A DNA stretch of 64,000 nucleotides, from NCBI RefSeq assembly GCF_026210795.1, contig NC_089432.1, positions 3,348,001-3,412,000 on the forward strand. Reading direction: 5' to 3'. Below, piece after piece: positions 1 through 64,000 of the stretch; the stretch's first letter is position 1; each line of letters starts with the position of its first letter. The position numbers were made by a program, and so were the translations under genes. Below the pieces are notes generated by a model. It was not told where the DNA came from. It ran no database searches and was given only the letters and a program-made list of their open reading frames with translations. This DNA comes from Rhizophagus irregularis. Its lineage: Eukaryota.

Positions 1-1317
1 AATCGCACACCGTGATTTGGTAATTTATTTTATACTGTACTACAATTATATTTGTCAAATGTATGATAATTACTCATTCATTTTATTTTTAATGTACCGT
101 ACTTGAAATAATAGCATTCTAATAATGTATTAATTCATCAAAGTGTCATTAAGTTAACCGATTTTGGACTGTCAAAGCGAATCGAAGAATCATCAAATAT
201 TCAACCAAAATTACATGAAAAGGTCACGTATATTGATCCAAAAATATTTAATCAAGTGCAAATCTATTCATTGAATAAAAAGAGTGATATATACAGTATT
301 GGCATACTCTTTTGGGAAATATCTAGTGGCCGACCTCCTTTTTGTAATGAACCTTGTGATGATAATAATTTGGCTATAAGAATTCTACATGGTCTTAGAG
401 AAGCACCTATTTCTGATACACCTGAGGATTATATAAAACTTTATACTGGTAAATATAAATCTCAATTCAATTTTTAATACTGTTTAATTAATTTAAATTT
501 AAATTTTATTTTATACCATTTAGATTGTTGGAATAGTGAACCGGATAATCGTCCAACTATTAATCAGGTTGCTGATAAATTAAAGGCAATTAGTACAAAA
601 AATAATAATTGTAATATTAATGCGGATGTCCAGTTATTAGGTGAACAACCGTTTAAGCTTAAATCGAATGTTATTGAGGTTCCTAAAAATATTAAATATT
701 CACCATTTGAAAATTTATCACAAGTTATCCAAAATTTTGGCAAGATAAACATAGAAGAAATGGAACCTACAACATATATCGTACCTGTTAATATTATAGT
801 TGATGAAATAATAAATATTCTTAATAAATTAGAAGAAGTAGAAGAAAAACAGGAAATTCTTAATTATCTTAATAATTATAATATAACTTCACAAGAAATT
901 TATTATTGGTTATTAAATAATCAAGATAATTCCAATTCTGTTCTTCTGCTTGGTGTATTTTATTATTTAGGAATTTGGATTGATGTTAATAAACAAAAAG
1001 CATTTGAATTATACCAAAAAGCAGCAAATTTAAGTAATAGCATAGCTCAATATAATCTTGCTTTTATGTATGATAAAGGAGATTATGTTAACCAAGATAG
1101 AGAAAAAGCCTTTGAATTATTTAAAAAATCATCCGAGGGCGAATATCCAGAAAGTATATGCATGTTAGGATATTATTACCAATATGGTATTGAAACCGAT
1201 TTGGATAGTAAAAAGGCATTTGAATTATATCAAAAAGCTGCAAATTTAGGAAATATTATAGCTAAATATAATCTCGCTTTTATGTATAAAAACGGAGAAA
1301 ATTATTGGACAAGTTAG
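1..1317 (+). CDS. Kinase-Sel1 repeat gene g1 (5' part outside window; last Sel1 repeat appears truncated)
   Basis: Exons <1-19, 115-448 and 524-1317 with GT..AG introns. Spliced translation gives HRDL|HSNNVL..TDFG..YIDPK..SDIYSIG..CWNSEPDNRP, followed by Sel1 repeats (AQYNLAFMY, KAFELYQKAA). Confidence 0.85.
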
Positions 1318-1757
1318 ACGATTCGTAACGTTAACCAATATAAATACAACACCGTACAATATCCATAAAGTATTGCATGTCCGGTTGATAAAAAAGCATC
1401 TGTTATTATTGTTATTATTATATTTACTTTATGGGAAATTAGCAAATTAAAGTATCAAACTCAATGTAATAATATAAAACCAATAGATTAATTTTATAAG
1501 TCGTGGCTTAAAGAATTTTAAAGATTTAATTAATTGATAAGGATTTGGGTCAATACACAATTTACAAGTGGGGAGTGTCTTTGTTTCGGAAATCATAGTG
1601 ACAACTCAGACGATTAAATTAATTATAAGAGTTTATAGATTAATTTATTTTGTGAATATAAAGCTATATAAAACTAATAATTTACAAATTTTTAATATAT
1701 ATTATGTACGAAATACAATTATATAATTTACAAATAATTATACAAAGAAATGTTTAA

Positions 1758-4129
1758 CTAAATTATCTTACAATCATCATGTCTAGTTTTTGAAAGCTGA
1801 CATAATTTATAATAAGCTTCTTTATGTCCTTGGTCAGCAGATTTTTTATACCAATATGCTGCTTTATCATAATCTTTTGCAGTTCCATATCCATTTTTGT
1901 ACATAAAAGCAAGATTATATTGAGCCTGACTATCACCTAATTCCGCTGTTTTTTGATATAATCCGAACGCTTTACGCTTATTAATTTTGGTTCCTATTCC
2001 ACTTTCATAACAGCGTCCTAACATTACAATACCGTCTAAACATTCTTCAGCTGATTTTTCAAATAATTTAAAAGCTTTACTATGATTTTTATCAACTCCA
2101 TCTCCATTTAAATATAAAAGACCAAGATTATATGTCGCTAATAAATTTTCTTTATCCGCAGCTTTTTGATACCATCGGGCGGCCAATTTTAAATCTTTAT
2201 CAACACCTATTCCCATACAATAACAATAACCTATATTTAATTGTCCCGCTGCGAAATCTTTATTCGCTACTTCGTTAAAATATCCAATAGCTAATTTTTC
2301 GTTTTTTGCAGTTCCGTATCCCTTGTGGTAGCATATTCCGACGTAATAATTTGCTAATATATAGGACTTTTTCTGTCCTGATGCATTATTATTAGATATA
2401 TTAGATGCACATTTAAATAATCGAAATGCACTTTCATAATTTTTACTTGTCTCAATTCCCACGTAATAAAAATATCCAAGCAAAAAAATGAAGTCTAAAT
2501 CATTCTGATTATCTAATAATTGTTTATAAATTTTCAGTGAATCTATCTCATTTTTATTAAAATAATCTATAATATTCTGTCCTATTGTTGTTGTTTCTTT
2601 TTTTTCTGTTATCATAAAAACAAATTCTATTAACTTGTTAACTACATTCGGATCCTCTTTTTCGGGTAAAATATTAGTGTTTCTACCGGATGATATTAAA
2701 ATTTCTGTAATTTCTTTATTAAAATCAGATAATTCTCCTCCGTTTAATGAATTGTTAATACTTACATGGAAAGGTACTGGTTCATAATTATTATTATTGG
2801 TATGTGTCACGTCAATAATTGTTTTTAATCTATTAAACACATCATTCATATTTGGACGATTATCTGGTTCACCATCCCAACATTCTAAATGAAACAAAGT
2901 AAGCTTTAGTTAAAATGTCGTTGATATTATCGTTATATTACATATAATGAGTTGACTAATAATATAAATAATTTAAATTATATTTACCAACATAAAGCTT
3001 ACTATAATTAGGCGGTGTATTTGGAACAATCGTTTCTCTGAGACCTTGTGTGATTCGTTTGGCTAATTCACGATCATATTGTTTGCCTTCGAAAGGTGGT
3101 TTACCGCTTGATATTTCCCATAGAAGCACACCAATACTGTAAACATCACTTTTCTTATTTAATAAATATGATTGTTCTTCAACGAATCCTTTTGGTTCAA
3201 AATACGGAATAACACCAACTAATCGTGATTGAGGGTTGGATATTTCTTTAATTCCTTTTGATAATCCAAAATCAGATACTTTTATTGTATTTTGATGAAC
3301 TAATACACTACCGGAATGCTATTAAATAATACAAATTAATAAAATATCAAATACAAGTAAATCTTACAAATTATTAAATTATGATAAATTACCAAATCAC
3401 GATGCACAATTTCTTCATTATGTAAACACAATACTGCACAAGTCAATTGATATGCCAAATTGTATTTGTCATTCCAAGTAAGTTTACCGAAGTTTCTTTT
3501 CAAATAGTTTTGTAAGGATCCGCCATCAGCATACTCCATTACTAATAAATAATTTATTATCTGATCATTCGAAATTTCTATATTATAAAGAAAACACGTT
3601 ATTCAAGTGTAAATATACTGTATAAAAGGATTGGTTTCATTTTTCAATTTTTTTTTTATTTTGGCATCTTTTAAATACGATTCCCGTATAGAAAAAATGG
3701 ACGCTTAACGATTTTTCTTAAACGCTGAATAAGATAATAATTAATTTATTATTTACCTTGAGTAATTCCATAATAACTTATAATATTACTATGAAAAGCA
3801 ACCTCCTGTTGAAGACCGAGCTAATTAATTATAAAAAAAAAATAACTTCGGTTAAAGTTATTTAAAGGCATATTTAAGAATAAGTATATATATATAGGTA
3901 CCTCATGAACAAGTTCTTTAATAGTAATGTTATCAAGTTTGTTAAAAGATTTTAACGCAAAATATTGTCCTGAATTTCTCCAATTTGCACGATAAACTTT
4001 ACCAGAGTTGCCAGAGCCAATTTCTTGAATATTACTAAAATGCTTATGTTCATAAAGCTTAATGTATTTTTTAGAAATAGCATCCTCAATCCATTCATTA
4101 TAATTGCCAGTTTGGTTGTTATGAGACAT
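1758..4129 (-). CDS. Kinase-Sel1 repeat gene g2 (5 exons, about 7 Sel1 repeats, ends CKII)
   Basis: Exons 4129-3902, 3820-3757, 3577-3393, 3318-2988 and 2884-1758. Motifs [40 protein letters not shown]; Sel1 repeats in the last exon. Confidence 0.9.
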
Positions 4130-5054
4130 AGTGAGCTTTTTTCTGTAAAAAAGCTTACACAATTTTACGGAAAGTTTTGTTATTCGAATGTAGAAAAAAT
4201 AAAATGGCGTTTTATGCAATTATGTCACTCTCTACTACGCCTGATTATTATGATTGGCCCAATCATTGACATTGTAACATTGTTTATCGATCATATGAAT
4301 AAATATTTACCGCCAAAATAATTAGTATTGTCGGAGTTAATATGCACAAATATTAAAATCAGGTAATTTGAATTATGTCCGGCGTATTATTATAAGAAGT
4401 ACAGTGCGGGTCCCAAAATGCGTAGCGGCAAGACATACTTGATATCGCTTTAAAATCTACAAACTTTCTTTGCTATTTATTTATCTATTTATTTATTTAT
4501 TTATTATTTATTTATTTATTTTGAATTAGTACCGCATTTCTTTATTAAAATATATAAAACTATATCATAGATTACATATTTTTAAGAAATACCTAGAAAC
4601 GCACGTTCCAAGGATTATGCATCTCTATAATTAAACATTCTATCTAAAGAGCTGATCTATGCAAATCTATACTATACTAAAATCTCTTTTGTATTTATTT
4701 TGAAATTAATTAATTAATTAGTAAATTTTGTAAGCTTAATGACGAAATATACACGTAAGTTGATTTCGGTTCACGACTCCGTTAAATCAACATACGCTTA
4801 TTACTTAATTTGGAAATGATGTTCTACAAACATATAAAATAAGGTACATAAAGGTGCTACGTTTACACATTTCTTTTATAAACTTTCCAAAAATGACAAT
4901 ATAACAAAGACTCGTCACAAAAACCTGTTAATAGAACAATGAAATCAATATATATGTGCGTTATTTTAAAAAAGTAAAATTTTTTTTTATTCAACGCACA
5001 GTTTTTTATTTTATGCTTTTAATATTACTGTAGTGATTTTTTCCAGTATTTTCC

Positions 5055-7204
5055 ATGTTTTACGCTGAAACCGACTATTTAAACGAATTAACTGATTTAA
5101 TAAATCAGGTTGAGGATGCAATTTCTAAAAAATATATTAAATTTTACGAATATGAACATTTTAGAAATATTCAAGAAATTGGCGCTGGAAGTTTTGGAAA
5201 AGTTTATCGTACCAAATGGAGAAATTCCGATCAATATTTAGCATTAAAGTCTTTTTTTAATCTTGACAACATTACTATTAAAGAACTTATTCATGAGGTG
5301 ATTATAAAAATCTTTTTTTGAATTATTTCAATTGTAACCAGCGTCGGCACGGAATATTTATTCGGATGTCGTCAGATAATCGTTAAACGGAAACTAAAAT
5401 TTTTATACTTAATAAATATTTTTATATGATCTATTAGCTTGAACTTCAACGTGAAGTGGCTTTTCACGATAATATTATTAATTTTTATGGGATTACTACT
5501 TCAAATCAAGGTATAAAATAGTTAACACTTTTTTTGATATTTTAAAGACATTTTTTGTTTATAATAACCTTTTTTTATTTAGAGTTTTCGCATAATATAA
5601 TGACGAAGAATTATTTATTAGTAATGGAGTATGCTAATGGTGGTTCTCTCCGAAACTACTTGAAACATAACTTTAAGTATCTCTCTTGGAAAGATAAATA
5701 CAAATTGGCATATCAATTAGCATGTGCTGTATCATGTTTGCACAGTGAAGGAATAGTACATCGTGATTTGGTAATTTATTAATCTAATATTTATTTTATT
5801 AATAATTATAATGATTTGTTTATTAATATATTGATTTAAATCTAATAGCATTCTGGTAATGTATTAATACATGAAAATAACATCAAGCTAGCTGATTTCG
5901 GATTATCAAGAAGAATTGAAGTATTATCCAAAAAGCAATCAACTCTATTTGGAATAGTTCCATATATTGAACCAAAAAAATTTGGGACGAGCGGCAATAA
6001 TCAAAACTCTCTAAACCAAAAGAGTGATGTTTACAGTTTCGGCGTATTACTTTGGGAAATTTCTAGTGGTCAACGTCCTTTTTGCAATGATGCATATGAT
6101 GCTGGTTTGGCTACGCAAATTTTCCATGGGCGAAGAGAAACACCTATTCGTGGTACTCCCACTGAATATTCTAAAATTTATATTGGTAAATATATTGTTT
6201 AATTTTAATTATAGTAAAGCCACCTAATATTCTATTCAGGTTATTGATTATAAGCAATAATACAGTTATTGATCGAGTAAACATATTTTTTCTATCTTTT
6301 AGAATGCTGGGATGGTGAACCAGATAATAGACCGTCTATGGTTGAAGTTGTTAAAAAATTAGAACCATTTATTCCAAAGAAAGTTGGTAATTTAAAGATA
6401 ATCGAAGCAAATGATGACATCGAAAATCCGTCATCGTGCATAAAATCATCTCAATTTATTAAATCTATTCAAGTTTCTGAATATACAAAAGAAGGCACGT
6501 CTAATAAAATTAATGAAGACAATGAAATTAAAAAAGCGTTAGCTAATAAAATAGTTGAGCTTATTTTTAAGGAAATAGATGAAGAAAAAGATCAAAAAAT
6601 AAGAAACCAAGTTATTCTTGATAATCTTAATAGAAATAAGATTACTTTATTAGAAATTTATAATTGGTTACATGATAATCAAAATGAACCAAATTTTATT
6701 TTTTTGCTTGGGTACTTCAACTACTTTGGAATAGGAACGGATGAAAATAATGAGGAAGCATTTAAATTATTTAATGATGCTGCAAGAAAAAACCATATAT
6801 TATCACAATATTATGTAGGATTATGTTATGAATTTGGTCATGGGACGGAAAAGAACGAGAATTCAGCTTTTGAATATTTTAAAAAAATAGCTGATCAAAA
6901 TTATGCATTAGGGCAATTAAAAATAGGCTATTTTTATTATAAAGGAATAAACACTAAGAAGAATTTAAAAGAAGCTTTTATTTGGCATCAAAGAGCTGCA
7001 GAAAATGGAAACCTAATGGCAATGTTCAATCTCGGTAAAATGTATAAAAATGGAGAAGGTACCGATAAAGATATCGAGCAAGCAATTTATTGGTGTAATA
7101 AATCTTTCGAAGGAGGAAATCAAACTGAAAAAGTTCAAAAATTTGTAGAAAAACTAACGAAAATTAAGAATAGAAAAACATGTAAAAAATGTACGGTTAG
7201 CTAA
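5055..7204 (+). CDS. Kinase-Sel1 repeat gene g3 (5 exons, ends CTVS)
   Basis: Exons 5055-5297, 5438-5510, 5583-5770, 5849-6185 and 6303-7204. Motifs GAGSFGKV, ALK, HRDL|HSGNVL, ADFG, YIEPK; about 4 Sel1 repeats. Confidence 0.9.
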
Positions 7205-7440
7205 TAAACTAATTTATATATTTGTAATATTTATCAACTAGTCACTTCATTATACATAATAAATACAAATGTTTTTTATTTGTCGGACGGGTTTATTCGT
7301 AATTTACTCGTCTATTTTTTTTATTAATTTGGCATTGGGCTTAAAATTTCAAAATTCATCAATTCATAATTTTACGTCATTCCTACATAAAAACTATCGC
7401 GTAAATCAGAAATTAATCACGTAAATTTTAATTTTATGAT

Positions 7441-7647
7441 GGTAGCCGGATTCATTTTACTGGGTTACAAATAACATTATGGATGTGACAATCAATGGGC
7501 GACAATTAGAGTTTTTTTTCTCTGGATGTAACAGTTGTGACACTAAGTGTCAAATTACTCTCCTTACCCTAATCCTAATCCTAACCCTTAACCTAACTCT
7601 AGTTCTAACCTTAATTCTAAAGAACCGGCAAAATGAATCCGGCTACC
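7441..7647. mobile_element. Non-autonomous TIR element (MITE) with internal telomere-like CCTAAC/CCCTAA repeats
   Basis: GGTAGCCGGATTCATTTT at 7441 is inverted as AAAATGAATCCGGCTACC ending at 7647. Degenerate CCCTAA-type repeats at about 7562-7620. No clean TSD. Confidence 0.7.
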
Positions 7648-8153
7648 ATTTTTGGAGGCGACGGGTTCGTCATCCTTAACTTACGCATCATGTGTACGAT
7701 ATTAACGTACGCACCGACCGGTTATTAACGCTATCACGTGCAAGTGCATAACTCCTAAACTCCGATAGGATGTATGCGTACGTCAGCAGAGATCCGGATT
7801 TATCATTTATTTTTTTTTGTGTGTTATCTCACATATTATAGGAGGAAGTTTGAAAAAATAAAAAAATTTTTCATTCATTCATTCATTTATTTATTTATTA
7901 TTTTTTTTTTTGATATACATTTTATTCCGATAAAAAATTACTAATTATAGTAAGAACCATTTGATAATTCTAGCCGGCTTACGTCTTAATGCAGGCCAAC
8001 TTAGGTTGCGCTAGTGACACGATAATACTGTAATTTTAGCCAAAAACGATTGAAATGAGCAATAATGATAGACTAGTTCACGAGTCGGAATAAAATTGTT
8101 ATTGTTACCATCGTTTTCTGGTGTTCGGTAGGTAGTAATAGAAAGAAATATAA

Positions 8154-8395
8154 CCCTATAAAAAAAGTTGTCCAAACACTGTTCAGTTTTTTGTTCAGAA
8201 AATTGACCCCGTTCCGAACATTTACTTGACATATATTGGACAATTATCATGATATTGTACGTTTTTTATGTGGTCGAAAATTCTCAATCTCTGCATCTTG
8301 TACTAAATGGTAACAAATATTGTATAATAACGTGCGAGCGTTCGGAAAATCGACCCCATTCCGAATATTTATCAGACAAACATTTTTTTATAGGG
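8154..8395. mobile_element. MITE with CCCTATAAAA termini and 3-bp TSD (TAA)
   Basis: CCCTATAAAAAAA...TTTTTTTATAGGG with TAA on both sides; internal direct repeat GAAAAT(T/C)GACCCC(G/A)TTCCGAA. Confidence 0.8.
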
Positions 8396-9645
8396 TAAGG
8401 ATCGGTTAATTTATAACAATCGATAAGGTAAAGCCCGTAAAGGTGTATATGGATAGTCGATAATAAACGATTATAAGCGATAATAAATAATGTGATAGAT
8501 TAAAGGTAGATCGAGTGGTGTGTATATAAAAAAAAACGATTAGTTATCAAATGTATACGAAAAATCAACGATATATAACAAAATTAATAATTGATAATAA
8601 ATGATGGTGAACGATAATAAATAGTAATAAACAGTGTGTAAAAAAAATGATAAAATGTGTATGCACAATACGGAAACAGATCAGTGGCTTATTAACAATA
8701 AAACAAAATACGATATTACTGCTTCTATCGGCGCTCTGTAATATCCGTATATTATCGGCTGATAATAAAACCTAACTAACTTTTTCTAAACGAATTCAAA
8801 CTGAACTTTTACAACTATAAACGATGGTCCTTTTTATAATATTAGATTTTTGGTGCAATTCTGTCTTTTCGAACAGAATCGCTATTCGGCCATTATTACC
8901 TCCCGGCCAATTGTGGAGATCTGGGCACATTTGTCTATACAGCCACCTATATTCAGCCACCTATATTCAGCTACCTTTCTATCGCTAAGCTTCCGTTTGT
9001 TATCTAATCACTAAATAACTAATACTAAAAATAAACAAACAAAAATGAAAGATAAACATAGAAATAAAAATAAACAAAAATTATCCCGTGACATTAAAAA
9101 TCATAAAAATTCCGTTTTTTCTATAATACAGCAAAAATTCCGATTTATTTATTTATTATAAAAATGTAATTTTTCCGGTACGTTAAGGAACTCTCCAATT
9201 TGTAATTCTGGCCGGCATCATAAATTTGGCCTGAATTAATTCTAAATGACTCAAATGAAACAAATGACCCATATGAGGGTCATTCAGGGGTCATTTCAAA
9301 TGGCCAAATGACCTATCATTGAGTAGATAGAGGAGATAGCTTTTATATTTTTTTGGTATCAATGATTGTGTATTGTTTACTTTATATGCATTTTTTTAAA
9401 AATAATAATCATTTCCTTAGCACTTTTGGCGTGTGAAACTTATTCGCGATAGAAAGTAGTAGCGAACAAAATTGTAGAAAATTAATTACAAAAGGTATTG
9501 GCAATAGATCGGAATTTATTAACAAAGTTCTACTGTAACAAAAATATATTATTAGGAAATCTAGGAAAACGGAAACTGTTTCGCGTTTATTTAAAAAAAA
9601 ATTACGAAAGTTAGCATATAACAAAATATGCAACACCAAATAAAA

Positions 9646-9834
9646 CCCTGTAAAAAAATCGATCCGTTTTTTATATTCCATCTTTTTTCCGTAAAAGGCA
9701 GAATTAATAAGCTTATATCACGGAATTTATCGAATTATTTTCATTTCCGTGAATGGATCTGTGAACGGATCCCGCGAAAGGCTCATTTTTTACGGAGCTT
9801 TTACAGAAATAACGGATAAAAATTTTTTATAGGG
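9646..9834. mobile_element. MITE with CCCTRTAAAA termini
   Basis: CCCTGTAAAAAAATCGATCCGTT ... AACGGATAAAAATTTTTTATAGGG; flanks AAA/TAA give an imperfect TSD. Confidence 0.7.
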
Positions 9835-10346
9835 TAAACAGTGTTACGAAAATCAAAAAAGGAAAAAGCAAGGACTAATATGTGGAACTAGGTTTGTTTA
9901 TTAGAAGAATTGTTATATTATAAACATTATGTACTAGTGTATTTGGAAAATTGCATTACCACAAAATCGCAGTACAACTTCACTAACGCTCCGGGCAAAT
10001 TAGAGAACTTATTATATATAGTTAGATCTGTTTTTATAATACAGTGGATTAAATTAATAGACTAAAATAAATTGATTTGCTAATGTTTGTAATATATTTC
10101 AACGGATATATATGTCCATATAGAAAATAATTTCTTATAATTATCCGTTAATTAAAGAATCTTTTTATCTATTCGGATTAAATTATTGTTAGAAAATTAA
10201 CCAAATGTAATAAAAAGAAAACCATTCGTGAGAATTAAATATAAATAATTAAATTATTGGACGCACATTTATTTATACAATTACGTGTATGACGATTACG
10301 ACGCATCTAAGTGAAATGATAAAACTAGAATACAAAATACAAATTA

Positions 10347-12372
10347 TTAGCTGGTTTTACATGAATTAGTTCTTTTTCTATCCTTAATTTTCATTAATTT
10401 TTCTAAGTATTTTTGAACATTTTGATTTCCTCCTTCAAAAGATTTATTACACCAATAAATTGCTTTATCGATATCTTTATTGGTACCTTCTCCATCTTTA
10501 TACATTTTACCGAGATTGAACATTGCCATTAAGTTTCCATTGTTTGCAGCTTTTTGATACCAAATAAAAGCTTCTTTTAAATTCTTTTTAGCACTTATTC
10601 CTTTATGATAAAAATAGCCTGTTTTAAATTGTCCTAGTGCATAGTTTTTATCGGCTATGTTTTTAAAATTTTCAAAAGCTAAATCCTCGTCCTTTAAAGT
10701 TCCATGACCAAATTCATAACATAATCCTACATAATATTGTGATAATATATGGTTTTCCTTTGAAGCTTTATTAAATAATCTAAAAGCTTCGTCGTTATTT
10801 TTATCTGTTCCTGTTTCGAAATAGTTAAAATATCCCAGCAAGAAAACAAAATTTGGTTCATTTTGATTAATTAATAACCAATTATAAATTTCTAGTAAAG
10901 TTATCTTATTACTATTTAAGTTATCATAAATATTCTGATTTCTTATATTTTGATCTTTTTCTTCATTTATTTCTCCAAAAATAAGCTCAACTATTTTATT
11001 GACCAATGCTTTTTTGGTTTCATTGTCTTCATTAACTTTATTAGATTCACTTACTTCTGCATGTGTAAAAGCTTCAATTAGTTGAGACTTTTCATGTGAC
11101 GATGAATTTTTAATGTCAATTTCTTCAATTATCTTTAACATATCTGATTGTGGAGTACTAAACTCTTTTAATCTTTTAACAACATCGATTATAGAGGGTC
11201 GATTATCTGGTTCACCATCCCAACATTCTAATACATAAATAAAATATTTATTATTTAGATAAGCTTAAATAATTAAAGCGACAATACTTCACAAAAATTA
11301 AATATACTATTTACCGGTATAAAGATTAGAATATTCTCTGGGTGTGCCAGGAATAATTGATTCCCTAGAACCTACGTGAATTCTTATAGCCAATCTAACA
11401 TCATAATCGTCTTTGAAAAAAGGGCGTTGACCACTAGAGATCTCCCATAACAATACACCAACGCTGTAAACATCGCTCTTTTCATTTAGTGAGTATTCTT
11501 TATTTTCGCTCACAAATCTTTTTGGATCAATATAAGGTATTACGCCAAATAAATTTGAATGTTTTTTTGACGATGCTTCGATCCTTTTTGATAGCCCGAA
11601 ATCGGCTAACTTAATAGTGTTTTTATGAACTAGTATATTACCAGAATGCTGTACAAAAAAATTAAATACATTAAAAATATATTGCGAAACTCAACAATTA
11701 TCTTATTGTCAATAATGTTTGAATTAATTACCAAATCGCGATGCACTATTCCTTCATCATGTAAACATAGTACAGCACAGGCCAACTGATATGCCAAGTT
11801 GTATTTATTCTCCCAAGTAAGATTGCTGAAGTTCTTTTCCAAATATTTTCGAAGAGATCCTCCATCAGCATATTCCATTACTAGCAAATAATTTTGTGAT
11901 CGATCAATTTCATTATCTAATAGCAAAAGAAGCAATAAGTTTACTTGCTACAGCAAAATTAAATGATTTGATTTATCATTACCTGACGTAAGTTTTGTTA
12001 CTCCAAATAAATTGATGATATTATCATGAAAGTGTACCTCACGATGAAGGTCAAGCTAATGAAATGAAAAAAAAGAACGAAATCTATATCTTAAGAATTA
12101 TTATTTTTTTTTTTTGAAAGGAGTTATTATTATGCTTTGTATACCTCATGAGAAAGTTCCTTAATAGTAGCACTATCAAGATTAAAAAAAGACTTTAACG
12201 CCAAATATTGTTCCGAATTTCTCCATTTTGCACGATATACTTTTCCAAAACCACCTATTCCAATCTCCTCTATATTGCTAAAATGCTTATATTCATAATA
12301 TTTGATATGTCTTTTATTAATAGCTTCCTCAATCCATTCAATTGGTTTTTCAGTAACAGCGTTAGAAGACAT
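10347..12372 (-). CDS. Kinase-Sel1 repeat gene g4 (5 exons, ends CKTS)
   Basis: ATG at 12372 (MSSNAVTEK). Motifs [40 protein letters not shown]. Same four intron positions as the paralogs; Sel1 repeats in 10347-11141. Confidence 0.9.
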
Positions 12373-12485
12373 GGCAAAACAAAATGACAAAAAATCGAAT
12401 AAAAAAGAATAATTTTTTTTTTAAAAAAAATGTAAAGAATTAAATAAAATAATTCATGCGAAAAAAAAAAATTTTACTATTTCTA

Positions 12486-12523
12486 TTTCGTAAGAAAACA
12501 GGTTTTTTTCAAACGCCTTTGTG
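12486..12523 (-). promoter_or_regulatory. Conserved upstream motif shared by g4 and g6
   Basis: Reverse complement CACAAAGGCGTTTGAAAAAAACCTGTTTTCTTACGAAA matches CACAAAGATGTCTGACAAAAAAAAACCTGTTTTATTACGAAA at about 30068-30109. Both lie about 115 bp upstream of the ATG. Confidence 0.5.
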
Positions 12524-13069
12524 CAGCTGTGATTGTCATTCTTCATTTAAAAATTTAAAGAATAAAAAAAGCTCTTGTGTAAATCTTTCATTCGTTAATC
12601 ACGTGATTGTTCTAAAAATACTTACCAGAAATAGAAAAGTACAATCACAATTTTAAGGTTTATCGGAGATTCCAATTCCCCTCCTTAATTACACAACATG
12701 ATTCATTGTTTGGATAATATTGTTGAAATCATAATTAAATTCGGAAATAAGTTGAAAGCGATAATCAAATGAGTGGTTTAATAATAATTCAGTCATGGGT
12801 ATTGAAATTTGGACTTGCCCAACTGGTTTTTTAATTGGACAATTTTGAACACTAGTTTAATTTAATAATTTTAATAATTTGAATTAAATTAAAATATTGG
12901 CCAAAATTAGTCATAATTCTCATAATTCTGGCCTTAATCTAGCCTTAAATTAAATTTTTTGTCATGTGATCTGTCCAAATGAAAAAACAAGTTTTAGACG
13001 GTTTTGGATAAATGTCCAAAACGCCCAATTGCCCAATTGCCCAACACTGAGTCAGACAGACAGACTGTC

Positions 13070-15210
13070 ATTTCAATTGGATTGAAGAATCCATCTAAAA
13101 AACATATTAAATGTTATGATTTTAAAGAAACAGGTGCTGGAAGTTTATCTTGTCAATTTGCCGATTGGAAAAATTCGGAACAATGTTTAGCGTTGAAATC
13201 TTTTTCAATCTTGACAACATTGCAAGTTCACAAAGTTAATACAAAATGTTTATGAATAAAAAATCGTGTCATTGATTGGTTGAGTTCTCAGAAACGTTAT
13301 AAACTTACCCGCCAATAAAATTACGTATTGATCACGTGATAAACTTTTTATATATAAACTTTTTTTATTGAAATTTGAAAAAGTGACCCAATAATAAACG
13401 GGTGAAAAGAAACGCTCACGCTCAATCAACTCTACCTTCTCTCCATCGAATTCACACCTTTTTATTTTGGCGTTCGAAATCAACAGGACCGATACGATGT
13501 ATTATTAATTTACAATCTCAGAGGCCAAATGACCATTTTGTCCCTCGTTGGATCATCCTTATTACATCAAATTACTTGCATGCGGGTGGTTGGACATCAT
13601 TTATTCATGACTGTGAGAATAGGCAGTCTTTTTATAATTCTATTAGTCCTCATTTAGATTATTTTAACTTTTTTCTAAATTTTTTAATTTTCATTCGTAT
13701 GCTATTTCTTTTCTTTCGGCGTCTAGTGTGATTGGTTCGTGATCTGGCTTTGCCTAGGAATTTTTTTTAAATAGAGGCGTGGCGGTTCCTTTTTAGGGGG
13801 ATTGGACATACTCGCATTAGCTTAGCTTAGTTTCGTTTTATGTATAACTCGTTCTGCTAGCAGTTGTTTGTAGTCCCTGATCACTGTCTAAATAATAAAA
13901 ATGAAAAAATAAAAAAGTGGCCTGACCGGGTGAAGCGAACCGAAAAATCGAATTTGTGTGGCCTTATCGTGAGGTGGTACTTATTAGGCTTTTATGGGAT
14001 TACAACAACGGACCAGCAAGGTGCAAAGATAAATGTTAAAACAACGTATTATTACTTTAATAAATACTTTCTAATATTATCATTCGAAAATTCTAAATAA
14101 ACAAAAAATTTTTGCATTTAAATATTAAGGAATATAATTTTAATGATGCAATATTTGTGCAATTAAATTTTAGCTTACATTTTTTAGTAATGTGTTGGAT
14201 CCTATCAAATTAGTTGATTTTAGGTTATCAGGTTATCAAAAAGAATCGAAGAGGCATCTAAAAAGCAAACAGATTTATTTGAGATAGTTCCTTACATTTA
14301 TCCAAAAAAGTTTATTAATCAAAGAAACGGCGATAACTAAAAAAAAATCATATTCTTTAATGAAAAAAGCGATGTTTATGGCGTCGGTGTATTTTTATAG
14401 GGAATATCAAGCAGTAGTAGGCCACCTTTTGATACAGGTGATCGTATGATGGTAGATTGGTAGTTTAGCTATTCGAATTTTATTAGGCCTTCGAGAAACA
14501 ACAATTCCTGGTACTTCTGTTGATTATATAAAGCTTTATACTGGTAAGTAAATTATTATTTTAACGGTAATACTTATTTTATCACTCTGATTGATGCTTT
14601 ATATATTATTTAGAACGTTAGGACGGTGAACCTGCTAATAGACCATTCGTGCACGAAATTGTTAATACTAGGTTAACAATTATTTTATAATCGAATATAA
14701 CAAATTATTATCAACAATGAAGGTAGAAGTTCTTATGAGATTAGCAATCAAATAGCAAATGAAAATGAACACGCAAACGGAGTAATGATGTTAGGATATT
14801 ACTATTTTAGTGAATTGATAAACAAAAAGCGTTGAGAATTGTATCAAATAGCTGCAAATTGAAGAAATAATGCAATCCAACACGATCTTGCTCTCATGTA
14901 TGAAAATGGAGAGAGCGTTGGTAAAGAATTAATAAAGTTTTTTATTTTAGAAGTCGACCGAAGGAGGTTACTCTAATAGCCCTATAAAACAATTTTTCAG
15001 AAAATGATCACGTGTCTGAGTTTCTTCAGAATAAAAACTAGAAAAATGATCATTTATCGGAGTTTTTTCCAGAATTTTTTTATAGGGATGGAATAACAAG
15101 ATTGGGACATTATTATAATGGTATCGGAACTAACATTAATGAACAAATAGCATTCGAATTATATCTGAAGGCGGAAATGTGATAGCTCAATACAATCCAG
15201 CTCTTATTGT
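13070..15210 (+). pseudogene. Degraded kinase-Sel1 paralog
   Basis: Fragments in the correct order: NWIEE/KKHIKCY/WKNSEQCLALKSF (13.07-13.24 kb), FYGITTTDQQ (about 13990), IKLVDF with a duplicated AGGTTATC (about 14210), [20 protein letters not shown] (about 14620), and Sel1 pieces at 14780-15210. Many stops, frameshifts and a MITE insertion. Confidence 0.85.
14980..15087. mobile_element. MITE (CCCTATAAAA family) inserted in a Sel1 repeat of the pseudogene
   Basis: CCCTATAAAACAATTTTTCAGAAAATGATCACGTGTCTGA...TTTTTTTATAGGG; the interior is highly similar to 26745-26831. The flanks read EGGYSN / GITRLG. Confidence 0.8.
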
Positions 15211-15779
15211 CCGAGGCGTAAGCGTAGGGCACTATGCGTTTAAATACCAATCATATTCTAGATTTCTAGTATTTCGTGTGATTTGTGAAAGATATAATAA
15301 TTCTGTTGAATATGGGACATCAAAATTAAAAAAAAATAAGAAGGCTTACTCTAAGATATTTAAGCTAATATTTAAAAAGTTTGAAGCATATCGGACAAAT
15401 GTGTTAGCCTTTGGGCCTGGTCCTGACTCCGACTCCTAAATTAATTGTTTATAAAATAAATTAAAATTATTAATTTTTTCTTTTTTTAAAAAAAAAAGAA
15501 ATGGAAATTAACGATAAAAAAAAAGAAAATATACTCAGCTTCAATTTTATATTTATGACGCTAGGTTCTTACATACAGTATATTAAAAATAATAATAAAC
15601 TATCTTTGTACTGTACGAACATGACTTTGTACGAAAGAAAATTTTATTTTACATTGTAATTTGATATTGTGCTATAATAATTTCATATTGTTTTTAGAAT
15701 CTTAATAATTCAATTTCCATTTTCAAATTACTCACGAATATATTTAGTTATTTAACTTAATGATTGATCTAACTTCAAA

Positions 15780-16500
15780 TCCTTCAATATTATTGGATTA
15801 ACAAGCGCTCGAATTATTTTGGAAAGATATTCCATACGCGTTTCTAAAAGAGTATCATTATTCAGCAATAAAATTTTTTTAGGTATATGTCTTTTTCTAT
15901 ACATCCGAAAATAATCAACGTGGAATTCAAGAAGGCAAGGCCTACATTATTTCAATATCTGCCGATGGGAATGGACCATGCACAGATATTAAATATTACT
16001 TATCTAAACGTCCACATTTAGCTAATGATAACTTTTATTTGCAATCTAATCCATCTTGGATAGGAAATGTTTGGCACAGAACTGCCCTCGTAGGAATAAA
16101 TAGATTGAGTAAATTTATAACGTGAAACTCAGAGTATTAAGCTGTTGATCTTCATTGATTGTTTATAAGCTCGCACACCTTGAACACTTTTATGACCAGT
16201 GAGTTGCATAATTGAATGTTCAGGAACTTTTTCATCATATAAAACTTGGTTAGCAGATTTACATCCAGAATGATTAGAAAATAGTTCAACAGGAATATCA
16301 ATTTAAGTACATTAATTATAAATTATTGTCTTCTAAACAAAATAATCTATCCTTACATGATAATTCAATTAATAATAATATTGGACATATAAAATTACGT
16401 ACTCCTCTTCAAGAAATTTCTTTATCCTTAAATTCTTTAGAAATGAAATACCTGTATTTCAAAATTGTACATGTTTAAATGTTTCTTTCTACCATATAAA
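15780..16500 (+). pseudogene. Relic of a Crypton-like / DUF3504-type tyrosine recombinase gene
   Basis: Broken frames give FYTSENNQRGIQEG, GPCTDIKYYLSKRP, FYLQSNPSWIGNVWHRTALVGINRLSKF and a C-terminal VFQNCT motif. This resembles DUF3504 proteins; recognised by eye, not by search. Confidence 0.55.
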
Positions 16501-16869
16501 AAAAATTAATAAGTTCTTTATATAATAGTTAGTTGAAATGATATCGGAAAAATACATAATTCAGTACCACTAAAAATAAGATTTGTATACGGAATTTGTA
16601 CGGATTCATATGGAATTTACAAGATTTAAATAAAAAGTAACCCAAAATACATAAAGTTCATCCCCTATCAAAACCGCATATTGCGACAAAGACAAAAACA
16701 AACTTTAAGTTTCTTAAAGAAATATCAGTAGAAGTACTAGTATCCAAAGTCTCCAGAAGTAATCCTAAGAAATAATCTACTAATCCTTCAAATAAGTATG
16801 TTTCTTTAACTCATTTAGACCAGCACATTCCCTATTTACCTATAAGTTAAGGTTCCGTCCAAGTTTTTT

Positions 16870-18740
16870 GGAGTCAGACAACCTAAAAAACAAAAAAAAA
16901 CAAAAAAAACGTAAGAACGTTTCTTTAACTCAATTGGAAATCAAAACTTCCCATATAGTACCTGCAATCGTTCAAGTCTCCAAGGGTCAGCATTCGTGCA
17001 AAAAGAAATCCTGGCAACCTACAAAAAAGAAAGAGAATTCCAGAACGTCCGACTTACAAAAAAAAAAGAAATCCTAAGACCTGAATCAACCTACAAAAAA
17101 ATAGAAAATCTGAACTGATCTACAAAAAAGAAAAAAAAAGACCCCCGAAAAAAGAAAAAAATCTGGCCTACAAAATAAAAAAAGGATAAATATAAATAAA
17201 AAGAGTAGCGTGTGGGAATTGGGGAATAACAGAATAAATCAAAAAAAGATTTCTTTTAAAAAAAGGTGAAGACGTTAGGAATAATAAAAATTTTTCTTTA
17301 AAGGGAAGTAACGAAGAAAGAGAAAATTTTTTTTAAAAAAAAAACGAAAAGTGATAGGAGGTAAAAAGGTGTGATGGGAGACGAAAGAAGTGATGGAAGA
17401 TGAAGAGGAGTGATGAGAGACGAAAAGAAGTGATGGGAGATAAAGAGGAGTGATGGGAGACAAAAAGGAGTGATGAGAGACAAAAAGAAATGATGGGAAG
17501 TAAACAGGAGAAAAAAAGAGATAATGGAAAATGAAAGATATAAAAAATAATGGGAGACGAAGATGGAATAATGAGAAGTAATACAAAAAAAATAAAAAAA
17601 TGATCATGATAGGAGGTTGGGTAATGATAGGAAACCAAGTAAAAAATAAAACCATAAAGTAAAAAACAAAAATGAAGTTAATAAGAAACGAAATAAAAAA
17701 ATAAATAAATAAATGAGTAAGAAACGAAACGTAAAGTGAAAAACAACTGAACCTTAATTGCAGAACCGGAAGGACTAAAGGACCTAAAAATAATGAAATA
17801 GAGTAGTAAGAAACAAAGTGTAAGCAGAATGTAAGTTAGAAATAAAAATAAAAGAAAAGAAAAATACCTTGAGACTGAGGAAACGAACCTTTACTGAAAA
17901 CGAGATTCGATGAATCATGTGGCCAATCTGGCCAATCAAAAATATTAAATCTGTCACGTGATCGAAGACCTCGATGTTTATTAGAGATAAAATTTATAAA
18001 TTAAAAAAGTATGCTAATATAAATCAAAAAGAATACCATTAATTAAATTAATTAAAGATAAAAAAAGAAAATATAGTAGAAATTCTTTATTAAAAAAAAA
18101 ATTTCAAGCCAAAATTCTCAATACTCTTATTTAAAAAAATTGTTTTCAATAAAATTTTCTATTAAAGGACTTTTAAACGAAATTCTCCATAAAAAAAAGA
18201 CTCACTTATAAAAAAACCTTTCAACCAACAAAATTGTCAAAAGAAATACCTCAATTAAAGAAAAATTTTCTAATGAAATTCTTATCAAAAAAGAATATCC
18301 CCTATTAAAGAAAAATTTCCAATAGAAATCCTCCATCAAAAAACATTTTCCCTATTAAAAAAAATTCTTACCTATTAAAAAAATTCTCAAAAGAATTACT
18401 ATATCAAAAAAACTTCCCTCCTATTAGTATAAATGTATAACAAACAATAATTATTTTCTTTATTAAAAAAAATTCTTTACCGAAATTCTATATCAAAAAA
18501 AAATCTCCCCCGTTAAAAAATTTCTAAAGAAATAATCTATCTCCACCAAGTTATATTTTCACCTAGTATTAAAAAAAATTCTCAAAAGAAATTCTTTATC
18601 AAAAAAAAAAGCTCCCTATTATTAAAAAATAATTCTTTAATGAAATACTTTATCAAAAAAAAAAAAATCTCCCCGTTAAAAAATTTTCTAACAAAATTAT
18701 CTATTAAAAAAATCCTTCCCTACTAAAAAATTCTCTAATG
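16870..18740. repeat. Purine-rich low-complexity region and degenerate tandem repeats
   Basis: GATG(G/A)GAGAC(G/A)AAAG(A/G)AGT units at about 17370-17500; AAAAAATTCT..CCCTATT units at about 18100-18740. The ORFs here are low-complexity artefacts. Confidence 0.7.
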
Positions 18741-19464
18741 ATTTTTTTGCATATTACTAAATATTTTTTTTATTAAATTTAATATATAATTCTTTTTTGT
18801 TATTTTTTTTCGTGTTTGAAAAGGTGATATTATCAAAGTCGTGATATGTTTTAAACCCCGTAAGACGAATCCAAAGTCACTTGTTATGTTGATCGACATG
18901 AAAAACAACAAGTGACTTGTTGTTTTTACAACATGCCTTTGAATTGTACAACAATGCTCATGAAAATATGACCAAATTAAGAAGCAGCAAATAAAGTTCA
19001 AATAAATTGCTGCGCCACAATATTTACACATGTGATGAATCTGCGTAAACAAGTAAGTTTACATGAATTTACAGCGAACCAATCATATTATATAGCCTGA
19101 AATGGAAATACAAAGGTTTGTTTCACTGACATTAGGTAATTGACTTTGCTTGTAACTCTTTTTCTTATTGTTATAATTATCAGGCCCTTTCCATTTTAGT
19201 TATATTGACAGAGTCCTGATCTGCGAATTCTTGGAACGCCTTTTTTATTTTTGTATTACCATCCGGAAAAAGATTTAAAATATTTCTCTTTTCTCGCACA
19301 CTGTTACACTTCGCTGAAAAAAATTTTTTATTTTTATTTTTTATTTACTCAAAATTTTTTTTTCTTTTTGAGAAATAATAATATTTTTTACCATTTTTTT
19401 TTAAAAAAAAATCCATATTACATATAAATTTTTTTAATATTAAAATTTTTTAAAAAGACTTGAA

Positions 19465-21472
19465 ATGCAAGCTAATAATTCGATTAATTGGATTGAAGAA
19501 TCTATTTCCAAAAATCATATTAAATATTATGAATATAAATATTTTAATAATATTCAGGAAATTGGTACTGGTTGTTTCGGAAAGGTTTATCGTGCCAATT
19601 GGAAAAATTCAGAACAATATTTAGCGTTGAAATCCTTTTTTAATCTTGATAATATCACTATTAAGGAACTTATTCATGAGGTGACTATAAAAAATATAAT
19701 ATATAATATTTTTAGCTTTACTTAAATTTTTTTTCATATTAGCTTGAACTTCATCGGGATGTTGACTTTCATGATAACGTAATACGATTTTATGGAATAA
19801 CAGAAGGTACACATTTTAAGCATGTGCAAAATTGACCTTTTTTTTAAAATAATGAAATAGTTAACAATTTACATAATATAAATTTAGATCGAAATTATAA
19901 AATGATGAAGAACTATTTATTAGTAATGGAATACGCTAACGGTGGTAGTCTTCGGAGCTATTTGAAGAAAAATTTTAGTAAACTTACTTGGAATGATAAA
20001 TATAACCTTGCATACCAGCTAGCTTGCGCCGTATCATGCTTACATGACGAAGGAATTATACATCGTGATTTGGTATTTTATTATTTAATTATTGTTTTGC
20101 TAATTATATCATATATTATTTACATAATAATTCATATTATACGTTTTTTTAAAAAAAATAAATTAGCACTCTGGCAATGTGTTGATTCATCAAAATACTA
20201 TAAAATTAGCAGATTTTGGTTTGTCGAAGAGAATTGAAACATTATCCAAAAATCAATCAAGTTTATTTGGTATAGTCCCTTATATTGATCCAAAAAAATT
20301 TAATAATTTACCGTACTCATTAAATGAAAAAAGCGATATTTACAGTGTTGGTGTATTATTATGGGAAATATCGAGTGGTCAAATCCCTTTTCATAATATT
20401 GAATATGATGTTATATTGGCATTACGAATTTTAAATGGATTTAGAGAAACACCAATTTCTAATACACCCGATGATTATGTGAATATTTATACTGGTAAAT
20501 TGAATGAATTATTTAATTTTCATGAATTTTATCGTTTTGATTAAATTATAGATAATGATTTTTATTTTTTTATTAATAGCATGTTGGAATAGTGAACCAG
20601 AAGATCGACCAACGATAATTGAAGTAATTCAAAAATTAAAATCTGTCATTCCAAAATCAAATATGTTGACTATTAGTAATACATCTAGACAAATATTAAA
20701 TGAAAACTCAACATTGTATAGTATTAATTATTCATCAAATGGATCATCACAGATTATTCGAGATTTGGAAATGAGGAATACAGAATCAACAAAGATTAGT
20801 GAAGAACTTACATTTAAAAGAAAAATAATTGATGAAATTGTTAATCTTATATTCAAGGAAATTGATAAAGAAAAAAATCAAGAAATAGGAATACATATTC
20901 TTAACAATCTTAATAATGGGATTAAATTACCAGAAATTTATGATTGGTTGTCGATTAATCAAAATGAGCCAAATTTCATTTTTTTACTTGGATATTTTAA
21001 TTATTATGGAATAGTAACTGGTGAAAATAAAAAAGAAGCTTTTAATTTATTTAAAAATGCTTCTGAAAAAAATCATATATTAGCATATTATTATGTAGGT
21101 TTATGTTATGAATCTGGTAATGGAACTGTAAAGAATAAGAAGTTAGCTTTTGAATATTTTAAAAAAATAGCTGATAAAAATTATGCATTAGGACAATTAA
21201 AAGTAGGGTATTTTTATTATAAAGGAATAAGTATTAAAAAGAATTTAAAAGAAGCTTTTAATTGGTACGAAAAGGCTGCAAATAATGGAAATTTAACAGC
21301 CATGTGTAATCTTGGATTTATGTATAGATCTGGTGAAGGTACTAATAAAGACATTAACAAAGCAATTTATTGGTATAAGGAATCTGCTGAAAAAGGTAAT
21401 CAGGACGCTCAAAAATCTTTAGAGAAACTTAGTAAACTTAAAAGTAGGAAAAATTTATGTAAGCTTAATTAA
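19465..21472 (+). CDS. Kinase-Sel1 repeat gene g5 (5 exons, ends CKLN)
   Basis: Motifs GTGCFGKV, ALK, HRDL|HSGNVL, ADFG, YIDPK, CWNSEPEDRP; conserved introns; Sel1 repeats in the last exon. Confidence 0.9.
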
Positions 21473-22053
21473 AAATTAGTAATAAAAAAGAGGCTTTTCA
21501 ATTTTGTAATTAACTCGATAAACTGATAACCCATTTCTAAATGATACATAATTGAAAGTGAGGTTAAAATAATTCCATTTTCAGATAAAATATCTTTCGA
21601 TTTATTTGGAATCTAAAGCATTTGCACTGAAATCTAATCAAAACGATTATGTTGCATTAATACAAAATAAAATCATAGTTATGGGAAATGTCTAAATAGG
21701 GTATAAGTCATATAATGAATATATGATCTTTTGGTTTTGTTTTACCGAAATTAACCATTATAAATTTACAGATAATATTAAATTTACTGACAAATGCTAT
21801 TAAACTATATATTTAGGGGAAAAAAAGGCTATGTAAATTAAGCCCCTTATATCCGTAAGCAGAAGTAACTAATAAAGTTCAAGAAAATTATCATCAATGT
21901 TATTTAATGTTGGCTAATGTTATATTATTCCTTATATTGCTATATGGAATGTAGAACTCAAAACGGTGCTTGAAATTTAGGACTGTTAATAGTTCATGTT
22001 GCGCCAATCATTCAACACCTACCATAATATTGAATACTCCATGCCTAATACTC

Positions 22054-22496
22054 TAGCCATCATGTTCATTTCCGGTCGGTTGTATTTTTCGGTTTTTTTC
22101 GGTTGGTCTGTATTGCACCAATGGGATTGTTTATTTGTGGTCGCCTCAAAAACCTAGAAAAATATTGGTCTAAAAGGTCCGATCAGTCGCATTTTTCGGT
22201 CAGATTTAAGTTAATTTTGATTGGGCTGATCAGTTTGTACAACGCAACCATTTTTGAACTTTTAGCCCAATTTTTTTTGGGTTTTTTTGTCAAACGCCAA
22301 AAAATAACCAACCAAAATTATATAATTTCTGTTTAAGAAAAAAAGAAAAATATATATATCAATATAAGGAGTTCGAACTAAATTTCAATCTAAAGCAGTT
22401 TAATTTGCGATTGAAAATAAAAAAATTTTATTGGATAATTTTTGTACAACAAAATCTGACCGAAAAAATGCAACCGACTGGAAATGAACAGGGCTA
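22054..22496. mobile_element. Degenerate TIR element (about 440 bp)
   Basis: TGTTCATTTCCGGTCGGTTGTATTTTT near 22062 is inverted as AAAAATGCAACCGACTGGAAATGAACAGGGCTA ending at 22496; no TSD seen. Confidence 0.6.
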
Positions 22497-22551
22497 ATGA
22501 CGCTATGTGGTTTGATGGTATCTTAATCATTGGTTGTATCATCAGGAAATT

Positions 22552-22704
22552 AATCGTAAAAAAGTTAATATGATGCATTTCGCCATTAATCCAATAATAT
22601 CTCAAAGTATCATATTATTGAGATACCAATCGTAAAAAAATTTAATATGATGCATTTCGCCATTAATCCAGCAATTATCTCAAAGTATCATATTATTGAG
22701 ATAA
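22552..22704. repeat. Tandem duplication of about 76 bp
   Basis: AATCGTAAAAAA..TTAATATGATGCATTTCGCCATTAATCCA..TATCTCAAAGTATCATATTATTGAGATA occurs at 22552 and at 22628. Confidence 0.9.
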
Positions 22705-25289
22705 TTTATGAATTTTCAACAGGATATAAGCCATAGCTATTCGATGGACACTCTAGAACTTCTGAAAACTTCTTTAGAGAAAGGGTGGCAGACTGATTAA
22801 TATGCATAAGATTTTTGTCTTATGTGGAAACACCAAGTAATGACCACAGCATGTATACAAAAATCTCTGCATAAATTCAGTTCTTATGATTTAAACAAAA
22901 CAAACCTTCTTTTTCCTTTCATACATAAACCATTTCATGTAAAGATGGTCTCCTCAGCTCAGGACTTATGGTCTTTTCAGTCTTAAGACCGAAAAGACTG
23001 GACCAAAAAGACTGCAAACTCTTATAGTAGGACTGAGTAGGACCATTGACCATCTTTAATTTCATGGCATTCCTAAAAAGAGTTAAAAGGTTATTTCATA
23101 TGCCCACTCCATATGTTTTTACTTGTATGCTTGGAAAGTTTTTTTTATATAATCAACACTTAAAAGATGCCTTTCAATTGCTTATATTATTCAAATTTCT
23201 TGCTAAAGTTCTTGTCGAAAGGGGGTGCATCATGTCTTACATATTGAATATATGGGATATGGGATGCACTTACAATAATTTTTTTTTAGGTCTTCTATTT
23301 TTTTGACTCTATTTATTTATTTATTTATTTTATTTTTTGGTTTATTTTTTTATTAAATCAAACTTTTTTTAATCTCGAATGATATTTTGACCATCAATTA
23401 TAAAAATAAATAATATAATTATATTATATTAAAAATTAAACCCATTAAAATCATATATCTTCTTTTGATTTTCTATACTACTTCTGTCCATTCTTTTTCT
23501 CGTTTATTACTTTTATTTCCCGTTTAAATCTTTAGGAAATCGTTGTTCATATTCTAATTTAATCGTTAAATGCTTTTTCATAATTTTTCCTACTCTTCTT
23601 TTAAATTTTAATAATTTAAGAAAATAATATCTTCCATTTCTTCACTTTGTAGGTACCACAAAAATCCTTAGATGTCTCATTAAACGATTTTTTAGAAGCA
23701 TTTTCAAAATCTTGACTTTTAGCTTCTATAGCTTTATTTCTATAATTTAATCACGCAACCACTTGCTTTCATAAAACTTGGATCATCCAAATCAATCGCT
23801 CCGTCCTTTTCTTTCTTTCTGAAACAATCATATTTACTACCACATTTATTCTGTCTCATTATTATTGACCGTCAACCTGTTGCATCCGCTATATCATCAT
23901 AAGCGGGTTGAAATTTCTCTATGTTCGGGTTGCTTAAATTTTTTCAACAACTTCTTTCCTATCTAAAACCTTAATTAATAAATCTTCATAATCAATCGTT
24001 AGCAAAGGATACAGCTAAAATAACATCATCATTATTTAAGTTGAAGTTACGTGATTTAGACCGTTTGATTTTTTCATTTCATCTACTATAATATTCACTT
24101 CGTCTTTGTGTCTGTTTTGTGAAAGAAATTTATGATGGGATTTACAATCATTTTTTTTTTCAGTTTTTATAAAAGCCGCTTTGTATTTTTTTGAAAATAT
24201 ATTGATTTCTTCCTTTGTCTCTATTGAATTAGCCTCTTCCGAAAATCTCTGCCAACTCCATTGATCCTTGCATTACGATCTTTTTACGGTTGAATTGTCT
24301 TCATACCATCCTATTTGCCAATTACCTAGATCTGTACTGAAGGTTCCTTTTTACAGTCCTTTCTCTTATTATCATTTAATAATGCTATCTTCGCTTTCAC
24401 TATCTGATATCTATACCGTCTAGCACTGCATATAGTATCCCCTTTTGAGCGCACCCCATTTTATAAGACCCGAGTATTTTACTAGGTACCTTGTTTAGTG
24501 GCCCCTTAATTCTGGTAACAAGTTTAGGATATAAAATATCGTTCTAACAAAATACCCCGGTATAATTCAATTTTTGAATCAGGTTTTTTGTCTAGATGGT
24601 AAATCTTGATTTGATTGTGTCTAACTAATATCTTCCTTTACCTTTTATATTATATCTTGCTTGCCGGTGATTCGCGTGATTTATCCGCAGAAACTTATGG
24701 CAATCTCGTGTTTCGAATTTTTTCTTTTCGTCTGTTTATTTCTGATCTATGAATTACTAACCGAATTTAGCTTTTTTTGATTGATCTTACTTCTTTTGAT
24801 AATCTCCTTATTTTATCATTTTTTCTAAAATATGATTCGTTCTTTATTTTGAGGTTATGTTCCTTGATACCACCACCTGCACCTGCCTAGGCTATCTTTT
24901 CGTTCACTTGCAATAATAGTTCAATTATTTCGACTTTCAACTTTGCTGCTTCATTTATATTAGTGAAAAAACGAGATAATTTTGGGTTTTCACAAAAAAC
25001 CTATCTACTTTCCTAATGAACGGCGACCTTGATAATTTAAATATATTTGTAAAGCAATATCGTCTTCTTCATAAAATTTGTTACTAAACTCGTCCCGCTT
25101 GGTAAAGCCTCCTACTTTTTTTAATAAAATTAATGAGTTATAGGCCTCATATTGAAATTTTCGCCCGAAAAGGCCTCAAACATAGCCACAAATGTATGGT
25201 ACAAATTTAGCGAAGTGGATCATTTTCTGTCACATGACAATTTTCTCATTTTTACTGCTATTGTTTTACATATATATAATAAAGTGTGC

Positions 25290-27050
25290 TACATATAGTG
25301 ATGAAAATACTAACAAACTGAAGTTAAAACATTTATGGAAGGAGCTGACATGTCAAGTTGGAAGAAGTAGTAGAGGTAAAATTCCAGAATGGTTTGAAAA
25401 AGCTTAAATACAAGAGAAGTATAACTAAGAAATTAACACTACATCAGTAGCAAATGGGATAGACTGGAAACAGTAATTGATCAAGAGATATTAAAAGATT
25501 TGCTTATAATAGATAAACGGTTTTAATTAGATAGATAAGTTAATTAAGAAAGGGGAGTTAGGAAAGAAAAAGTTGAAAGATAATTATCTAAAATTAAAAA
25601 GAGAAGTAGAGCATTTAGATGCTTGTTAAAGATGCAGCTAAATAGATGATGGGACGGTATTGGTTGGGTAGTATTTAACGATCAAGATAATTTATTAGAT
25701 AAAGGATATACTGTATATATAGGAATAGAAAATAATTTGTGTCTTAGAATTAGAATTAGTTGCGTTAGTTAAAATAGGTGATAATAGCACAGTAATGATA
25801 ATTTGGCGGTTTATCAATTGTGAGATAAATTATTTTGTAAAAATGTAGGTAGTACAAGAATTTTTCTACGGAAGAATGTATTTCAATTTCCGTGCGATTC
25901 TAATATTAGGGTTAACGTGATTAATGTTGAAGCGCATTTTAATGGAAATGGTTGATAGTTTGGCAAAATGTCAATATACGAGACCAATAAGAATCTTAGC
26001 GTAAACCCTAAGTAATACTTTGGAATTTGGTTTGATCTGGCATAAGAAATTAATAACTAAATGTCCATTAGAAATTTATAAAGAACTGAATCAAAACAAT
26101 ATGGTTAGCGCTAAACCTCAATAAGCAATATAGAATGAATCTGGAAATGGTAGAAATGATTGGAATACATCATACGGGATTATTATGAAAGAATTTAATC
26201 ATGACATATCCTTCAAAAATAATGATTTAAAGTTTGAAATTTGCCTACTATTGGAGTTATGCAATCCTGAAATATATGCGTCGGGTAGATGTATTCGTTG
26301 TGGCCATTGCATAGAAACTTGGACGCATATATGGATTTGTGAAAATTATTCATCAGGAAATTTTTTTAGGCGTAACCATGCGACCAGGGTGTAAACTTAC
26401 GTAAATTTGTGTAAATATATGAAAAGTTCGTGGACTTGTGCTTAATCTCAAGTAAGTAAAGTTTAACATTTAACGATCCCTTTATCCCTTTAATAACTTC
26501 ATGAAATACCCTTCCGTTGAAAATAACTTTAGATCTATCATTTAATATAAAAAAAGATTTCAAACTTCAGTTTAGATATTTCCAACGCTTGATTAACATC
26601 CGGAAATTAACTTAGATGTAAGAATTCGTACAGATAAAATATTCAAAGAGACCATTAAATCCTTCGTGAATAATACAAAGATTAAGTAAACAATATATTT
26701 GGGATATTAGATGTAAAGGAGTCATTGATTGGGAAAGAAAACATCCCTATAAAAATTTTTCAGAAAAATGATTACGTGTCTGAATTTCTTCGAATAAAAA
26801 CACAGTTTTTTCCGGAATTTTTTTTATAGGGCATGGCATCGCGAAACAAATGAAACGACTAAGTAGAAGGGATTATACACTCATTCCATCATATAGTTAG
26901 TAAAAAAGCTAAAGAAAGATTCGTTCTTGTATCATAGAAAGATGGATTGGTCGTCAAAATGAATATATTAGTAAATTGTAATATAGTCAAGATTTGTCAG
27001 ATTTAATAATGGTGTAGTTTATGTAGAACCTAATTATTCTAGGAATTTTT
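25290..27050 (+). mobile_element. Decayed non-LTR (LINE) retrotransposon 3' part: RNase H and zinc-finger region
   Basis: Frameshifted motifs: GRSSRGKIPEWF, G-IGWV, ELELVA, NVEAH..MVDSLAK (RNase H-like), CIRCGHCIETWTHIWICE (zf-RVT-like) and WDIRCKGVIDWERKHGI. Confidence 0.7.
26745..26831. mobile_element. 87-bp MITE (CCCTATAAAA family) with 3-bp TSD CAT
   Basis: CAT flanks both ends; removing the element restores DWERKHGIAKQMKR of the LINE relic. Confidence 0.85.
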
Positions 27051-29065
27051 CTTTGTTAGATTGGTTTTCAATTTTTATTTTTTATTTTTTGTTATCATCA
27101 ATGTTTTAATTTTTAGAATGGGTTACGTATATATAGTATGTCTATTTCGTGATGATACATTTTCATATAAGAATTATTGATATATCGGAATTTTACTCTC
27201 ATCATGTGATCTAGATTTAATTACAGTCTGTCTTCCTTAACGTAAGGACGATGTACCATCAAATAATTAAATCAAAACATATAAAACATATGCAAAGTAT
27301 CACATAAAAAATTATTATCAGAGATTTTTTTAATAATTCTGCACGGTTAAGGATTTTAAAATGGCATTATTAATAATAACAGAAACTTGATGACCTAACT
27401 GCGAAGTGTAACAAAGGGTTACAGTTCTCGTGATGTATATAGAGGTTGATGAAATTAAATATATAATGCTCAGATCGATCATATGAATAAAAGTTGCTCA
27501 CGCGAAATGTAACACATAATCTTGATGTGAGTTTCGTCATGACTCATGAGTAATTGAGTGTAGTATAAATATAGTATCTCGACTTTTTTTTAAGTCTACC
27601 TTTTCTATGTCTAGGTCTTCTATCTCTTTATTAGGCCTTCTCTTTATTAGGTCTTCTCTTAGGCCTTTTCTTTACATCTTCCTTAAGGTATGTGGGTTTG
27701 GGAGTGTGGGTTTGTGTATGTTTGTGTATTTCCTCTTTTCATATTTTCGTTTTCCCCTTTCCCTGTCATTCTTCCCTTTCCCTTTCCACTTCCCCCCTAA
27801 GTCAGCAACAAACAATAATTACATATTACATAGGCCATAAATCGTCTAAATTACATACACCGATTAACTCTTAAATTTTTTTAAACATTTTTTATATTTA
27901 TATTAAAAAAAATTTTTTTCATTCCCTAACCATTTCTTTCTATTATATGAATTAAATAAAATAAATTAGTATCAGTTACAGTATACTTGCCCTTAGCCAG
28001 ATTTAGTAAGTAACAAGTGGAAAAAAATGGTGAGTGTAAAAAAGAGGAAAAATCGCAACAATAATTCCAGTTACTTACGTTTGGATGTTGAGACGAAGGT
28101 TACCTAGTCTCCGTTATTCTGTAGTTGCGATAAGGTGGTCATGAGCATAAGCAGGGTGGCCGAGGTCACTACCGTATGTATTGTCACTACAAGTATACCA
28201 TACAACCATCATCTGTATGGTCACTTCATAGAAAACTATATGGTGCTGCAGAGTCACTTACCCACTTTAGCTTCGCCAAATGCTTGCTTAGGCTGGTCCT
28301 AACACTCACATTGTATATTTGTAGACATGATTTATGCCCATTGTTTTCATATAGAATGTTCACGTAGGTACGTGACTCTGCAGGGAATCTCAGGTCCAAA
28401 ATTTTATCTTTCTTTTTGAACAGGCTCAAAGTGTTATTAATGGATTTACCATTATTATAGCTAAATTGTAGTTCCAGCCATAGGTAGTCCAAGTATCTTA
28501 TCTTTAATATTTCGATTATCTGGCATAAACTTTATTAATTGTAAAGGAACGAGATTGTGATTATGTGTTAAATCAATACAATCCGACCTTAAAACACAAT
28601 AACATGATCTATTTATAGTAGGTTTATTATTTACAGCTCACTTTTTGAACAAACTCTTTCTCCATCTTATTTCTTTTGTATTTGCTATGTCAAGTCTTAC
28701 ATTAAACTATATTTTGTATAATTTTTACAAAGAAATGTAATTTTATTACCTTCTTTAATATATCGTATCTATAGATATATTACTTACACTATTAGACATG
28801 TTTTCTATGAAAAAGGAGACTGCGGTTATAATGTAAAAAAAAATTCAAGATTCCGCGTATTATCTGCTATTTATTTTTAGCTTATATCTCAATATTTCCG
28901 AATAAATATTCTTCCCTTGATAAATTATCTTCTTATTAGTACCAGAATTATCGGTCTTTTACCTATATACAATAGTTTGTACAGTACATTAATAAGTATA
29001 CGTTAAGAATCTCCTATCCTGAGTGAGATCGACCTGTTAAAATGATATACGCAGTAAGTTTTGCA

Positions 29066-29245
29066 GGAAAACGGAAACCGTTATTAGGTCCGAAGTAGTT
29101 GTTAAATTATAAAATCTGTCATCTAAGGAACATGGGTTCAGTTTCTGGAATAAGCAGAATAATTGGGAATTATCAGACATCAGGACATGACGTCATCAAA
29201 CGTAGAAGTACATAGTCCTTCGTTACACTTCGGAGTTCGGACTAA
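29066..29245. repeat. Partial copy of the element at 32649-32859
   Basis: Shares AGGAAA.CGGAAACCGTTATTAG, GCAGAATAATTGGGAATT and TGACG.CATCAA.CGTAG.AGTA.ATAGTCCTTCG in the same orientation. Confidence 0.7.
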
Positions 29246-30222
29246 CAATTACTATGTATAATAATAACAAACAGGGAAACCGTGAAAACGTTATTACAGA
29301 GTTTGAATATCGAGAAAGAAACTGGATTTAAAAGAATGTGAACTTAGGAAACGAGAAGCAAAAGTTCATATGTAATGGAATTATCTGATCTTGAGAAGAG
29401 ATATGAATTAAATCAAAATTAGTGTTTAATTATTAGCTTAGAATACTATAAAATTCGTAATTCAATCAGTTCTAATTAGGCTAGCAGTGTAATAAATAGG
29501 AAAAATAATCTTTGATTACAGATATAAAGCATTATTTTAATAAACATGACAATTATGATAAAAAGAATAAAATAAAACAATCAAAATAAAAATTAAACTG
29601 TTGAGGTATAAAAAATGTCAATATCACACATATTAAGTTCTACATTCTATTCTCAATATCGATTTTACTATTTTAGCATCATGCAATACTCAGCAAGCTA
29701 CTATCGTCTTTCTCATCTTTCTAGGGTAGTCACACCGTACGGAGCTCTTAGTACATTTGTGTAACATTTATTATATACCATAAAAAATTTCATTATACTA
29801 TACATTTAGCCTTTTTAAAATTAACGTTTAGTGTCACCTAACTCAACTTTTAAAGAACAATATATGATCATCTTGATTGACCGATTTAAAGAATTTCAAA
29901 TATTGTAAATATTGTAAAGAAATAAAATTGAAAGTGAGAAATATTTGTTGTATTCTGTTTCGTCAAATTATTTTGTTATGCCCTCAAGTGTGAAATTTAT
30001 ATTGTAATTTATTGTAATTTGAATAAATGATTAACATTTTTTAATCTGTTTCTGAAAATGGAAATAACACAAAGATGTCTGACAAAAAAAAACCTGTTTT
30101 ATTACGAAATGGGAATAATAAATAAGTTTCAAAGAAATAATTTGGTTTAAAAAAAAATAAAAATTTCTTTTCCTTTGTTCAACACTTTACCGCAGTAAAA
30201 CTTTTTTTTTCTTTGATTTAAT

Positions 30223-32280
30223 ATGTCTTCTAATATCGAAACAAAAAGCTCATTCATTTGGGTTAAAGAAGCAATATCTAAAAAACATATTAAAAGTTAT
30301 GATTATAAGTATTTTAGCAATATACAAGAGATTGGAACGGGTGGTTTTGGAAAAGTTTCTCGTGCAATGTATAAAAATTCGGAGCAATATTTGGCGTTAA
30401 AATCTTTTATTAATCTTGATAATACTACTCTTGAAGAACTTTCTCGTGAGGTGAATATAAAAATACGATAAATACTCTCTCTTCTTAAAATCTTTTCGTA
30501 ATTTTATTTACTTTTCTTAAATTACCAAGCTTGCCCTTCATCGTGATGTTGACTTTCATGATAATGTGATCAAATTTTATGGAGTTACAAATTTAGATAA
30601 AGGTATAGAAACATTTCCCAAATAATATTTTTAATTAGTAAAAATAACACTTTTTGATTTAGACTCTACTAGTGACAAAATGATGCTGGTGATGGAGTAT
30701 GCAGATAGTGGATCTCTTCGAAGCTATTTGGGGACGAACTTCAATAATCTTACTTGGTATGACAGGTATAGCCTAGCATACCAGTTAGCTTGCGCGGTAT
30801 CATGCTTACATGATGAAGGAATCGTACACCGTGATTTGGTAATTTCAATCATTTATTAATAACTATAATTCATGTAATTTATATAAAAAAGTAACATATT
30901 TAAATTATTTAATAGCATTCCGGTAATATATTAATTCATCAAAATAAAGTCAAGTTATCAGATTTTGGATTATCCAAAAGAATTGAGGCATCATCCAAAA
31001 AGAAATCAAGTTTATTTGGTATAGTTCCCTATATTGACCCAAAAAAATTTGATATGAACATTGAATATTCATTAAATGAAAAGAGCGATGTTTACAGTAT
31101 TGGCGTATTACTATGGGAAATATCGAGTGGACAAATTCCTTTTAAAGATGTTTTTTATGATGTTTGTTTAGCTACAAAAATTTTCCAAGGCCAAAGGGAA
31201 CAAACTATCGATGGTACCCCTGATGAGTATACTAGACTTTATAAAGGTAAATTTAATTATAATTGAAATTTGCTTACAGGATACAGGCTTTAGTTCATTC
31301 AAGATTCATACATTTAAATCTAACAAATATTTATTCTTAATCTAATAGAATGTTGGAATGGTGAACCAGATGATCGTCCTATTATAGTCGATGTTGTGAA
31401 GAGATTAAAGTTGATAATTTCACGATCAGATACGACAATTAAAAATAAGAATTTTCTAATTCCAAACGACAATATAAATATCGATTATATTAGTATTAAG
31501 AATTCATCCCGCAAAAATACATCTCAGCTTATCAAAGATTTGGAAAATATAGAAGTGGAACAAAACGAAAATACGCTCGCTAAGGTTGATGAGAAATTAA
31601 TTGATGAAATTGTTAACCTTATATTCAAGGAAATTGATGAAGAAAAAGATCAAGAAACAAGAAAAAAACATATTCTTAATAATCTTAATAATGAGATTAC
31701 GTTACCAAAAATTTATGATTGGTTGTCAATTAATCAAAATGAACCAAATTTCATTTTTTTACTCGGGTATTTTAACTATTATGGAATAGTAACTGGTGAA
31801 AATAAAAAAGAAGCTTTTAATTTATTTAAAATTGCCTCTGAAAAAGACCATATATTAGCATATTATTATGTAGGTTTATGTTATGAATTTGGCAATGGAA
31901 CTGTAAGGAATGAGAAGTCTGCTTTTGAATATTTTAAAAAAATAGCTAATAAAAATCACGCATTAGGACAATTCAAAGTAGGGTATTTTTATTATAAAGG
32001 GATAATCGCTAAAAAGAATTTAAAAGAAGCTTTTAATTGGTATGAAAAGGCTGCGTATAATGGAAATTTAATAGCTATGTGTAATCTTGGTTTGATGTAT
32101 AGGAATGGAGAAGGTACTAATAAAGATCTTGATAAAGCAATTTATTGGTATAATGAATCTGCTGAAAAAGGAAATCAAGACGCTCAAAAGTCTTTAGAGA
32201 AACTTAAGAAAATTAAGGAAAGAAAAAGGACGTGGTCACGTGCGTGGTCATTAGGGCCGTGGTCGCGGAATACAACTTAA
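30223..32280 (+). CDS. Kinase-Sel1 repeat gene g6 (5 exons, Trp-rich tail, no CaaX)
   Basis: Motifs GTGGFGKV, ALK, HRDL|HSGNIL, SDFG, YIDPK, CWNGEPDDRP; Sel1 repeats in 31396-32280. Confidence 0.9.
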
Positions 32281-32648
32281 TGATCGAAAATTATTGGGCG
32301 AGATTACAAAATTGCGGTTAGAGAAATGCATAATTTCCCTTTTAAGAAAATACCAAAAAAAAATTAAAAATACTTTTTAATAAATGCATCGTGATCGATT
32401 TAATGTATTTTTTAGTAAAGCAAATTTTAAATAGTTGTAATTTTTCATTTCTAATTTATGTAAATCACTTCATTTTATCGATTCTATAAAATTTTTAAAT
32501 ATATGCACAATAAATCAAATTTTCAAATGATTTTTTTTTTTACATTTTAAAAAAAAAAATATCGAAATTCGAGGTATAGGTTATTAACGTAAAAGTATCG
32601 ATCCTGATATATTAGCTTGTATCTTTGTAAGATACCTTCCATATTAAT

Positions 32649-32859
32649 TAGTCCGAAGTGACTATATATTTCTACGCAAGGTAGTATGTACGTTTATGCA
32701 ATATCCGGATATCCATCCAGCAAAAATGTCATTCTCGGTATATTCAACTAGGAAAGCGGAAACCGTTATTAGTGGTTAAATTGCAGAATAATTGGGAATT
32801 CTTGGACATCCGGCGGACGTGACGACATCAAGCGTAGGAGTAAATAGTCCTTCGGACTA
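32649..32859. mobile_element. Small TIR element between convergent g6 and g7
   Basis: TAGTCCGAAGTGACTATATATTTCTACGC ... GCGTAGGAGTAAATAGTCCTTCGGACTA; a second right-end copy at about 32906-32921. Confidence 0.65.
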
Positions 32860-33188
32860 TTTATTTATTTATTTATTTTATGCGAAGCTGGACAGTCAAT
32901 TAAACATAGTCCTTCGGACTAATTATATGTCTACCAAGAATAATGATATTTTTGCTTCGCACGTGACATTGTACAACAAAAAAATTTTCTTAATAATGGT
33001 TTCCGTTTCTAATATATATATACTAGAGAACGGTTTCAAAAACCTTTGTTAAGTCTGGAGCATAAGTAAAACTAGATGAACCAATTGCATACGCGTAAAA
33101 ATAAACAGTCCTTCATTACATCAGTCGTGATAGTTTATCATAAAAAAATAAATCTGAAAAAAATTCATTTTCAACATAAATTAATTTA

Positions 33189-35464
33189 TTAGCTAACCGT
33201 ACATATTTTCCTATTCTTAATTTTTAAAAGTTTGTTTAAAGTTTTTTGAGCGTCTTGATTTCCTTTATCAGCAGATTCATTATACCAATAAATTGCTTTA
33301 TCAAGATCTTTATTAGTACCTTCTCCATTCCTATACATAAGACCAATATTACACATAGCTATTAAATTTCCATTATACGCAGCCTTTTCATACCAATTAA
33401 AAGCTTCTTTTAAATTCTTTTTAACACTGATTCCCTTATAATAAAAATATCCTAGTTTGAATTGCCCTAATGCATGCTCTTCATCAGCTATCTTTTTAAA
33501 AGAGTCAAAGGCTAATTTACCATTCTTTACAACTCCATTACCAAATTCATAACATAATCCTACATAATATCGTGCTAATATATGATTTTTCTCTGAAGCA
33601 TTCTTAAATAAACTAAAAGCCTTCTCATAATTTTTATCTGTTCCTATTTCATGGTAATTAAAATATCCAAGCAAAAAAATATAATTTGATTCATTTTGGT
33701 TATTTAATAACCAATTATAAATCTCTAGTAAAGTAATCTTATTACTATTGAGATTATCAAGAATAAGTTGATTTCTTATATCTTGATCTTTTTCTTCATT
33801 AAGCTCTTTAAAAATAATTTCAACTATTACATTAATTAATGTTTTTTTAACTTCATTAATATCATCGATACTATTTAATGTACTTTCATTTGTATTTTCA
33901 AAATTTTGAATAGCTTGAATGATTTTAGATTTTTTATGCGATGAGTTTCTAATGTCCATATCTTCAATTACCTTTAAGTTATCAACTTCTATATTTGACG
34001 GTGAAATAAATGCTTTTAACCTTTTAACAACTTCAAACATAGATGGTCGATTATCTGGTTCAATATTCCAACATTCTAAAAGATAAAAAAAAAATTATGC
34101 CAACTTTATATAAAAACTTGATTAGGAAATTCGTAAAACAAACAATTGAGTTTAAATATATATTTACCTCTATAAAGATTAGCATATTCAATGGGAGTAT
34201 TAAAAATGGTTGCTTCTCTTTCACCTTCGCGAATTCGCATGGCCAAACAAATGTCATATGCAACATCTTCAAAGGGAAGTTTTCCACTGGAAATTTCCCA
34301 TAATAATACACCAACACTGTAAACATCACTCTTTTCATTTAATGAGTTTGGATCATTACCACTCGTAAAAAACGTTATTGGGTCAATATAAGGAATTACT
34401 CCAAATAAATCTAATTGCTGCTGTTTATGCAATGTTTCAATTCTTCTTGATAAACCAAAATCAGCTAGCTTGATTTTATTCTCATGTATTAATATATTAC
34501 TAGAATACTTTTTCAAAAAAAAAAATTTATTGTTATATAACAAATCTTATAGATATTAATGATAAATAATAAGAATTAATAAATTACCAGATCAAGGTGC
34601 ACGATTCCTTCGCTATGCAAGCATGATACAGCACATGCTAATTGGTATGCCAATTTGTATTTATCTTCCCAAGTAAGATTCTTAAAGTTCCCTTTCAAAT
34701 AGTTTTGAAGAGAACCACCATCAGCGTATTGCATTACTAATAAGTAATTCTTCGTCATTCCACTACTTGCAATTTCTAATAAAAAAGTTTCGTTGAAAAC
34801 AAGGATTATTAGATAAGGATTATATGTAACTTAAGATGTTAACATATTATATGATTATTGTAATACCTTGATCTTGAGTTGTAATCCCATAAAAGTTAAT
34901 TACGTTGTCATGAAAAGCTACTTCACGTTGAAGTTCGAGCTAATAAAATTATATAAAAATATTTAAGTATAAAAAATATAAATATATATACTAAATTATG
35001 CACGTGCAGTAGATGACAATATTCTGATTATCTTATTTATCTGACGGACTTTAGTCCCAAAATTATTTTTTTCACATCCCCTTAAATGTCACCGGTCACG
35101 TGGGCAGAATTTTAATTATAAAATTGGTGTTACAACGGTAAATCGGCCGATAATATACAACGGCGCCGGGTATAGTTAATTCTACAACGATCGAAAAAAA
35201 TTTTAATTTTATAACCACCTCGTGAACAAGTTCCTTAATAGTAGCCTTATCAAAACTAAAAAAATATTTTAATGCTAAGTATTGATCTAAATCTTTCCAT
35301 TTAGCGCGGTAAACTCTCCCAAAATTTCCATTTCCAATTTCTCGAATATTGCTAAAATGTTTATATTCATAAAATTTAATATGATTTTTAGAAATCGCTT
35401 CTTCGACCCAAAATAACAATTCATTCACTTCGTTTAAATTGTCGGTTTCAATGTTACGAGACAT
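33189..35464 (-). CDS. Kinase-Sel1 repeat gene g7 (5 exons, HLDLYSSN catalytic loop, ends CTVS)
   Basis: Motifs GNGNFGRV, ALK, HLDL|YSSNIL, ADFG, YIDPI; same intron positions as the paralogs; Sel1 repeats in 33189-34040. Confidence 0.88.
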
Positions 35465-35772
35465 GGAAAGCGCTAAATTACTAAAGCGTTAAAATATTAT
35501 TCATGCGTTAAATAAAGAGATTTTTTTTTTTTTTTTTTTTTTTTTGAAAAAAAAATACATGTATACAGCATATATATATACAGAAACTTCATTAATTTCA
35601 TTGTTCTATAATTGGTAGTCTTTGTTTTCTTATTTTGAGTAAGTTAAGAAAGAGATCTTCGATCACGTGGCTAATTTTTTAAAACGTGCACTTAAATTGA
35701 TTGTCAACCGGAGTTGTAGACCGGTTCCCAATCAAGGGGTATTAAAGTTTTACTATAGTAATAAAAAATACA

Positions 35773-36126
35773 ATTGCCATTTTCAGAAATGTTGACACAA
35801 TGTGTCGATCATTTCTACACCGAACACACAGCGAAAAAAAATTTTTTTCCTTTATAAAACAAAAAATAAAACTTTAGTAATATATTTTTAGGTAGTGTGC
35901 ATAAAAAAATGTATAAAAATTAGATAATTCACATATATATTCACATGTATTTGCTTGTGTTTACTTGTGTTCGGTGTGTTCGGTATAAATATTCACATTT
36001 CCAATTTTTAATTTTTTTTTTTCATATATAAAACTATGCAATCATATTTTTAAGTTCGCATAATTTACGGTGTGTTCGGTGTAGAAATGATCGACACTGA
36101 TTGTAAACATTTCTGAAAACGGCAAT
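35773..36126. mobile_element. MITE-like element with about 55-bp TIRs in the g7/g8 divergent promoter
   Basis: ATTGCCATTTTCAGAAATGTT..GTGTCGATCATTTCTACACCGAACACAC is inverted at about 36070-36126. Confidence 0.75.
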
Positions 36127-36328
36127 AACAACGATAAATTAAATAATATTACATATTACAAACTGTACCATACATAGTAGTATAATTTTTGTGTAACTGT
36201 AAGACTAAATTTATGGTAAAATGAAATTTTTTTTTTCGAGTAAAACAAAACTTTCTGTATTTCTATAAAATTGTATATACTTTTAATTTAATTTTTTTTT
36301 TTTAAAAAAAAAGAAAAAAATATTCACC

Positions 36329-38723
36329 ATGTCTCAAAACAATCAAACTGATAATTGGGATGAATGGGTTGAGGATGCCATTTCTAAAAAATATATTAAA
36401 CATTATGAATATAAATATTTTATAAATATTCAAGAAATTGGTACTGGCAGCTTTGGGAAAGTTTATCGTGCCAATTGGAAAAATTCGGAACAATGTTTAG
36501 CATTAAAATCTTTTTTTAAACTTGATAACACCACTGCTAAGGAACTTATTCATGAGGTGCCTATAAAGTACACTTGTTCTTAATATGTCATTATAATAAC
36601 TTTAACTGAAATTTTATTCTATAATTATATTTAGCTTGACCTTCAACGTGAAGTTGCTTTTCATGACAATATTATAAGTTTTTGTGGAATTACAATTGCT
36701 GATCAAGGTATATAATAAGTTACTTAATTGTTTGTACTTCATGGCTGTTGGGTCCATACGAAGAACGTATGTAAAAGACACAACTTATACCATACTATAT
36801 CACACTTTTTATATATCTGGATGTTCTCGACGTTTATGTTTAAACAATTGCAGTTGTCCGTAAATACAACACTAAATAACTTTTTTTTAAAAAAAAACAA
36901 ATGTTTAGAAAATACAAATGATCAAATAATGAAGTACTTATTGGTAATGGAATATGCTGATAGCGGGTCCCTACAAAACTATTTGAAAACAAACTTCAGT
37001 AAACTTACTTGGAATGACAAATGTAACTTGGCATATCAATTGGCTTGTGCAACATTATGTCTACATAATGAAGGAATTATACATCGCGACTTGGTAATTC
37101 ATTATAATTTAATAATTCGAAAGATTTATTTGTGTCAAATAACTTATATAATTTATATCATCTCATAGCATTCTGGAAACGTGTTAGTTCATCAGAATGC
37201 TATTAAGGTATCTGATTTTGGATTATCAAAAAGAATTAAAGAAATATCCAACTCTCAATCAAAATTATTTGGCGTTATTCCTTATATTGATCCAAAAGGA
37301 TTCGCCGGACAGCAACCATATTCGTTAAATAAAAAAAGTGACGTTTATAGTATTGGTGTGCTTTTCTGGGAGATAACAAGTGGTAGACCACCTTTCGAAA
37401 ATGAACAATATAATTGTGATTTAGCCGCACGAATTGCACAGGGTCTCAGAGAAACCATTGTTCCAGGTACACCTGGTAATTATGTTGAGCTTTATGTTGG
37501 TAAATATAATTTTAATGATTTATACTAGTGGTCAACCCGTTATCAACGACATTCTATCTAATAGTTACTTTTTTTATTTAGAATGTTGGAATAGTGAACC
37601 AGATAACCGCCCAACTATTAATGACGTAGTCGCAAGATTGAAAAAAATTATTAATACGTCAGATAATGCAAAAATTATTTATGAACCAACATTTAGTTCA
37701 AGTACTCATATAAGTATTAACAATTCATTAGTTGGAGGTGAATTATCTCAAATTTTTGATGAAATAACTACAGGAGCTTTAAAATCATCCAATAAAAAGA
37801 CAAGTGTTTTACTCGAAGAAGAGGATCCGAATATAATAATTAAAGAGATATTAGATTTTGTTTTTACAATAACAGAAAAAAAGGAACTAACCTTAATAAA
37901 GCAGAACATTATTGATTATTTTAATAAAAATGAAATTGATACACTGAAAATTTACAAACAATTACTAGATAATCAGAATGACGTAGATTCCATGGTTTTG
38001 CTTGGATATTTTTATTATATGGGAGTCGAGACAAGTAAGAATTATGAAAAGGCATTTGAATTATTTAAATATGCATCTAATAAATCAAATAATAGCGCAT
38101 CAGGACAATCAAAATCATATGTATTAGCAAATTATTACGTTGGAATATGTTACCACAACGGGTATGGAATTACAAAAAATGAAAAATTAGCTTTTGGTTA
38201 TTTTGACGAAGTAGCAAATAAAGATTATGCAGCGGGACAATCAAATGTAGGTTATTGTTATTGTATGGGAGTAGGTATTATAAAAGATTTAAAATTGGCT
38301 GCTCATTGGTATCAAAAAGCTGCAGATAACGGAAATATATTAGCGATATACAATCTTGGCCTTTTATATTTAAATGGAGATGGTGTTAATAAAGATCATG
38401 TTAAAGCTTTCAAATTATTTGAAAGATCATCTGAAGAATATTTGGGTGGAATTGTTATATTAGGACGTTGTTATGAATGTGGAATTGGAACCAAAATTGA
38501 TAAGTGTAGAGCATTCGAACTATACCACAAAGCAGCAGAATTAGGGGATAGTCAAGCTCAATATAATCTTGCTTTTATGTATAAAAATGGATACGGAACC
38601 ACAAAAGATTTTGATAAAGCAACTTATTGGTATAGAAAATCTGCTGACCAAGGACATGAAGATGCACATAATAAATTATATCAACTCTCAAAAGTTAGGC
38701 GTGATGACTGTAAAATCTTGTAA
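36329..38723 (+). CDS. Kinase-Sel1 repeat gene g8 (5 exons, about 7 Sel1 repeats, ends CKIL)
   Basis: Motifs GTGSFGKV, ALK, HRDL|HSGNVL, SDFG, YIDPK, CWNSEPDNRP. Closest paralog of g2 (shared insert SNNSASGQ.KSY.LANYY). Confidence 0.9.
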
Positions 38724-39229
38724 TTTATTTTGGTTCGTGCATATTATTTATTAATAAATTATTAATTTTCATAAAATAACTATATTTAACCGGGAAGAAA
38801 ATTAACCGGTGGCCAGAATTACATAATTCCAAGTCAAACCATAACCAGCATTAACATTAATTCCTTGCCGGTTAATTTTCCCCCGTTATCAATTTATAGA
38901 TAAATACGTTTTTTTGCTTTTATATATGATTTCTTATCTTAAAAAATAAATCAAACATATGACGCAGTTATGCATCATTTCACAATGAAAATTATTGTAA
39001 AATAAAATATCAATGATTGAACCAGGGGTGTACGATTAAAATTTTAGCGAATGTTATTAGTTTGTGTAACATTTATCTTGGACAAAAAAAATAGCACAAA
39101 AATATTAATTAAAAAGTTCAGAAACGTTTATTTTAACAATTTTTTCTTCACGCTCAAATAGGCAATAGCAACGCATTTCTCCTTATTATTATGTACGCGT
39201 TTAAATCGTGCTACTAGATAGAGGTGATA

Positions 39230-40430
39230 AATGATAATTAGCCTTACATATAGGAGGAAATACCTCTCCATTGCAATGTTGTTATTTATGACACCATTAG
39301 GTACATTATGTTCACCACCTGCAGCATAAAACCAGTCCTCATCCGTATGAACATCATGTACCAGAATAATAGTTGCTCCTATTACGGTAGGAGCCATCTG
39401 GCGCAGCTATATGAGCAGCAATTATATTTGCATTATTCAAAGCTATTTCAGCAGCAATATTGCTAAGGCATTCCACATCTAATATGGGTTAATTTCCCCT
39501 TTTTGTTCTTTAGTTTTTGTTCGTACCAATCTGCAGCCTTTCCGGTTAAACATAATTCGAAAAATGCTAAAACTCTCTGTTTTCCAGCAGCATTGTTAGT
39601 TGTCATTCCAGAGGCTGTGACATATAATCTGAAATCTTTAATGAAATTGTCTACGTCTTCATGTGCTGAGTCACTAAATCTAGGCGGTGGATACCATGCC
39701 ATTCCTGGTTGTTGATTTAAAAGTCCATTATTTTGTAAGATTAAAATTTTTTGTTGTAAATTATTAATTTGCTGTTGTAAATTGTTATTTTGAGTTTGTG
39801 AGGCTCGGAATTGTTACCTCCAGTTTTGAGCTTAACGAATACAACCAGTATGACATCTCTTCCATCTTTCAGTATCATGATTATATCTTACAGTCCATCT
39901 GCGAATATTTCTCCTATAGACTGTAATTTGCCAATTTTTTCGTTGATTAAGTAATTGTAATGCAAAATTTTGCATTAATAAATCATTAATTCGCCTTTTC
40001 CTATTTTCAGCAATTTCCCAGTACTCTCTGCGAGCATTTCATTCATCTCTTTATCATCCGATCTGTTCTTAATGCCTGAGCTCGGGCTTCATTCAGCTGA
40101 TGTCTAAGATCTTCCACTACCTATTTTCTTTATTCAGTAGATTCTGGTATTGATCACGCTCTGTCGCAATATTAGCAAGATTCTGACGTTTTAAAGTTCT
40201 AAGATCCAAAGTGGAATTTTGCAATGATGTTGCATCCTGACGAATCAAGTCTAAAAAATGGTTAGTATCATCACAAAGTATGTCAAGATTAGTTTGAGTT
40301 AAAGGCACTCTTCCTTCTATAAGCTGGCGAATTGTAGTAGTCTATCAGCAATTGCTGGTAAATAATTATTTATAATGCGTTGTATTGGATCTGGATTGCA
40401 TGAGCTATTAAGGCTGTTAAAGCTGTCAAG
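39230..40430 (-). mobile_element. Relic of a retrotransposon Gag/capsid-like ORF with upstream coiled-coil region
   Basis: PPRFSDSAHEDVDNFIKDF...CLTGKAADWYEQKL resembles Ty3/Gypsy-type capsid motifs; Q/N/L-rich coiled-coil fragments lie upstream; frameshifted. Confidence 0.55.
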
Positions 40431-40779
40431 GTTAAGATCGTTATCTATAGGAATATTTTATATGGAGATTTTTTGATATCAGTCCTAAACTTTCCTACTG
40501 TATCTTCCAACTGAATGATTCGATTTATCTTGGACAACCAATGCTTCCTCCTTTAATTCCAAATGATCTCTGCATTTTTCAAGCTCTGCCTTTAATCTTT
40601 CTATTTCGTCCTCACGTGATACAACATTTTTTTTCAAGGTATGAAATATATCGCTCACAGCATTCTAGATCATTTACAAGTTTGCGGATTTTTCTTTATT
40701 AGTAATATTGTTAATCAGCTCTGGTACTAATTTTTCCACAATTCTTAATTTCTGCGATATGCACCCGTTACACCCATCT

Positions 40780-41730
40780 TTATCTTTTGTTAACCCTAAG
40801 GGAACTTTATTATACACCTAGGTGGTATTATCGGTCAGTAGAGAAATTTCATGAGGAAGTGAAAAAACAAGGTTATAATTTTGACTTATCTGATGATGTA
40901 CATGATTTTTTACATAGACAGGTAGTATGGCAAGTGAATGCACCTCATCCTAAGTACATTTCATATGCCTCCTTTACTGCTATTCCTAATGAAGTTAATA
41001 TGTCTGACATTTAATATGCCTATGCCTTCTGACAATTATATGAGATGAATATTTAAGTATCGTTTGCTGTAAAAGATATAGCTTCACGCTATCACCGTAG
41101 TCTTGCTTTGACTGATAAGTTATCCACACATACCGCTAAGGCATTTTGAGACTTTATATGATGATCCAGATTGTCCACTCATGATAGGGGAAAAGAGTAT
41201 GTAGCTAAGTGTAAAGAATTATTGACTAAACATGGTGTAAAAATACAGTATTGCTAATTCTAAACGTAAGGTGAGCATTATTGAACGTGATCACTTGATT
41301 GCAGAAAAACACTTTTCTTACGCGTGAAGCAGTTGAAGCTAGGCTTGCTCCTAGCGAACAGTGCAGAACTTGGATTAAATATCTTTGTGTACTAGATGAT
41401 GAAAAATTTAATAATTCTGTTACAAGATTAATAGGTATGACCCTCTGCAGAAGCGATAAAAAATAAGAAAGTTTATTCCAAATCCTCTTGTAAATACAAT
41501 AGACTTGATGAGTCACGTTTATTTACTTGAACATGTGGAACTTAAAGGTGGGCCTAAACGAAGAGGTACGATATGAACTGAAGTCATGAATTATTTGATA
41601 TTGGAGAAGTTCGTGTACATAAAAATCAACCAGTCCTTTATTGAATCACTTGATGGACCAAAGCATAGGGGAACCATTACTCATTAATGATGATGTTGAA
41701 CTACCTCCTGAGAGTGTTCTTCATTAATAA
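40780..41730 (+). mobile_element. Relic of a retroviral-type (Polinton/Maverick-like) integrase
   Basis: Broken frames: LYYTP..YY..V.DFL.RQ..WQVNAPHPK..ASF..PNEVNMSDI, KDIASRY, D-RGKEY, VSIIER, LIGMTL, ELKGGPKRRGT, DVELPPESVL. Confidence 0.6.
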
Positions 41731-42449
41731 TTACCCTCAATTTTAAGTTATGGATATAATTTTCTCATTCTAGTGATTATTTTATTTATGAATAATTACT
41801 TAATTTGATTTTATTATTCCAAAGGATAAAAAATTATTTATTAAACGATGACAACATTCAATAAAGAACAAAAGCTTTAAATTTAGACACACTTGGATTT
41901 CAATAGACTTTATCGAATATCAAATGGTAAAAATTGTATGAAAATTATAATAAATTAAATAAAAAGACTTTGGAAAAACACTGGGTGAAAGTTATCAACA
42001 CAATTATCATTGGATTTTATAACCAAGCCCATTACAATATAAGCAAATCACAGAACCAGTTCCCGCACATCGTGAGCAAACTAATCTCAATTGTAACCCA
42101 TTTATGACAGGTTGGATAGCACCTCCAGCGCCACCACAAATTCCACAGCAGACCCTCCCATTACCACAACAAATACGGCACTAGAGGATTTGTTATACAA
42201 TTAGCTCAATATTAACTCTTGGAAAGTAATAACGAAAAAAAGATAACTTACTCTAGTCATTTCGCTGTATTATAGAACGTATACGGTAAATTAGTGGTAA
42301 ACTATACTTGCACCGGAAAATATTAGCTTTAACGATAATATATAGTATGTGCGAGGAAATTCAAGAATGAAAATTCACTTTTGATTAACACAAAATGAAT
42401 AAGACGGGAGTATAAATATCTAAACAAATGATCCCATTGAATGCTGAAT

Positions 42450-42700
42450 TGGGAATCTAATCAAATGATTAATCGCTCAAATTGGAATAATTAATCGTCC
42501 TATTCTATTATCTATGAAAATTTCTAAATGATGAAACAGTATGCGAATTAGGTATTTAATCAAATGATTAATTTCTCAAATTGGAATAAGTGTTAGATTC
42601 TATTATCAGTAAATAACGAAACGGAATGATTAATCGTTCAAATTGGAATAGTTATATGTTATATTCTATTATCTATGAAATTTCTAAATGATGCAAAAAT
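42450..42700. repeat. Three degenerate tandem copies of a 70-100 bp unit
   Basis: AATGATTAAT...CAAATTGGAATA...ATTCTATTATC at about 42463, 42563 and 42625. Confidence 0.7.
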
Positions 42701-43593
42701 GAAATACTATGACGTAATTACCCTCATTCGCAATGCTAAATTCAACCTTTTGTCATTCAGAAACTAATTTTCATTTTATCTTTATTGGCGTAATTGTAAT
42801 AACAGTCAGGTGATTAACATAAAAATAGGCCAATCAATTATTGGTCACATGATAATTTATTATGAAAACGCTACAATTTTTAACGTTTATAGTTTAAGCA
42901 AGATGTTGGGCGTGTATAATACTCTTTTGTTCTTTTCACTAATCATTGACATATCACGCTATCTATTATTCTTATTATATCTAAATAAAAGAAAATAACT
43001 GATTTATATATTAACTTCATTCAAGAGGAACTTCTGTCGCACAAACAAAAAGCTTGATATAACGGAATTTCACGTGATTTTATATCCATATACCAATTAC
43101 CAGAAATTTTTACTGGAATGGATGGTTCCAGCATATCGAATCCCACTGTGTATTTAGTGAGTAAATTAGTCGATATTAAAAAAAAAGCTGTGTCAATAAG
43201 CGCCATATATCTATAGCAGAAGCAATTAACAAAATTGGCTAGAACTCATAACGGTGCTTGAAATGTAGAGTACTGTTTATAATTTTATTATTGTAGATAT
43301 GACATAATGACATAATGATACTATATATTCATTTTAAAAAATGCTCCGTAAACTAGATTATACGTTATCGTTCAGCCAAATAGGATCATGCAGATTTTCA
43401 TAGACCGATATTTTTATTAGCCATAGCAATAACACAATATTGATATAATAAAGTGGAGTAAAAAAATGACGTAAATGAATATTCTGTAGGAAAAGTTTAA
43501 ATAAAGCTTATAAAAATGAAATTTATAGAAAGCTTATTTATGATGTTATTAATTAATGCATGATCAAAAACGTCAGAACGATAACACTTTTGT

Positions 43594-43699
43594 GGGGCTA
43601 TATCGGTCACAGGACCGAATGATTGGATGAAAATGGGCCACGTAGTGGCCATTTTCACCAATCAATGAAGGGCCCTGTGACCGATATAGCTACTCCCCC
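43594..43699. other. GC-rich near-perfect palindrome about 100 bp upstream of the F-box pseudogene
   Basis: GCTATATCGGTCACAGG..TGATTGG.TGAAAATGGGCCAC-GTA-GTGGCCCATTTTCACCAATCA..CCTGTGACCGATATAGC. Confidence 0.8.
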
Positions 43700-43802
43700 A
43701 TCCAATAATATGTATATATAAGCCACATGATGTAAAGTATGATAGGTTTTGATCAATATAGAGCACTTCTCCTTTCATTTCTCTTTTTCTCTTTTAAAAC
43801 AA

Positions 43803-45457
43803 ATGGCATGTTCAAAAACATTTTCTGGTGATATACCAGAAGTGATGCAAAATATCATAAAATCACTTCATTCTTCTATTTTGATAAATAGAAATTGTTG
43901 TTTTCTCGCGATACCTTTACTTTGGAAAGATCCTTTTTCTGTTAAATATCGAAATAATTTATCACATCATTTCATTGACACATATTTTTCATTTTTAAAT
44001 GAAAATGACAGAGATAAAATTAATAAAATTAAATTTCACAAGTCAGATATAATAAGTTCATATAAACCTTTATTTAATTATCATACTTTAATAAAAACCT
44101 TATATACTTTCAGAATGGAATTACATGTTATAAATTGGCTCAACACTACAAGGAACTTCAAATGAAAAAGCTTATAATCAATTAATTACATTACAAGATG
44201 AATCTAATAAAGAAATCAGATTGGTCAAGGCAACAACCTTTTTGTAGAAATAATGTCATTTTAAACAAACTACATATAACGTTTGCATTTTATAATGAAC
44301 AACTTTTTAATTCTATTTATGAGTTGATTTTAAATTTAAATAATCCAACGTTCATATCAAATATTGAAGAATTTACTTTTCATTTATTTAATTATAACAA
44401 ATAATTCTCTATAATTAAACAATTTTTGTCTTATCTTCCATCAACTATATTAAATATATTGAATTTTTTCTTTTAGGATCAAGATAGAGAAGAAAAATTT
44501 ATTATTACAGATTTAATTAAATCACAGTCACAACTTTCTTCGATTTTCTTATGATATATTAAGTCATTCATTCTTGGATTCTTTAAAAATTCATCAATAA
44601 CATCATTAAATTTTGGCTCAGATATTCCATTTGATTTGAGTTATGATGCACTTTCTCATCCTACTCAACTTGAATCTCTTCAATTTAAAGATTGCGATTT
44701 GGATTCAAATATTTTTCGAACTTTACTTAAAATTAAAACACCATTGAAGATCAAAACTTTGGTCATTAAAAATATTCAGGTTAGAAAAAGTATCGAAATC
44801 GAATTATTCGTTCAAAAAGTTGGTTATTATATTAAAAAATTTGATTTTTGATATTGGATTTATTTATACCATTTTAAAAAACATTTATTTGATGCCATTA
44901 TTAATTATTGTGAAAGAATTCAATTTCTTACATTTATGTCATACTGATTTTAATGTTATTCCTAAATTATCTAAAATGATTTCCAATTTTAATAATACTT
45001 TTAAATTTCTTACCCTAGAAGTTAATTTTATCATTATAAACATTTTTCTTATAATGTTATTTTTTATGATGATGTTAATGTATTGAAAATTAGTTCAATG
45101 ATTTTAAAATTATTATGTGATTCTTTACCTCCTAATTTATGTTATTTAGATTTAAATCTTGTGGTTAATCCTGATGATTTAAAATTACTTTTCGATAATT
45201 GTGATCAAATTGATCTTAAAAGATTATTAATTAGAAATAGAAGTTCTCATAATTTAGATGTTACTTTAAATGTTATAAAAGATTTTATTAAGAATAAGAA
45301 TTTGAATTATTTATCCTATTCTATTAGAAATGATTCTAAATTTCGAAATAATTTGGAATTTTTATTTAAAGAAATTCAATCATTTGTTAAAATTAAGAAT
45401 TATTATGATTTAACTATTAAATTAGATAATATTGGTAATATAAAATTCAATTATTGA
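43803..45457 (+). pseudogene. F-box/LRR-like gene of the family expanded in Glomeromycota, disrupted
   Basis: N-terminus MACSKTFSGDIPE...LHSSILINR..C.LAIPLLWKDPF is an F-box-like signature with an internal deletion. The C-terminus reads SSMILK.L...LP..L.YLDLNL. The gene is split over five or more ORF fragments by stops and frameshifts. Confidence 0.75.
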
Positions 45458-48148
45458 ATTTTATTACATAATAATTTCTAATAATTGAAATTTAAATTTA
45501 TAATAAAGATACAGTATTTTTATAAAACATGATATGTTCTTTGTGTTGAAAATTATCTAAAATATCCCCAAATACTAATTTATAAGATCGATATGATGTG
45601 AACTTCAAAAAATCATTTTTTAGTTCATCTTGATTTGATTTCTACTCAACTCACACAAAAGCAATCATCGTAAAATTAAATAGAAATAGAAGGTTTGGTA
45701 CTGTGTCGTACTGTACTTCAAAGGAACTTGTATATTTTTTTCCAAAAACAGCTGTATCGGTATATAGGGGGGTTTGATGTGTTCTGGATCGCTCAAAATT
45801 AAGTTTTGAAATAATTAGTAAAATTGGTTTTATTTAATTTTTATGAGTTTGCATTTTTTGTATATTGTTTGATAATAAAGATAAATAAAATACTTGCATT
45901 TATCTATGTATAAAATCTGTAAATAAATACGTTATTTAAGATATTTCACATTTTAAAATCTTTCATGTTCTGTATTTGCTTAAATTTTAATAATTTATTT
46001 AACCAAAAATTACAAAATAAAATAAATATATAATTTAAAAAACTGGTTATTATATTTTAAACCCGTAATTTTCACTAATTTAGTTATAAAAAAAAATATT
46101 ATTCTACCAGCGAAGAAAAATAATAATCTATTCAAAATATTTTAACGTAAAAACCAACGTTAAACAGATTTTAAATTGTAGTCTTTGTTCAAAACTTTAC
46201 TGTGCTTATTAAATTCGATATTTTTGAACCTAAAAAATATTTTACTAAATAAGTTTATCATACCTTATTTGTAAAGTTTTTAAACTCTTCAACATATCAC
46301 AGAAACTCAGGGATTATATAAGCTGGGATTGACTTAAATAACATTATCAACATACGCGTAATGGATATGGCGCGTAAAATAATATTACATCATATCATCA
46401 TACTAATCACAATGATTCACAGTAAAATTATCTATAAAAACGCTTTTTTTCCTCATGGACTTTTTAGTTTCGAAAGTTTATTCTCTCAGTTTTCTAAAAG
46501 TTTTAGTTTTGAAAGTTTTTTTTCTCCTTTTACTATTTTTTATTATCTTTAAATATTATTTAAATATTTGCTATTTCTTTATTTCTTTAACATTCATTTT
46601 TTTCTTTAATATACAAACACCAACATTTTTCTAGCACCTTTAAACAACCGCCCTCCACCAACTCTTGTTAAATATTTACGCGTTATCTATAGCGTGTTTT
46701 GATATATTTAATACTCTATCATTTTCTTTTCTTGAACTTATATTTAATACATAACTTTCGTTCTTATCCTTTATACAAAAGTCTTGGAAGGTTTCTACTT
46801 AAATGTCAATAAAGATAAAGTTATTGGGCTTTTTTTGTTATTTTGGTAAGTGGAAATGACTAAGCTGGGATGTATAAGGGATTTGTGCACCTAGAGTGTT
46901 TCGGTTATCCTCCTCTTCTAGAAGTTTGGTTACCTTAAATGAGAAAACAACAGAAATAATTTCTCAAGCTATGTCGCAGACTTCTGTATGTGGGGCCCTT
47001 CCCTTTGGTGGTGGGTCTCACGTCTTATTATCAATGTGACAGTACCTCTGCACGAGTTTGATCACTCACGATATATCGTTAACGTCAGTTGATAGTAGGC
47101 GTGGGGGCTTGAATCTGTCTTTTCTGCAAAGCTTACTTAGAGTACTCGAGTCTTCTAATATATTTTTACCATATATTTTATTTTTTAGGTAATAAATAAT
47201 TCAATCTAACAAGTTGTAAATCTTAAAATCTGAGAAATATTTTTTTGGAAATAAAATTAAATTTCTTATATGGTAAATAAAATAATGAATTATATTTTTA
47301 CTTTTATCTTTAAACAATTTTTTGAATTTATTAAATTGAACTTATCCCGATATACAAAACTAACAATGAGAAAAATTTTTTGCTAATGATTTATCTAAAC
47401 GTTTGACTGTCAACTTTTAATTAATTACTATAAAGATTATATCATTTTTATATTAATTGATTAATTATCTCCCATAAGTAAGATCAGAAGCGGACCAACC
47501 TTTCCATCATACTAATTTTACGTAAAAAAGCTAATGGTAACGATCGCCTTACAAAGCTTTTCTCCCCTACTTTTGACCTCCACTTCCTTTTCCCTTCTAC
47601 CCTTTTTACTTTTCTTACCAATTTTTATTATATAAACTATTAAATAGTAACTTAGAAACTAACTCTGCCTTACTATTTGACATGTCAACTTGATTCGAAT
47701 TCATCAGTGATCATTTAATTTCCAATTCACCATCAGATGACTGTCCAGAAATCTTCAAATGTTTGTACGATTCAAGCTTTTATCCTGTTCATCGTTCATA
47801 TCAATTCTAGAATCCCTATATCATCTAGTCTTCTCCTGCTTCGTGGGCATTTACTGAAGTACTTATTGTAATCGGTGACAATTTATATGTACTATGTCTA
47901 ATAAAATATGCAGATTTAAATTCCTAATTTATGTTATATTTAGAATTACTATTTTTCAGACTATAACAGATAACTAAACAATCCTAAAAATAGTATACAG
48001 CAATATAATTTACCTTTTAAATGTTTATCGTAAGAAAGGAACATGTTTCTTAATTAAGATAATTACTAATCTTACATAACAATATTTGTTTATTAAAAAA
48101 ATGAATGCTTACCCGTTATTTATAATGAAAATTTATTCTAATTAACTA

Positions 48149-49858
48149 TGGTCCGGTGCAAAAAGATTTGTACCTCAAACAGAGGACCGAAAAAAAAATT
48201 TTTTATTATGTAAATTTTTTTTTTTATTTAATTATATCAATAACATGTTGGAAAAATCAAAATATGAATATTAGATTAAATAACGCAATCTTCATCAGAA
48301 TTATCATATTCGTCAAAATCTTCATCCATTAATTGTGCGTTATCGTCAAATTCTAAGTATTCCTTAGCATTTTTAAGTGCTCTTCTCCAGAACCCAATGA
48401 TTACCTGTGATGTAATTTTTTTTTTAAAAGCATTTAAAAGTGTATTTCGAACAGATAAAAGGTTTGGATGTGGGCCTGAATGTGCAACTTCACCCTTCAC
48501 AACTGACCAAATACCTTCAATTGGCTGAAGTTCACAATGATATGGAGGGGTAAATGAAACTTCATGTTCATACTGTTTTGCAATTTTAACACAAGCAAAT
48601 GTCACCTTTTCTTTGTTCATTTGAACCAGCTCCAAAAGTTCTGGTCTTCTTAATTCATCAGAAAAAACAATATTGTGAGCATTTAGCCAATCAATTATTT
48701 CCTGCTTTTTTGTATTTGAAGTTGGAATATTTTCAACCCGCCGTTTATGATAACTTGCTCCATCCATATGAATATTTACAGGTCCATATTTTTCATAAAG
48801 TGCTTTACAAAGAGTTGAAAAAAGGTCTTCAAAAATTTCTGCATTAAAATTTCCATGATAATCTACTTGATTTGGCATAATATTTGCATCTTTGACAACA
48901 TCGGGAATGTTATCCCATTCATCAGCATTGTTTCTTTTTCGTCCCCGGTTTCCAGGAGGTTTAATTGTTGGGTCCCAAATGTGAACAGAGTTGGGAACAA
49001 GTTCACCATGTAGTTTGTTGGAAGATCCATTTCGGAATACAATAATTGCTCCAAAAATTACTACTAATGGACCATGTCCAGGTGCTAAAACAACACCTTG
49101 ATGGGGAACCCATGTATTGCGTGAAGTATGATGTAAATGACAGTAAGACTCATCAAGAAAGACTTCTGGACGACGTGGAACATCATTTTTTCCTTCTAAA
49201 TTAGCAAAACGAAATCGAAGATAACGGCAACGGTATGCAACATTATTTGGTGACTCATGGAGAATGTTTCTACGTTCTCCCTGGCCAAAATAATAACCCA
49301 AGCGATGTAATACTCGAAGAAGCTTCCATTTAGAAAAATTATATCCTTGTTCTAGAAGATACTGTCGTAGGATAACTGTGGAAAGTTGCTCAGCCTTTTT
49401 GTTGGCATCCAAAATTTTTGTACGCAAAAGTTCTGAAACATTTTCATCGGGTTGAAATTTAGGTCTTCCGAGGACTTTATGTGGTGTAAAAGTATCATCA
49501 CTGCGGTTGTACCAGTCCGACACCACACTTCCAACTGTACCCTCAGCTACACCCAATATCTCAGCAATATGCTTGCGTAATGTTAGCTTATGATGATCAT
49601 TACTTGTAGAGCTATCCCCCAAAAGATAGTTGTGAATGTTAATTATCATTGATTTTTCGTTATCTGTTAATGGTGCACCATTTCGTTTCAGGAAATGAGA
49701 ATATATGGTATGGAAAAAAATTTTTGAGAGAATGTGTGTTTGGATATGTTCTAACAAATTCTTGAATATCAGCCCACCTTATTTAAGTCGTACGATATTT
49801 TTATTGGCGTAAATCCATCCCTTTTTTGGTGAGGTACAAATCTTTTCGCACCGGACCA
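48149..49858 (-). mobile_element. IS630/Tc1/mariner-type DNA transposon, apparently intact (1710 bp)
   Basis: 29-bp TIRs TGGTCCGGTGC(A/G)AAAAGATTTGTACCTCA with one mismatch, TA on both sides, and a single long transposase ORF. Confidence 0.92.
48276..49649 (-). CDS. DDE transposase with DD81E spacing (Sailor/DD82E-like)
   Basis: HTH-like region (IAEILGVAEGTVGSVV), VFLDESY, IHMDGASYH and PPYHCELQPIEGIW. I count 81 residues between the second D and E. The first in-frame ATG is at 49649; the frame is open up to 49757. Confidence 0.88.
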   Translation of the reverse strand: MIINIHNYLLGDSSTSNDHHKLTLRKHIAEILGVAEGTVGSVVSDWYNRSDDTFTPHKVLGRPKFQPDENVSELLRTKILDANKKAEQLSTVILRQYLLEQGYNFSKWKLLRVLHRLGYYFGQGERRNILHESPNNVAYRCRYLRFRFANLEGKNDVPRRPEVFLDESYCHLHHTSRNTWVPHQGVVLAPGHGPLVVIFGAIIVFRNGSSNKLHGELVPNSVHIWDPTIKPPGNRGRKRNNADEWDNIPDVVKDANIMPNQVDYHGNFNAEIFEDLFSTLCKALYEKYGPVNIHMDGASYHKRRVENIPTSNTKKQEIIDWLNAHNIVFSDELRRPELLELVQMNKEKVTFACVKIAKQYEHEVSFTPPYHCELQPIEGIWSVVKGEVAHSGPHPNLLSVRNTLLNAFKKKITSQVIIGFWRRALKNAKEYLEFDDNAQLMDEDFDEYDNSDEDCVI

Positions 49859-50130
49859 TACAATCATTTTAAAAAATGAGTATATTCGAAAGTGAGAATA
49901 AAGCTGTATAGTAATATTTTAAAAACAAGTTAGTACTAATTATAACTCATTGTTTAAATAATTTAGTTGATGATAAAGTCATTTTTAATGTAATGTAATT
50001 TAAACTCTTCTAAATTAAATTATGTACGAGAATAAATTATTATTTATATATAATTTCTTTTTTAAATACAGTACATAGAATTTTTATATTCAATTCAATA
50101 TATGTAATTCCGAAATAATATAGACATATA

Positions 50131-50291
50131 CAGTCTAACCCGATTTACCGATATTCAAAACTTGATATACTGATAAAATTTTATTTTCCCACTATATGTG
50201 AGGACATAAATATCGGTATAACTTTGATATAACGATATTTTCTAAAAATTTCATATATGTCCCAACATATCGTTATATAAAGGTTTGACTG
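50131..50291. mobile_element. Tc1/mariner/pogo-type MITE relic
   Basis: TA-CAGTCTAACC ... GGTTTGACTG-TA. Confidence 0.6.
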
Positions 50292-50851
50292 TAACATATA
50301 CAGTATGTACTAGAAAATCAAAAATACGCTCGCAGATTTATATCACATCAAATTCTTAAGAATATTTTCAGCGACTCAAAAAAATCTACAAAACCCAACT
50401 TATAAAGATGGACCTACAGGATTAACTGACATTGAAACAACTCTACAATTATACAAAGTAAAAACTTTAGATTTTGAGTAATATTATTTTAAATTTTGTG
50501 TTTAAGACAATGTGAATATTATGGAAGAAAATTTTTTTTTTAAAAAAAAATAAATAATAAAGGCTTGATAGTACTTAGTTGACCTTAGTTAAAGTAATTA
50601 AAATATTTCATAAAATAATTCAGGAGATCATTATACATATTTAATTTAGACTATGTATATCATTTATTTTTTTTAGTAAAGTACAATATATTTAAACGTC
50701 TAACAAGGATACTTATTTATTATAATCAAATTAAAATTAATATAAATCTAATTCTACATAAATAATTTAATAAATTCTGGTGTTTAAATCTATGTTCTTG
50801 TATAATGGTAAAATTTACAAATAAATGGAATTATTTTTTAACTAATTTACA

Positions 50852-53138
50852 TTAATTTTTTCTAATTGTTCTAAGTTCTTTTAATTTATTTTGAGCTTTT
50901 TGATGTCCTTGTTTAGCTGATTGTTCATACCAATAAATTGCTTTATCTAAATCTTTTTCAATTCCTCTTCCATATTTATACTTACTTGCAAGATTATATT
51001 GAGCCTTATTATGTCCTAAATTTGCAGCCTTCTGATATAATTCAACTGCCTTTTGCTCATCAATATTTATTCCAATTCCAAAATCATAACAATATCCCAA
51101 CATCATTATTCCACCTAAATATCCTCCTTCAGCTGATATTTTAAATAATTCAATAGCTTTTTTATCATCTTTCTCAACTCCATTTCCATTTCTATATAAA
51201 TTTCCAAGATTACACATAGATATCAAATGTCCATTATTTACAGCTTTTTCATACCAATATACGGCCATTTTTAAATCTTTTTTGACACTTATTCCATTAT
51301 CATAAAACCAACCTAATTTAAATTGTCCTACTGCATAATTTTTATTAGCTACTTTTTCATAATATTCAAATGCCAACTTTTCATTTTTTATAATTCCTTT
51401 TCCAAATTCATAACATTTTCCAGCAAAATATTGTGCCAATATATGATCCTGCTCCAGTGCATTAATAAATAAACTGAATGCTTCCTCATTATCTTTGGTT
51501 GATCCAATTCCATAACAATTAAAATATCCAAGTAAAAAAATAGAATCTGAAGTATTTTGATTATTTAATAACCAATTATAAATTACTTTTGAATTTACAT
51601 TATGACTATTAAAATAATCAAGAACATGCTGTTTTACCTTATCTATCTCGTTTTTATTAACACCCTTAAAAATAAGATCAACTATTTCGTTAATCATAAT
51701 GCTAAAATGATTCTCAGACGAAATATTTTCATTAATTTGTTCGTTTGTAGACATTTCTATTTCACTTGTATTCAGATTAGTAAAATTTTGGATCACTTTG
51801 GATAGATCTCCATGCACTGAATTTCCTACACTATTTGGAGTTAAATTCTCATTTGGCGTAAAATAAGTTTGGTTGGAAATATCATTCTGTTGATCAATCG
51901 TCGTGCTATTTGAATTTGGAATAAATACTCTTAATCTATTACCAACCTCATATATAGTTGGTCGTTTACTTGGTTCATTATTCCAACATTCTAATAATTA
52001 AAGTATTTGATTAAAATAATGACTTTATTAAGTAAAACAAACAATACATTGAAATCATATTTACCAGTATAAAGATTTGAATAATCATTAGGAGTATCAG
52101 GAATAATTTCTTCTCTTCGGCCCCGTGAAATGTCATAGCTTAAACCAATATTATTTTTCTCTTCATGAAATGGTGGTTTCCCACTTGATATTTCCCATAA
52201 TAAAACGCCAATACTATATACATCGCTCTTCTCATTTAATTTTGAATCATTACCATTCATTAATGCTTTTGGATCAATATAGGGAGTCATACCACGTAGT
52301 CTTGATTGTGAATTCGATGCTTCATCAATCCTTTTTGATAATCCAAAGTCCGCCAACTTGATAGAATTTTGATGAACCAACACATTACAGGAATGCTATT
52401 ATAATTTATAATATATAAAAGATATTAATTTAATTCGTAAAATATTTTGATTACTTTATTAAAAAAAATTACCAAGTCACGGTGAATGATCCCTTCATCA
52501 TGTAGACATAATACGGAACAAGCTAACTGATATGCCAAATTAAATTTATTATTCCAATCAAGTCTATTGAAATTTTTGTTCAAATAATCACGAAGAGTAC
52601 CACCGTCAGCGTATTCCATTACCAACAAATAATTTTTTGTTTGGTGAATTATGTTTTCTAACGTAAAAAAAAAGAAATAAGTTTTTTTTTTAAAAAAATA
52701 ATAATTACTTAAATTTTAGATATTATACTTGATATTTAAATACCTGACTCAATTCTTGCAATTCCATAAAAGCGAATAATATTACTATGAAAATCTACTT
52801 CTCTTTGAAGTTTAAGCTAAATTATGAACGTTACAATAATTAAATATTAAAAGAATACGCAAAAATTAAAATATTTTTTATGAAAACAAACTTTTTAATA
52901 ATAAAATTACCTCATTAACAATTTCTTTTAAAGTAATGCTGTTAAGATTAAAAAAAGATTTTAACACTAAATAATTATCAAAATTTTTCCAATTTGCACG
53001 AAAAACCTTTCCGAATGCTCCGGAACCAATTTCTTTAATATTTTTAAAATTTTCATATTCATAATTTTTAATATGTTTCTTAATAATAGCTTCCTCAATC
53101 CAATTAATCCATTCATCAATATCTTCGTTATTTTGCAT
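50852..53138 (-). CDS. Kinase-Sel1 repeat gene g9 (5 exons, about 6 Sel1 repeats, no CaaX)
   Basis: ATG at 53138 (MQNNEDIDEW). Motifs GSGAFGKV, VLK, HRDL|HSCNVL, ADFG, YIDPK, CWNNEPSKRP; Sel1 repeats in 50852-51600. Confidence 0.9.
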
Positions 53139-53511
53139 TTTGTTATTATTTTTATTGTTAGAAATAGTGGATGAAATAATCAATAAAATTCTTGACGGCG
53201 GAAGTCATAAAAAAATAAAAATCTATTTATGGATTTGTGTAAATTTATATAGTTACATAACAAGACCCTGAAAAATACAATGGACCTTTTTATGTATTTT
53301 CGGGGTCCAACCTTAAATCAGTGATCAACCGGAGTCCGGAGCATTAGTCCGCGCTGCTTGTACGATGTTCTTTTATTTATTTATTTATTTTATGTTCCTT
53401 CATTACACAATGATTTGATAGTATTGCGAAACTTTGATTATTGGATGATCATTGCGCACTAATACATTATTAGTGATCAGTTATTTTATTTAGTATATTT
53501 TTATTATAGAA

Positions 53512-54322
53512 CTAGCAGTAGCCCGTTGCTTTGCACCGGGATTAGTAAGTTGTTTTATATTAATGTAGTAATGAATAATGAAAAGAAAATTATGATATAT
53601 GTTTAAAAACTTCAAGTTTTATTCTTGTTCATAATTAGAAATCTAAAGGAGTGTAAATAAATGATAATAAAATAAAAAATAAATTTAATAATTTAAAAAA
53701 GGTGATAAAAAAAGGCTAAGATGGAGTTCTTAGAGCTTAGAAAACGTCTCTTTTCATTTGCTAGAATTTTTTTTTTGTATATGATGGCAAAAAAATTTTT
53801 TTTTGTGTGAGATAAACTTTTTTTTTGTATATTTGAAAAATGTAGTATTATTATAGCATGTTTAAATATTTTGAAAGATTTCATTATATACAATGTTTTT
53901 GGTCTGAAGAAATATATTAATAATTTATTATATTGATAAGAATTTAATATAAATTTTATTTATTGTATAAAGTAGATGTTACAGTACTGTAGAATATTTT
54001 CAAATTTATTATAAATAGTTTTATTGATATTAGGAGAAAAAACGATAAAAAATCTTTATCCTTATTACACTGAATTATTATGATCGGGAGAAAAAAATCA
54101 ATATAAAAAAATTTTATTAGGGAAAAGGCCAAATAATTCTCTTTTATATACTAAAGTCTATTAAATTGATCTATTATTATGGGGAGAAAAAATAGAAATT
54201 ATTAAAAAAAGCTAATAATCTATCTATTCTAATAGTTATTTGTATTAGTTACTCGGGAACTAAAAATTGGTATTAGCAATCACAAATTTGCCGATCAAAA
54301 ACATTAAACACTTAAGTATAGA
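53512..54322 (-). mobile_element. Non-autonomous Helitron-like element
   Basis: The minus strand reads A|TCTATACTT (54322) ... CCCGGTGCAAAGCAACGGG hairpin, CTACTG, CTAG|T (53512). This gives TC/CTAG ends, a subterminal hairpin and an A|T target. The 5' end assignment is less certain. Confidence 0.65.
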
Positions 54323-57300
54323 TCAGGCGCAAATCTGGCGCAGGGGAATGATGCGTTGCACAACTCAGAAATTTAGATTAACCTGTATAAATATCGAATA
54401 ACGGTTTCACAGGAATTTTATTTTATTATTTTTTTACATTGTTTTATTTTTTTTATTGTTTTAGTATATTTTTTTATTAGTTATATTAGTTTAGAGCTAT
54501 TTTAGAGCGCTAGCCAAGGGACAATCATGATTATGTAAGCAAATTGGCGTTGGTCAACTTATCACAAAGTGACCTTTTGACAAATTGTCACTTGGACGAA
54601 GTGTGTAAGTTGTCTAACTGAAAGTCAATTTGGCCATAGACAAGTTGTCCTTTGAATTTTTCATTATAAATATCTCCCCAAATGGATGTAAGAGGGAGGA
54701 TGTTAAGTAATTTTTTTTACTTAGAATCAAGGCCTTTAAACCCTAAAACAAGGTTTTTTCTCGAGAAAGGTTGTTTTAGTGGGAAATTCTTTTGATTGGG
54801 AGTTTATTTTCGTGTGTTTGATATAATTTTGGTTACTACAGAACGCCGAGTGAGGCAGTAGTGAGAATTTTATTGAGATATCAACGCACTTTTAATAAAA
54901 TTGCTCATCAATTTGGATTTGCTCCGGTAAATTGACTAAATTACCACTAATTTGATTGTAAATCATTATTTTATTTTCTGTTATCACCTGACGCCTGACG
55001 AAAACTGATGGTAACAATAGTCTTATTTATTGAACACGTGACAAACAATTTTATGGTGTGTAAAAAAAAGATATATTTCTAAAATTCCCTTGATAAGCGA
55101 CTTAAAAGCATAAAAATCCGGCATATACAGTAAGTTATAAGCGTCAACATTCAAATTTGTTAATTAAATCAACTGCTTTATCTTCATAGTATCATTATCG
55201 GTTATAGAAGTAAATGTTTTAAACTTTTAAAAAAAAAATTTTATTGATCAAATATTGAAGTGAACTTAAGATAATTATGCTAACTAAAAATGAAATTTAT
55301 ACTTTTAATATATTCATAAACTGAACATTACACAATTTCATTTAATGGATTCTTTTTTTAAGATATCTGGAATCAACAAATGGAAGAAACAATGAGATTT
55401 ATATTTTAGATACAACAAGTTCTCAAGCATATTCTTGGACAACTGCTTTTGACCCAAAACATCTACCCAATTAATTAAATGGTCCCATAAAATTAACCGC
55501 AAATTAAATAGTCGTATTATTTACCTTCACTTTATATTTTGTATTTGAGACAATGTGAATATCGTAAAAAAAAAATTACCCATATTTAATATTAGGCAAT
55601 AGAGTTTATATTTTTAAAGGTACAGACGTACAGTAAGTTTTAAACGTTTTTTAATAAAAAAAAATTATTCGTTAAATTCACTGTTTGAAAAAAAACTATT
55701 TATGTATTTGAAGATTCGTGATAATAAAATTTAATAATAAAATTAGAGTTTATTAATAGGTCAAAGATATATTATAATTATTCAAGACGCGAAGATTTCC
55801 ATTATTTCGAAATAATACATTCTACGTTAATGTTGCGAAATAGAGTGTTGAAAAACTTCATTTGGAGGTTTCTCGAAAATATTTAAATAATCTGTAATGA
55901 TAAGAAATTTTTTAAGTTAAAAAATGAGTTTAGTTTGTTGTAAAATAAATTAATATAGTAAAATTCCCATCCATTAGATTGTGCAATCAATAAATGTGAC
56001 ATATTGCAACTTTAAATATTTCCAAATAATTTATGGGTTGCAAGAAATAAATGAAATAATTGTTAAAGAAATATTGCACATAAAATTTACGTAAATTGAA
56101 CAAATTATGAATAAAGTTATAATGTACTGGATTTTATAAATATAAATTTTTTAATGTAATGTAATAAATTAATTTATACTCTTTTCTATCGGAAATTCAC
56201 ATATTAAACTAGTAATAAAGACTTCCACATCATGGAATGATCATAATGTCTCATCAATTTTAACTCGGCATGTATGTATATATTAAGCAATGAAAATAAA
56301 AAAAATTATTCAAAAAATAAATCTTACGCAATAATAATGATATATGTTGATAAATATTCATTTAACTTCAATATACATAAAGAATTTTCAGAATATAATG
56401 TGCTATATTAATTTGTTCTATAATATAATATTTAGCATCTAGTAAAAGTAAAACAAATTAAATGACTAAATTCAAGTTCATTAAAATTTACTTTGTTTTC
56501 TAAATTCCACATTAGATGATGTTAATATGGACTAAAAAATTTTTATTCATCATTGCCAGCAACTTAAGTACGGTCTCAATCCTTGTAATTCTTGTCCTTT
56601 TTATTTGTATAACATTCAGAAGAGTTCACTTTGCCATTTCATTTTACAGCAAGCATAACGAAATTCTCCCAATTGTTTATCATAATTTCACTGTTCTTTT
56701 ATCCGTTAAATTTATTTCTGAAAAGTTATTAGGTTTAAAATTAATTTGTTTATTTCTTCTGTAATATTACAATAAATTACACATTAAATATAGCAATTTG
56801 TCTTATAAAATACAAATGTTATAAAGATTATTATTACTACTATCATCTGTAATTCTCTTTCAATCATTCTATTCATTGATATTTTTTCTAGCATCTAGTA
56901 GACTCTAATGATTCATCGATCAATTAGGTGATCATTGATCATGAATGTTTGAAAGATTGCGGTCAGTTGGTGTAAATCATCTTTGAGGGAGCATTAACAT
57001 CTTACACGAAGGATTATAGTTTATGTGGTGAAATTAATTTTTAGACAATATTACACTAGATAATTAATTTTATAATGTATTTTATAATTAAATTTAAATT
57101 TACGTATTTTTATATAATTAAATTTTATATTTTACAATAATTTGCTACAATCTATATTAAATATACTGTACATGTTTATAAAATAATATTACAATTAATG
57201 TTTACTAACTATTGTACGATATCCCTACAAGACTAATAATGAGTATGTTATAAATAATACAAATAAATGTATTGTAAAATTAATATTACAGTACATTATA

Positions 57301-57639
57301 TATATACAAACAATGTTATTATTTATTTAAATGAAAATTTTCACTAATACCTTTTGATAAATCAAATGTTTAGCTTCTTTCTATTTGTAAGGACCCTGAG
57401 CTATACATAAAAAGGTAGAGTAAGGGTTTGCCACCCCATTCGGGTGATCATCAAAAGTTATAACCTTACGATTTATGTCACCCATAGGCCATAATTTAAT
57501 GTCACGTGACCCGATTTTTAATTCTGGCCTGACATGCGCAATTTTGGCATGTTAATTTTGGAACACATTACATACATTAATTACTGTACATGTTATCCAG
57601 ATGTAACATGCGTTAATATCATCGCACGTTACTTTTATG

Positions 57640-58290
57640 TAATATGCGCTAATTTGAACGCATGTTCTCTGATGTAACATGCGGTGATTCAGACGCATGT
57701 TATTCATCTGTAACATGCGATAAATTGGACGCATGTTACCCATCCGTAACATGCAGTGATTCAGATGCATGTTACAGATGGGTAATTATGCATTAATTCT
57801 GGCACATGTTACTCATTCATAATATGCGTTAGTAATTTGGGCGCATGTTACACTTCTGTAATATGCATTAATTCTGGTGCATGTTATTCATCCGTAATAT
57901 GCGCTAATTTAGATGCATGTTACGCTTCTGTAATATGCGTTAATTCTGGTGCATGTTACTCATCCGTAATATGCGTTAATTCTGGTGCATGTTACGCTTC
58001 TGTAATATGCGTTAATTCAGGCGCATGTTATTTATCTGTAATATGCGTTAATTCTGGTGCATGTTTTTCATCCATAATATGCGCTAATTTGGGCGCATGT
58101 TACGAATGAGTAACATGCATTAATTTTGCCGCATGTTACACTTCTGTAACATGCGTTAATTCTGGCGCATGTTACTCATTCATAACATGCGCTAATTTGG
58201 GTGCATGTTACGCTTCTGTAATATACGTTAATTCTGGCACATATTACTCATCCGTAATATGCACTAATTCTGGCACATGTTTCCTAGTAG
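57640..58290. repeat. 36-bp tandem array (left arm of the foldback, roughly 18 units)
   Basis: Unit GTAA(C/T)ATGCG-TTAATTCTGG-(C/T)GCATGTTAC-(TCATCC/GCTTCT). Confidence 0.9.
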
Positions 58291-58604
58291 TAACTCTGAT
58301 GCATATTCCTTACTACAATGATTCTGATTTCTGACACATGTTCTTATGTTTAAAACATCAAATATTTAAACTAAGTATTACCAGAATCACTGCATTATAT
58401 TATAGAATATTGCATATTATACATCAGGAATATATGCAAGAATTGTTGTAAATACATTATAAATTTACATTGGAATATATGCTAAATTACTTCATATTTT
58501 ATTAATAAATAATATACAGCATCTGGAATATGTGCCATGATTACTACATATTATAGTAGAAAATTCATATTAAATTGTTATATTTATTTGAAATAGTATT
58601 TTCA

Positions 58605-59160
58605 GCAAAAAAATAGCAAAACAATAAAAAATTAACAAAAAAAAAAAATAAAATTAACAAAAAAAAATAAAACTAGCAAAAAAAAAAAATAAAATTAATA
58701 AAAAAAAAATAAAATTAATAAAAAAAAAAATAAAAAAAAATAAAAAATGAAAAAGAAAAAATTAAATATATAGGAATAAGAAAAAACAAATGATTATTAT
58801 ATTTGCATCAGTAAAGTGATTTACATGATCATAAAATTAATTACTTATAAATTTTAAAATATACTATGCAAATCATTTGTTTTTTATTATTTTTATTTTA
58901 TTTTGTTTTATTTTTTTTTTGTTGTTTTTTTTGTTTATTTTTTTGTTTATTTTTTTGTTTATTTTTTTTGTTTATTTTTTTTGTTTATTTTTTTTTGTTT
59001 ATTTTTTTTTGTTTATTTTTTTTTTTGTTTATTTTTTTTTTGTTTATTTTTTTTTTTGTTTATTTTTTTTTTGTTTATTTTTTTTTTGTTTATTTTTTTT
59101 TTGTTTATTTTTTTTTTGTTTATTTTTTTTTTGTTATTTTTATTGTTTTATTATTTTTTT
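58605..59160. repeat. A-rich then T-rich complementary low-complexity tracts at the foldback centre
   Basis: A-tract units at 58605-58760 and (TnGTTTA)n at 58880-59160. Confidence 0.85.
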
Positions 59161-59344
59161 GATTTTAAAAAAATAGCCATCTTTAATAAAGTTATATATA
59201 TTTCTAATGCATAATATGCAATATTCTATAATATAATATGCATTGATTTTGATAATACTTAGTATTAAATATTTGGTATTTTGGATATAAAAATATGTAC
59301 TAAAATCACTGTATGTTACAGTAAGGAATATAAACTAGAGTTAT

Positions 59345-60345
59345 TGCATGTTACTGTAGGGAACATGCGCCAGTAACATGTACCCAAATTAGCACATGTT
59401 ACGGATGAGTAATATGCGCCAGAATTAACGCATATTACAGATGAGTAACATGCACCAGAATTAACGCATGTTACAGAAGCGTAACATGTACTAGAATTAA
59501 TGCATGTTATGGATGAGTAACATGCGCCAGAATTAACGCATATTATGGATGAGTAACATGCGCCAGAATTAATGCATGTTACAGAAGCGTAACATGCGTC
59601 TAAATTAGCACATGTTACAGATGAGTAACATGCACCAGAATTAACGCATATTACAGAAGCGTAACATGCGCCCAAATTAGCGCATATTACGAATTAGTAA
59701 TATGCGCCAGAATTAACGCATGTTACGGATGAGTAACATGCGCCAGAATTAACGCATGTTACGGATGAGTAACATGCGCCAGAATTAACGCATATTATGG
59801 ATGAGTGACATACGCCAGAATTAATGCATGTTACAGAAGCGTAACATGCGTCTAAATTAGCGCATGTTACAGATGAGTAACATGCACCAGAATTAACGCA
59901 TATTACAGAAGCGTAACATGCGCCCAAATTAGCGCATATTACGAATGAGTAACATGCGCCAGAATTAATGCATGTTACGGATGAGTAACATGCGCCAGAA
60001 TTAATGCATGTTACGGATGAGTAACATGCGCCAGAATTAACGCATGTTACAGATGAGTAACATGCGCCAGAGTTAACGCATATTATGGATGAGTAACATG
60101 CGCCAGAATTAACACATGTTACAGAAGCGTAACATGCGCCCAAATTAGCGCATATTATGAATGAGTAACATGCATCAGAATTAACGCATATTACCCATCC
60201 GTAACATGCGTCTGAATCACTGCATGTTACAGATAGGTAACATGCGCCCAATTTATCGCATGTTACAGATGAATAACATGCGTCTGAATCACTGCATGTT
60301 ACATCTGAGTAATATGTACAGTAATTAGCGCATGTAACGTGTTCC
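59345..60345. repeat. 36-bp tandem array (right arm, inverted, roughly 27 units)
   Basis: Unit GTAACATGCG-CCAGAATTAA-CGCATGTTAC-(GGATGA/AGAAGC). Confidence 0.9.
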
Positions 60346-61121
60346 AAAATTAACATGCCAAAATTGCGCATGTCAGGCCAGAATTAAAAATCAGGTCACA
60401 TGACATTAAATTATGGCCCATGGGCCGCCTATATAAGGTTATAACCTATGCATTTGTAACATAAATCGTAAGGTTATAACCTTTGATGATCACCCGAATG
60501 GGGTGGGGTTTGCGTAGAACTGACCAAAATAATCATGTGGATCTTTCCTTTTATAGATAATACCAGCTATAATTTATTTCTTTTTTTAGACGCTGACTGG
60601 CATTATCATAATTCCGGCCCTGAAAAAATGCATAGATCTAATAGTAATTTTTTTTTGGCAGTACCTTACCTCTATATATATAGCTCGGGGTCCTTATTTG
60701 TATATCTGACAATTTTTATTTATTTATTTATTTATTTTATGTGAAGTCGGCAAGAGTTTTCAAAAAGACATGATCGATCCCAAAGAAAAGACCACCAGTT
60801 TAACATAGAACCCATCATCCACCAAGGCCGAAGCCAAGCCAGGCCCTTACTTCTAATTAAATGAAGCCCTATCCCATACTAGTACGTCCAATATAGGATA
60901 GTGAAATCTGACAAATTTTATATGGTAGTTTGTGAGAAATCATAAAATTGTTGTTGTCACGTGACTATTGACACAATAATTCCGGTGCAAAATTTGTTTG
61001 TCATACATGCAAATGCTTATGATCAACATAATACATAATGCATTTTGCATACCCATACTAAAAAAAAGATATTTACATTATCTTATTTAGTCAAAAAGCA
61101 TTTTAATATAATTATATAGTA

Positions 61122-63612
61122 ATGGCTCTCAGTAATGATAAAGGTAATGTATAGTATAAACATTTAATGCAATTAGAATTCATTTAATATTTTTAAACAA
61201 ATTTATAATATAATAAAACTAGTTTCTGGTAATATTGAATTTGAAGGAAGCAGCACTGAAGAATTTGAAGGAAGTGACTCTGGGGAATTCAAAGAAAGTG
61301 ACTCTGAAGAATTTGAAGGAAGTAGTACTAAGGAATATAAAGGTATATTAAACAAACTGAAATATTAAATAAATAATTTAAGTATTATATATAATTTTAC
61401 CTTATATGATACATATATATAATTTAAACTATCTATATTATTCAAATGATTTAGCTTGTAAGTTAATAGGTTATCTTATAATTGAATAACAAAGAAAATA
61501 CTTATTATTTTATTATATTTCATGTAACTGAATAATCCATTTAATGATACTATATCTGTAAGTTATCAGTTATTTTAAATCTTTAGTTCTTTACTTTATT
61601 TATTTTATAAAATAATCAAATAACTAAATTCCTTGTTTAAATGGTAAGTTACAACTTTATATTTATTTGACTAATATTTATATACTTTAACTAATATATT
61701 CTTAATTTAAATAATTAGATTGTAAGTAATATATTTAATTTACAGTAAATACTTTTGTATTATGTTTATATCATTAATTAATAATTGATAATACTACATA
61801 CAGGGTGTGAGTTATATTTATATTTTTATTATTTATATAATTTAAACTAACTATTTAAAAATTATTTTATAATTTTATTAGTTGGTAAGTTATAAATTAT
61901 TTATTTAATTCTATTATATTACTCATTTACATAATATTTACATATAATTTAAACTAACTAAATTCTTTATTTAATAGATCATAAGTTATAAGTTATTTAT
62001 TTAATTCTATTATTACTTTAACATATAATTTAAACTAACTAAATTCTTTATTTAAAAATTATTTATAGAGTGTAAGTTATTTATTTTTTATTACATACAA
62101 TTTATATAATTTAAGCTAACTAAATTCTTTATTTAAAAAATTATTTTGTAATTTTTTTAGTTAGAAGTAGCATCGAAGAATTTGAGGAAAATGACTCTGA
62201 AGAATTCAAAGGAAATGACTCTGAAGAATTTGAAGAAAGTAGTACTAATGAATCTAAAGGTATATTAAACAAACTGAAATATTAAATTTTTGTTTGTAAA
62301 TAATTTGAATACTATACCTTATATGATGCACAAATATAATTTAAACTATCTTATATTATACAAAAATTATTTTAAATAATTTAGCTCGTAAGTTGATAAG
62401 ATAACTTATAATTGAACAATAATGGGATTACTTACTATTTAATTATATTTCATGTAACTAAATAATTTATTTAATGCATAATAATACTATAGTCAGTAAG
62501 TTATCAGTTATTGTTCTTTACTTTACTTATTTTATAAAATATTCAAATAACTAAATTTTTTGTTTTAATAATTAATTATATTACAGATGGTAAGTTACAA
62601 CATTATATTTATTTGACAAATATTTTATATATTTTAACTAATTATATTCTTAATTTAAATAATTAGATTGTTAGTAATATATTTAATTTACAGTAAATAT
62701 TTTGTACTATGTTTACATCCAATTAATTAATAATTAATAATACTACATAAAGGGTGTAAGTTATATTTATATTTCTATTATTAATATAATTTAAACTAAC
62801 TAAATAATTTTATTTAAAAATTATTTTGTAATTTTTATTTAGTTGGTAAGTTATAAATTATTTATTTAATTCTATTATATTACTCATTATATAATATTTA
62901 CATATAATTTAAACTAACTAAATTCTTTATTTAAAAATTATTTAATAATATAGGGAGTAAGTTATTTATTTAATTCTATTATAACTTATTTATATAATAT
63001 TTATATATAATTTAAACTAACTAAATTTTTTATTTAAATAGATTGTAAGTTATAAGTTATTTAGTTCTATTATTACCTATTTATATAATATTTACATATA
63101 ATTTAAACTAACTAAATTCCTTATTTAAAAATTATTTTGTAATTTTATTTAGTTGGTAAGTTTAAGTTATTTATTTATTTATTTCTATTATTACTTATTT
63201 ACATAACATTTATAATAATTTAAACTACTTAATTCTTCATTCAATAATTTTATTTAGTTGGTAAGTTATAAGTTATCTATTTAATTTTATTATTACTTAT
63301 TTATGTAATATTTTACATATACTGTAATTTAAATTAACTAAATTTTCTATTTAATAGATTGTAAGTTACAAGTTATTTAATTCTATTATTACTTATTTAT
63401 ATAACTAAATTCTTTATTTAAATAGATTGTAAGTTATAGGTTATATTTATTTTACTTATTTATATAATATTTACATATAATTTAAACTAACTAAATTCTT
63501 TTTTAAAAAAAATTATTTAATAAATATAGGGAGTAAGTTATTAATTAATTCTATTATTACTTATTTATACTAACTAAATTCTTTATTGGAAAATTATTTA
63601 ATAATATAGGGG
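61122..63612 (+). CDS. Putative micro-exon gene (or gene relic): three ordinary exons plus about 22 three-nucleotide exons; 3' end not found
   Basis: Exons 61122-61143, 61223-61342 and 62161-62259, plus AG|NNN|GT(A/G/T)AGT units every 68-126 bp, mostly with a CTAAC/CTAA motif upstream. The spliced frame is stop-free. Three units have a damaged splice site. Confidence 0.55.
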
Positions 63613-64000
63613 GTAAGTTGTTTATTTAATTCTATTATTACTTATTTATATAATATTTACATATAATTTAAACTAATTAATGCTTTATGATATCTAAAAA
63701 ATTATTGTATAATTTATGAATTTTTGTATGAAGGCTTGGCGTGGCCTTTCAAAGAAATGGTCATTCCACAAATTTATACAGTGCTGAAATTTCTGTCATG
63801 TGACTTTATCATTTCTCTATTTCAGTTCTGCGCCCTTTTAAGTAATTATGACATGAAAACTCTTTCCCTTTTTTATGTTTTGTTAGTTTTCTGCTAATTT
63901 AGCGCAAGTTTTTTTTTTTTAGTTTCTATTAGAAACACCAAAGGGGAGAGGCCCAACTGGGTTTTTTGTTCTATACATACCCACATAATAAGGGATTATG

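What the first reader, a model, noticed from the sequence alone, without database searches (positions are those of the whole stretch)
61122..63612. Gene built from an array of about 22 three-nucleotide micro-exons hidden in AT-rich 'satellite'
Seen in sequence: the repeat unit has the form of an intron (GTAAGT...AACTAACT...TAG), and each acceptor is followed by exactly 3 nt and the next donor. Block 1: CTT 61455, TCT 61555*, ATG 61641*, ATT 61719, GGT 61804, TTG 61882, ATC 61978*, AGT 62069 (* = one splice site damaged). Block 2: CTC 62385, TCA 62493, ATG 62587, ATT 62667, GGT 62753, TTG 62843, GGA 62954, ATT 63042, TTG 63153, TTG 63258, ATT 63358, ATT 63426, GGA 63530, GGG 63610. Joined to exons 61122-61143, 61223-61342 (120 nt) and 62161-62259 (99 nt), the frame from ATG 61122 is stop-free: MALSNDKVSGNIEFEGSSTEEFEGSDSGEFKESDSEEFEGSSTKEYK-AFYDWFDQF-RSSIEEFEENDSEEFKGNDSEEFEESSTNESK-ALNDWFGNFVDYWR. 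Inference: every internal exon is a multiple of 3 nt, so any skipping pattern keeps the frame and rewrites codons. This could give combinatorial peptide diversity, conceptually like schistosome micro-exon genes but at single-codon resolution. Standard gene predictors and read aligners would miss it. I do not know of a description of this in Glomeromycota but cannot verify novelty.
Basis: partly seen in the sequence, partly recalled or inferred. Interest (0 to 1): 0.88.

Follow-up and report, generated by a model that had tools for sequence, protein, structure and literature searches.

The report
Fungal kinase genes with three-base exons
A root-symbiotic fungus writes part of a kinase gene family in exons only three bases long; RNA from sister genes shows such pieces joined one after another, this particular copy is likely broken, and the design would let the fungus vary a short protein segment one residue at a time.

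Summary
All 22 triplets are at the stated places, and 19 keep both splice sites. The two larger 5' exons are the acidic N-terminus of a Rhizophagus tyrosine-kinase-like (TKL) gene family. RNA laid on the 5' part shows sister genes splicing the triplets in series after that exon, including partly spliced forms. No listed form skips one of the first five triplets, so combinatorial skipping is unproven. Public gene models miss the array and appear to split the gene there. An independent AT-rich contig has 18 triplets leading stop-free into an intact kinase exon. This copy is likely a broken duplicate: block 1 has three damaged sites, no kinase follows in the last 387 bases, and none of the 214 polyA reads laid matches it at 99%. 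Codon-sized exon arrays are published for truffle NACHT-ankyrin genes, and this scan has noted them before on other DNA. What appears new is the lineage, the kinase host gene and the phase-1 layout, which splits every codon across two exons.

The parts
61122..61143 (+). Exon 1, 22 nt, start codon, ends in phase 1
   Evidence: Matches the N-terminus of family models. The following 79-nt GT-AG intron is spliced in all 4 runs laid; X19 has 17 reads from 13 starts (reads are from paralogues).
61223..61342 (+). Exon 2, 120 nt, acidic 8-residue repeats, ends in phase 1
   Evidence: 98% identical to P0001 and 75-83% over the whole exon to kinase models P0004, P0006-P0008. It has the highest RNA depth of the stretch.
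61455..62071 (+). Block 1: eight 3-nt exon units (61455, 61555*, 61641*, 61719, 61804, 61882, 61978*, 62069); * = splice site lost
   Evidence: The exon 2 to first triplet joint is seen in 2 X12 contigs, and partly spliced forms occur in paralogues.
62161..62259 (+). Exon 3, 99 nt, duplicate of the 3' part of exon 2
   Evidence: Alignment of the two blocks: 733 identical columns. Present in the strain-A5 model P0001 at 91%.
62385..63612 (+). Block 2: fourteen 3-nt exons, all with AG and GT (62385, 62493, 62587, 62667, 62753, 62843, 62954, 63042, 63153, 63258, 63358, 63426, 63530, 63610)
   Evidence: The first six triplets equal the X7 loose-end consensus at 18 of 18 letters (compared by eye).
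63613..63680 (+). Last intron unit, which breaks off about 65 nt in; unrelated sequence follows to the window end
   Evidence: Unit alignment. No kinase match in 60900-64000 by tblastn; the one frame translated has stops.

Best explanation
This is the 5' half of a Rhizophagus tyrosine-kinase-like gene in which runs of three-base exons likely spell a short aromatic-rich segment between an acidic repeat and the kinase domain; RNA from sister genes shows such triplets joined in series, and this copy is likely a duplicated, broken one that has lost its kinase. SHOWN: the array and its splice signals; serial joining of up to ten triplets after exon 2 in paralogue RNA; partly spliced forms with different introns retained; the same layout ahead of an intact kinase exon in another fungal contig. 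Because the array is in phase 1, each codon takes one base from one exon and two from the next. INFERRED: the mature mRNA normally includes all triplets. Diversity then arises mainly in the genome: the 70-110-nt intron-plus-triplet unit duplicates or is lost, adding or removing one residue without breaking the frame. The first five units are old and shared among paralogues, while later units are young copies and give paralogue-specific sequence. MOST SPECULATIVE: the variable segment is a specificity or partner-binding module of the kinase, by analogy with fungal non-self receptors.
For: Homologues: 10 of 29 fetched models carrying exon 2 also carry the kinase motif (PF07714). Orphan acidic models and kinase models have consecutive accessions (EXX74570/EXX74571, GBC52570/GBC52569, POG59374/POG59375), which implies genes split at the array. 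9 of 29 models splice to the first triplet and then read into the same intron (ARKLI tail; 10 of 11 residues match the window). RNA: loose ends behind exon 2 begin with joined triplets in X19 (36 polyA reads, agreement 0.59), X7 (7 contigs), X12 (3 contigs) and X6 (1 contig). Five listed joints hold 3-5 joined triplets beside a retained intron. L024: 18 triplets, phase 1, stop-free from ATG into a kinase exon 46-53% identical to P0004; its intron unit resembles the window's (91.5 bits against a maximum of 50.9 in 30 shuffles and 42.8 in other window pieces). Unit tree: units 1-5 pair between blocks with support 0.96-1.0, and units 6-13 have nearest neighbours at 90-98% identity.
Against: No read shows this copy spliced: X19 has 0 of 214 reads at 99% and 5 at 95-99%, though the strain may lack the locus. 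The paralogues' own genomes were not available, so their triplet order is inferred from RNA and from gene-model read-through. Loose ends are consensus strings of mixed paralogues, and 84 loose-end rows, 10 joints and 6 between-letter rows were not shown, so skipped forms could be hidden. One X19 consensus (23 reads behind 61336, agreement 0.65) reads with a stop codon as printed. X6, X7 and X12 are only guessed to be RNA. No read was seen linking the triplets to the kinase exon. Stop-free order is weak evidence alone: 50-65% of shuffled orders are also stop-free. Nothing here tests function.
Confidence: 0.7

Rival explanations
1. Combinatorial skipping (first reader; as reported for Tuber nank genes): each transcript includes a different subset of triplets, so one gene makes many peptides.
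For: Any subset keeps the frame; block 2 could give 5202 distinct peptides with no internal stop. RNA strings differ after the fifth or sixth triplet and X19 agreement is only 0.59. Published precedent.
Against: None of the listed RNA strings omits one of the first five triplets. The later differences are also expected from mixed paralogues. About 10% of block 1 patterns (27 of 256) and 21% of L024 patterns make a stop.
Confidence: 0.2
2. This copy is functional as it stands: either its kinase exon lies beyond the window behind a long last intron, or it makes a kinase-less acidic peptide of about 100 residues that acts as a decoy.
For: Block 2 keeps 28 of 28 splice dinucleotides; using only the intact units of block 1 is still stop-free. 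The same two-exon arrangement occurs in strain A5 (P0001).
Against: 3 of 16 splice dinucleotides are lost in block 1; the last unit breaks mid-intron; in L024 the kinase exon starts about 75 nt after the last triplet, whereas here none appears in 387 nt. The A5 model continues into unrelated sequence.
Confidence: 0.25
3. The joined strings come from intron-less or partly intron-less paralogues in DNA, and the array is an unspliced satellite.
For: Three of the four runs are only guessed to be RNA, and the check for the joined form in DNA runs was not given. Model P0008 has an aromatic stretch after exon 2 that I could not place.
Against: X19 is on record as polyA RNA. The forms retain different introns (before triplet 1, before triplet 2, after 1, after 4, after 5), as expected of splicing intermediates. 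Models from several strains show the introns in DNA.
Confidence: 0.07
4. The triplets are whole codons (phase 0) and spell a hydrophobic membrane segment.
For: That frame is open in the window and within the L024 triplets, and it is hydrophobic.
Against: It has no start codon in exon 1. All family hits use the acidic frame. In L024 both flanking exons demand phase 1.
Confidence: 0.03

Closest known systems
[quoted passage not shown] 2012, seen only through passages of PMC4986451)
   Same: Fungal symbiont; expanded paralogous gene family; multiple codon-sized exons; candidate diversification device.
   Different: Host gene here is a TKL kinase of Glomeromycota, not an NLR. The RNA seen shows serial inclusion, not alternative splicing. 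The phase and position of the Tuber exons could not be checked.
Schistosome micro-exon genes (MEGs; bioRxiv 10.1101/2023.06.21.545858, passages)
   Same: Runs of 10-20 very short exons, mostly multiples of 3; hard to annotate.
   Different: MEG exons are 3-81 bp, mostly 15, with introns of 0.1-5 kb and a signal peptide. Here all are 3 nt, introns are 65-125-nt copies of one unit, and the product is a kinase N-terminus.
Isolated or paired microexons of plants and animals (PMC8831610 passages; RPS24 3/18/22-bp trio, abstracts)
   Same: Exons of 3 nt or less are spliced; flanking introns are retained longer, as in the partly spliced forms here.
   Different: One to three microexons per gene, not 8-18 in a row made by tandem duplication.
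Expanded kinase repertoire of Rhizophagus irregularis (2,533 members; PMC10234402 passage)
   Same: Exons 1-2 belong to one PF07714 subfamily of it.
   Different: None of the 29 fetched models has the peptide that the joined triplets spell; this copy has no kinase domain in the window.

Membership tests
Tuber nank codon-sized microexon system | Multiple codon-sized exons in one gene | tested here: met
   22 units, 19 intact; joined in paralogue RNA.
Tuber nank codon-sized microexon system | Host gene is a NACHT-ankyrin NLR | tested here: not met
   Family models carry PF07714/PF00069 only.
Tuber nank codon-sized microexon system | Diversification by alternative splicing of the microexons | tested here: inconclusive
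   No skipped form among the listed rows, but the rows are consensus strings and many were not shown.
Schistosome MEG | Exons mostly about 15 bp between introns of 0.1-5 kb | tested here: not met
   All 3 nt, introns 65-125 nt.
Schistosome MEG | N-terminal signal peptide, secreted | tested here: not met
   The N-terminus is polar and acidic, judged from the translation; no predictor was run.
Rhizophagus TKL kinase subfamily (P0004 type) | Acidic N-terminal exons 1-2 | tested here: met
   75-83% identity to kinase models.
Rhizophagus TKL kinase subfamily (P0004 type) | PF07714 kinase domain downstream in the same gene | tested here: inconclusive
   Absent from the 387 nt left in the window; sequence beyond the window is not held.
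Simple satellite DNA | No link to splicing; uniform decay along the unit | tested here: not met
   Donor positions +2, +4, +5 and +6 are invariant in 22 of 22 units while intron bodies are 62-98% alike; RNA joins the triplets.

The most novel reading that the evidence does not exclude
Arbuscular mycorrhizal fungi carry a hidden class of kinases whose N-terminal recognition segment is written one split codon at a time. It is diversified both by cassette gain and loss and by skipping of the younger 3' triplets, giving each kinase gene a repertoire of specificities for sensing non-self, and it is invisible to all current annotations.
Probability: 0.2. Interest if true: 0.88.

Novelty: new variant of a known kind. 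Interest (0 to 1): 0.66.

Why it matters
It shows, with RNA support, that a fungus can splice at least ten three-base exons in a row, with every codon straddling a junction. It corrects the annotation of a kinase subfamily in the model mycorrhizal fungus, where orphan acidic 'genes' and headless kinases appear to be halves of one gene. It also points to a concrete variable segment in the large and unexplained kinase expansion of these fungi. Whether that segment varies by splicing or by DNA duplication can be tested with existing long-read RNA.

Tried and rejected
No whole genome is held for the window, so paralogue arrays in the same genome could not be read. No listed holder of the stretch is on record as RNA; this says nothing about expression. 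Reads were laid on 4 of the 24 listed runs and only on 60900-61848, so exon 3 and block 2 remain unexamined by reads. The exact exon-2 motif found 0 metagenome contigs, and the array pattern found 0 viral contigs. The general array pattern returned 106 loci from 1 of 64 parts of the metagenome collection; 71 of 106 hold GTAA-type simple repeats and were dropped, and 14 of the remaining 35 had chains of 3 or more units, so the estimate of about 11,000 stretches is mostly artefact. Three protein searches and one representative search found no database protein with the peptide that the joined triplets spell; all family hits with a name were Rhizophagus. Stop-free order as a sign of selection was rejected as too weak. 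The phase-0 hydrophobic reading was considered first and dropped. Iotti et al. 2012 is not held, and PMC5658179 had no relevant passage. No fold was attempted. Look-ups of earlier findings by sequence, by place and by one word set returned nothing.

Full report
OBSERVATION. In 61340-63700, 18 of 20 GT[AG]AGT donors have an AG exactly three bases upstream, against 2 of 20 elsewhere on the + strand and 1 of 22 on the whole - strand. YAGNNNGTRAGT occurs 18 times in the window, 17 of them in the array, with 0.83 expected and a maximum of 3 in 100 shuffles. 19 of 22 units keep both AG and GT; block 2 is 14 of 14 intact and the three losses are all in block 1. The two blocks, each with its upstream acidic exon, are one duplication (733 identical columns). 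Introns are 65-125 nt, and most hold a CTAAC/TAACT-like stretch 20-50 nt before the AG; reading it as a branch point is recalled, not tested.

WHAT GENE IT IS. The window is AT-rich and full of kinase-Sel1-type genes (label recalled). Exon 2 hits only Rhizophagus proteins, the best at 98% (P0001, strain A5 model), so the source is R. irregularis or very close (inference). Exons 1-2 are the N-terminus of PF07714 kinase models such as P0004 and P0007. Of the 49 proteins fetched, 29 carry the exon-2 motif. 10 of these 29 include the kinase motif, 9 splice to the first triplet and then read into the intron behind it, and none has the peptide that the joined triplets spell. That read-through tail matches the window at 10 of 11 residues, so other strains have the same intron after triplet 1. 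Orphan acidic models and headless kinase models have consecutive accessions in three annotations, which implies one gene cut at the array. One R. diaphanus model (P0008) has an aromatic stretch there that I could not place.

RNA. Four of 24 listed runs were laid on 60900-61848 at 80% likeness: X19 (polyA raw reads, about a quarter read) and X6, X7, X12 (contigs, RNA guessed), from four studies. The first intron is spliced in all four. Behind exon 2 the loose ends start with the triplets joined: 36 reads in X19 (agreement 0.59), 7 contigs in X7, 3 in X12 and 1 in X6. The X7 consensus equals the first six triplets of block 2 at 18 of 18 letters, and the X6 contig equals block 1 at triplets 3-7 (both compared by eye). 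The 30 letters printed cover ten triplets. Five listed joints show 3-5 joined triplets beside a retained intron, and two X12 contigs join exon 2 to the first triplet; the retained intron differs from form to form, as expected of splicing intermediates. No listed string omits one of the first five triplets, and the strings diverge after the fifth or sixth. Limits: the reads are from paralogues (X19 likeness 0/5/117/92 for 99+/95-99/90-95/under 90). The strings are consensus over mixed genes. 84 loose-end rows, 10 joints and 6 between-letter rows were not shown. One X19 consensus (23 reads, agreement 0.65) contains a stop as printed.

INDEPENDENT LOCI. A pattern scan of metagenome contigs returned 106 loci; 71 were simple-repeat artefacts and 14 of the other 35 had true chains. 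L024 (GC 0.17; its nearest Atlas clusters are mostly Mucoromycota where phylum is known) has a 52-nt ATG exon ending in phase 1, 18 triplets, and then a kinase exon, stop-free throughout. Its kinase is 46-53% identical to P0004, so it is a different subfamily. Its intron unit resembles the window's beyond controls (91.5 bits; shuffles up to 50.9; other window pieces up to 42.8), and most of its units group apart from the window's in the tree. L063 and L090 show an acidic exon ending in phase 1 followed by three triplets; L063 runs off the contig and L090 breaks off (read by eye).

MECHANISM. Shown: serial splicing of three-base exons in this family. Inferred: full inclusion is the normal product, giving a segment of 9-19 residues with many aromatic and charged residues ahead of the kinase. 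Units 1-5 pair between blocks (support 0.96-1.0), while units 6-13 are close copies of each other (nearest neighbour 90-98%). This mirrors the RNA pattern of a shared start and a variable end. The simplest engine is gain and loss of whole intron-plus-triplet cassettes, which never breaks the frame. I take the reading 'a variable segment built one codon at a time' partly from earlier notes of this scan, which are unchecked. Skipping stays possible for the younger units. A role in partner or non-self recognition is analogy only.

THIS COPY. It is probably broken: block 1 has lost three splice sites, the last unit stops mid-intron near 63680, no kinase follows in 387 nt (about 75 nt in L024), and the A5 model continues into unrelated sequence. 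Against this, block 2 keeps all 28 splice dinucleotides, and the DNA beyond the window is unknown.

LITERATURE. [quoted passage not shown] 2012, which is not held. That lead came from earlier findings. I read passages of the MEG preprint, PMC8831610, PMC10234402 and PMC3886924; the passages shown from the last two note the kinase expansion and mention no microexons. Ten full-text searches listed no paper describing such arrays in Glomeromycota or in kinases. I saw only listings and abstract starts for those results. Subscription papers and all supplements were unseen, and the Rhizophagus genome papers' supplements could bear on this.

VERDICT. A real, RNA-supported structure and a new variant of a known kind: the principle is published for truffle NLR genes and recurs in this scan's notes on other genomes, including kinase-HET fungal genes. 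What appears new is its presence in mycorrhizal TKL kinases, the phase-1 layout, and the explanation of split gene models. Interest 0.66.

Noticed in passing
window 57600-60340: Two arrays of a 36-bp repeat in inverted orientation (arms of about 460 nt, 84% complementary) enclosing a long A tract and a long T tract; foldback-element-like (label recalled). It sits about 800 nt upstream of the gene.
   Followed up: partly
window 115-52640: Nine places match the P0004 kinase at 25-37% identity, each near Sel1-like repeat ORFs; none has a triplet array (only four isolated matches outside the array).
   Followed up: partly
window 48276-49778 (-): 500-codon intron-less ORF that looks like a DDE transposase (recalled resemblance, not scanned).
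   Followed up: no
window 60911-60946: A 36-nt stretch upstream of the gene is shared with another transcript present in all four runs.
   Followed up: no
L024 380-2631 (-): Intact-looking TKL kinase gene with 18 three-base exons; the best candidate for a functional example.
   Followed up: yes
L014 about 3160-4430 (-): Chain of at least 16 varied triplets between dissimilar introns, downstream of an ORF with weak GTPase hits (PF00025 and PF01926, both below cut-off).
   Followed up: partly
L080 4065-6241 (+); L052, L010, L106: Further chains of 30, 15, 8 and 3 triplets at 70-80-nt spacing in more GC-rich contigs; three L080 downstream ORFs had no Pfam hit.
   Followed up: partly
L072 12-3175 (+): 45 units of about 72 nt, all with the same triplet; it could be a satellite or a homopolymer-coding array.
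   Followed up: no
L063 1-340 (-); L090 310-610 (-): Two related AT-rich contigs with an acidic phase-1 exon and three triplets; the L090 array breaks off, a second truncated example.
   Followed up: partly
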